64,000 bases of DNA. Source: Eledone cirrhosa (Eukaryota). The DNA lies in assembly GCA_964016885.1 (NCBI GenBank), contig OZ024757.1, forward strand, positions 41,974,001-42,038,000, in the 5' to 3' direction. Both the position numbers and the translations under genes were made by a program. The notes beneath the pieces were generated by a model. It did no database searches. It saw only the letters and a program-made list of their open reading frames with translations, and was not told the origin of the DNA. Every line of letters starts with the position of its first letter. The first letter of the stretch is position 1. This document shows positions 1 through 64,000 of this stretch, piece after piece.

Positions 1-179
1 ATAGTAAAGTTATTAAAAACATTATATTTTTTTTTAATATTTATTTAAAAATAAAGATAAAATATATTCTATAATCTTTACAAAACTTCCCATAAAATAT
101 TTGTATTAAATGATTCCATTAGCAGAATAAGGTAGCTAATTGACAGAGTCGTTAGAGCATCAGGTAGAATGATTTATGG

Positions 180-456
180 CAGGCATGTTAAACTGAGGGT
201 TCCCCGAGGGCCACATGGGTCACATAAGTGTCGCATATGTGTTGTCTGAGGGCCACACATTACAACTAATTTTTTAAATTTTATATTACGAAGCTAAAAC
301 ATGCTTGCGCTGTAAAAACCTTTGTGTAGGTCGCAGGTGAGCTTGGAAAGGACTGCATGAGGGTCGCAGGTGAGCTTGGAAAGGACTGCATGAGGGCCGC
401 AGGTGTGCTTGTAAAGGGCTGCATGTGACCCGCGGGCAGCATGTTTGACATGCCTG
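180..456. mobile_element. hAT-type non-autonomous DNA transposon (MITE) inserted into a SINE
   Basis: TIRs CAGGCATGT(T)AAAC / GTTTGACATGCCTG; 8-bp near-identical TSD atttatgg (172-179) / ttttatgg (457-464); internal 33-bp tandem repeat at ~329-425; splits a SINE (5' part ~130-179, 3' part ~457-563). Confidence 0.8.
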
Positions 457-609
457 TTTTATGGTATTCATTCTGACTCTGAGTTCAAATCCTGCTGAGG
501 TCAAATTTGTCTTTCATCCTTTCGAAGTCGATAAGAAGAAAAATACCAGTCTAGTACTGGGGTCTATTCTCTCTCTCTCTCTATCTATCTATCTATTTTT
601 CTCTGGAAG

Positions 610-785
610 AAATCTGCTGTACTCAGACCTGGAGAGGGAAGAGCTTCACCAGGCTTTAAATGCCCAAGAAATGCTGTATGTCAAATCAGCAAATCAACGC
701 CCCTACGACTCTTTCAGGAGTTTCGGCTCCCTGCATACATTACCAGAATACATTTGTAGACCTTTCAACACAGAAGTACTTGCTG
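610..785 (+). CDS. Internal coding exon of an unidentified gene (NLLYSDLEREELHQALNAQEMLYVKSANQRPYDSFRSFGSLHTLPEYICRPFNTEVLA)
   Basis: Non-repetitive open frame; pyrimidine-rich tract plus AG at 608-609; donor G|gtacag at 785/786 (phase 1) matches the phase of the next exon. Confidence 0.65.
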
Positions 786-847
786 GTACAGAATTAGTCT
801 CCTACAAACTAATAAAGAATTTAATAGTATTTTCTGAATATTAGGTA

Positions 848-915
848 ATGACTGAAAGAATACGAGCAGTTGAAATGGGATTCCTCCAAAGGGGCTTTGG
901 AGAAATATTACTCGA
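848..915 (+). mobile_element. RTE-clade LINE fragment
   Basis: Translates MTERIRAVEMGFLQR..., resembling the post-RT 'RIQAxEMxFLRR' motif of RTE elements. Confidence 0.55.
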
Positions 916-1245
916 TAGTGATGATGATGGTGTTGTTGCTGTTGTTGGTGTTAGTCACCATCATCACCACCACCACCATCACCACCACCACCACCACCAC
1001 CACCATCATCACCTCACTATCATCACCACCGCCATCATTATTATCATCTCACCATTTCATCACTATCACCATCACTAGCACTACATCACTACTATCACCA
1101 CCACAACCACCACTACTATCACCACCACACCACCACCTCCACTACTATCACCACCACACCACCACCATCATCTCACCATTTCATCACTTCCATCACTTCC
1201 AAACTTTATCTCTTATCTCATCCTCTACTGACCTTTACACCACAG

Positions 1246-1307
1246 ATGGAACATTCTGGACATTTTTTAATAAATACTACAGGAAAATGTTAAACATAAT
1301 TACTTTG
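1246..1307 (+). CDS. Internal coding exon (D/GTFWTFFNKYYRKMLNIITL), same gene as 610-785
   Basis: Branch-like ctgac (1228-1232), acceptor cacag|, donor TTG|gtaaag; phase 1 start joins in frame to 610-785. Confidence 0.7.
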
Positions 1308-1550
1308 GTAAAGACTGAACAACAACAACAGCAGCAACAGCTGTTGTAATTATAATAACAATAATAACAATAATAATAATAATGGTTTCTACTGTAGACA
1401 CAAGGCCAGCAATTTTGGGGGAAGGGGAAAGTTGATTAAATTGACCCCAGTACATTACTGGTACTTTATTTTATCGACCCTGTAAGGGTAAATGAAAAAG
1501 TTGATGGTATACATGGTAAGGAAATATTTTAGGTGTTGTAGGACCAAGGG

Positions 1551-1785
1551 TTAACCCTTTAGTTACCAACCTGGCCAAAACCAGCTCTGGTTCTATGAAA
1601 TAAAATCACACATTTTAAAGGATTCGAATTTAAATTTATATCTTCCAACATAATTTTCTAGGTTGATGTTTACTATCTTAGTAATGAAATAATTAATAAT
1701 TTTAGTAAATCCCTCAAAATTCTTCATAAATTAATTAATTAAAATAGAGTGTATTTCATTAGAAATGCAGTCATGAAAGGATTAA
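1551..1785. mobile_element. piggyBac-like MITE family B (TTAA-CCCTTTAGTTACC...), partial copies also at ~19638-19770
   Basis: TTAA|CCCTTT left end and AAAGGA|TTAA right end; the left end recurs twice at 19638 and 19717. Confidence 0.5.
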
Positions 1786-2878
1786 ATTATTCCAGTATTT
1801 TAACCAAAGTCTAAAGTTTCAATCAGTCTTTAAAGTCTATTGTAAACCAGACTTTCTCGCCATGAAAGAATTAAATCAAAATAACTGGAAGAATAACAAC
1901 AATAACAACAATAATAAAAGAATAACAAACTTACATGGAGGAGATATAAGTAAGAAGAAGATGGAGAAGTGTGTCTGTTGCTGGTGGCGGTATTGGTAGT
2001 AGTAGTAGTGGTGGTGGTGGTGGTTTGGTTTTTAAGGATCCAGTGAAATAATGGCATAAATATGTAGACAGATAGATAGTTGGTTGATATATATATATGT
2101 TGAAAGGTAGATATGTTGATTGATATTCTGTGTACTATACAGGCACCTTTGATGAGTTGTAGTGCACCTGAGCACTGTACACAATAATTTTCATTATTAT
2201 AAGTATATAGGTTGATAAGTCGGAAGCTGATATGTAGATAGGTAGGTCGGTAGGTTGGTATATAGGTCAAAAGGCAAATATGTGGGTAGGTATATAGTTA
2301 GGTAGGTATATATGTAGGTTAATTATATAAATCAAAAGGTAGATATGTATGTAGATAGGTAGGTAGGTTGATGTATAAGTTAGAAGGTAGATAGATATGT
2401 ATTTAAATAGGTAGGAAGGTAGGTAGGTTTATATATAAGTTGGAAGGTAGCATATGTGGGTACGTAGGTAGGTAAATAGGTAGGCAGGTAGGTAGGTAAG
2501 TAGCGAGGTTGGTAAGTTGATATATAAGTTAGAAGGTAGATATGTATTCAAGCAGGTAGGTAGGTAGGTAGAAAGATATGTAGATAGGTATATAGGTAGG
2601 TAGGTAGATATATAGGTAAACAGGTGTGTACATAGGTAGATATATAGGTAAATAGGTATATAGGTAGGTAAATACAAAGGTGCGTTTGTAGGTAGATATG
2701 TAGGTAGACAGGTGGGTAGGTAGGTAGGTAGATAGGTGTGTGTGTAGGTAGGTATGTAGAAAGGTAGGTAAATACAAAGGTGTGTAGGTGTGGGTAAATA
2801 GATAGGTAGGTAGGTGTGTAGGTAAATATGTAAATATTAACAAGACATCTTAGAAGTATATATAGAACAAGGTAGATA

Positions 2879-2943
2879 TTATCCGGTATAATAAGATATG
2901 TTGTCCGTACATTCTCTCCACTGGTAAATAACAACAAGGACAA
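2879..2943 (-). CDS. Candidate terminal exon (xVLVVIYQWRECTDNISYYTG*)
   Basis: Strong acceptor ccccccccctctctctacag| on the minus strand; unique sequence within microsatellites; phase 1 start is compatible with exon 14570-14638. Frame not certain. Confidence 0.35.
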
Positions 2944-3465
2944 CTGTAGAGAGGGGGGGGGACAACAACAACAAACAATCAGTATTATAGTAGCAAGTCA
3001 GTATTGTTGTTGTTGTTGTTGTTATGAAGTCCAGCCAACAACTTCAGATATGAAACTTATGGCTTTTGGATATAACTTGTAGGAATTCCCATTTCCCACC
3101 CATATATATGTATATATATATATGTGTGTGTGTGTATGTGTACATGCATGTCTCTATGTTTATGTATGTGTGTCTGTGTGTACATGTATGGTTGTGTGTA
3201 CGTGTATGTGTGTACGTGTGTGTGTCTATGTATATGTGTCTATGTTTATGTATGTGTGTGTACGTGTATGTGTGTCTGTGTGTACATGTATGGTTGTGTG
3301 TACGTGTATGTGTGTGTGTACGTGTATGTGGGTGTCTATACTTATGTGTCTATATATATATATGTGTGTGTGTCTATGTTTATGTATGTGTGTCTGTGTG
3401 TACATGTATGTGTGTCTGTGTCTATATGTGTGTGTGTGTCTATGTTTATGTATGTCCACAATAAG

Positions 3466-3549
3466 GTAGCTAATTGCACAGGAAATGAAACCAAAAGATG
3501 GAGAAGTCGCAGACTGATCCAAGAATCTCTTGGAGATATCGAACATCAC
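3466..3549 (+). CDS. Candidate next exon of the + strand gene (VANCTGNETKRWRSRRLIQESLGDIEHH, or from acceptor 3481: EMKPKDGEVAD*)
   Basis: Unique sequence between microsatellites; either of two acceptors (ataag 3465, gcacag 3481) can follow the phase-0 end of exon 1246-1307; possible donor CAC|gttaga. Confidence 0.45.
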
Positions 3550-4559
3550 GTTAGATTGTTGTTGTTACTGTTGTTAATGTTGCTGTTGTTATATATCAAC
3601 AACAGCAATGTACTATATCATGGCTATATCACGTTAAATTGTTGTTACTGTTACTGTTGTTAATATCTTTACATATCAACACAACAGTGGTTATATCACA
3701 TCAGGTTGTGATGTTGTTGTTGTTATTAATGTTGTTGTTGTTGTTGTTGTTACAGTTATGGTTGCTGTTATTACTGTTGTTGTTATATAAAAACAACAGC
3801 TGTGCAATATATCATGGCAATATCATGTTAAATTGTGTTGTTGTTGTTGATGTTGTTGTTATTACAGTTGTTACTGCCTGATATATATCAACACAACAGC
3901 AGTGTAGTATATCACAGTTATATCATATTAAATTATATATCAACACAACAGCAGTGTAGTATATCACAGTTATATCATATTAAATGGTGTTGTTGTTACT
4001 GTTATATATCAACACAACAGCAGTGTAGTATATCAGTTATATCATATTAAATGGTGTTGTTGTTACTGTTATATATCAACACAACAGCAATGTAGTATAT
4101 CAGTTATATCATATTAAATGGTGTTGTTGTTACTGTTATATATCAACACAACAGCAGTGTAGTATATCAGTTATATCATATTAAATGGTGTTGTTGTTAC
4201 TGTTATATATCAACACAACAGCAGTGTAGTATATCACAGTAATACCAGTTATCAATACAGCCGTGTGATAAACCAGTAAACCACTAAAGTACAATATCAT
4301 ATCTGTGTCATTGATTTAGGTTAGTTGTTTAGTTAGTTAAGATTACTTAACCAGAACAAAATGGCTGCTGGAGAGGGGGGGGACTGTGAGAGAGGGGGAG
4401 GGGTAGCGATGGGGAGAATGTATGAGAGGGGGTGGGGGTGAGAATCCCTCGGTGGGATAATGTAATGTTGATAATGGTTCGTTAAGCCTCATTAAATGAA
4501 ATGTAGACAAGTTAATTGTTAAATGAGTCACAATTAAGAGGATATATAATAATATTCCG

Positions 4560-4740
4560 GGTGGAGACTCGTAGCCTAGTGGTTAGGGTGTTAGACTTAG
4601 GGTCAAAAATGTTGTGAGTTTGATTCCTGGGTTGTGTTGTTGTGTTCTTGAGTAAAACACTTCATTTCACGTTGCTCCAGTATACTACAGTGGAGGTACA
4701 TAGCCTAGTGGTTAGGGTGTTAGACTTAGGGTCAAAAATG
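4560..4740 (+). mobile_element. tRNA-derived SINE with duplicated 5' head
   Basis: A-box-like tagcctagtgg and B-box-like gtttgattcc followed by gtgttcttgagtaaaacactt; head repeated at ~4690-4740. Confidence 0.6.
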
Positions 4741-6028
4741 TTCTACAGAAGATGGAATTTTCACTCGTGGTTTAAAAAAAAACAAAACCCTAGTCAAACC
4801 TGCTCCGTTCAACTCTGACCTTGGTTTTCTACCCACACTAGCGTGGAAGATAGACGTTAAACCATGATGAGGAGGAGGAGGAGAAGGAGGAGGAAAGAAA
4901 ACATATCTACCTTCCGATATAGTGTGTGTGTGTGTGTGTAAGAGAGAGAGTGTGTGTGTGTCTGTGTATGAGTGTGTGTGTGTGTGAGAATGTGTGAGTC
5001 TGTGATTTGGATATAGGACATGAAAGAATTGTTTGCGTTTTTTTTCTCTAATTTATTACATGTCCCCCACCCACACATTCCGATGGAGTTTGGAGGTGTG
5101 GGGGAGTGTAGCGAGGGTGGGAGAGTGTAGAGAGGGTGGGGGAGACAGTTAATGAAGTCATTCTGTAGTATATTAGAACAAATAATAAATAAAATAAATA
5201 TATAAACAAACACACAACTGCAATAACCACCACAATGCCGAGGAGGTCAAACTACAGTTGTTGAGCCAACACCACTGACACTACAGCCAATACCATTACT
5301 ACACCACCACCACTGACACTACAGCCAATACCATTACTACACCACCACCACTGACACTACAGCCAATACCATTACTACACCACCACCACTGACACTACAG
5401 CCAATACCATTACTACACCACCACCACTACCACCACTGACACTAGAGCCAACACCACTGACACTACCACCAATACCATTACTACAGCCAACACCACTGAC
5501 ACTACCACCAATACTGTTACTACACCACCACTACACCATCACCACCACTACACCAACACTACAACACCAACTACAACAACACCCAACACTACCTCCACTA
5601 CAACAGTTCTTCAGCCACCAATAACCACCACCACCATTACCTCTCCTCCACCATCACCACTTCCCCCTACACCACAACAACAACAACAACAACAACATAT
5701 ATTGACTTCTATCTAATTCCCTTCCTGAGTTCTGTTAGCCAAATATATTGGCACTGTTGACATTTTGGTAATGAGTTGAAGCAATGGTTACCTGGATCAA
5801 CTTGTGTCTGTATATACGCACATATATGTGTATATATACACACACACATATATGTATATATATATATGTCTGTGTGTGCATGTGTGTCTGTATATATATA
5901 TATATATATATATCTGTATGTGTGTATATATATATGTGTGTGTGTGTTTGTTTGTGTGTCCTTATATATATATATATATATGTGTATGTGTGTGTGTGTA
6001 TATATATATGCGTGTCTGTATGTGTATG

Positions 6029-6065
<37 letters not shown>

Positions 6066-6270
6066 CTATATATGGTGTGTGTGTGTAGTTATCTCCTTTT
6101 CACTAAGAACAGGGCTAATTGCTATAGTTAAATAAATCAACACCTGTATATACAGCCTCTATCATGTAATATATTACTGGTACTTAGATTATGTCTGTGT
6201 GTATATATATATATTGTCTAACCTATGCTAGCGTGGAAGATGGTCGTTAAATGATGATGATAATGATGAC

Positions 6271-6308
<38 letters not shown>

Positions 6309-8187
6309 TCATCATCGTTTAACATCCACTTTCCACTCTAGCATGGGTTAGACAGGTTGTCCCATTTGAGGCAGGTTTGGTCTGGTGACCATGTCTTGCT
6401 CATATAGAACTGTTTCTGACAAGGTATCTACGGATGGATGCCCTTCCTAATGTCAACCACATTTACAGTGTAGACTGGGTGCTTTTGTTGTGACACCTAC
6501 ATGACCACTTTACAGTGTGGACTGGGTATATATTGTTCACATTGTAAGGGTGGTGTGGACAACAGTGGGTGTATGCTAGCGTAGAAGGTAGACGTTAAAT
6601 GATGATATATATATATATATATGTTTATTATAAAGAGTGGATCCCAACACTTTATAATAAAACCATACTCTACTACCCAAAGTATTGAGTACTCGGTTGA
6701 GAAATAGTCTAACTAGTTTCAAACTGCATCCAGCCTGATTTCATCATATATATATATATATATGTGTGTGTGTTTTGTGTGCGTGTGTGTGTGTTGAGAA
6801 CAATACTTTAACATCAGTATGAATGGCTGGTTTGAACAGAAAGATGTGAGAGAATTCTGGCCAGATACAGCCGGTTTAAATGCTGAAGGATTAAGGTAAA
6901 TTTTGCTGCTATTTCTAGCAGAATCCAGCAACCACATAGAGATTCCGTTGTTGGCTTGTATGTCAAGTAGTTTATTTCATGTTCTTGTTGTTATTATAGG
7001 TAGTTTCTCTATAATGATCTTTATAGTTAAATCACCTGAAACTTTCCTCCTACATCACATCTTAACGGACTGATGGTGGTGATGATGATGATGGTGCAGA
7101 GACTTTCCTCCTACATCACATCTTAACGGACTGATGGTGGTGATGATGATGATGGTGCAGAGACTTTCCTCCTACATCATATCTTAACGGACAACTTAAG
7201 TTCAGAAAAAAAAAATATGTAGGATGCTGATTTTTTTTTTTTTTTTTTAACCGACCAGCCTCTCTCACTTCTGGTCCACATCCACCACTACCTTCTACTA
7301 ATATTATAACAGTGCAAAAAATATCTAATGGTGAGAGGTTGGGGGGGGGGGGGGGACACTTATGTATAGATGGATGAGGAACTTTTAATGACAAGATTGA
7401 GAAAAGTCTGCAAAGATAGTTTATAACAACTACAACAACAGGTTTCTTACATGATGATGATGGTGATGATGATGATAATTATGATGGTGGTGGTGATAAT
7501 GATGGTGATGATGATGATGTTGGTGATGATGTTGGTGATGATGATGATAATGATGGTGGTGGTGATGATGATAATGATGATTATGACGAAGATAATGATG
7601 AAGATGATGGTGGTGGTGATGATGATGAAGATGATGGTGGTGGTGATGATGATGATAATTATGATGATGGTGATATTTTATATAACAACAACAACATGCT
7701 TCTTACATAATAATAATAATAATAATGATGGTGACGATGGTGGTGGTGGTGGTGGTGGTGGTGGTGGTGGTGGTGGTGGTGGCGGTGGTGGTGGTGGTTT
7801 CTTACATAACAACAACTATAATAATTTTAATAATTCATGTCAACCTTTTATTTCCTCTGCAATTTGGAGGAAATTTGAGAAATGTTGCCAATTATTATCA
7901 GTAAGTTCGTTTGAAAAGATGAGCCACAGGAATTAAATGACGGACAAATAAAAAAACAACAAAAAACTTTTTAAAAACTTAAATAAAAACTTTTTAAAAA
8001 AACCCCAAAACAGAAAAGAAGAAGATAGTTTTATGATGATGAGGTAATATACTTCAAAGACACAGTAATAGGAGTTAAGTTAGTGTCATGAGAAAGGTGG
8101 TGTTGAGTATATTTGGTATATTGGGGGGAGTGTGGAGTTTAGAAACTGTCGTCTTTCACATAACACCAACTGTTCAGTTGAATGGTT

Positions 8188-9100
8188 GGTTCAATAAGGC
8201 CAGCAATGATTTAACTTTTTAGTATTTAAACCAGCCATATCCGGCCATGGTTCAGTAAGGCCAGCAATGATTTAACTCTTTAGTATTTAAACCAGCCATA
8301 TCCGGCCATGGTTCAGTAAGGCCAGCAATGATTTAACTTTTTAGTATTTAAACCAGCCATATCCGGCCATGGTTCAGTAAGGCCAGCAATGATTTAACTT
8401 TTTAGTATTTAAACCAGCCATATCCAGCCATGGTTCAGTAAGGCCAGCAATGATTTAACTTTTTAGTATTTAAACCAGCCATATCCAGCCATGGTTCAGT
8501 AAGGCCAGCAATGATTTAACTTTTTAGTATTTAAACCAGCCATATCCGGCCATGGTTCAATAAGGCCAGCAATGATTCAACTCTTTAGTATTTAAACCAG
8601 CCATATCCGGCCATGGTTCAGTAAGGCCAGCAATGATTTAACTTTTTAGTATTTAAACCAGCCATATCCGGCCATGGTTCAGTAAGGCCAGCAATGATTT
8701 AACTTTTTAGTATTTAAACCAGCCATATCCAGCCATGGTTCAGTAAGGCCAGCAATGATTTAACTTTTTAGTATTTAAACCAGCCATATCCGGCCATGGT
8801 TCAGTAAGGCCAGCAATGATTTAACTTTTTAGTATTTAAACCAGCCATATCCGGCCATGGTTCAGTAAGGCCAGCAATGATTTAACTCTTTAGTATTTAA
8901 ACCAGCCATATCCGGCCATGGTTCAGTAAGGCCAGCAATGATTTAACTCTTTAGTATTTAAACCAGCCATATCCAGCCATGGTTCAGTAAGGCCAGCAAT
9001 GATTTAACTTTTTAGTATTTAAACCAGCCATATCCGGCCATGGTTCAGTAAGGCCAGCAATGATTTAACTCTTTAGTATTTAAACCAGCCATATCCGGCC
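8188..9100 (+). repeat. 61-bp tandem satellite, ~15 copies, built from the left end of piggyBac-like MITE A plus flank
   Basis: Unit ggttcagtaaggccagcaatgatttaactttttagtatttaaaccagccatatccggccat; the last unit runs into the complete MITE. Confidence 0.95.
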
Positions 9101-9361
9101 AGAATTCTCTCACTTCTTTCTGTTCAAACCAGCTGTAACTGGCCAGAACTCTCTCACCTCTTTCTGTTCAAACCGGCCATAACCGGCTAGAATTCTTTCA
9201 TCTCTTTCTCTTCAAACTGGCTGTAACTGGCTGCTCATACTGATATTAAGGTATTGTTCTCAAAATAAATATCAGAATCTCGTAGATTCGATATTATATG
9301 AGATAAAGCCTTTACTGTGAAAATATGATACTAAATATAGAGTAATGTGAATGCTAAAGGG
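9069..9361. mobile_element. piggyBac-like MITE family A (~290 bp)
   Basis: TTAA|C(T)CTTTAG(T)ATTTA ... GAATGCTAAAGGG|TTAA; further copies or fragments at ~6800-6895, 13235-13397, 37155-37692, 48144-49993, 53905-55720, 63545-63724. Confidence 0.8.
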
Positions 9362-10529
9362 TTAAACTCTTTTAATGTCAAACTGCCTGAAACTGCTCTT
9401 GGTTCTGTGATGCCAAAAACTGAAGTTATGGTAAAACACACTTGTCCAAGAGACCAAGGACAAGAGGACCACTTGCCATGTGCCTTCAATTTTGAAGGAC
9501 CTATTCATTTCAAGTATATTGAGCACTGGTTACTAAAATACTTGATCTTTTTAATGTGCGTATGTGTCAAAACCTGTCCAACCCATGCTAGCAAGGAAAG
9601 CAGACATTAAATGAAGTAAGTTGGGTTCAGTGACCGTGTCTTGCTCATATAGGACTGTTTCTGGCTGGTTTTCTACAGCTGGATGCCCTTCCTAACCCCA
9701 ACCACATTTACAGTATATATATATATATATATATAAATATATATATCATCATCATCACAGTTTTACGTCCGTTCTTCCACGCTAACATTGGTTAGACGGG
9801 TTGTCCTGTTGTGGGCAGTGTCTAGTCAGCTGACCTTGTCTTGCCCATACGGGAACATATATATATATATATATTCCACACACACACTGCTGCTGCTGCT
9901 GCTGCTGTTGGAGAAAGTTCTAGTTTGTGATTTGTAAACATGTCTTTTGAAATGTATGGCAGTAGTGTGTGGGTAGGTGTGTGTATGTATGTGTAGGTGT
10001 GTATGTAGATGTATGTGTATATATGTATGTGTGTAGGTGTATGTATGTGTGGGTGTGTATGAATGTGTCTCCAAGTAATAGATTGGTGGTGGGGGTGATG
10101 AGAAAGAGGGGGAGATGGGGGGGGAGAGAGAGAGAGGGGGGGGGGTTTCAGTCAAATCATATTTAGGAATATTTGCCAACAAAACATAAATAATATTTCT
10201 CTTGTATCGATATAATGTAATTTGTTTACAGTAAACATTGCAGTATACTTGGCTGTTGTTGTTGGTCTCAGGGCCGCCCTCCCCCTCCTGTCATTGCTAC
10301 CCCACCCACATTAATATATCATATAGGATCTATAGACCTGGATAGTTGAGGAGGGTGGGGGGTAGCAACCTAACACATACATATATATATACTTATACAT
10401 ATATACATACATACACACGCACATATACAAACACAGAGAGGAAAGGTTGATGTGGGGAGGGGGAGAGGGAGAGAGACATGTGGAGAGGGAGAGAGAGAGG
10501 GGGGAGCAGACCTCCAGGAAAATAGACAC

Positions 10530-11125
10530 ACCTCCTGATGCACTGTAGTACCTCACAACAGATTACCTCCAGATATACTGTAACACCTCACAACAGATCA
10601 CCTCCTGATGTACTGTAGTACCTCACAACAGATCACCTCCAGATGTACTGTAGTACCTCACAACAGATCACCTGATGTACTGGAGTACCTCACAACAGAT
10701 CACCTCCAGATGTACTGTAACACCTCACAACAGATCACCTCCAGATGTACTGTAGTACCTCACAACAGATCACCTCCAGATGTACTGTAACACCTCGCAA
10801 CAGATCACCTCCAGATGTACTGTAACACCTCGCAACAGATCATCTCCAGATGTACTGTAACACCTCACAACAGATCACCTCCAGATGTACTGTAACACCT
10901 CACAACAGATCACCTCCTGATGTACCTCACAACAGATCACCTCCAGATGTACTGTAAGACCTCACAACAGATCACCTCCAGATGTACTGTAACACCTCAC
11001 AACAGATTACCTCCTGATGTACTGTAGTACCTCACAACAGATCACCTCCAGATGTACTGTAACACCTCACAACAAACCACCTCCAGATGTACTGTAACAC
11101 CTCACAACAGACCACCTCCAGATGA
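10530..11125 (+). repeat. 35-bp minisatellite, ~17 copies
   Basis: Unit cacctccagatgtactgtaacacctcacaacagat. Confidence 0.95.
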
Positions 11126-11461
11126 CACACCACCACCGCTATCTGTAATCAATCTCTTCAGACTGGGTGACCTCTAAAGGTCACAAGCACTGTGTTCTTA
11201 CCACCACAACCACCACCACCACCACCACTACCACCGCCACCACCACCACCACTACTACCACCACCACTACTACTACCACCACCACCGCTGCCGCCACCAC
11301 CACCACTACTACCACTACCACCACCTTTTTGTCCTCCTCTTCCTTTAACACATAGAAAACTGACACCATAAACACCCAGTTCACATAAGAATTGGAATAT
11401 CATCATCATTAACAACACCATTACATCCAAATATACAAACATATTTATATACCTACACACA

Positions 11462-11521
<60 letters not shown>

Positions 11522-12099
11522 TACACACACACATAAGTACACACACACCCACATATATATATATATATATATATATATGTATACACTGGAATGTGTAAGG
11601 TGTGTGTACGAAAGAGCAGCTGTTTAGCTTCAGTGATTCCATTATATAGTTGTAGCAATCAACTGTACTTTAGCAGCAGAACTTATATAAACTAGGAGAG
11701 AGATTCATACTTAATCCATTTACTTCAATCATAAGATTTCTGCCATGTTAAACACAGATATATACACACACATATGTATACATATATATACACACACACA
11801 CATGTATACATATATATATACATACATATATAAACATATACATACATACACACATCTCATATACATATATTTATATATATATAAAAATAACAGATTAAAG
11901 TTTAATAAATATTTTAATAAATATTTACTCTATAGTTTTTATATATTTGATATATATTATCCATATTGAGCCCTCTTTGGATTTTAGTCTTCACGTTTAT
12001 TATTATTACTATAACATTTCCTATTACCCACTCTACTACCCTAAGTATTGAGTACTCTGGTTCGCTATGGTCCATCTGGTTCCTTACCACACCTCCTCC

Positions 12100-12132
<33 letters not shown>

Positions 12133-12675
12133 TCATACATACATATATATGTATACATACATATATATACATACATATATTTACATATACAAGTACTTAT
12201 ACAAATACATATATATCAAACACACACCACCTCAATCACTCATCAGTCACACCAACCACACACAACACACCAACCACACACAACACACCAACCACACACA
12301 ACACTCAATACACCAACCACACACACCACACACAACACACACAACACACCAACCACACAACACACCAACCACACACAACACTCAACACACCAACCACACA
12401 CAACACACAACACACCAACCACACACAACACACCAACCACACACAACACACCAACCACACACATCAATAACTATCTTTATAATTACTTCATAAACTTTAC
12501 AGAAAACAGATTTGGCAGTCATTTGTTGTGAAGTTCTTTGTCAGAGAATAACCATGACAAATTCAACATAAAGGTAAGTTTGTTTTTTGTCATATCAGGT
12601 AACACAAAGAGACACATACACACATACACACATATATATATATATATATATGTGTATATGTATGTATGTCTGTGA

Positions 12676-12717
<42 letters not shown>

Positions 12718-12760
12718 TCACAGACATACATATACACACATACATACATACATACATACA

Positions 12761-12791
<31 letters not shown>

Positions 12792-13900
12792 GCATACATA
12801 CACACCACAAACATTATATATATACCACTAACATGTACACACACACCACAACCATGTACACACACACATATATATATATATACACTCTAATATACACAAC
12901 ATCACCCCCAAAACTCTTTATGCCACCCAGGTAACACAGAAGCAATTGTATAGAAAAGTAAATATATTTCTATAAAATATTTCTTCTGAGAAATATGGAC
13001 GGCAAAGATGAAAGAGAAGAAACAGCAGCAACAACAACAACAACACCCTCACCAACCACAACACCCTCACCAACAACAACAACAACAACAACACCCTCAC
13101 CACCAACAACACCCTCACCAACAACAACTTTTATAGTTGTAATATATATATAGACTAATATTATATCATATACTATTTTGCTCTTTTACCTGTTCCAGCC
13201 ATCCAGCTGAGGCTATGCTGGGGCACTGCCCTTTGATGTTTCCTGTTCAAACCGACTCTAACCGGTTGCTCATACTGATGTTAAGGTATTGTTCTCCAAA
13301 TAAATAATATCAAAGTCTCGTATATTCGATATTAAGTGAGGTAAAGCCACTACCATGAAAATATAATGGTATATATAGAGTAAATGCTAAAGGGTTAAAT
13401 CTCTGTGCTTGGGGAGGTAAAAAAAAGATGCTTGTTTTACCTGACCCAGGGGGATAAAATACTAACTCAATCCTGGGCAAGATTTGAACTTAGAATGAAA
13501 ACAGACCAAACTAAGTTTGTAAATCATAAAATAAATATTGACAGAGATATTGAAGTAGGTTCTAGATTTTTTTTTTCCAAATATACCATAACTAATTCTT
13601 TATATATTGATTTTAAATGATAGATATATCCACCATCTGTTTGTTAAACTGTTTGACAATTTAGTCAACATCTACAACAATAACAACAATAGTACCTGTA
13701 AGAGAGATGGAATTGTCAATAAGAAGCTCAGCTAAAGAGATCACATCAACAATAGTGTTCATATGGAAAACTTTCTGGTCCAGATGTCATCAACTGTTGC
13801 TAGATTTCATCTAGAGTACTGGTGAACTTTATTGTCACCCCACACCACCTAACTTTGTAGTCACCCCACTTATTTAAATACAAAATAACTCATTTTTGTG

Positions 13901-13950
<50 letters not shown>

Positions 13951-14338
13951 TTGATTTTTTAAACATATATATATCTACCACCTGTTATACATGGCATGTA
14001 TGTATATATGTATGGCTATATATATAAAATAAAAGCCTAGTCACTGAGGAGGTCATAGAATGTGACAACAGAGCTTTGACAATATATAAACAACCTTCTG
14101 GTTATTGAACAAGCAACCAACTGGAAACTTATAAGAAATTGAAGGGAAAACCAACAGGTGTGTGTGTGTTTTTATTAAAGGTAGTGTTGAAAATATATGA
14201 GAGAAAAGCCTGAAGAGAGCTAGAGGGGGGGGGGGTAGAGAGGGAGAGAATCAAAGAAAGAGAGAAAGGTAGAGAGGGAGTTAGAGAGAGAGATATATAT
14301 TGAGAGAAAGGTAGAGATAGATAGAGAGAGAGAGTTAA

Positions 14339-14380
<42 letters not shown>

Positions 14381-14569
14381 TTAACTCTCTCTTTCTATCT
14401 ATATGACTCATACTCTCTATCTCTACCTTTCTCTCTCTCTATAGAGAGAGAGAGAGGGGGGGAGAATAAGAGTAAGAGAGACTCTAACACAGAGAATACA
14501 TATGAGAATTGCCTGAAAAGAGAGAGAGTGGGCAGGAATTTGAAATAAAGACATAGAAGATAAACTGAC

Positions 14570-14638
14570 CTGTATCTACTGTAAAAGAAATGTCATCTGG
14601 TTGTTCCAGACATTTTCTAAACATCCATGGACTCATCA
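14570..14638 (-). CDS. Internal coding exon (xMSPWMFRKCLEQPDDISFTVDT), unidentified gene
   Basis: Acceptor ttctttatttctag|, donor CAG|gtcagt, 69 bp, symmetric phase 1, open frame. Confidence 0.55.
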
Positions 14639-14671
14639 CTAGAAATAAAGAATAGAACATAGTTAATTAGA

Positions 14672-14734
<63 letters not shown>

Positions 14735-14763
14735 CAGCAGTTGTAGTAGTAGCAGCAGCAGTG

Positions 14764-14821
<58 letters not shown>

Positions 14822-14999
14822 CAGTAGTAGTAGTAGTAGTAATTACATGAAGATTTATTCTTCAACACAACTATGGATTATATCAGTGATGAGAGATTTG
14901 TCTTATCTTGTTGATTGCTGGAATACATTGAGATTAAAATGTTATTGGCATAACTCATTTACCTGAATATTTACACTTGTGATGTGTGAATGTGTATAT

Positions 15000-15032
<33 letters not shown>

Positions 15033-15059
15033 ACAAAATAAGATGCTGACGTTACATAT

Positions 15060-15370
15060 ATTGTTTAATCATTAGAATTATTTCCACGGTCCTCCATGCA
15101 ATCGAGATGTCCTTCATACAGTTGTTGTTGTTGTTAAGAGAACTGTATACTGAGATGATATCCGATATGTTTGATATGCCGCCGGCAGGAAAGGTAAATA
15201 CCTCCTTTGGCCACGAATGAACATGTGATTTGTACCAAGAAAGTTCCCCTCCAAGGTACAAGTGTGGGCAGTCACCCATCTATACCTGTCTCCCCTCTCC
15301 ATGCCACCAACGATGTCCAAGGGAAAGGCAATGGCCAATACAGCTTGGCACCAGTGATGTGTGATGCTAC
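15060..15370. other. Unique, more GC-rich segment, probably exonic; strand and frame unresolved
   Basis: + option 15076-15193 (ttag|...IISTVLHAIEMSFIQLLLLLRELYTEMISDMFDMPPAGK|gtaaat); - option 15286-15366 (SHITGAKLYWPLPFPWTSLVAWRGET, phase 1-1) or a longer - frame. Confidence 0.4.
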
Positions 15371-16001
15371 ACACCACAGCAACCACAATAACAACTACAA
15401 CAACCACAACTACTACAATAATAACAACAACAACCATAACAACTACAACAACTACAATAACAACAACAACAACAACCATAACTACAACAACAACTACAAT
15501 AACAACCACCACAACAACCATAAAAACTACAACTACAACAACCACCACAACAACAACCACAACTACAATAACAACAACAGCAACGAGAACTAAAAGAAAG
15601 ATTCAGGCAAATCTAAGGAAGTTCCTACCATTTCCAAAGACAAGAGAATGTCTCCAGGGAATGTTCCAGTGGAACTAAGACTCTGATCACTAATTTATAC
15701 AGCTCGTTAGTAATTAACGAAGAGAAGACAATTTGAGATGCCAGGACTGAAGCATGTTGGAATATATTCCCTTTATTTGTAATTAATTAAGGAAGCAGCA
15801 GCAGCAGCAACAGCAGGATTGATTGTCAATTGACAATATCGAAGTTAATTGTTTCTACTTTAGGCACAAGGAGAGCAATTTGAAAGGGGAGGGGAAAAAG
15901 TCGATTAAATAGACCCGTGTATTACTGGTACTTTATTATATCGAACCCAGAAGGGTTGTCACAAAGCAGGTTGTCCGACGCTCTACTGATACTACCAGTC
16001 C

Positions 16002-16035
<34 letters not shown>

Positions 16036-17713
16036 TTAATACATTAACAGAGAAAGCCTTAAGCGATACCCTGACCAACTCCATCTCACTCAACAAACAT
16101 TAGGATATACCTAAGTATTACCCCAATTTAGTGTTTGGGGTGCTAACTAATCAGTATTCCGTGGATAGCTGGTTCTATTATTTTATATGAGACATTATTA
16201 AATATCTCTTTCCTTCCAGACGGCCGTTTCGTTATAAGATTTCTACAATTTGGGATAAATAATTTCCAGGTTATGTAGAAACTTGTATATAATCCATAGT
16301 TTTATACACAAGTGGGCTCTTATAAACTCATCAGTGGATGCCCAAATAATATCGATATAAGAATTAATAGAGAGAGGGAGAGAGGGGGGGGAGATACAGA
16401 AGATGAAGAGGATAAAAGGATGTTTAAAGCAGAGTTAATATAGCTGGGAGTCAATTACAACACCAACACCACCACCACTACCACCACCAACACTATATCA
16501 CCACCACCACATCACCACTACCACCACCACCAACACCACCACCACTATACCACCACCACCACATCAACACCACCACCACCACCACTACCACCACCAACAC
16601 TATATCACCACTACCACCACCACATCACCAACACCACCACCACTATACCACCACCACCACATCAACACCACCACCACCACCACTACCACCACCAACACTA
16701 TATCACCACTACCACCACCACATCACCACCAACACCACCACCACTATACCACCACCACCACATCAACACCACCACCACCACCACTACCACCACCAACACT
16801 ATATCACCACTACCACCACCACATCACCACCAACACCACCACCACTATACCACCACCACCACATCAACACCACCACCACCACCACTACCACCACCAACAC
16901 TATATCACCACTACCACCACCACATCACCACCAACACCACCACCACTATACCACCACCACCACATCAACACCACCACCACCACCATAACAACTAACTCTT
17001 GCTATGATATGGTTAAGAATGACAGAGTATTTGATTAGTTAATTAAAACCATACAACACTCTGTGAATGTCGTCTTGGGAACTTTATCACCACCACCACC
17101 ACCACCACTATCACCACCACCACCACCACCATCACCACCACTATCACCACCACCACCACCACCACTGTCACCACCACCACCACCACCACTATCACCACCA
17201 CTATCACCACCACCACCACCACCACCACTATCACCACCACTATCACCACCACTATCACCACCACCACTATCACCACCACCACCACCACCACTATCACCAC
17301 CACTATCACCACCACCACCACCACCACTATCACCACCACCACCACCACCACTATCACCACCACCACCACCACCACCACTATCACCACCACCACCACCACC
17401 ATCACCACCACTATCACCACCACCACCACCACCACTGTCACCACCACCACCACCACCACTATCACCACCACTATCACCACCACCACCATCACCACCACTA
17501 TCACCACCACCACCACCACCACTATCACCACCACTATCACCACCACCACCACCACCACCACCACCACAACCACCACCCCCCAGCCATTCACCTCACCTGT
17601 CATTAGACCCATACATCCACTCCACATCAAAATGCACAGTTGAGAATTTCATTTCACACGTAACCTCCATCTTTGAGTGCTGCTGCTACTACTGCTGCTG
17701 CTGCTGTTGTTGT

Positions 17714-17745
<32 letters not shown>

Positions 17746-17929
17746 TTGCTGTTGCTGCTGCTGCTGCTGCTGCTGCTACACATTTACTTCCAGAAAAATC
17801 AAAGCCATTTATTTCAATGACATCATTTTGTAGCAGAAAATGAACTCATCTCTCTCTCTCTCTCTCCATATATATATACAAATGAAGTTCAGCATAATCG
17901 AAGCTCTGGCTGCAGCTAAGCTAACGAAG

Positions 17930-17978
17930 GCTTCTACAGGACTAGAACTGTTTAATTTGGCAGAAATCATCAGGAAGC
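17930..17978 (-). ncRNA. Degenerate hammerhead ribozyme (family C) in a fold-back repeat
   Basis: Minus strand: gcttc CTGATGA tttctgccaaat (T)AAAC agttcta GTC ctgta gaagc; GAAAC is intact in the sister copy at 19930-19972. Confidence 0.6.
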
Positions 17979-18204
17979 TTCTAGTGAATGAAACAGTTCT
18001 AGTCCTGTAGAAGTCATTTCTATATTAAATATTTATACTCTGCTATGTATTGAGTACCTTACTTACTGTGGTTACCTCTGATAATGCCAGCACCAATAGT
18101 TTTGCAAGAGATGTCAACATGAATGGACCTGTTATTTTTATCTAAAGACATTTTTTCCAATTCCAACCCACCAGTCCCCTCAACCTATCTTAATTCTCAT
18201 TCTT

Positions 18205-18345
18205 TCTTCTGATGAAGGACTAGCATCCGAAAAGTTAAGACCCTCTTCCTGCTATATCAAGCGTTATCCTAATATATCCCTTCCATATACTGCACCGATT
18301 GTGTTATTATTTCTGTTTACCTTTTATATACATACATGCATATAA
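18205..18345 (+). mobile_element. Penelope-like/retrozyme end fragment with minimal HHR (family B, slightly mutated)
   Basis: tctt CTGATGA a ggac tagc atcc GAAA(a) GTT aaga followed by the family tail shared with 46745, 22874 (-) and 33560. Confidence 0.65.
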
Positions 18346-18356
18346 TATATATATAT

Positions 18357-18660
18357 CATCATCATCATCGTTTAACGTCCATGTTCCACGCTTGCATGGG
18401 TTTGGACGGGAGTTTTCCCACTTGAGGCAAGAGTGGTTGTCTTGCTCGCATAGGACTGTCTGGCGGGTTTTCTACAGCTGGATGCCCTTCCTAACACCAA
18501 CCACATTTACAGTGTGGGACTGGGAGGTTTTTACCGTGTTGCCTACACGGCCACATTACAGCGTGGACTGTGTGTTTTTTGTCGTGACACCTACACGATC
18601 TCATTTGTTTCGGCCTGGATGTTGTGGCACCAACATAACTTTACATTGAAAGGGGCGGTG
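18357..18660 (-). mobile_element. Abundant non-LTR retroelement 3' tail ending in (ATG)n (RTE-type LINE/SINE tail)
   Basis: catcatcatcgtttaacgtcc...catgggtt...ggatgcccttcctaacaccaaccac; further copies at ~6306, 9580, 9747, 22400, 41900-42270, 52545, 58740. Confidence 0.7.
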
Positions 18661-18729
18661 TGGATGGGACGGGGGTGGTGGGACGGGGGTGTATTTTGTT
18701 AGAGATGCCTACTGACTGTAGTAGGTTTT

Positions 18730-18765
<36 letters not shown>

Positions 18766-18884
18766 CTTTCTTACCACTTTCTCATATCGATCAACAAAAT
18801 GTCTTGCAGTATTTAATCCAGTTTTATCTATTCTGAGTTCGAATCTCACAGATGTCAACTTTATACCAATCTAGGGCAATTGTC

Positions 18885-19100
18885 TTCTTCTTCTTTGCCC
18901 ACTTATTCCTGAAAGGGTTGTGGAGGGCAGAATCCTGAAACACTCCCTCCAGCAGGTCCTGTCAGAAGGAACTGTTTCCAACTGATCCAGCTAGATCCTC
19001 CAAGCAAGACCAGCCAAGCTCATGGATTTTATCCAACAATTTTGCTGGGAGGGGGGGGGGGGTCTATTCATGGGTCTCCTGGTGGTTGGTTTTGCCTGTA
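18885..19100 (-). mobile_element. RTE LINE 3' end fragment with (AAG)n tail
   Basis: Homologous to 39585-39780 and to 47660-47720 and 60430-60545; encodes a degenerate KPTRRP..R...WIKSM C-terminus. Confidence 0.65.
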
Positions 19101-19911
19101 AAACACCAACAGCACTACCGCAAACACCACCACCACCCCTACATCACCATCACCAAACAGTCCTACACGACCACCACCAACACCCCTGCATCCCCCCCAC
19201 CACCACCACCACCACCCACACTTCTAAAATATCTCTGTCACTTCCTAATTTCTAAAATCTGTGTCTGTCTTCCTGAAGAGAATGACTCCTCCCTACATTT
19301 CTGCGGATAGTTTGTCTGATAACCTTTTGTAAATTAATCATCTTTGCTAACTTTCTTAAATGGTGAGAGAGAAAGAGAGAAATTGTTACATAAAGAAATT
19401 GTTGGATAATGTGACTATAAGTGTTATTAATTAAATGATTGTAAGTTTAAAACTGAACTTTAACGAACTATAATCTAATAGAATATCCTGGGAGAGAAGG
19501 AATATATATTCTAAAATATACAAAATATAAAATTATCCCCTGTGATTGTTTCATGTGTTTATTTTTAAAAAAATATATATATATATGTCAATCAATTTCT
19601 AGTTGATATAAAATATAAAATACATTAAAACAAGGTTTTAACCCTTTAGTTACCAACCCAGCCAAAACCAGCTCTGGTTCTATGAAATAAAACCACCCCT
19701 TATAAAGAGTTCCTATTTAACCCTTTAGTTACCAACCCAGCCAAAACCAGCTCTAGTTCTATGAAATAAAATGATGATGATTTGAAAATTAAAAAGAAAA
19801 AAAAACTTCAAATAAAACTGGCCATATGTGTGTGTGTGTGTGTGTGTCAGGTTCAATTGTGGGTAACCACAGTAAGTAAGGTACTCAATACATTAGTAGA
19901 GTATATACAAC

Positions 19912-20016
19912 AAATTTAATATAGAAATGGCTTCTACAGGACTAGAACTGTTTCATTCTAGGGAAATCATCATGAAACAGTTCTAATCCTGTAGAAGCCA
20001 TTTCTATATTAAATTT
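19912..20016. repeat. Fold-back inverted repeat centred on an HHR (family C)
   Basis: aaatttaatatagaaatggcttctacaggactagaactgtttcat ... atgaaacagttctaatcctgtagaagccatttctatattaaattt. Confidence 0.9.
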
Positions 20017-20028
20017 TGGTATATATAT

Positions 20029-20213
20029 ATAGAATAGAAAACGAAAAATCAGTGATGCATCTGAACTCAATTTATTGCGTGTTACAATTGTTTCGGGTCC
20101 CGAATCAGACAGATCCACACAATGATCGCGTCTCAAGCTGTCTGCCAGCGAAACAATTGTAACACAATAAATTGAGTTCAGATGCATCACTGATTTTTCG
20201 TTTTCTATTCTAT
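20029..20213. repeat. Fold-back inverted repeat with two back-to-back HHR 3' halves
   Basis: Arms of ~65 bp; both strands read ...C GAAAC AATT GTA acac (palindromic helix III); + strand helix II gctg-tctgc-cagc. Confidence 0.85.
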
Positions 20214-20303
20214 CATACTCTGCTCTGTAAGAGCATAGAGTGCTCGACCGGCATACTGCCTATGGAATCATTTTAGTTACCATCAGGCACACACACACAC
20301 ATA

Positions 20304-20371
<68 letters not shown>

Positions 20372-21126
20372 CAGATTAAAGTTTAAGCAAAGAATCGCTG
20401 CTTTCACCCTTAAGAGGATCTTCTGAAACCTGTTATTTTAATAAATATTTATTATTATTACTATATATGTGTGTGTGTGTGTGTGTGGGTGTGTGTGCGT
20501 GTGTGTGTGCGCGTGCGTGTGTAAAGAAAAAAAGGAACCTGATAATTTCTCGTCTGGCCTGGAGTATCAACAATTGAACCAATGACCCGTATCTTATTGA
20601 ACAGTGTATTTAACGATCAATTAGTAATTCTATGAATAATGATAGAGACACAGATATAGATTCCTGTTTATCACAGCAGATCAAACCTAATTCTCATCAA
20701 TACAATCTTATGATTTATAGAAAATAATCAATAAATCAATAAATATTTGATCTAAATCAATGATGTTTAGACTCTGAATATGTTTTATTGTTAGTTTTCT
20801 TGTATTGTCAACTAAATTACTTTACATTGCTTTAACAATCTCTCTATCTATCTATCTATCTCTCTCTATCTCTCTCTCTGTCTATCTCACACACACTTTA
20901 ATCCCTCTCTCTCTATCTCTCTCTGTCTATCTCACACACACTTTAATCCCTCTCTCTCTATCTCTCTCTGTCTATCTCACACACACTTTAATCCCTCTCT
21001 CTCTATCTCTCTCTCACATACACTTTAATCCCTCTCTCTCAATCTCTCTCTATCTATCTCTCACACTCACTCACATTCGATAACAAATCTTTCTCTCTCT
21101 CTATCACATACATCCATCCACAGACA

Positions 21127-21205
<79 letters not shown>

Positions 21206-22873
21206 CCAATAACAAATCAATCAATCATATGTTTAATATCCAATCAATATGTCAAGAATTTCTGACATGATTGGTAAATTGTTATATTACAAATAAAACT
21301 GATGTTTTGATATTGTTGTTGTTGTTGGTGATGGTGGTGGTGGTGTAGTGGAGGTGGTGGTGTGGTGGTGGTGGTGATAGTGATTGTGGTGGTTGTGTTG
21401 GTGTAGGTAGTGGTGGTGGTGGTGTTGGTTGTGTTGGTGTTGTTATTGTTGGTGTTGTGTTGGTGTTGTTGTTGGTGGTAGTGTTGGTATTGTGGTGGTG
21501 TTGGTGTGGTGGTGTTGGTGTGGTGGTGTTGGTGGTGAGCCCTAATTCAAACCCTAACTCTAAACCTAGTCCTAACTCAAACCCTAGCTCTAATCTTGCT
21601 CTGACAGTCACCCTAAAATGTAGCCAATCCTAACCCCCAGCTCTAATACCACTGAACTCTCACCCTTACCCTCACCTAAACCCTAATCCTCACCCCTTCT
21701 CTCCCACTCCTTTTATACGACAACAATTTTGTAAAGAGAAGAAACCCGTAAATCATTTATTTATTTCAAATATTTTTAAAACTTTTAATCTCATGAAATA
21801 ATGTTGCCTTTAGCTGTGTGTGTGTGTGTGTGTCTTTGTATGTGTGTGAATGTGTGTGTGTGTGTGAATGTGTGTATGTCGGTATGTGTGTGAATGTGTG
21901 TGTGTGTGTGTGTGGACATGTTATGCAACCAAGATTGAAACAAAAAAACTTTAATCTATAAACACGAAGAGTCTGATAGACAGATATTTAGTGCAGTGTG
22001 TGTGTGTATGTGTGTGTATATGTGTGTGTATGTGTGTGTATGTGTGTGTATATATATGTGTGTATGTGTGTGTGTGTATGTGTGTATATGTGTGTGTATA
22101 TGTGTACGTGATAGATATATTTTGTATATATATATATCTACATATATGTATGTATGTGTATATGTATATGTGTATGCGTCATAGATATATTTTGTGCCAA
22201 GTAAGACTGCAAGATTTGTAAAGTGATGGCATTAAAAAGTGAGATATAGTCTGTATTGTAGATTTACTCTGCTCTATCTTCAGCATTAGAAATAATAATG
22301 AACAAATGTTATGGGCCAACATGAGAGTCAGCCCAGAATTATCTCAATAATATTCTTAGTTCAGCTTGCACTCAATCATTCAGTGCAGGCAGACTTTTTT
22401 AGTGGCCGTGTAGGAGACACGGTAAAAAGGCTCCCAGTCCACACTGTAAATGTGGTTGGTGTTAGGAAGGGCATCCAGCCATAGTAAACCTGCCAGAGGC
22501 AGTTCTGTACAAGCGAGACACGGTCACCTGACCAATCTCGCCTCAAGTGGGACAAAACCGTCCAACCCATGCTAGCGAGGAAGATGGACATTAAATGATG
22601 ATGATGATGACATATATATATACATCTATATATATATATGAGCATACATACATACATATATACATATGATCGCCGCAACTTGACTTCGAGTAATGCCATC
22701 GCTTGACACCTAAGCATGAGCAGTACCGAGGTGGCTATTTAGTCCTGCCAGGGACTTGCACACTCTTGCACAGATGCTGCAACAATGGAGACTTCACGCA
22801 GTAGGTTTCTATATATATAGACAGTATATAGAAAGAATATATTAGGTTAACGCTCGAAATAGCATAAAGAGTG

Positions 22874-22909
22874 CCTTAACGTTTCGGACGCTAGTCCTTC
22901 ATTAGAAGA
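22874..22909 (-). ncRNA. Minimal HHR family B copy with core mutation (CTAATGA)
   Basis: Minus strand: tctt CTaATGA a ggac tagc gtcc GAAAC GTT aagg. Confidence 0.7.
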
Positions 22910-23438
22910 AAGAATGAGAAATTAGAAAGATTGAGGGGACAGGCAGGGTGGAATTGGAAAAAATCTTTTTAAGAGAAAAATAACAGGTCCATTTATGTTG
23001 CCAACTCTTGGAAAACTGTTGATGTTGGCGTTTTATGTATGATTTTATATATATACACACACATATATATATATACACACACATATATATATATATACAC
23101 ACACACACGTATATATATATACACACACACACATATATATATATATATACACACACACATATATATATATATATACACACACATATATATATATACACAC
23201 ACATATATATATATACACACACACATATATATATATATATACACACACACATATATATATATATACACACACATATATATATATACACACACATATATAT
23301 ATATACACACACATATATATATATATACACACACATATATATATATACACACACATATATATATATATATATACACACACATATATATATATATACACAC
23401 ACATATATATATATATACACACACATATATATATATAT

Positions 23439-23485
<47 letters not shown>

Positions 23486-23943
23486 AACACACACACATAT
23501 CCTTGACCCATTCTTCATCATTAGACCCCCTCTCCCTTCCTCCACCTCTATCAACTCCTCGCCAACTTTGCTCTAAAACTTATTGAGAATCCTAATAATC
23601 AATGAACTGCGACATATCTACTTCATCTTTCTAAATATTGATTGGATTTCTACTTCAGTTGATTTGTTGGCACCACCAACACCACCACTACCACCACTAC
23701 CAACACCACCACCAACACCACCAACACCACCACCTTCACCACCACCAACACCACCACTAGCACCACTACCACTACCACCATCACCATCACCACTATCATC
23801 ATTATCAACACCACCACCAACACCATCACCACCACCACTATCATCATTATCAACACCACTACCAACACCATCAACAACACTACTGCTATCACCACACACC
23901 ACTACCTGTCAACCCCACCACGTACAGAATGTGAGACATTAAG

Positions 23944-24000
<57 letters not shown>

Positions 24001-24099
24001 CCCATTTTAACCCTAACCTTAACAATAAAAATTTACAACAGATTCAAAGTGACAGATAAAAAAACAATTGACAGCTGCAGTAGAAGAAATCCTAAGCAA

Positions 24100-24492
24100 C
24101 ATATGTAAGCCAAAAGATGTAAACTAAAAGATATAAGCCAAAAGATGTAAACTAAAAGATGTAAGCCAAAAGATGTAAACTAAAAGATGTAAACTAAAAG
24201 ATGTAAACTAAAAGATGTAAACTAAAAGATGTAAACTAAAAGATGTAAGCCAAAAGATGTAAACTAAAAGATGTAAACTAAAAGATGTAAACTAAAAGAT
24301 GTAAACTAAAAGATGTAAACTAAAAGATGTAAACTAAAAGATGTAAGTCAAAAGATGTAAACTAAAAGTTTAGTGAATTGGCCATAGGGTTATTTACTCC
24401 AGTAAATACCCTATGGCCAATTCACTAAAGATGTAAGTCAAAAGATGTAAGCCAAAAGATGTAAGCCAAAAGATGTAAGCAAAAAGATGTAG
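24100..24492 (+). repeat. 14-bp minisatellite (taaaagatgtaaac) interrupted by a 61-bp hairpin
   Basis: Direct reading; hairpin at 24369-24429. Confidence 0.9.
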
Positions 24493-25930
24493 ACAAGCAT
24501 GACATTATCTCTGTAGCCATCAACAGACACAAGAACATGAATATAACCAACACAGACAACATCAAAGGTACAAACTGGATAATGTTTCAAAGATATTCCA
24601 TTATAAAAAGAAGATATTAAGTGGTTTAATTTGGGAATATCTCAGAACATATGTGTGTGTATATCTGTATATGTATATAAGTATATCTCTGTGTGTGTGT
24701 GTATGTATATAAGTATATGTATACATACCTCTCTATATGTGCGTGTGTGTTTACATATATATAGAGAGATGGGGGGGGGGGGGCTGATGCTGTGTTTCAG
24801 TATACTAGTTTCGCAGTCACTAAAGTTGCTACCGATACTATCTATTACAACAGCAGATATTTCAGTAAGTTATGATAAACATCAGTGTTTGTTTACAAGT
24901 TAATTTAGACAATAGTCTCGCCATCATTTACTGCGGAATTTATGTTGAAAACAAGAAAAATACTCCAACAAAAGACAGCATGGAATACTCCAAGACATGG
25001 AATACTCCAAGACAAGGAATATTCCGAAACAAGGAATACTCCAAGACATGGAATACTCCAAGACAAGGAATATGTCTTCCATTTAACATCTATATTCTTC
25101 TCTCTCTCCATTTAACCTCTTGTCTATTCTCCTTCAAAACAAAACTTCCAAAAACTTCTGCTTTAATAGAACGAAGGCTGTGTAGAGGGCAGAAGACTAT
25201 TTTGCCATATAAAGGCAAAGCAACTCTTCAGGTGTCAGTGCTGGTGCCACCATAAAATGTACTCAATACACATTTTTAAAGTGGTTGGCAATCAAAACAA
25301 GGACAACAATGCATAGAGAAACCTCTTTAGTCTTGTTGAGTACAGTACAACTTCTCTAGTGCGGGTTCTGTGATGAAATGTACCCAGTACAGATAGATAG
25401 ATGGATGGAGAGAGAGATAGGCAGATGGATGGATAGAGAGATAGACAGACAGATAGAGAGATAGAGGGAGAGACAGACAGATAGGTAGATAGAGAGACAG
25501 ACCGACAGATAGAGATATAGGGAGATAAAGAGACAGATATACAGAATATAGTGTAACCTTTCTCATCAGTTTAGGTAGAAATAAATCATTTACACCATTT
25601 AGCAGTACAAATGAAAGATGAAACATGACTAGAAAAGTAGCAGCTAACCTTTCATTGAAAAACCATGTCATAATTCTGTGAATGTTCAAAACAAGAGATT
25701 CTTGCCCCCACTACCCCTACCCTTATTATCTTCTCTCTCTCTCTCTCTCTCTCATTTATCTATCTATCTCTCACACTCCCTCTTTATATTTACATACATA
25801 CATACATATATGTATGTATGTATGTATATAGATAGATAGATAGAGAGATATTGTGTGTATTTGTGAGTATGTGTATATATAGATAGATAGATATATGTGT
25901 GTGTATGTGTATATATAGGTGTACATGTGT

Positions 25931-25984
<54 letters not shown>

Positions 25985-26510
25985 ATATATATATGTGTGT
26001 ATATATATATGTATATATGTATGTATGTATAGATAGATAGATAGATAGATATATAGATAGATAGATAGATAGATATATGAAGTGCCCTGGTGTTTTTCCT
26101 TTCAGATAATTGCTTTGTTTTTCACATTCCAGTTTTTTTTTTCGAAAGCTGACACTAAGAATTAAAAAAAGTCGTTTAAAAATACAATAAAAAATAAACA
26201 GATACTCTTGATGGTGGTGATGGTGATGATGGTGGTGGTGATGGTGGTGATGGTGATGATGGTGGTGATGGTGGTGATGGTGGTGATGGTGGTGATGGTG
26301 GTGGTGATGGTGGTGGTGGTGGTGATGGTGATGATGGTGGTGGCGGTGATGGTGGTGGCGGTGATGGTGATGATGATGATGGCGGTGATGGTGGTGGTGG
26401 TGGTGATGGTGGTGATATCTATATTAGCCACAAGGTGTTTCAATACATGTGGGGTTGGACCAAGTTATATATATAACAAAACAGAGTCGGTACCAGGGTG
26501 TTATACAAGA

Positions 26511-27237
26511 TTAATGGTTACCAAGGGTGAAGCTGTTATACAAGAGATAGATTAATGGTTACCAAGGGTGAAGTTGTTATACAAGAGATAGATTAATGGT
26601 TACCAAGGGTGAAGTTGTTATACAAGAGATAGATTAATGGTTACCAAGGGTGAAGTTGTTATACAAGAGATAGATTAATGGTTACCAAGGGTGAAGCTGT
26701 TATACAAGAGATAGATTAATGGTTACCAAGGGTGAAGTTGTTATACAAGAGATAGATTAATGGTTACCAAGGGTGAAGTTGTTATACAAGAGATAGATTA
26801 ATGGTTACCAAGGGTGAAGTTGTTATACAAGAGATAGATTAATGGTTACTAAGGGTGAAGTTGTTATACAAGAGATAGATTAATGGTTACCAAGGGTGAA
26901 GTTGTTATACAAGAGATAGATTAATGGTTACTAAGGGTGAAGTTGTTATACAAGAGATAGATTAATGGTTACTAAGGGTGAAGTTGTTATATAAGAGATA
27001 TATTAATGGTTACTAAGGGTGAAGTTGTTATACAAGAGATAGATTAATGGTTACTAAGGGTGAAGTTGTTATACAAGAGATAGATTAATGGTTACCAAGG
27101 GTGAAGTTGTTATACAAGAGATAGATTAATGGTTACCAAGGGTCAAGTTGTTATACAAGAGATAGATTAATGGTTACCAAGGGTGAAGTTGTTATACAGG
27201 AGATAGATTAATGGTTACTAAGGGTGAAGTTGTTATA
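26511..27237 (+). repeat. 41-bp tandem satellite, ~17-18 copies
   Basis: Unit ttaatggttaccaagggtgaagttgttatacaagagataga. Confidence 0.95.
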
Positions 27238-28058
27238 AACTACACAGAAATTAAATATAAGATGTGAACTACAATATAAAACTATTGAGGGTGACCCCCC
27301 TGTACCAGGTGGGGAAGGGGTAGAACTCTAGATTACTGCCCTGAACATAGGTGGATAAAAACAGAAAGACAAATACTGTTGATACTCTGAGTTTCTTGGT
27401 CCTTATAAAACACACACACACATAAATATATGTAAACACAAACACACACGCTCTCTCACACACACACAAATATATATAAACACACACCCTCTCTCACACA
27501 CACACACACACATCATTATTATTGTTGTTGTTGTTATTATTATTGGTCGAGCGTCGGACACCATGCTTTGCAGCAGAGTTATGGCCCTTTGCGTTCAGAG
27601 TTCAAATCCCACCAAGTCTAACTTTGCTTTTCATCATTACAAGGTCGACAAATTAAAGTACCAGTAATGCACTGGTTAATTGCTGGCCTTGTGCCAGAAA
27701 CTATAAACATTATTATCCCACACCTCAGACATAACGTACTTCTCTAGGATACCTGCACTTATCAGATTAAAAGATCGATTGTTATATTAAATATTTATAA
27801 GTTATGATATCACAGTTGAGGTGACAACAGTCTCTCTCATGAGGCTTTCCCAGCCCCTCACAGCAGTGTGTGTGTGTCTACAGAGACATATACTGTATAT
27901 AGCACACACACACACACATGAATACATACATACAGAGAGAGAGAGAGAGATACATATACATTTATATATACAAATATATACATATACACACATTTATATA
28001 TATATACACATACACAAACAATATATATATATGTATACAAATATAAATGTATATACAA

Positions 28059-28099
<41 letters not shown>

Positions 28100-28156
28100 A
28101 ATATATATATATGTATACAAATAAATATATATACATACAAATATATATACACACAT

Positions 28157-28203
<47 letters not shown>

Positions 28204-28208
28204 CAAAT

Positions 28209-28239
<31 letters not shown>

Positions 28240-28270
28240 CAAATACACACACATATATATATATACAAAT

Positions 28271-28309
<39 letters not shown>

Positions 28310-28386
28310 AATACACATATATATACACAAATATATATGTGTGTGTTAAAGTAAATGATGTCATGTACACCATGGATTTAAAGACT

Positions 28387-28432
28387 TTAGAAATTGCTTT
28401 GGGTGAAACGAATAAAGTCCATTATGTGTGTG

Positions 28433-28502
<70 letters not shown>

Positions 28503-28538
28503 ATGGACTTTACTCGTTTTACCCAAAGCAATTTCTAA
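28387..28538. repeat. Inverted repeat around (TA)n carrying an HHR-like 3' half
   Basis: ttagaaattgctttgggt GAAAC gaataaa GTC cattatgtg ...(TA)n... cacataatggactttactcgttttacccaaagcaatttctaa. Confidence 0.8.
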
Positions 28539-28559
28539 CCTTTAGATAGATATACCAAA

Positions 28560-28604
<45 letters not shown>

Positions 28605-28815
28605 CGTTTATACATATGTGTGCATAATATATACATATATATATATATAAATTACATATTCATTTTTAACAATGATAAGAAAGGTTATTTGCGGGGGGCT
28701 ACATTGTTAGAGCAACCGCGAAGAATGAAAAACAGCGACGTGGTCCATAAAAACGTCAAAGCATAACGTAAAATGTAGCGCGGTAAATACGCTTTATTGT
28801 TGTTGATAATTTACC

Positions 28816-28848
<33 letters not shown>

Positions 28849-29035
28849 CTCGCTTACACACACATACATACATATATTTATATATAAACACACACATACG
28901 TATAAACGCACATATATATAGAAACATACAAACAGGCACACATATATATAAACACGCATATATATATATATATATATATAAATGTAAGTATGTATGTATA
29001 CGTACATACATATATGTATACAGACGTACAGCAGC

Positions 29036-29086
<51 letters not shown>

Positions 29087-29237
29087 CATACACATACATA
29101 CATGCACACAGGTACACATACATATATGCACGCATCAGTTTAGCCGACGTTTATTATAACGCAGCTTTGTTCGTTTGTTTGTCAACAAACAGAACAGCCT
29201 GAATTTCGGTATGCCTGACCGATTTAACTCACTCAAT

Positions 29238-29245
29238 ATGCAAAT
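29238..29245 (+). promoter_or_regulatory. Octamer motif ATGCAAAT (second copy at 29750-29757)
   Basis: Perfect octamer in each unit, ~165 bp upstream of a PSE-like box (ttaacaccgtatggcataaat, ~29402-29422). Function is inferred. Confidence 0.45.
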
Positions 29246-29318
29246 TAGGCTGCTCAGCCGTTAATTTTCATAAGGAAAGTATATACTTTCGAACGTTCAA
29301 CTATCTGGCAGATGGGTA

Positions 29319-29363
29319 AACGGTGCTGATGATAGCTAACAAGGTTGAAACTAGTACATCGTT
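29319..29363 (+). ncRNA. Minimal type I hammerhead ribozyme, unit 1 (one helix II mismatch)
   Basis: aacggtg CTGATGA t agc-taacaa-ggt t GAAAC TA GTA catcgtt; 7-bp helix I; palindromic helix III ACTAGT; predicted cut after 29356. Confidence 0.85.
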
Positions 29364-29524
29364 CCTGTGTCAGTGTTGAACAAAAAGGTGACGTGGTTGC
29401 CTTAACACCGTATGGCATAAATTCAGGCTGTTCTGTTTGTTGACAAACAAACGAACAAAGCTGCGTTATAATAAACGTCGGCTAAACTGATGCGTGCATA
29501 TATGTATGTGTACCTGTGTGCATG

Positions 29525-29597
<73 letters not shown>

Positions 29598-29830
29598 TGC
29601 TGTACGTCTGTATACATATATGTATGTACGTATACATACATACTTACATTTAAGTAAGTGCCATACTAAGAGTGAGAAATGAAATTTCGTTTTCATTTTT
29701 TTTTCAACTTATCGTTTTCGGTATGCCTGACCGATTTAACTCACTCAATATGCAAATTAGGCTGCTCAGCCGTTAATTTTCATAAGGAAAGTATATACTT
29801 TCGAACGTTCAACTATCTGGCAGATGGGTA

Positions 29831-29875
29831 AACGGTGCTGATGATAGCTAACAAGCTTGAAACTAGTACATCGTT
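29831..29875 (+). ncRNA. Minimal type I hammerhead ribozyme, unit 2 (intact)
   Basis: aacggtg CTGATGA t agc-taacaa-gct t GAAAC TA GTA catcgtt; all core nucleotides present; predicted cut after 29868. Confidence 0.9.
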
Positions 29876-30050
29876 CCTGTGTCAGTGTTGAACAAAAAGG
29901 TGACGTGGTTGCCTTAACACCGTATGGCATAAATTCAGGCTGTTCTGTTTGTTGACAAACAAACGAACAAAGCTGCGTTATAATAAACGTCGGCTAAACT
30001 GATGCGTGCATATATGTATGTGTACCTGTGTGCATGTATGTATGTGTATG

Positions 30051-30107
<57 letters not shown>

Positions 30108-30219
30108 GCTGCTGTACGTCTGTATACATATATGTATGTACGTATACATACATACTTACATTTAAGTAAGTGCCATACTAAGAGTGAGAAATGAAATTTC
30201 GTTTTCATTTTTTTTTCAA

Positions 30220-30258
<39 letters not shown>

Positions 30259-30689
30259 TCTTTCATGCAAAACCCAATATCAAAACATTTTTCTTCCCTC
30301 CTACATTTATTTTATCACTCTCTCTAAAAATATTACCCCTCTCTCACTAAAACAGTATACCTTTCTCACCCTCTCTATATACCACTACATGTCTCACTCT
30401 CTTCCACGCACTTAATTCCCCATCTCTCTCTCAAAACCAACAAATCCCCCCCTCTCTATATCCCACTACATACCTCACTCTCTCACAATTCCCCCTCTCT
30501 CACTGAACCAACAAACTCTCTGCCCCTCACTCTATACCACTACACATCTCACTCTCACAATTCCCCCTCTCTCACTAGATTACTAAATTCTCGCCCCCTC
30601 TCCACTACAAACCTCACTCTCTCCAAACAATTCCCCCTCTCACCCTCCCTATATCCCACTAGAATATTTTTTACTTTCTGCACGTATTT

Positions 30690-30841
30690 CATCGTCTTAT
30701 TGGCTAATCAACCAACGAGAGTAATTGTTGCTCAAAAGAATCCGCCACTTTGTTTCCACGTTTATTTATCGTTTCGCTTTCGAATCTTCCTCCAGTATTT
30801 CGTCGTTTTATCATCAAAATATTTTTCTCGTTTTGGTAACT
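30690..30841 (+). promoter_or_regulatory. Possible promoter and non-coding first exon
   Basis: CpG-rich unique segment; inverted CCAAT (attgg 30699-30703); donor-like TTG|gtaact at 30835/30836. Confidence 0.3.
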
Positions 30842-31074
30842 TATATTGTTAATTTATATATGATTTTTAAAATTTATATTAACTATTAAAAGTCTGAAAA
30901 TATGTTTATATATTTATATCTTACAATAATATTTATAAGATCATTTATAAAATAACAATTATATAATCTAATTACATTACAACGATAATTTATTATTAAT
31001 ATATATATAATGTTTAACTAGAGTTAAACATATTAATGAGTTAAAAAAACATATTAGAGTTAAAAAAATATTAA

Positions 31075-31500
31075 ACTAGACCTGAAAAATGCGCAAGCTC
31101 AAAAGAGCCACAAAAGTGTAGGACTAGAGTTGTTGCTCAAAAATATTGTAATCATTATCTATCGTACATTCTGTGGCATCCTTTTATAAAAAAAGAGACT
31201 CATAACGAACTCAAGACGACACGATAATTATTTAAGTGAATTTATAATATAGAATTCGGTTTAAGTGCATTTCGTATTAATCATTACTAAACATCTAATA
31301 TGAGATATTGAACATTAGTTTCAATAATTATCACGTCGTCTTGAGTTCGTTATGAGTCTCTTTTTTATAAAAGGATGCCACAGAGTGTACGATAGATAAT
31401 GATTACAATATTTTTGAGCAACAACTCTAGTCCTACACTTTTGAAGGTTTATTATAACATTCTGTGGCTCTTTTGAGCTTGCGCATTTTTCAGGTCTAGT
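31075..31500. mobile_element. Fold-back MITE with ~160-bp TIRs
   Basis: 31075-31232 is the reverse complement of ~31323-31500 (ACTAGACCTGAAAAATGCGCAAGC... / ...GCTTGCGCATTTTTCAGGTCTAGT); ~90-bp spacer. Confidence 0.85.
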
Positions 31501-31720
31501 ATATATATGTATGTCTGAGACCAGTTTATATAGATCACAGACACCCACATAGAGGGAGGGGAAGAGGGAGAAGAATTAGGAAGTAGAGGGACAAACGGAG
31601 TAGTATAGAGAGAGAGGATATATATATATATAACAAAGAAAGTGTGGTAAGAAACCAGGAGGACCATAACGCACCAGAGTACTCGATACTTAGGGTAACA
31701 GAGTGGGTAATAGGAAAATT

Positions 31721-31829
31721 GTCAGGACCCCGACAGCTGAGCTCCTGCCGTTTCGACAGCTACATCCGAACGGTTCGGATTCGGATCTAGCTGTCGAAAC
31801 GGCCGGAGCTCAGCCGTCGGGGTTCTGAC
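31721..31829. repeat. GC-rich 109-bp near-perfect hairpin made of two inverted HHR 3' halves
   Basis: Arms of ~50 bp with 4 mismatches; + strand tagctgtc GAAAC ggc-cggagctca-gcc GTC gggg. Confidence 0.85.
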
Positions 31830-31865
31830 TCTAAACTGATGCGTGCATATATGTATGTGTACCTG

Positions 31866-31903
<38 letters not shown>

Positions 31904-33208
31904 TGCTACTGTACGTCTGTATACATATATGTATGTACGTATACATACATACTTACATTTAAGTAAGTGCCGTACTAAGAGTGAGAAATGAAATTTCGTT
32001 TTCATTTTATTTCAACTTATATATATATATCGATAAATACATATATATATAAATACATATACATAAATAAATACATACGCACTCGTTTTAAATTATGATA
32101 ATACACACGCTTGCGAGCGCACATAGCTAAGTCTTCAAGAAACACTTGACCACAATGTACTGCTCAACAGGGATCGAACCTGAAACTGTGTAGCTGAAAA
32201 GGTTAAAAAGTTAAACCAGACGACCGAATCTGGCCATGTTAACACATTCTCTCGTGCACAGAGTGTGTGAATGTATCAACGTAAATCTATCAAAATGACG
32301 CTGAGAGTTACCTCCCTTAGAAATTATCCTCGTACACTTTAAAAACTCCCGCAAACACCTTGTTTTGATTTTTTTTCAACTCGGTTTTATTGTAACCCCC
32401 CACCCCCACCCCACTGTCCCTGTCTGGTTGTATTGTCCCTTATATTTGGGCCCTAGAGGACAATAATGAAATCATTATTGTTATTATTATTATTATTATT
32501 ATTAAAAATCTGTTATAAAATATATTTTACTCCCCAAAAATCCCACACTGTATCGTCCTGTACTGTCCTTAATGTTTCCTTAATGTCAGCCCTGTGTGGC
32601 TAATAAAGAAAGTATTATTATTATTATTGCAGAATCGGTAGAGCGTCGAACACGCTGCTTCGCAGTATAGAGTTATGGCCGTTTACATTCTGAGTTCAAA
32701 TCTTGCCGAGGTTAGCTTTGCCTTTCATCCTTACGGGGTCGATAAAATAAAGTACCAGTAATACACTGTGATATTGCTGGCCTTGTGCCAAAAGTAGAAA
32801 CAATTATTATTATTAATGTTGTAGTGCACCTGAGCACTGTACACAATAATTTCATTATTATTATTATTGGTTACCTGAGTCACTCCTGGGTGGTTCTCCC
32901 CCACCCACTCTATTGGCGAATTTTATTGTTAATTGATTTTTTTTTACTCGATTTAATTATACCCCCCCCCCCCCCCCCCCCGTCCCTATTGTTGTTTTTT
33001 TTATTCTCCCCTATATGTTGGCCCTAGTGGCTAATTTACGGGGTCGATAAAATAACGTGCCAATAATAAACAGGGGTTGACTTTCCCTTCCTGCCCCAAA
33101 ATTGCTGGCCTTGTGCCTAAATCAGAAACAATTATTATTTTTATTCACATTATTATTATTCCAACATTAGCTTTCGTGGTTTATTTTCTTTCCTCTACAT
33201 AATAATAC

Positions 33209-33365
33209 CTTTTTTCCGTTCACTGGATTCTGAATGAGTTGAATCACACGGTAATTCCTGCAGAGAAGTTTGACTGGTTTTACAGGAAAACATTGCTGCC
33301 GTTTTCACAGACAACACCACCGAAATGATGTTCAGAAATAAACCATTTCTACAGAATGGTAGACG
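33209..33365. other. Probable exon, strand unresolved
   Basis: - option 33209-33348 (ctgtag|...MFSCKTSQTSLQELPCDSTHSESSERKK|gtatta); + option 33286-33365 (ttttacag|...MMFRNKPFLQNGR|gtaaga). Confidence 0.35.
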
Positions 33366-33666
33366 GTAAGAGGAAAACTGACTGGATAATGATTGACATG
33401 TTAGGTGTTGGTGGTGGTGGAGGGTGATGGTTGTGGAGGATGTGACGGTGCTAGTGGCGAGTAGGTCATATATGTTTACACTGGGGGAAATCTCCATTAT
33501 TGCATGTCGCCAATCAAAGTATATCAGGATATATATATATATATACATATATATAAAAACCCACTTCCTGCTATTTCAAGCGTTAACCTAATATGTTCCT
33601 CTCATATACTGTACCGATTGTGTTGTTATTTCTGTTTACCTTTTACATACATACACACACACACAC

Positions 33667-33722
<56 letters not shown>

Positions 33723-33798
33723 GAGGTTATATTTATTATACATATTTCAAGGAAGCTCCAACTGTCAATATTTATTTATAAAACAAATCTGTATTGTA

Positions 33799-33860
33799 TT
33801 TTATCTGATGAAAACGCACCATAATTTGCCTTGGTGGCCCTTGAAATATGTATAATAAAA
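33799..33860 (+). ncRNA. HHR-like motif (family D) with upstream inverted copy of its 3' end
   Basis: ttttat CTGATGA aaac gcacca..tggtggc cctt GAAA tat GTA ta ataaaa; ~33730-33752 is the inverted copy of ~33839-33862. Confidence 0.65.
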
Positions 33861-34738
33861 TAAATATGGTTTTATAAATATAGTTTCCATTTGTTAATAT
33901 ATTGTGTATATATATATATATAACATAAGTACGTAGCAGCTATATGATAGTGTCAAACACATATAAACATACACATACATCACAGTATTTCCCTTACAAC
34001 ACGCATACATATATATATATATAGATATACTGTTACATCAGTGTCAACATTCTCTGAGAAATTTATTTATATTTTAGTGTATATATTTTAGTATATATAT
34101 TTTAGTGTATATATTTTAGTATATATATTTTAGTATATATATATATTATTTTTTATCTCCTCCCTTCCTTTCACAACTGTTAATCCTTGTCTCTTTCACA
34201 CATATATATACACATATCCACCGAGGTTAACTTTGCCTTTCATCCTTACGCGAGGTCGATAAATAAAGTACCAGTAGTGCACTGGGGTAATCGCTGGCCT
34301 TATGCCAAAAGTAGAAACTATATATATATACATACATATATAGACACATTTATACACACACATATATATACATATATACACACACATATACATACACACA
34401 TATATACACACACATATACATACACACACATATACATACACATAAATACATATACACACACATTTATGCATATACACATTTATACATACACTCACACATA
34501 TATACTTGCATATACACACACACATATATATACACACACAAATATATATATACATACACACATCATCATCATCGTTTAATGTCCATTTTCCACGCTAGCA
34601 TGGGTCTGGAAGACATATATACACACAAATACATATATATACACACACACACCATCACTAAAATATATCATCCTTTCTATTTTGAGAACATCTAACAATA
34701 GAAACAAGCTAAAGCAATAATAGAACTCTATGTTGCCC

Positions 34739-34772
<34 letters not shown>

Positions 34773-35191
34773 GTTCTTTGAGTCTCAGTCATTGATGTTA
34801 TTTAACTGGAAAGTTTGTTGAAATGAATATCAAGCTGCTACCTGCAGCCTCAGATATTCAGGACGTATCGGTGGGTTCTTGCTGTTCCCAGCAAGCATGC
34901 CTTTTGAAGTGTTCTAAAAAGTGGGGCTAGACTAATCTTCTTTAACCATCCTTGGAAACTCTTTGAGATAGTACCTAGTGTTCCTATGACAATTGGGACA
35001 ACCTTGATTTCATGGCAGTTCCAAATCCTTTTTAACTCCGACTTTAAATCCTGGTATCGGTTAATTTTCTCCCTCTCCTTTTCTTGCACTCTCATATCAA
35101 ATGGGCAGGCTACATCTACAATCAGGCACAATCTTTTTTCCTTGTCCAAAACCACCAGGTCAGGCCTATTGTGTTCTAATTTCTTGTCCAT
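34739..35191 (-). mobile_element. 5'-truncated R4/Dong-clade non-LTR retrotransposon: restriction-like endonuclease C-terminus, 3' UTR and (TAA)n tail
   Basis: ORF 34850-35191 has the RLE motifs RPDLVV..., IVDVACPFD, EK..RY.DL, VVPIVIGTLG and LQKACLLGTAR; (TAA)n at 34739-34772. Confidence 0.92.
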
Positions 35192-35410
35192 CTAACCCTC
35201 AGAGGTTTCCCCCCCTATTGGGGAATTTTTCATTGTTTCAGCAAAAAACCTCTCCTCACTATTCCTGCCATTCATGCACATCCATGTTTCTTTTCCATCT
35301 ACACACATCCATGTTTCTTTTCCATCTACACACATCCATGTTTCTTTTCCATCTACACACATCCATGTTTCTTTTCCATCTACACACATATATGTTTATT
35401 TTAGGTTTTG

Positions 35411-35468
35411 CTGTCTGAAGAGCTCAGGCTATCATAACTGACAGTCCTCAGTGAAATATGTATAACAG
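35411..35468 (+). ncRNA. HHR-like motif (family E)
   Basis: ctgt CTGAAGA gctcagg...cctcagt GAAA tat GTA ta acag. Confidence 0.65.
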
Positions 35469-35515
35469 AGTTTTAATAAAAGCTGAATCAACTGAATATG
35501 GCCTCCGATCTTTTA

Positions 35516-35585
<70 letters not shown>

Positions 35586-37264
35586 CGTGTGTGTGTGTAA
35601 ATTAATAGATCATATGAATACACCAATTTCACAATTGAAGGATTAATATTTATTATATAACTGACACGTGTTTCGTTAATATGCAAGTGATTACATCTAG
35701 AACTGCTAATCCAATGTATATCTACAAATTAATTTAGGAAATACAAATAAGATAAAGAAATATTTCCCTATTTACTCAGTGTCTCTACTGCAGTTTCATT
35801 GAGTAAAACTCAGCATGAGATGTGGAAATCTCAGATCATCAGAACATTTTTTCAAACAAGAAATAATTAATTTCAGTTATGCTCTGAGTCATTGGTTTTT
35901 ATTAATTCGAGATAAATTGGTATCTGTCAGACTCCCTCTCATATGTCTGACTCTCTACAGATACTGCCAATCTATCACCCTCATAATAATAATAATGATA
36001 ATAATATAAGCACAGAGCCAGTAATTTAAGGGAGGGAAAAGTTGATTAAATCAATCCCCAGTTCCTAACTTGTACTTTATTTCATCATCGACCCTGGAAA
36101 ATGAAAATTGGTCGGGGTTTGAACTGAGAATGTAGTGTTGAACATAAAATAATTATTTCTACTTTTGGCACAAGGCCAGCAATTATCCTAATACATTACT
36201 GGTACTTTATTTTATCGACCCCGTAAGGGTGAAAGGCAAAGTTAACCTCGGCGGGATTTGAACATAAAATAAGGATGATGGTGACGATATACACAAGACT
36301 GGTGACGATATACACAAGAATGGAATGGTGATGATATACACAAGAATGGTGACGATATACACAAGAATGGTGACAATATACATGAGACTGGTGACAATAT
36401 ACATGAGACTGGTGACAATATACATGAGACTGGTGACGATATACATGAGAATGGTGGTATTATACATGAGACTGGTGACGATATACACGAGAATGGTAAC
36501 AATATACACAAGAATGAGAATGTAAAGAGTTAAAGATAAAATGATGATGATGATGATATACATCGATCAATTGAAAGAAAGTAAATAGAGAGAAGATTAA
36601 GTTAATAAATCCTCGCAATCTGTATAACTTTATATAGATGTTGTGTTATTAAAATGGATTATATACTTCAAATAGAATTGTAATATAAATATTGTTGATA
36701 AAGTTAAGTCTATTACAAGAGATAAACTAATAAGAAAATAAACAAACTCCAATGAAAGTTTTTTTCTTTTATTTATTTCAGCTACTGCAGCCAAGTTGGG
36801 ACATACCAGCACTGGGTTTACCATTGTGCTTAGGTGTGCTTAAACACAGGGCCCCGTCAGCCAGCGGGATCCATCATCCTGCCAAAAATAATTTTTCACA
36901 ATGAATTCTTCAAATGTTTGGAGCCTCATAACTTAACTAACACAGGGCCTCAGTTGTCCTGGACATTACCTTCATGAGCTTCAGTCTAAAGATTGAAACG
37001 AGATGTCATTGTAATTATTGGCGCGATTGTTAGTCTTTACTGACAAAAGTCAAGCAGGGGGAAACTGATGGCTTCCATCCATTCAAGATTGAGAATTGTA
37101 AAAGAAATAGCAGTGAAAGTTTATCTCTGCCATTTTCTCATAAGAGTCAAGTCAAGCCATATCCAGCCAGAATTCTCTCACCATTTTCTGTTCAAACCGG
37201 CTGTAACTTGCCACTCATGCTGATATTAAGGTATTGTTCTCAAAAATAAATGATATCAAATCTC

Positions 37265-37602
37265 ATAAGTGAGATATTATGTGAGGTAAAACCTTTACTG
37301 TGAAAATATGGTAGTAAATATAGAGTAATGTAAATGTTATGCGAGATAGTATGTGAGGTAAAGCCTTTACTGTGAAAATACAATAGTATATATAGAGTAA
37401 TGTAAATGTTATGCGAGATAGTATGTGAGGTAAAGCTTTTACTGTGAAAATACAATAGTATATATAGAGTAATGTAAATGTTATGTGAGATATTTTGTGA
37501 GGTAAAGCCTTTACTGTGAAAATACAATAGTATATATAGAGTAATGTAAATGTTATGTGAGATATTTTGTGAGGTAAAGCCTTTACTGTGAAAATACAAT
37601 AG
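37265..37602 (-). repeat. 72-bp tandem array (~4.5 copies) inside MITE A; same unit as 53905-55620 in reverse orientation
   Basis: Direct sequence comparison. Confidence 0.9.
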
Positions 37603-38216
37603 GTGGTGTTATTAAGTTAGACATGGCCTGGGCCAATACTAGCCAAAACCTATCAAAGTTATATAGAGTAATGTAAATGGTAACGGGTTAATTATGTTGA
37701 CCTCGGCAGTCTCAGAAAGCATGTGAAGTGTCATCGACACCACCCCCACCTACTGATCAAACAAAATAAAACAATAAAATAAAACAAAATAATCAGTTAT
37801 CTATGAAGAATAAAAAGTTATGCAATATTTTGTCTGGTGAAGTGTTTGGCTGACTTTTGTGACCAAATGGTGGGGGCAGGAGTACAATGTGGGGGTAAAG
37901 TAGAATGAGGTGATGTGGGGGGGTAGACTGAAGGGAGTGAGATGTAGGTGGGAGGTGAAAGAGAGAGTGTGGGGTTAGGTGGGAGGTGAGAGGAGATTGA
38001 AGAGAGAGCTAGAGAGAGAGAGAGAGCTAGAGAGAGAGACTATGTAGGTTTAGGTGTTTATCTGTCAGTTGTAGAAGAATGACTTTACAGAACCAAGTTA
38101 TGAACTGAAGGAGGTGACTTGAAGTAGGTAGGTGGGTGGGTGGGTAGGTGGGTTTGTGTGTGTCCCACTCCACCCAACTGAAGTAAAAGTGTTGGTGCAA
38201 ACAATATGAAACATAT

Positions 38217-38247
<31 letters not shown>

Positions 38248-38280
38248 TACAAACACACATACACACACATACACATACAA

Positions 38281-38313
<33 letters not shown>

Positions 38314-38728
38314 ACTATGTCAAAATTGCCTCCTGTTTTGTTTGTTTATTTAACACACACATACACATACAGACACAGACACACACACACACACACACAA
38401 ACACACAGGCGCATACAGACACACACACACAGGCACACACACACACACACACACAGATACACATACACATACAGACACACACAATACACACATACATACA
38501 CACAATACACACACACACAGCTCAGTATTGTAGAAGTGATAAAACCCCAACCATACCCCCAGGCCACCTTCATATACTGATTGTCAAACCTACCTCACCT
38601 CAATTCTTACACAACAGTAAAACACATCATTACACACAACCAACAAACTCAGAACCTAAACTGAAGACCAACATTGACACAGCAACAGATGCTGGAATAA
38701 ACTTAACTTTATACAAATATTAACTAAG

Positions 38729-38919
38729 GGCGGTGGATTGGCAGTATTGGTAGGTGGTCGGACGCCGTGCTTTGACGTATCGAGTTACGGCCCTTGCCAT
38801 TCTGAGTTCAAATCCCGCCAAGGTTAACTTTGCCTTTCATCCTTACGGGGTCAATTTAATAAAGTACCAGTAATGTACTGGGTAATTGTTGGCCTTGTGC
38901 CAAAAGTAGAAACAATTAT
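38729..38919 (+). mobile_element. tRNA-derived SINE with Meta-like central domain (representative full copy)
   Basis: A-box-like tggcagtattgg, B-box gagttcaaatcc, then gcctttcatccttacggggtc...aaagtaccag; other copies at ~27545, 32628, 34220 (+) and 1380, 15850, 36155, 41450, 59030, 59960, 60160 (-). Confidence 0.85.
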
Positions 38920-39584
38920 CAACTAATGTATGTCTATAACTTACCACAACAATAGAGGAGACAACACACACAATAGCCTATACACACACAATAACCTACA
39001 CATACACACACAATAACCTACACACACACACACAATAACCTACACACACACACACAATAACCTACACATACACACACAATAACCTACACACACACACACA
39101 ATAACCTACACATACACGCACACAGCCTACACATACACACACACAGCCTACACATACACACACAATAACCTATACATACACACACACAGCCTACACATAC
39201 ACACACAATAGCCCCCACACACACAATAGACTACACATACACACACAATAACCTATACATACATACACAGCCTACACATACACACACAATAGCCCACACA
39301 CACACAATAGACTACACATACACACACACAATCGCCTACACATACACACACACACAATAGCCCCCACACACACAATAGCCTCCAGAACTGCAGTCATTCA
39401 CTACACTTAACATGTAAGGAGGCCACAAACAACATCGACCATAAACACAATAGAATAAACACACAAATACTTAGAAAACATCGGTGACTCAGTAACCGCA
39501 GAGACACACACAAACACACTCATACATATATATATATACAGGCACACACACACACTCACACACACACACAGGACTTCTTCTTGG

Positions 39585-40278
39585 CCCACTAATTCTTGAG
39601 AGAGTCATGGGGGCCAGAGTCCCCAAATACTCCTTCCAGTGGGTCCTGTCAGAAGCACCTGTTCCAGTTAGATCCTCAAGTGTGACCAGCCATGGATGTT
39701 ATCCAACCATCTTGCTCGAGGTCTACCCCTGGGTCTCCTGCCAGTTGGTTTTGCTCGTAAAATCTGTCCAGAGATTCTTTCCTCAGACATTCTAACCACA
39801 TGTCCATAATATTAGAGCTGTGATCTCTCAATTCAGAGAAGTAGCGGCTCTACCTGGAGTGACTCTCTGATCTCTGAGCTACATATTCTTTCCTCAGACA
39901 TTCTAACCACATGTCCATAATATCAGAGCTGTGATCTCTCAATTCAGAGAAGTAGCGGCTCTACCTGGAGTGACTCTCTGATCTCTGAGCTACATATTCT
40001 TTCCTCAGACATTCTAACCACATGTCCATAATATCAGAGCTGTGATCTCTCAATTCAGAGAAGTAGCGGCTCTACCTGGAGTGACTCTCTGATCTCTGAG
40101 CTACATATTCTTTCCTCAGACATTCTAACCACATGTCCATAATATCAGAGCTGTGATCTCTCAATTCAGAGAAGTAGCGGCTCTACCTGGAGTGACTCTC
40201 TGATCTCTGAGCTACATATTCTTTCCTCAGACATTCTAACCACATGTCCATAATATCAGAGCTGTGATCTCTCAATTC
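39585..40278 (-). mobile_element. RTE LINE 3' fragment with an internal 111-bp segment tandemly amplified ~4.5x
   Basis: Minus strand encodes YYGHVVRMSEERISGQILRAKPTGRRPRGRPRARWLDNI; the repeated unit encodes SSEIRESLQVEPLLL*IERSQL*YYGHVVRMSE. Confidence 0.88.
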
Positions 40279-40998
40279 TGCCAATCAACTAAAACTCTAA
40301 AATCTTTCCAAGAAAACTCTAGTTTTGTCAGACATTCTCTGACTATATTTTTAATGAAACATCGGCTGGCTGTTTCAATTATATTCAAATTAATTAATTC
40401 ATTAATAATTTAAGAGGGATATAATCAAATAATAAATAACTAACATTTTTTCCATTATTAAACCTGAATATTGAAATATAAGTTAACAAAACAAAAGGGT
40501 CTTAGAAAAATATTGTGAGGGAAGGTTGTTGGTGGTGGTGGTGGTGGTGGTGGTGTTGGTGGTGGTAGTGTTGGTAGTGGTGGTGTTGGAGGTGGTAGTG
40601 TTGGTAGTGGTGGTGGTGGTGGTGGTAGTGTTGGTAGTGGTGGTGGTGGTGGTGGTGGTGGTGGTGGTGGTAGTGTTGGTAGTGGTGGTGGTGGTGGTGG
40701 TGTTGGTGGTAGTGTTGGTAGTGGTGGTGGTGGTGGTGGTGGTGTTGGTGGTGGTAGTGTCGGTGGTGGTGTTGGTAGTGTTGGTGGTGGTGGTGATGGT
40801 GGTGGTGGTGATAGTGTTGGTGGTGGTGGTGGTGGTGGTGGTGGTGGTGGTAGTGTTGGTGGTGGTGGTAGTGTTGGTGGTGGTGGTGGTAGTGTTGGTG
40901 GTAGTGTTGGTGGTGGTGGTGGTAGTGTTGGTGGTGGTGGTAGTGTTGGTGGTGGTAGTGATGGTGATGGCAGTGTTGTTAGTGGTGGTGATGGAGGT

Positions 40999-41030
<32 letters not shown>

Positions 41031-43332
41031 GGGGGTGATCAAAAAGGTTGGTGAAATGGTTGGCAGGATTCTTCTATTGACATGAAACTAACACAGGACG
41101 AGATTCTATAGAGAAGAGGGAGAAGCACACACACACATGCACACACACACATGCATACACATACATACACACACATATACATAAAGACATACACACACAG
41201 ACACATACGCACACACACAGAGGACCAACATGGTTACTGCTATTAATGGCAATTCTAATTCCTCGTTAGAATTTGATGAATAGAGTTAATTATTGTAATA
41301 TTAGTAATGAACTATATTGTATTGTAAAGTAAGTCTGTATTGGATCTGATAGACTTCGTTTACACTGGAGGACAGGCATTAACATCACAACATCACATTT
41401 ATATATATATACCACAGTCCTTAGTTAAATGAAATCCATAATAATAATAATTGTTTCTACTTTAGGCACAAGGCCAGCAATTTGAAGGGAAGGGAAAGTC
41501 AATTAAATCGACCCCAGTGCATGACTGGTACTTTATTTTCTCGACCCTGTAAGGATGAAAAGCAAAGTTGACCTCAGCAGAATTTGAACTGAGAGAGCAG
41601 AAAGCCAGAATAAATGCCACAATATATTCTATTCTATGTTCTAATAATTCTACCAATTCACTCACTGCATATATTAGTTTGTTGGGGAGAGGAAAGGCAG
41701 GATAGTCATGGTAGGAAACCCTCAACTCACAGACCTGATCCATTGAGGGCCACACTGAGAAAAGACACAGTGACAACAATAAGGTAAAGTCTATTATTTT
41801 CTACAAATGGTTGAGAACAAGGAGAGTCCATTGAGAAAAAGAAATAACTAAAAGGATTTGCATGAGGAAAGTTATGTTTATAAAACATTAGCTGAAAACA
41901 TCTTGTCAAACCCATGCCAGTATGGAAACAGGAATATAAATCAACAAACACCAACACCACCCTTTCTCTGTAAAGTTATGTTGGTACCACAACATCCAGT
42001 CCAAAATAAATGAGGTTGTGCAGGTGTCACAACAAAAAAGACACAGTCCACACTGTAATGTGGACATGTAGGTAACACGGTAAAAACCTCCCAGTCCACA
42101 CTGTAATGTGGTTGGTGTTAGGAAGGACATCCAGCCGTAGAAAACCTGCCAGACAGTCCTATACGAGCGAGACACGGTCACCTGACCAATCTTGTCTCAA
42201 ATGGGACAATTCCCGTCTAACCCATGCTAGCGTGGAATATAGACGTTAAACGATGATAATGATGATGATTCTAAATGTGATGTTACATCAAAGTGTGGTT
42301 TATCTTTTCCTACAGTGCAACTTATATACAGGTATATACAGGTATCATTTCTGCCTCCTTGCTGACAAAAACATTAATATAAATATTAATACCTCTTGTG
42401 TAGGATTAACAGATTAAATGTTCATATTGGATGTTATTTAAAATGATTTGAGTATTTAAGCGGAATATCAAATATTGGACTTTTACAAGTCTAAATTCAC
42501 AGAACTATAATTAGATTGCAATACTTGGTCTATATATAAAGTTAACCAACTTCCATCTGTCCGTCACACAATGTGTGAATGTATGCATGTGAATGTGTGT
42601 GTGAATGTATGTGTGTGTAAAAGGAAGGAATATCTAGTAATCATAATATAATATTTAGCCATCATATTACAATATTTAGCAATCATAATACAATATTTAG
42701 CCATCATATTACAATATTTAGCCATCATAAAATAATATTTAGCCATCACAATACAATATCTAGCCATCACAATACAATATCTAGCCATCATTGTCTCCTC
42801 CATGTTACAAGAGTTACTGGCCAGATTTGCATAAATGTGACAACTTCTCAAGCTCTTCAATATGACTAAACACAACTTAAAATATTTAGCAACTTATTAG
42901 ATTAACAACAGATTAAATCAACAGTAAATACAGAATTAGTTTATAGCGCGTGGGGGGGGGGGGTAGATAAGATAGAGTGGCCAGAGAGGAAAGGTCAGCA
43001 GAAAGTTCACCCAGTCCACACTGAACAACAGTGTGTGTGTGTGTGTGTGTTTGTGTTTGTAAGTGTGCATGTATGTGTATCTGTATGTGTGAATGTGTGT
43101 GGGTATGTGTAAATATGTGTGTGCATGTGTGTGTGAATCATCGTTTTTACATCAACCTTTTTCCATATTAGCATGGGTTGGATGAGATTTTTTGAGGCAA
43201 TATTCTATGGCTGGATAACCCCTCCCTCCACTTTTGGATGTCAACCCATTACTGAATTTTTAAATATGATGCAGAACATGCTGTTTATGCTGGACATAAA
43301 CAAATGACAACTGCTTAAACAGTTGAGGGAAT

Positions 43333-43965
43333 TACATTTTACATCTGGCCTGAGCCTGTGACCAGTTTTGGGAGCCTACATTTTACATCTGGCCTGAGTC
43401 TACGACCAGTTTTGGGAGCCTACATTTTACATCTGGCCTGAGTCTACGACCAGCTTTGATGGCCTACATTTTACATCTGGCCTGAGTCTACGACCAGCTT
43501 TGATGGCTACATTTTACATCTGGTCTGAGTCTATGACCAGCTTTGATGGCCTACATTTTACATCTGGCCTGAGTCTACGACCAGCTTTGATGGCCTACAT
43601 TTTACATCTGGCCTGAGTCTATGACCAGCTTTGATGGCCTACATTTTACATCTGGCCTGAGTCTATGACCAGCTTTGATGGCCTACATTTTACATCTGGC
43701 TTGAGTCTATGACCAGCTTTGTTGGCCTACATCTGGCCTGAGTCTACGACCAGCTTTGATGGCCTACATTTTACATCTGGCCTGAGTCTATGACCAGCTT
43801 TGATAGCCTACATTTTACATCTGGCCTGAGTCTATGACCAGCTTTGATGGCCTACATTTTACATCTGGCCTGACTCTATGACCAGCTTTGATGGCCTACA
43901 TCTGGCCTGAGTCTACGACCAGCTTTGATGGCCTACATCTGGCCTGAGTCTACAACCAGCTTTGG
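43333..43965 (+). repeat. 44-bp minisatellite, ~14-15 copies
   Basis: Unit tacattttacatctggcctgagtctatgaccagctttgatggcc, with some shortened units. Confidence 0.95.
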
Positions 43966-46744
43966 AGATACCAGGTCATAACTCCCCAATACAGTCACAT
44001 CGATCATGGCTATACATTAGTAAGATCAGAATTTCAAAAGAAATTCAAACCAGAACAAATGACACTTAACAAACACAAGATGAAAGGGAAAATAAATAAA
44101 TAGAGTCTCGGGGAAACATTAAATAAATAAAACTGAAGCATTGAAGATAGAGCAAAGTTTTATGATTAAAACTGAATTCAGTAATGTCTTAAAAATATCT
44201 TTTGAAGATATATTTTAATAGCAAATAAATCTACAAATGACTTAGATGTGTTGGTAGTATTTATAGATATAGATTTTTCTTGCTAGCTTTGAAAATATGG
44301 AACGTCTTGCTAAGTATGACCAGAAACAAGTCTAGTTTTCATTAGAAAAGACAACTTGTATTGTCATTTATATTTTTATCGTGGGAAGTTCCACATGTGT
44401 TTGTAAAGTACTTTATTTTCCTTAAAACTCTAAAGTAAAACAAAAAGAATCAGATTTTAACCATTTCAAGTTTTCGTCTTAAGGTGTTTGTCAAACTTTT
44501 TATTTCTTTACATCTGAATGTTGGTGGAATGGAAAAATGGAAGAGACAAAAAAAACATCTGGTGATTGTCAGGATTAACACAAAGAATGACTTTCTCATG
44601 TGACTGGTAAATAGTCAGGTGGGGGGGGGGGTGAAGAACGACGTGTGGGGGTGAGTTTGTAGGAGGGGGTAACTGTGTGTGGGGAAGTGATGAATGGTGT
44701 GTGTGAAGGTGAAGATAAATGAATGTGTAACTATGAATGTCTGAGCAAATGTGAGAGTGTGTCTGAGAGAGAGAGTGAGTGTGTGTGAGAGAGAGAGTGT
44801 GAGAGAAAGAGAGTATATGTAAGATAGAGAGAGTGTGTGTGTGTGTCAGAGAGAGGGTGTGAGAGAGAGAGAATATATGTAAGATAGAGTGAAAAAGTGT
44901 GTGTGTCTGTGTGGGTAGAGTATTGGACAACATGCTTTTTGTGGCACAGAGTTACATCCATTTACGTTCTGGGTCCACCACCACCACCCCCACCATACCA
45001 CTACACCACCATACAACTATATATATATTATCTAACGAGGTAACTAATCATAGCTTAATGAAATAAAACATTTCATCTTCTTGGGGGGGGCTTTCTTTCT
45101 CTCTCTCTCTCCCTCCCTCCCTCTCTATCTCTGTCCCCCTCTCTCCATCTCCTTCCCCATCTCTCTCTCCCCCTCTCCCCATCCCTCTCCCCCCTCTCCA
45201 TCTCTCTATATTTCACCAACAGCTGTTCATATCAATGGTTCAGTAAAGAGGATATATCAGCTAAACTATTATATCATTGGGATGTTGTTGTTGTTGTTGC
45301 CACACACACACACACAAACACATTTACATGCACACACACACACACAGACACACAAATACAGAGAGAGAGAGAGTTAGCAAGGCAAGTGTTGAGTGGTAAA
45401 GAAGTAGTAACTATGAGATAGAAAATAAAGATAGGAAAAACTAGAGACAGTTTAATTTCTAAATGAGGGTTTGAGTGATTTATCATCTGATAATATGGCT
45501 GGTATCTCACACATTACACCACACCACACCACACTACACCACTCCACACCACACCACACTACATTACACCACACTACACCACACCACACTACACCACACC
45601 ACACCACACTACACTACACTACACTACACTACACCACACCACACCACACTACACCACACCACACTGCACCATACCACACTAGACCACACTCCACCACACT
45701 ACACCACACTACACTATACCACAATATGGTGGCCATGGTGGTAATGATGGTAGCAATGATATGATGGTGATGATGATGGTGGTGATGAATATGATAATGG
45801 TGGAGGTGGTGGTGGTGAATATGATAATGGTGGTGGTGGTGGTGGTGGTGAATATGATAATGGTGGTGGTGATAGTAATGGTGGTGAAAAATTAAGGAGC
45901 GAAATTAATACAAAAACTATGAAATCAAGTTGAAATTTCAAAACAACTTACTTCTTCCTCCACCCTTGGAACTCCCCTCTCCACTCTCCCACCCCACCCT
46001 TGGCACTCCCCCTCCACCCTTGCCACCCCTACCCCTGGCACTCCCCCACCCCACCCCACCCTGAACAAGACAGCCGGCTATGGGCTGGCTATGATAATGC
46101 ATTAACTCAACAATTGTTATCAACAAAAGATTTATTAGTTCTGAGGGAAGTGGTGGTGATGGTGGTGGTGATAGTGGTGGTGGTGGTGGTGGTGGTGGTG
46201 GTGGTGGTGGTGGTGGTGAACATATTCTAAATATAAGGAGACTATCCTGTGATGATGATTGTGGTGGGGGGGGGGGGTAATGGAAAAATATGAAAGAAAT
46301 CCAATAGTATTTTAAAAGGGAGTTGTAAGAATATCATTGATTATAGAGAGGGGGGGGGTCTAGTGACGTCAGAGGGGGTTACGGAGGAGTGGGAGGGTAA
46401 TAGTGTTAGGGAGGGATATAGAAAGAGAGAGAGTGAGACGGAGAGAGAGAATGGGAGTGAGAGAGGGTGAGATGGAGAGTGAGAGAGAGAGTGAGAGTGA
46501 GACAGAGAGTGAGAGTGAGACAGAGAGTGAGACAGAGAGTGAGATGGAGAGTGAGTGAGAGAGAGAGATAGAGAGACAGAGAGAGAGAGATAGTGAGACA
46601 GAGAGACAGAGAGAGAGAGATAGTGAGACAGAGAGACAGAGAGAGAGATAGTGAGAGAGAGATAGTGAGAGAGTGAAGGGGGAATCTGTGAGATAGAGAG
46701 AGAGAAGGAGAGAGACATGTAGAGAGAGAGAGAGAGAGACACTA

Positions 46745-46780
46745 TCTTCTGATGAAGGACTAGTGTCCGAAACGTTAAGA
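46745..46780 (+). ncRNA. Intact minimal hammerhead ribozyme (family B)
   Basis: tctt CTGATGA a ggac-tagt-gtcc GAAAC GTT aaga; loop-less palindromic helix III (ACGT); GUU triplet. Confidence 0.85.
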
Positions 46781-47023
46781 CTCTCCTCCTGCTATTTCAA
46801 GTGTTAAACTAATATATTTCCTCTGTGTACTGTGTCATTTGTTTTGTTATTTCTGTTTACCTTTTACACTCACACACACTATATATATATATATATATAC
46901 ACACATAAATATACACATATATATATATATAATATATATATAGGTGATGATGATATATATATATATATACATATATACACATATATAGGTAATGATGATA
47001 TATATATATACATATTTACACAT

Positions 47024-47078
<55 letters not shown>

Positions 47079-47085
47079 TACACAT

Positions 47086-47137
<52 letters not shown>

Positions 47138-47145
47138 TTACACAT

Positions 47146-47198
<53 letters not shown>

Positions 47199-47292
47199 TA
47201 CACATATACATATATATATAAATGCAAAGGTAAGATATTGTAAGTGTACACATATATACTTATGTGTGTGGGGGGTGGTATGTTTATAAATG

Positions 47293-47347
<55 letters not shown>

Positions 47348-47348
47348 G

Positions 47349-47444
47349 CCTGTGGTGGGAAGCCATGTGGAGGTCCTGTTGGAGTGAGCTTCTCCAGGCC
47401 AGCATTTCGTCTTCCTGCTATTTGACAGATTCAACAAGAACCAG
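47349..47444 (+). CDS. Candidate exon ([31 protein letters not shown])
   Basis: 96 bp, symmetric phase 2, strong donor CAG|gtaaga, but the acceptor lacks a pyrimidine tract; an alternative 16-nt microexon from tttgacag| is possible. Confidence 0.3.
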
Positions 47445-47583
47445 GTAAGATACAGCAGCCTGTTCACCTGTAGTTACCATAACAACATACCTGACAAAGA
47501 CCAAAGCAGTGCACAAACCTCTCTCTCTCTCTCTCTCTCTCTGTCTATCCATCCACCTTGTTCTCTCTATCTATCTATCTAAT

Positions 47584-47615
<32 letters not shown>

Positions 47616-47716
47616 CTTTTTGTTTACCTCATCAACTAAATAAGTACTATCATTGCTTCTGACAGGACCCACTGGGAGGAGTGCTTGAGGACTCTGGCCC
47701 CCCACGACACACTCAG

Positions 47717-48085
47717 GAAGAAGAAGGCAAAGAAGAAGAAGGCAAAGAAGAAGAAGGCAAAGAAGAAGAAGAGGGCAAAGAAGAAGAAGAAGAAGGAGAA
47801 GAAGAAGAAGAAGAAGAAGAAGAAGAAGAAGAAGAAGAAGAAGAAGAAGAAGAAGAAGAAGAAGAAGAAGAAGAAGAAGAAGGCAAAGAAGAAGAAGAAG
47901 AAGAAGAAGGCAAAGAAGAAGAAGAAGAAGAAGAAGGCAAAGAAGAAGAAGAAGAAGAAGAAGAAGAAGAAGAAGGCAAAGAAGAAGAAGAAGAAGAAGA
48001 AGAAGAAGAAGAAGAAGAAGAAAGCAAAGAAGAAGAAGAATGCAAAGAAGAAGGCGAAGAAGAAGAAGAAGGCAAAGAAGAAGAT
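47717..48085 (+). repeat. Expanded (GAA)n tail of an RTE 3' end
   Basis: Follows RTE 3' sequence ttctgacaggacccactgg...(47657-47716). Confidence 0.85.
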
Positions 48086-48289
48086 TTTATTGACCCCAGT
48101 ATATGACTGGTAACTTATAACCCCTAGAAAGATGGAAGGTTAACCCTATACTATTTTACATTACTCTATATATACTATTATATTTTCATGGTAAACACTT
48201 TACCTCACATAAATATCTCACATAATATCGAATGTATGAGATTTTGATATTATTCATTTTGAGAACAGTATCTTATCATCAGTATGAAT

Positions 48290-49960
48290 GGCTGGTTGTG
48301 GCCAGTTTGGACAGAAAGAGGTGAGAGAATTCTGGCTGGTTGTGGCCAGTTTGGACAGAAAGAGGTGAGAGAATTCTGGCTGGTTGTGGCCAGTTTGGAC
48401 AGAAAGAGGTGAGAGAATTCTGGCTGGTTATGGCCAGTTTGAACAGAAAGCGGTGAGAGAATTCTGGCTGGTTATGGCCAGTTTGAACAGAAAGAGGTGA
48501 GAGAATTCTGGCTGGTTATGGCCAGTTTGAACAGAAAGAGGTGAGAGAATTCTGGCTGGTTATGGCCAGTTTGAACAGAAAGAGGTGAGAGAATTCTGGC
48601 TGGTTATGGCCAGTTTGAACAGAAAGAGGTGAGAGAATTCTGGCTGGTTATGGCTGGTTTGAACAGAAAGAGGTGAGAGAATTCTGGCTGGTTATGGCCA
48701 GTTTGAACAGAAAGAGGTGAGAGAATTCTGGCTGGTTATGGCCAGTTTGAACAGAAAGAGGTGAGAGAATTCTGGCTGGTTATGGCCAGTTTTAACAGAA
48801 AGAGGTGAGAGAATTCTGGCTGGTTATGGCCAGTTTGAACAGAAAGAGGTGAGAGAATTCTGGCTGGTTATGGCCAGTTTGAACAGAAAGAGGTGAGAGA
48901 ATTCTGGCTGGTTATGGCCAGTTTGAACAGAAAGAGGTGAGAGAATTCTGGCTGGTTATGGCTAGTTTGAACAGAAAGAGGTGAGAGAATTCTGGCTGGT
49001 TATGGCTGGTTTGAACAGAAAGAGGTGAGAGAATTCTGGCTGGTTATGGCCAGTTTGAACAGAAAGAGGTGACAGAATTCTGGCTGGTTACGGCCAGTTT
49101 GAATAGAAAGAGATGAGAGAATTCTGGCTGGTTATTGCTGGTTTGAACAGAAAGAGGTGAAAGAATTCTGGCTGGTTATGGCCAGTTTGAACAGAAAGAG
49201 GTGAGAGAATTCTGGCTGGTTATGGCCAGTTTGAACAGAAAGAGGTGAAAGAATTCTGGCTGGTTATGGCCAGTTTGAACAGAAAGAGGTGAAAGAATTC
49301 TGGCTGGTTATGGCCAGTTTGAACAGAAAGAGGTGAGAGAATTCTGGCTGGTTATGGCTGGTTTGAACAGAAAGAGGTGAGAGAATTCTGGCTGGTTATG
49401 GCCAGTTTGAACAGAAAGAGGTGAGAGAATTCTGGCTGGTTATGGCCAGTTTGAACAGAAAGAGGTGAGAGAATTCTGGCTGGTTATGGCCAGTTTGAAC
49501 AGAAAGAGGTGAGAGAATTCTGGCTGGTTATGGCCAGTTTGAACAGAAAGAGGTGAGAGAATTCTGGCTGGTTATGGCTAGTTTGAACAGAAAGAGGTGA
49601 GAGAATTCTGGCTGGTTATGGCTGGTTTGAACAGAAAGAGGTGAGAGAATTCTGGCTGGTTATGGCCAGTTTGAACAGAAAGAGGTGACAGAATTCTGGC
49701 TGGTTATGGCCAGTTTGAATAGAAAGAGGTGAGAGAATTCTGGCTGGTTATTGCTGGTTTGAACAGAAAGAGGTGAAAGAATTCTGGCTGGTTATGGCCA
49801 GTTTGAACAGAAAGAGGTGAGAGAATTCTGGCTGGTTATGGCCAGTTTGAACAGAAAGAGGTGAAAGAATTCTGGCTGGTTATGGCCAGTTTGAACCGAA
49901 AGAGGTGAAAGAATTCTGGCTGGTTATGGCCAGTTTGAACAGAAAGAGGTGAGAGAATTT
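48290..49960 (+). repeat. 44-bp tandem satellite, ~38 copies, inside one MITE A copy (48144-49993)
   Basis: Unit ggctggttatggccagtttgaacagaaagaggtgagagaattct; both TTAA-flanked MITE ends are retained. Confidence 0.95.
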
Positions 49961-50196
49961 TGGCCAGATACAGCTGATTTAAATGCTAAAGGGTTAAGTC
50001 AATTTCTGAAGTTAAAGTGATATAACTAAATACTGGTGCCATGTCTTCTGCCAATCGGTTTTTCTGACAATCTACTGCAGTAAATTAATGATATTTGGTA
50101 AAATATATTCCGAGTCAATGGCTGAGTTCCACAGCAACAGAAATATAACAACCATAGTGTGATATGTGTGTGTACACTACACACACGTGTGTACAC

Positions 50197-50230
<34 letters not shown>

Positions 50231-50272
50231 CTATCATTTAACGGATGCTTTCCCTGCTAGCATGTATGTATA

Positions 50273-50304
<32 letters not shown>

Positions 50305-50361
50305 GCATACATATAAATAAATACACACACATATATATATATAGCATACATATAAATAAAT

Positions 50362-50413
<52 letters not shown>

Positions 50414-50516
50414 ATAAATACACACATAAATAAATACACACATATAAATAAATACACACACACATATATATATATATATATACACACTGTGGACATTAAA
50501 TGATGATGAATATGTG

Positions 50517-50560
<44 letters not shown>

Positions 50561-50919
50561 CTTGTTAGTACACCTGCACTGTGGATAACACACACAAATA
50601 TGTCTGTGTGTGCATAAAGACACACACACACACACACACACACACAAGGAAACAGCTCTGTAAACACTGAAGCCAATATATAAGAAAGAGTACTTTGATG
50701 GTGGTGATGATGGCAGTAATGGTGGTGGTTTTGGTAATGATGATGGTGATGGTAGTGATGGTAGTGATGATGATGGTGATGGTAGTGATGGTAGTGATGA
50801 TGATAGTGATGATGGTGATGGTAGTGATGATGATGATGATGATATAGAATTTTTTTAATTTGGCTTCCTCTCAAGGGAGAATAAAAGAAATATTACAATA
50901 GAAATACAACACAGAACAA

Positions 50920-52430
50920 TGATGGTGGTGGTGGTGGTGGTGTAGTGGTGGTGGTGGTAGTGGTGTAGTGGTGGTGGTGGTGTAGTGGTAGTGGTGGTGG
51001 TGGTGGTAGTGGTGTAGTGGTGGTGGTGGTGGTGGTGGTGGTGGTGGTGGTGGTGGTGGTGGTGTAGTGGTAGTGGTGGTGGTGGTGGTAGTGGTGTAGT
51101 GGTAGTGGTGGTGGTGGTGTAGTGGTAGTGGTGGTGGTGGTGTAGTGGTAGTGGTGGTGGTGGTGGTAGTGGTGTAGTGGTAGTGGTGGTGGTGGTGTAG
51201 TGGTAGTGGTGGTGGTGGTGGTAGTGGTGTAGTGGTGGTGGTGGTGGTGGTGGTGGTGGTGGTGGTGTAGTGGTAGTGGTGGTGGTGGTGGTGGTAGTGG
51301 TGTAGTGGTGGTGGTGGTGTAGTGGTAGTGGTGGTGGTGGTGGTAGTGGCGTAGTGGTGGTGGTAGTGGAGGTGGTGGTGGTGGTGTAGTGGTGGTGTAG
51401 TGGTAGTGGTGGTGGTGGTGGTAGTGGTGTAGTGGTAGTGGTGGTGGTAGTGGCGTAGTGGTGGTGGTAGTGGAGGTGGTGGTGGTGGTGTAGTGGTAGT
51501 GGTGGTGGTGGTGGTAGTGGTGTAGTGGTGGTGGTAGTGGAGGTGGTGGTGGTGGTGTAGTGGTGGTGTAGTGGTAGTGGTGGTGGTGGTGGTAGTGGTG
51601 TAGTGGTAGTGGTGGTGGTGGTGGTAGTGGCGTAGTGGTGGTGGTAGTGGAGGTGGTGGTGGTGGTGTAGTGGTAGTGGTGGTGGTGGTGGTAGTGGTGT
51701 AGTGGTGGTGGTAGTGGAGGTGGTGGTGGTGGTGGTGGTGGTAGTGGTGTAGTGGTGGTGGTGGTGTAGTGGTAGTGGTGGTGGTGGTGTAGTGGTAGTG
51801 GTGGTGGTGGTGGTAGTGGCGTAGTGGTGGTGGTAGTGGAGGTGGTGGTGGTGGTGTAGTGGTAGTGGTGGTGGTGGTGGTAGTGGTGTAGTGGTGGTGG
51901 TAGTGGAGGTGGTGGTGGTGGTGGTGGTGGTAGTGGTGTAGTGGTGGTGGTGGTGTAGTGGTAGTGGTGGTGGTGGTGGTAGTGGTGTAGTGGTAGTGGT
52001 GGTGGTGGTGTAGTGGTAGTGGTGGTGGTGGTGGTAGTGGCGTAGTGGTGGTGGTAGTGGAGGTGGTGGTGGTGGTGTAGTGGTAGTGGTGGTGGTGGTG
52101 GTAGTGGTGTAGTGGTGGTGGTAGTGGAGGTGGTGGTGGTGGTGGTGGTGTAATGTGGTGGTGGTGTAGTGGTGGTGGTAGTGGTGTAGTGGTAGTGGTG
52201 GTGGCGGTAGTGGTAGTGGTGGTGGTGTGGTGGTGGTGGTGTGGTGGTGGTGGTCGTGGTGGTGTAGTGTAGTGGTGGTGGTGGTGGTGGTGGTGTAGTG
52301 GTGGTGGTAGTGGAGGTGGTGGTGGTGGTGGTGGTGGTAGTGGTGTAGTGGTGGTGGTGGTGTAGTGGTAGTGGTGGTGGTGGTGGTAGTGGTGGTGGTG
52401 GTGGTGGTGGTGTAGTGGTGGTGGTAGTGC
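50920..52430. repeat. Complex (GTG/GTA)n trinucleotide-based satellite
   Basis: Direct reading; similar tracts at 16455-17580, 40526-41000 and 61552-62918. Confidence 0.95.
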
Positions 52431-52683
52431 CATCACCACTACTGCTACCACCAACACCACTACTACTTTTGAATGAAACAGTTCTAGTTCTGTAGAAGCC
52501 ATTTCTATATTAAACATTATATATATATATATATATATATATATCATCATCACCGTTTTACGTCCGTTCTTCCACGCTAGCATGGGTTAGACGGGTTGTC
52601 CTGTTGTGGGCAGTGTCTGGTCGGCTGACCATGCCTTGCTCATACAGGAACTGATTTGGCTTGATTTCTACAGCTGGATGCCC

Positions 52684-52717
<34 letters not shown>

Positions 52718-52811
52718 ATAATAGAAAAAAATGAGGAAGTTTTGTTTACATATGAAAAATATGTATTGCGTATCAGCATGTTTCACAGAAGATTGGCTCA
52801 AGGTGCCCCCA

Positions 52812-52875
<64 letters not shown>

Positions 52876-53030
52876 GGTCCCGTTAAGGGTGAAAGCAGCG
52901 ATTCTTTGCTTAAACTTTAATCTGTTCTCTTAATAAATATTTGCTCTACGGTTTTTATATATTTGATATATATTATCCTTATCAAGCCCTCTTTGGATTT
53001 TAGTCTTCATATTTATTATTACTAGTATGT

Positions 53031-53073
<43 letters not shown>

Positions 53074-53904
53074 ATATATGTTTAGCTCTCTCTAAGACCA
53101 ACAGAAACAACTGCACTAGATGTTTACTATTGATGTCATAGCAAAGTAGATGAGGATAGGATAGGTAGAGTAAAGGGGGGTAAAGGGTGCCATGATGATG
53201 ATGGAAAGGAGGTGGAGGGGAAGACAGGGGAAAGATGGGTAGAGGGGTGGGGGGTGAGAAGAGGGGGAAGGGGTATGAGAAGAGAGGGGGTAGGAGAAGA
53301 GAGTGGTAGGGAGGTAGAAGAGATAGGTAGGGAGGTATGAGAAGAGAGGAGGAGAGAGGTATGAGAAGAAAGAGGTAGGGAGGTATGAGAAGAGAGATAT
53401 TTGTGTTGTTTCTTTAATGTAGGTTAGTGGGTTTGCCCACCTTATTACAGGAGAGACTGCACTGACATCAGACCAGGAACATAGAGGCCATTATTTCTGG
53501 TCAGAAACATTAGACAACAATGTTGGAGCTGTACTTTTACACCAAGGAAACATACACACACATATATATATACACACACATACAAAGAAACACACACACC
53601 CAAAGAAACACACACACACACACACAGACAGAAACACACACACACACACATACAAAGAAACACAGAAACACACACACACACACACACAAAGAAACATACA
53701 CATACAAAGAAACACACACACACATAAATGGCTTCTACAGGACTAGAATTGTTTTATTTAAAAGAAATCATCAAAAGAAATTCTTTTGAATGAAACAGAT
53801 CTAGTCCTGTAAAGCCATTTCTATATTAAAGATGTTTACACTCTATAAATGTATTGAGTACCGTACAGTGGTTACCCCCGATTGAACCTAGGACATTATA
53901 TATA

Positions 53905-55620
53905 TAACATAACATTTACATTACTCTATATATACTATTGTATTTTCACAGTAAAGGCTTTACCTCACATAATACCTCACATAACATTTACATTACTCTA
54001 TATATACTATTGTATTTTCACAGTAAAGGCTTTACCTCACATAATACCTCACATAACATTTACATTACTCTATATATACTATTGTATTTTCACAGTAAAG
54101 GCTTTACCTCACATAATACCTCACATAACATTTACACTACTCTATATATACTATTGTATTTTCACAGTAAAGGCTTTACCTCACATAATATCTCACATAA
54201 CATTTACACTACTCTATATATACTATTGTATTTTCACAGTAAAGGCTTTACCTCACATAATACCTCACATAACATTTACACTACTCTATATATACTATTG
54301 TATTTTCACAGTAAAGGCTTTACCTCACATAATACCTCACATAACATTTACACTACTCTATATATACTATTGTATTTTCACAGTAAAGGCTTTACCTCAC
54401 ATAATACCTCACATAACATTTACACTACTCTATATATACTATAGTATTTTCACAGTAAAGGCTTTACCTCACATAATATCTCACATAACATTTACATTAC
54501 TCTATATATACTATAGTATTTTCACAGTAAAGGCTTTACCTCACATAATATCTCACATAACATTTACATTACTCTATATATACTATAGTATTTTCACAGT
54601 AAAGGCTTTACCTCACATAATATCTCACATAACATTTACATTACTCTATATATACTATTGTATTTTCACAGTAAAGGCTTTACCTCACATAATATCTCAC
54701 ATAACATTTACATTACTCTATATATACTATTGTATTTTCACAGTAAAGGCTTTACCTCACATAATACCTCACATAACATTTACACTACTCTATATATACT
54801 ATAGTATTTTCACAGTAAAGGCTTTACCTCACATAATATCTCACATAACATTTACATTACTCTATATATACTATAGTATTTTCACAGTAAAGGCTTTACC
54901 TCACATAATATCTCACATAACATTTACATTACTCTATATATACTATTGTATTTTCACAGTAAAGGCTTTACCTCACATAATATCTCACATAACATTTACA
55001 TTACTCTATATATACTATTGTATTTTCACAGTAAAGGCTTTACCTCACATAATACCTCACATAACATTTACACTACTCTATATATACTATAGTATTTTCA
55101 CAGTAAAGGCTTTACCTCACATAATATCTCACATAACATTTACATTACTCTATATATACTATTGTATTTTCACAGTAAAGGCTTTACCTCACATAATATC
55201 TCACATAACATTTACATTACTCTATATATACTATTGTATTTTCACAGTAAAGGCTTTACCTCACATAATATCTCGCATAACATTTACATTACTCTATATA
55301 TACTATTGTATTTTCACAGTAAAGGCTTTACCTCACATAATATCTCACATAACATTTACATTACTCTATATTTACTATTGTATTTTCACAGTAAAGGCTT
55401 TACCTCACATAATATCTCACATAACATTTACATTACTCTATATATACTATTGTATTTTCACAGTAAAGGCTTTACCTCACATAACATTTACATTACTCTA
55501 TATATACTATTGTATTTTCACAGTAAAGGCTTTACCTCACATAATATCTCACATAACATTTACATTACTCTATATATACTATTGTATATACATGATGAAG
55601 GCTTTATCTCACATAATATC
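53905..55620 (+). repeat. 72-bp tandem satellite, ~24 copies, derived from the end of MITE A
   Basis: Unit acataacatttacattactctatatatactattgtattttcacagtaaaggctttacctcacataata(t/c)ctc; runs into the MITE body at 55600-55720. Confidence 0.95.
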
Positions 55621-55785
55621 GAGTCTATGAGATGTTGGTGTGACTATTTATTTTGAGAACAATACCTTAACATCAGTATGAGTGGCTAGTTACGGCCAGT
55701 TTGAACAGAAAATAGTGAGACAATCCTCGATAAGAGTTTCTCTAGCTCATAAACTTGAGTAACAGAAAATGATAACTAGTATACC

Positions 55786-55816
<31 letters not shown>

Positions 55817-58405
55817 ATATATATACACACACACACACACTCCCAAATACACATAAATTAACCCACACATACACACAGATGAACACATGAACATATTCAC
55901 ACACACACATTAACACAGACACACAAACACAGACACATACAGATAGAAATTTTTACACACAGATGCATACACACACAGACGCACACCCACACACGCAAAC
56001 ACCCACACACACAGACAGACACACAGACACATAGACACACATGTTCCTCAAAATCAACAAGCCAGGCTGAAACTAGCTAAAGAAGAAGGAAAAAAAAAAG
56101 GCGAAGTAATTAGATAAAAAGGTTTGCTAATTGACCAGAGTTATCTGGATTGATTTGGATTAGTTGAGGAGTAGGAGGAGGCAGGGAGGGAGGGTGAGGG
56201 GGTGAAGGGGAAGGATGGAGTGGGGAAGGGGTAAAAGCTGTGTTGAATGAATCAGGTGTAGAAATTAAATTGCACAGAACCACCATTAGCAGATACGATC
56301 TCTGGAAATCTGTTTACAACAACTACAACTACAACCACAACAATGGCAGGAATTGCAGCAGCAACAACAACTACAACAACAACAACAGCAGCATCAACAA
56401 CAACAGTAACAGCAACATCAACAAGAAGAAGAATTCTTTAAAAGACTTGAGGAATGATTTAAGGTCTAAAACTAAATGGGAAATAATATAAACAAACTAT
56501 AATGACTACTCTTCACATTAAGAGAGTACAAAAGGTGGGTGTGGACTGTACTGGTGTGTATGTGTGTGTGGACTGTACTGGTGTGTGTGTGTGTGGACTG
56601 TACTGGTGTGTATGTGTGTGTGGACTGTACTGGTGTGTGTGTGTGGACTGTACTGGTGTGTATGTGTGTGTGGTGTGTATGTGTGTGTGGACTGTACTGG
56701 TGTGTGTGTGTGCGTGGACTGTACTGGTGTGTATGTGTGTGTGTGGTGTGTGTGTGTGGACTGTACTGGTGTGTGTGTGTGTGGACTGTACTGGTGTGTA
56801 TGTGTGTGTAGAGGTGTGTGTGGTTCTGGATGTACATCCACTCAGTAAAAATACTCTATATATGTATGACTGAATCATACATATATACAGATACAAGTAC
56901 TTACTGTTACATATATAGACACACCAAGACACACATACATACATACACACACACATGCATGGAATGGCAGAATTTGATACACACACACACACAAAGAATG
57001 GTAGAAATTTCCTTTTCTCAAGAACTTTGCCGTCGGGAAGGTGACCAGTCAAAAATATACTCAAAATTAAGAGAAAGAGACAAAACATACATATACATAC
57101 ATACATACACACACATGTGCATGTACATACATACACACATGTGCATATACATACATACACACACATGCATATATATTTATATAAAAATTTGGGAGAAAGA
57201 GGGAGCTGTGTGGTTACTTAAAAATAAAATGAAAGCACAAATAGGAGGCAATCCCTTCATCAGTTGTCTGCAGGAGATCACGGACATTTCAACATATTAA
57301 AGACAATATGGCTACCTCCAGTGCGTCAATGACTTGTGGAAGTTATTGGGGCAAAAAGGAGAGAAAGAAAAAATTAAACAGAAAGGAAAAAAACGCAGAA
57401 AACATACCAAAAAAGTGGGGAACACAAGAAGCACATGTGTGTAAGTGACTGGGAGAGAGAGGGGGGGGGGTCAAAAACAGCTACTGATCATAAGTCCGAG
57501 GCTTATTATAGGACAAACCTACTCTAAAAATAAACCTTAGCATGGTTATTGTTATATTTGGGGAGGAGCATGTTGTCCTAATGTTGCCAGAAAAATATAG
57601 TAAAACACACTCATTGTCTGGGTTGGTTTTTGTTTCAGTATATTTCTATAAATAATTTAGCTGTCAATCAATGTTTATCATTGATTGACCAACGGTTATA
57701 AATATAAATAATGTTTCTCCTATTATAGGACCTACTCCAAAAATGTGCCCCTAGTGTGATTTTTATGTTGCTGTCAGAGTCCTACCTTGAACAAAATAAA
57801 CCCTGGCACATTTTTATGAGAAAAATCAATATAAAAAATAATATAAAACACAAATTTCCAGAGTCTTGCTGATTACTAATAAAATAAATTATTTTAATGA
57901 TATTGTTTTTAACGAGGTGGTGTGGCTGTTGTAGTGGGTGTTGCTGGCTATTGTCCACAGAAATGCTTTTGCACAGCCCCAACACCACCGCACCCTAGGC
58001 CCAGAACCCATCACCCTCTCCTCTTCCCCCTCCTTTTCTTCTGTGGCCCTAGGGTCCTTGAGTGTCCCCCTCCTTTTCCTCTCATTTATGGCTTTTATAG
58101 TCCTTTCCTCTCCCCTTTAATATAATTTGACATCAGTATAATGATAGTTTTATCAAAAATATTTTTTTTTTGTGTAAAAATATAAGCCCTACCCTGAATA
58201 TAATCCCCCAGTACCCTTTTTTTTTAGGGAAAAATAATATAAAACCTGTTATATATTAGGGGAAACGTGTTACATATATGACAGCAGAGAACTGGAATAC
58301 ATACAGCAAAGAATCTGATGTTCTAACAACTCTGCCAAGTCCCTACCTGCATCAACTATAACTCTGAGATAATATTAATTAAGATATCATCAAAATTAAA
58401 CTTAC

Positions 58406-58562
58406 CTTTTTGTGTAAAGTTTGTCTGCTGAGGAATTAGAGTAATAATCCATATATTTTGGCAGGTGTAAACGACTCCATACAATATTTGTTATCAAAGG
58501 TTCCAATAAGAAGGTACTCCGTTTAGAAACCAGATAAAAAATACCAATCATAGATGGGGGCC
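58406..58562 (-). CDS. Internal coding exon (xPPSMIGIFYLVSKRSTFLLEPLITNIVWSRLHLPKYMDYYSNSSADKLYTK), unidentified gene
   Basis: Acceptor ttttttaattgtag|, canonical donor AAG|gtaagt, 157 bp with one fully open frame (phase 1 to 2); absent from the ORF track. Confidence 0.7.
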
Positions 58563-60767
58563 CTACAATTAAAAAACAGAAACATTATTAAACATCTGTT
58601 TCAACACACAATTTCATATCTTTCATAAACAAAAACAGTGAGAATGTTTTACTATATTTTGGTAATATTAGGACATGGCCCTCCCCAAATAAAACAATAT
58701 CTGTTTCAAATGATTTCATATCAACAACCATAGAAACCTAACCAGAAATAGTTCTATATGAGTAAGACACTGTCACCTGACCCAACTTGCCTCAAATGGG
58801 ACAACCTGTCTAACCCATGCTAGCATGGAATATGAACATTAAACAATGATGATGATGAAACCAAACAGTGAGTGTGTTTTACTATATATTTCTGGCAATA
58901 TGATTACAACATGACCCTCCCCGAATATAACAATATCTGTTTCAACATATGGCTTCATATCACCAAACCAACCAGTGTGTTTTACTATTTGGTAGAGAGG
59001 AATGAGAAAGAGATATAAGAGGGAGAATCAATCCCAGTAGTAGACTGGTACTTTTTTTTTTATCGACCTCGAAAGGATGAAAGACAAAGTTCACCTCGGC
59101 GGGATTTGAACTGAATGAGCAGTGAGTTGGAACAAATACCACAAGGCATTCTATCTGATGTTCTAATGACTCTGCCAATTATATAGGTTACACGTCTATA
59201 TACATCAAATGAGAGAGAAAAAAAACAAAAACTGGCTATGATATATTGAAGTTTTCATCAACAGTGGATCAACAACAATGGATGACAACAAAAACTTCCA
59301 TTAAAAATACTGCAAACCTTTTAGCTTCATCAAATATAAATATAGAAGAATATGGCTGTGTGTAGGTGGCAGTGAATGGATGTGTGTGAGAGAGAGTATG
59401 TGTGTGTGTTTTTGTGTATGTTTGTGTGTGCCATTGTGTGTAGGGGAACGCAAGTGTGTGTGTGTGTGTTTTTGTGTATGGATGTGTGTGTGCCATCGTG
59501 TGTAGGGGAACGCCAGTATGCGTGAGTGTGTGTGTGTGTGAATGCATGTGTTTGAATGGGAGTGTGTATCAGCACGTGTGTATATGTAGGGAAGTCTGTG
59601 TGTATATGTATGTATGTGTGTGTGTATGTCTATGTGTGTATATGTAGGGAAGTGTGTGTGTATATGTCTGTATGTATGTGTGTATATGTCTGTATGTGTG
59701 TATATGTATGTGTATGTATATGTGTATATGTCTGTACGTGTGTGTATATGTATATGTGTGCACTTAAACATGAGACTATAGAGTCTAAACACCTATTAAA
59801 CACCACACAAGAGTCATTTAAGCCCTGGTGTTTAGCTCTAGCTTCATTGCACGGAACTGATGAAAGATAAATTTCCTCCTGGAAAATACCCCAGTCTATT
59901 ACAACTAACTTTCCCAGATCTGTTGGTATCTATTTATGTAGAAGAACTGAGGAGGTAATAATTGTTTCTACTTTAGGCACAAGGCCAGCAATTACCCAGT
60001 GCATTACTGGTACTTTATTTTATCGACCCCGTGAGGATGAAAGGCAAAGTCAACCTCGGCGGAATTTGAACTCAGAACATAAAGGGCCGTAACTCAATGC
60101 GTCAAAGCATGGCGTCCGACCCTCTACCGATACTGCCAACCCAACTGAGGAGGTAATAATGGTTTCTAATTTAGACACAAAGCCAACAATGTTGGTGGAC
60201 GGGAAAGTTGATTAAATGGTTCTTTATTTCATCGACCCTGTAAGGATAAAAGGCAAAGCTAACTTCGGCAGGATTTGAACTCAGAACATAAAGGGATGTA
60301 ACTCTATGCCACAAAGCATGTTTTCTGACGCTCTATTGCAGCTTCTTTCTACTGGGATTTCCTGGCATTTCTTCACCCATGGGTCATTGTCCTTGCACAT
60401 TACATGTCGATACCAACAAAGTCTTGGAGACGGCTGCTTCTGACAGGACCCATTGGAAGGAGTGTTTAAGGACTCTGCACACACCCCACCCTACCCACAC
60501 ACACACACAACACTCAGGAATAAGTGGGAGAAGAAGAAGAAGAAGACTTATACAGTGACCAGATGATTGCAATCTTAGCTCAGCTAACCTACAGTTTGTC
60601 TGAATAGATTTTAGCTGGAAGATACTGGAGAGGGTTAGTGTAGGAGAGAGGTGAGAATGCTGATGATGTATAGACTGTTTTGGTAGAGACAGATGGGAAA
60701 TCCAGGCAGTCAACAGGGTATATTCCACACAGCCCACCCAGACAGACACTCTCTCATGGGGTAGAAG

Positions 60768-60875
60768 TCATCATCATCCGGTGGCCTCAGCTGATATGGA
60801 CTCAACAATTGATCTCCACGTGAGTCTGTCGTTCATTGCCGTTGCCAAGTCCTGGAGATGACATCGGGGTAGAAG
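60768..60875 (-). mobile_element. LINE 3' terminal fragment with (TGA)n tail
   Basis: Minus strand YPDVISR / DLATAMNDRLTWRSIVESISAEATG*** resembles the 'MxDRxxWR' C-terminus of RTE-like LINEs. Confidence 0.6.
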
Positions 60876-63800
60876 TAGCAGAGAGAGAGAAAAAGGAGGA
60901 ATGGTAGGGGGTTTCCAATGACCCTTTCCAGTGCAAGGAAATTACCACAAGCCTGGCGTGTTAGACATGGGTGACTGACACAGGAAGAAGAGGCAAGGGG
61001 AAAAGATTGTGATGGTGCTGGCTCAGCTTTGCTTCTACATCTACCAGAGTCCATCGGCTCCAAAATCCTTTGGCATAGATTAGATTGACAAACCCCTCAT
61101 AAAGCTCTATTTTGGGGGGTTCATCTTCCAAGTATTTTCTTCATCCAACCCCTACAAATTTCTTCATCCAACCCCTACAAATTTCTTCATCCGACCCCTA
61201 CAAATAACTGCCATCTGGTGCCTATCTTTAAAAATCAATAATTCTGTAATAGAATTCAGAGTTTATTATTGGTATCTTCATCTTAATGACAGAACTGTAT
61301 ATCGTCATGGTGATATTGTCTACTGCCCTCTCTCTCTCTCTCTATGTATCTCTCCCTCTCTCTCTCTATCTATGTATCTCTCTTTTAGTCATCTCATTGT
61401 CTCTCCCTCTCCCCTCCCTCTCTCTCTCTATCATAACACATAATATATAGTCTTACATCTACACAAATAGCAGCATCCTCATCTCTCTCCATCACAAACT
61501 ATAACACCGAGTTGAGGCAGCACTATACACTGTAGGATGACCATAGAACATAGGTGGTGGTGGTGGTGGTGGTGTGGTGTAGTGTGGTGTGGTAGTGGTG
61601 TAGTGTGGTGTGGTGTAGTGTGGTGTGGTAGTGGTGTAGTGTGGTGGTGGTGTAGTGTGGTGTAGTGTGGTGTGGTGGTGGTGTAGTGTGGTGTGGTGTG
61701 GTGTAGTGTGGTATGGTGTGGTGGTGGTGGTGTAGTGTGGTGTGGTGGTGGTGTAGTGTGGTGTAGTGTGGTGTGGTGTGGTGGTGGTGTAGTGTGGTGT
61801 GGTAGTGGTGTAGTGTGGTGGTGGTGTAGTGTGGTGTAGTGTGGTGTAGTGTGGTGTGGTGTAGTGTGGTGTGGTGTGGTGTAGTGTGGTGTGGTGTAGT
61901 GTGGTGTGGTGGTGGTGTAGTGTGGTGTAGTGTGGTGTGGTGTGGTGGTGGTGTAGTGTGGTGGTGGTGTGGGATAGTGTGGTGTGGTGTAGTATGGCGG
62001 TGGTGGTGTGAGATAGTGTGGTGTGGTGTGGTGTAGGATAGTATAGTGTGGGATAGTGTGGTGTGGTGTAGTATGATGGTGCTGGTGTGGGATAGTGTGA
62101 GATAGTGTGGTGTGGTGTAGGATAGAGTAGTGTGGGATAATGTGGTGTGGAGTGGTGTGGTAAGGTGTGGTGTGGTGTAGGATAGCGTAGTGTGGAGTGG
62201 TATGGGATAGTGTGGTGTGGAGTGGTGTGGTGGTGATGTGGGATAGTGTGGTGTGGAGTGGTGTGGTGGTGATGTGGGATAGTGTGATGTGGAGTGGTGT
62301 GGTGGTGGTGTGGGATAGTGTGGTGTGGAGTGGTATGGTGGTGGTGTGAGATAGTGAGGTGTGGTGTAGTGTGAGATAGTGTGAGATAGAGTGGTGTAGT
62401 ATGGAGTGGTGTGGTTGAGATAGTGAGGTGTGGTGTAGTGTGAGATAGTGTGAGATAGAGTGGTGTAGTATGGAGTGGTGTGGTTGAGATAGTGTGGTGT
62501 GGTGTAGTGTGAGATAGTGTGAGATAGAGTGGTGTAGTATGGAGTGGTGTGGTTGAGATAGTGTGGTGTGGAGTAGTATGGAGTGGTGTGGTTGAGATAG
62601 TGAGGTGTGGTGTAGTGTGAGATAGTGTGAGATAGAGTGGTGTAGTATGGAGTGGTGTGGTTGAGATAGTGAGGTGTGGTGTAGTGTGAGATAGTGTGAG
62701 ATAGAGTGGTGTAGTATGGAGTGGTGTGGTTGAGATAGTGTGGTGTGGAGTGGTGTGGTGGTGGTGTGAGATAGAGTGGTGTGGTGTAGTGTGAGATAGT
62801 GTGAGATAGAGTGGTGTAGTATGGAGTGGTGTGGTTGAGATAGTGTGGTGTGGAGTGGTGTGGTGGTGGTGTGAGATAGTGAGGTGTGGAGTGGTGTGGT
62901 TGAGATAGTGTGGTGTGGTAAAAATTAAAAACATTAACAAGACAATATGTAATTAATTTAGGTTTATCAATGAAGGGATTTGATTTTAAGCCAGTTTCTC
63001 ATGGAAATCAGTTCACAGTAGAATCACAATGAACTATATACCAAGGTCAGCTAGTTTTATTGCTGTTGTGGTGGTTGTTGTTGTTGTTGTTGTGGTTGTT
63101 GTTGTTGTTGTTGTGGTTGTTGTTGAGGATGAGAGCCAAAGTTGACCTTGGCAGTATTTGATGTCAGAGAATACAAAAATGTGAAAAATTCAAACTGAAA
63201 TTTGTATTGAAAGTTCATATAGGGAGTTGGCCAGTGAAGACTGAGTCTAGAACCTTTCAACTCTGCTGTTTAAAAAATATGTATGGAAAACCCCTGAATA
63301 AATTTAACCCTATGTTATGATAATATGTATGAAAAAAAAAAAAACCTTGAAAAACTCTTTGAATTTATGGTACAAAGTGTGCCAGCATAATTTTTACTTC
63401 TTCAAAAATGCGCCATGAGTAAAAAACACAAAATTTCGGAACCAGTGACCTAATACTTGGGTACATTTAGCAAAGTTCACCATTGTTTTGCAAGTGTTTT
63501 GGGATCCACAGATTTAAAACAAGTTGAAATACCTTGATTCTCCCACCTCTTTCTGTTCAAACCGGCTGTAACTGACCACTCATAGTGATGTTAAGGTATT
63601 GTTCTCAAAATAAATATTATCAAAATCTCATAGATTCGATATATTGAGATAATTATGTGAGGTAAAGCCTTTATCACAAAAATACAATAGTATATATAGG
63701 GTAATGTAAATGCTAAAGGGTTAAAAACTAAACTAAGAAAGATTTTTTTTAAACTACAAAAACAAAAAGAAAAAACCAGAAAATTGTAAATCGGGATTTT

Positions 63801-64000
63801 CTCATGAATCAGAAAGTTGAACATACAAAGAAGAAGGTTAACTGCTGAGAGAAGAGTATAAGATAGCCCTGCTTGGCAGTTTTTTAGTTGATTAATATAT
63901 ATAATGTACAGTTATGACATTGTTCTTTGGTAATGAAACATAATTAAATCTGACAAATGATATTAACTTGAAATGACAACTGGACGTATATATATTATAC

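What the first reader, a model, noticed from the sequence alone, without database searches (positions are those of the whole stretch)
29238..29480. snRNA-type promoter signature (octamer plus PSE-like box) inside the ribozyme unit, paralleling newt satellite 2
Seen: perfect ATGCAAAT at 29238-29245 and 29750-29757; TGACGT at 29389; and ttaacaccgtatggcataaat at ~29402-29422, about 165 bp downstream of the octamer, with the HHR lying between them. Established: snRNA promoters use a distal octamer around -220 and a PSE around -60, and the HHR-containing newt satellite 2 is driven by such a promoter. Inference: each unit may carry its own snRNA-like promoter starting at ~29470-29480 and reading into the next unit's ribozyme. 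The T-run at ~29696-29704 would stop Pol III, so Pol II is more likely. The PSE match is loose and the cephalopod PSE consensus is not known to me.
Basis: partly seen in the sequence, partly recalled or inferred. Interest (0 to 1): 0.75.

Follow-up and report, generated by a model that had tools for sequence, protein, structure and literature searches.

The report
Ribozyme repeat with compact snRNA-type promoter
Each 512-base unit of this abundant jumping repeat carries, just ahead of a self-cutting RNA motif, a short block laid out like the start of the host's own U3 small-RNA genes, so it likely switches itself on, while the box first proposed as the promoter is likely part of the RNA's fold.

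Summary
The proposed layout fails. The 'PSE' box scores -7.4, -0.8 and 1.3 bits against matrices from this genome's snRNA promoters. Its 8-nt core is one strand of a covarying RNA helix. TGACGT is lost in relatives. None of 30 Pol II snRNA loci has an octamer near -220.

The octamer is real but proximal. ATGCAAATTAGG matches the -77 element of host U6, U6atac and MRP (21 bits). It is followed by TCAGC at +16, TATA at +42 and C|AG at TATA+30. These spacings match host U3 (42) and the Pol II snRNA core, not the Pol III genes (46-48). Sister families keep the spacings while the spacers diverge.

Predicted start: A29310 and A29822, 47 nt before the cleavage site, not 29470-80. Pol II is likely, because the copied template runs through T6-9. 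No RNA data were available. This resembles newt satellite 2, and earlier scan notes saw the block in other families.

The parts
28979..29206 (-). Inverted, 5'-truncated copy (unit positions 215-448); its outer end at position 448 runs into (TA)n
29205..29712 (+). Retrozyme unit 1 (period 512, with TCGT 29713-16 joining the units); C>G at 29344 breaks one pair of hammerhead helix II
29717..30224 (+). Retrozyme unit 2; array end at position 508 runs into (TA)n
29238..29249 (+). Octamer-like 12-mer ATGCAAATTAGG, matching the proximal element of host U6/U6atac/MRP (-76 to -78) and resembling that of U3 (-71 to -74); unit 2 copy 29750-29761
29254..29258 (+). TCAGC, in the register of the host Pol II snRNA core YCAGT (26 nt before TATA); likely the true PSE-like core; unit 2 copy 29766-29770
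29280..29286 (+). TATA box, 42 nt after the octamer start; unit 2 copy 29792-29798
29310..29310 (+). Predicted transcription start (A of C|AG, TATA+30); unit 2: 29822. Inferred, not measured
29319..29363 (+). Type I hammerhead motif with 2-bp palindromic helix III (CTAG); predicted cut after 29356; unit 2 copy 29831-29875, cut after 29868
29385..29403 (+). Predicted RNA hairpin holding TGACGT; a hairpin is kept at this place in W2 and A, the hexamer is not
29410..29417 (+).
29659..29666 (+). Partner strand of that helix (TGCCATAC), 6 nt past the first fixed insertion end
29423..29428 (+). TCAGGC, complementary to GCCTGA at 29725-29730; a weaker second helix that crosses the first (pseudoknot or alternative fold)
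   Evidence: 76.5% of cells paired
29653..29712 (+). 60-nt 'tail' between the two fixed insertion ends (unit positions 448 and 508), holding the T9 run 29696-29704
31831..32020 (+). Separate 3' fragment of the same family (no promoter block, no ribozyme), ending at position 508 in (TA)n

Best explanation
This is a young non-coding hammerhead repeat with Penelope-type ends whose units each carry a compact snRNA-type promoter-like block (octamer-like 12-mer, TCAG core at +16, TATA at +42) that likely starts RNA polymerase II at A29310, just ahead of the same unit's ribozyme.
Steps: (1) Shown: the motifs, their match to host snRNA upstream elements, and their spacing. (2) Inferred: the block binds the host snRNA factors and, with U3/Pol II spacing, recruits Pol II. 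(3) Inferred: transcription runs through the T-run into the next unit, and two palindromic-helix-III hammerheads cut as a dimer, releasing a 512-nt monomer that carries the next promoter and can circularise. (4) Inferred from insertion ends: a Penelope-like RT/endonuclease nicks (TA)n and starts copying internally at positions 448 or 508, giving tandem arrays with an inverted arm.
For: Host Pol III element at -76 to -78 in 5 of 5 independent promoters (U6 x3, U6atac, MRP); the unit scores 21.0 bits against leave-one-out host scores of 13.7-18.3. Octamer-to-TATA spacing is 46-48 in those 5, 42/42/42/40 in 4 U3 loci, and 42 in the unit. Core-to-TATA spacing is 23-29 in 15 of 16 U1/U2/U4/U5 promoters (18 in one, a second TCAGT), 32 in RNase P (which ends in a T-run), and 26 in the unit. 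YCA at octamer+16 is in 0 of 5 host Pol III promoters. The 12-mer 78-100 nt before CTGATGA gives 7,722 hits against 3 for the reversed pattern, with this family's spacing excluded. A prediction noted before held: YCA at +16 in 85 of the 100 listed rows (my count by eye; many are related copies). In 20 hand-picked fetched rows YCA was at +16 in 20 of 20 and the first TATA at +43 in 16 of 20. C|AG falls at TATA+30 in 8 of 13 family representatives and one base earlier in 4 more; host U1/U2/U3/U4 start on A and the 5 Pol III genes on G. The tail T-run is T6-9 at 45 of 45 sites and array ends lie 8 nt beyond it, so the copied RNA passes it. Box helix: 99.3% of cells paired, 3 of 8 pairs changed on both sides, while slid controls for the whole structure give 28-41%; five sequence variants across W, W2, A, J and J2. 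Drosophila Pol II versus Pol III snRNA promoters also differ by 4 bp in downstream-element position (PSEB at 30-37, TATA at 34-41; PMC1761439 passages).
Against: No RNA run was available, so transcription, start site and cleavage are untested. The 12-mer itself is the Pol III genes' element; U1/U2/U4/U5 lack it (best 3.7 bits or less) and carry AATTA at about -89, which the unit lacks. The unit lacks the distal TTA(C/T)(C/T)TCCC(T/C)T word seen at -265 to -288 in U6, U3 and RNase P loci (the only window match is at 32308). That U3 is Pol II in animals is recalled, not from a call, and 2 of 4 U3 loci here have T4 or more within 25 nt of their end. U11 fits neither matrix. All families are probably related, and most were found with the octamer pattern, so octamer invariance across families is circular; only the core, TATA and C|AG registers are not. 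The block also folds as an RNA hairpin in W, W2, A and J (0-16 of 300 shuffles as stable) but not in host promoters, and C|AG pairs in distal helix I, so RNA structure could hold part of the pattern. The predicted start lies inside the outer arm of extended helix I. No autonomous partner with this block was found in 50 GIY-YIG loci. Pair 10.1-11.1 is T.T in W and C.A in W2, which may lower cleavage. In J the box helix was found in only 7 of 17 old copies at 8-9 bp.
Confidence: 0.58

Rival explanations
1. Same block, but read by Pol III as a U6-type promoter, giving a roughly 390-nt RNA that ends at the T-run, with rare read-through feeding the copying cycle.
For: The 12-mer is a near-perfect match to the U6/U6atac/MRP element. 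A TATA is present. A T5-9 run sits near the unit end in W, W2 and A. W has no T4 between the predicted start and the tail (sequence; not surprising by chance).
Against: Spacing is 42-43, not 46-48. YCA is at +16 where host Pol III genes have none. The start base is A, not G. The copied template includes T6-9 in 45 of 45 tails and insertion ends lie past it. The T-run is partly a hairpin strand.
Confidence: 0.2
2. The block is not an active promoter: it is an inherited relic or an RNA hairpin (possibly protein-bound), and units are transcribed by read-through from host genes or neighbouring elements.
For: The block folds as a hairpin in several families. The families share ancestry. The distal element is missing. 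Some hammerhead repeats here have no octamer (PLE pLTR of L171).
Against: The octamer strand stays fixed while the partner strand varies. TATA and C|AG keep host promoter registers while the spacers and the distance to the ribozyme vary. Three host-like elements in host-like order are hard to get from structure alone.
Confidence: 0.17
3. One reading: distal octamer at 29238, PSE at 29402-22, start at 29470-80.
For: The 164-bp spacing fits the vertebrate textbook layout (recalled). The box loosely resembles vertebrate PSEs (recalled). Its GTA(T/C)G core is kept in W, W2 and A.
Against: The box fails all three host matrices. An octamer is present in 1 of 30 Pol II upstream regions, at -399. The box core covaries with a partner 240 nt away and differs in J. 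There is no TATA in register.
Confidence: 0.03

Closest known systems
Newt satellite 2 (Coats, Zhang and Epstein 1994; paper not held, seen only as cited in PMC2220036 and PMC6765202 passages)
   Same: Tandem hammerhead repeat reported to have an internal snRNA-type promoter and Pol II transcription.
   Different: Here the octamer-like element is proximal, next to the core and a TATA, all within 72 bp of the predicted start. The newt geometry (distal octamer; a start about 47 nt before the cut) is recalled only and could not be checked.
Metazoan non-LTR retrozymes (PMC7229834: abstract, introduction, part of methods, Discussion and passages read; bioRxiv 10.64898/2026.07.22.740005: abstract, Discussion and passages read)
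   Same: Non-coding tandem units, one type I hammerhead each, low GC, proposed Penelope dependence and circular intermediate.
   Different: The unit is 512 nt against about 170-400. Neither main text describes an endogenous promoter ('promoter' occurs only as T7 in the first and 0 times in the second; supplements not read).
Penelope-like element pLTRs (PMC11167929 and PMC4209133 passages; PMC2377424 abstract)
   Same: Two fixed internal RT start sites bounding a tail, AT-rich target, palindromic helix III, promoter inside the repeat.
   Different: No ORF; tail 60 nt against 30-40. The D. virilis Penelope promoter is TATA-less and LINE-like, not snRNA-type.
Host U3 and U6-type promoters of this genome; Schistosoma japonicum U6 'PSE' (PMC5460494 passages)
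   Same: U3: octamer-like element, TCA core and TATA at the same spacing. The S. japonicum PSE annotated at -71 begins with a similar word, so the 'octamer' may be the proximal element itself in these animals.
   Different: The unit has the U6-grade 12-mer with U3-grade spacing and lacks the distal element.
Schistosome SM-alpha hammerhead SINE-like repeats (PMC6765202 and PMC2220036 passages)
   Same: The promoter of one unit is carried along in multimeric transcripts.
   Different: Those use a Pol III promoter.

Membership tests
Metazoan non-LTR retrozyme | Short tandem non-coding units, each with a type I hammerhead | tested here: met
   arrays of up to 7 or more units; Rfam gathering threshold not reached
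Metazoan non-LTR retrozyme | Dispersed, recently amplified copies | tested here: met
   Top 40 matches 99-100% identical on many contigs; 9,986 exact box matches against 0 control
Metazoan non-LTR retrozyme | Self-cleavage and circular RNA | not testable with these tools
   No RNA holder listed
Penelope-mobilised element | Two fixed internal ends (tail), inverted 5'-truncated arm, AT-rich target | tested here: met
   at position 508, 12 true array ends among 45 sites, 11 running into TA-rich sequence; at 448, 3 among 47 plus the inverted arms
Penelope-mobilised element | Identified autonomous partner sharing the tail | tested here: inconclusive
   50 of 150 listed GIY-YIG loci examined; none has this unit as its own pLTR
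Vertebrate-type Pol II snRNA promoter (distal octamer + PSE), as proposed | Octamer about 160 bp upstream of a PSE matching the species' snRNA genes | tested here: not met
Host Pol III type 3 promoter (U6/U6atac/MRP) | Proximal 12-mer | tested here: met
   21.0 bits
Host Pol III type 3 promoter (U6/U6atac/MRP) | 12-mer to TATA 46-48 nt and start on G | tested here: not met
   42 nt; A at TATA+30
Host U1/U2/U4/U5 promoter | YCAG core about 26 nt before TATA, start on A | tested here: met
   TCAGC, 26 nt, 6.2 bits on the 5-mer matrix but only 4.2 on the 12-column matrix
Host U1/U2/U4/U5 promoter | AATTA 32-34 nt before the core; 3' box | tested here: not met
   No AATTA in register; a 7.2-bit 3'-box-like word at 29418 is not kept in W2
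Host U3-type promoter | Octamer-like element, TCA at +16/17, TATA at +40-42 | tested here: met
Host snRNA promoters generally | Distal word at about -265 to -288 | tested here: not met
Any functional promoter | Measured start site and polymerase | not testable with these tools
   No RNA or reporter data

The most novel reading that the evidence does not exclude
A whole superfamily of cephalopod retrozymes, tens of thousands of units, is self-expressed from a captured snRNA promoter whose spacing is set about 5 bp shorter than U6 so that Pol II reads through into the next unit. Some sister families (C, F) may keep the Pol III spacing. The RNA folds two crossing helices placed just 3' of the two RT start sites, which could be the long-sought recognition element for Penelope reverse transcriptase.
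Probability: 0.3. Interest if true: 0.72.

Novelty: new variant of a known kind. Interest (0 to 1): 0.5.

Why it matters
Animal retrozymes are reported as highly expressed, but the two surveys I read name no promoter, and the newt case stands almost alone. This gives a base-level prediction (start at 29310, Pol II, three elements to mutate) for a family with about 10,000 units. It also defines snRNA promoter elements for a cephalopod, which my 10 paper searches did not find described (notably). That bears on how snRNA promoters choose a polymerase and on native U6-type promoters for cephalopod genetics. The idea has a 1994 precedent and was noted for other families by earlier agents in this scan, which caps the surprise.

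Tried and rejected
Rfam scan of the window: 0 hits at gathering.

The look-up of sequencing runs: no RNA holder listed; this is no evidence either way. Contigs of six runs of unstated kind were laid. They show the family or relatives in other organisms' runs and W2-like variants. Uncovered parts were not used as evidence.

Box as a Pol II 3' box: 7.2 bits in W, not kept in W2; rejected. TGACGT as a CRE site: 0 of 30 W2 copies; rejected. T-run as a proven Pol III terminator: not supported.

An early note that W2 has an internal T7 was wrong for most copies; it holds only for L188 and L208.

Search for an autonomous Penelope with the block in its pLTR: none in 50 loci. One pLTR family has a hammerhead and TATA-like words but no octamer.

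Rows left out of the promoter sets as likely pseudogenes (no promoter-like upstream): 6 of 11 U6 loci, 5 of 6 U6atac, and 2 of 11 U3 loci; tandem near-duplicates were reduced to one per cluster. U11 (2 loci) fitted neither matrix and U12 fitted the Pol II core.

Newt primary papers (PMC308520, PMC48510, PMC102618, PMC23255) are not held. PMC13652810 mentions snRNA promoters only in a reference. Supplements of the papers were not read and could describe retrozyme promoters.

Full report
Observation. All motifs sit at the stated coordinates. They lie in two 512-bp tandem units preceded by an inverted, 5'-truncated arm, and the whole insertion is flanked by (TA)n. Each unit holds a type I hammerhead motif with a palindromic 2-bp helix III. 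Helices I and II covary between families (3 of 6 and 3 of 5 pairs changed on both sides). Array ends cluster at unit positions 448 and 508. This matches the two-start-site tail shown for a Penelope-like element in PMC11167929 (passages).

Host promoters. I fetched U1, U2, U4, U5, U6, U6atac, MRP, U3, RNase P, U11 and U12 loci. U1/U2/U4/U5 promoters share AATTA at about -89, YCAG(T/C) at about -57 and a TATA-like word at about -30. An exact octamer occurs in 1 of 30 such upstream regions, at -399. Five independent Pol III promoters carry ATG(C/G)(A/T)AAT(T/G)AG at -76 to -78 with TATA 46-48 nt later. U3 carries a weaker version at -71 to -74, TCAT 17 nt later, and TATA 40-42 nt later. RNase P has TCAGT 32 nt before TATA and a terminal T-run. 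Pol III spacing therefore appears about 5 bp longer than Pol II spacing. Drosophila shows a 4-bp offset of the same sign (PMC1761439, passages and introduction read).

The best scores in 29391-29435 are -7.4 (Pol III matrix), -0.8 and 1.3 (Pol II matrices). A circular fold of the monomer pairs 29410-18 with 29658-66. In an alignment of 17 copies from W (this family), W2 and A, this helix is 99.3% paired with 3 of 8 pairs changed on both sides. Those changes amount to few independent events, since copies within a family are related. Older families J and J2 show further variants of both strands, at 8-9 bp in 7 of 17 copies; shuffled tails reach the observed score in 13-22 of 1000 trials for W, W2 and A. 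TGACGT lies in a hairpin that W2 and A keep with other sequence. A second, crossing helix is weaker (76.5% paired; family A is offset by one column).

The real promoter candidate. The 12-mer at 29238 scores 21.0 bits, the best in the 64-kb window together with its twin. TCAGC follows at +16, TATA at +42, and C|AG at TATA+30. Between W and W2 the 12-mer and TATA show no fixed difference, while the flanks show 6/33 and 9/32. The 12-mer precedes CTGATGA in 7,722 further places at gaps of 78-100 (3 control) and 1,033 at gaps of 55-76 (3 control). Among 18 family representatives, YCA is at +16 in 15 (not C, E, F1); TATA is at +40 to +43 in 9, while C, F and G lie at +45 or later or score poorly, and E gives a weak +37. 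A prediction written before held for new families J, J2 and K (rows hand-picked). These families are related and were found with the octamer, so only the core, TATA and start registers count as non-circular.

Polymerase. The spacing, the core and the A start point to Pol II. The tail T-run is 6-9 long at 45 of 45 sites, and insertions end 8 nt beyond it. The RNA that is copied therefore passes a strong Pol III stop. Against this, the 12-mer is the Pol III genes' word, U3's polymerase here is assumed from recalled animal data, the distal element is missing, and the block can fold as an RNA hairpin.

Mechanism. Likely Pol II start at A29310, read-through into unit 2, dimer-assisted cuts after 29356 and 29868, a 512-nt monomer or circle carrying the next promoter, and Penelope-type copying from positions 448 or 508 into (TA)n. 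My odds: retrozyme with Penelope ends 0.9; block is a working promoter 0.8; Pol II given that 0.75; whole statement about 0.58.

Known systems and novelty. Newt satellite 2 is cited as having an snRNA promoter and Pol II transcription (PMC2220036 and PMC6765202 passages). The two retrozyme surveys name no endogenous promoter in their main texts. Earlier notes of this scan report a U6-like block in other families of this genome. They are leads, not support, and I saw only their summaries. Verdict: new variant of a known kind, interest 0.5.

Noticed in passing
L127, L129, L130-L132: Hammerhead families C and F have octamer-to-TATA spacing of about 45-48, like host Pol III genes; C and E have T5-8 right after the ribozyme. 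They may be a Pol III branch of the superfamily.
   Followed up: partly
Upstream of U1, U2, U3, U6 and RNase P loci (about -265 to -288); window 32308: A shared distal word TTA(C/T)(C/T)TCCC(T/C)T, a candidate enhancer of this genome's snRNA genes; one match lies in the window outside the repeat.
   Followed up: no
L218-L225, L228 (U3) and L229 (RNase P): U3 has a Pol III-like word with Pol II spacing; RNase P has the Pol II core with Pol III spacing. Both are natural hybrids useful for polymerase-choice tests.
   Followed up: partly
L081, L084, L085, L089, L091: U6 and U6atac pseudogenes sit directly against (TA)n-inserted palindromic repeats or a family H retrozyme, suggesting template switching by the same RT.
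   Followed up: no
window 31630-31829: A different (TA)n-flanked repeat with an internal palindrome, fused to the 3' fragment of this family; the same repeat flanks U6 pseudogenes.
   Followed up: no
window 31068-31508: Large imperfect inverted repeat of about 440 bp.
   Followed up: no
window 33805; L004, L024, L088, L178: Another hammerhead-like family ending GAAA-TATAT-ATA; the four locus copies show no octamer upstream.
   Followed up: no
L171, L172, L174, L180: Penelope-like elements with RT and GIY-YIG frames and a hammerhead in the downstream repeat, preceded by CCAAT and TATA-like words but no octamer.
   Followed up: partly
window 29344: Unit 1 has a private C>G that breaks one helix II pair; it is seen once in 51 covering copies.
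   Followed up: yes
L079: Hammerhead-like motifs with a longer helix III lie within the U2 tandem array.
   Followed up: no
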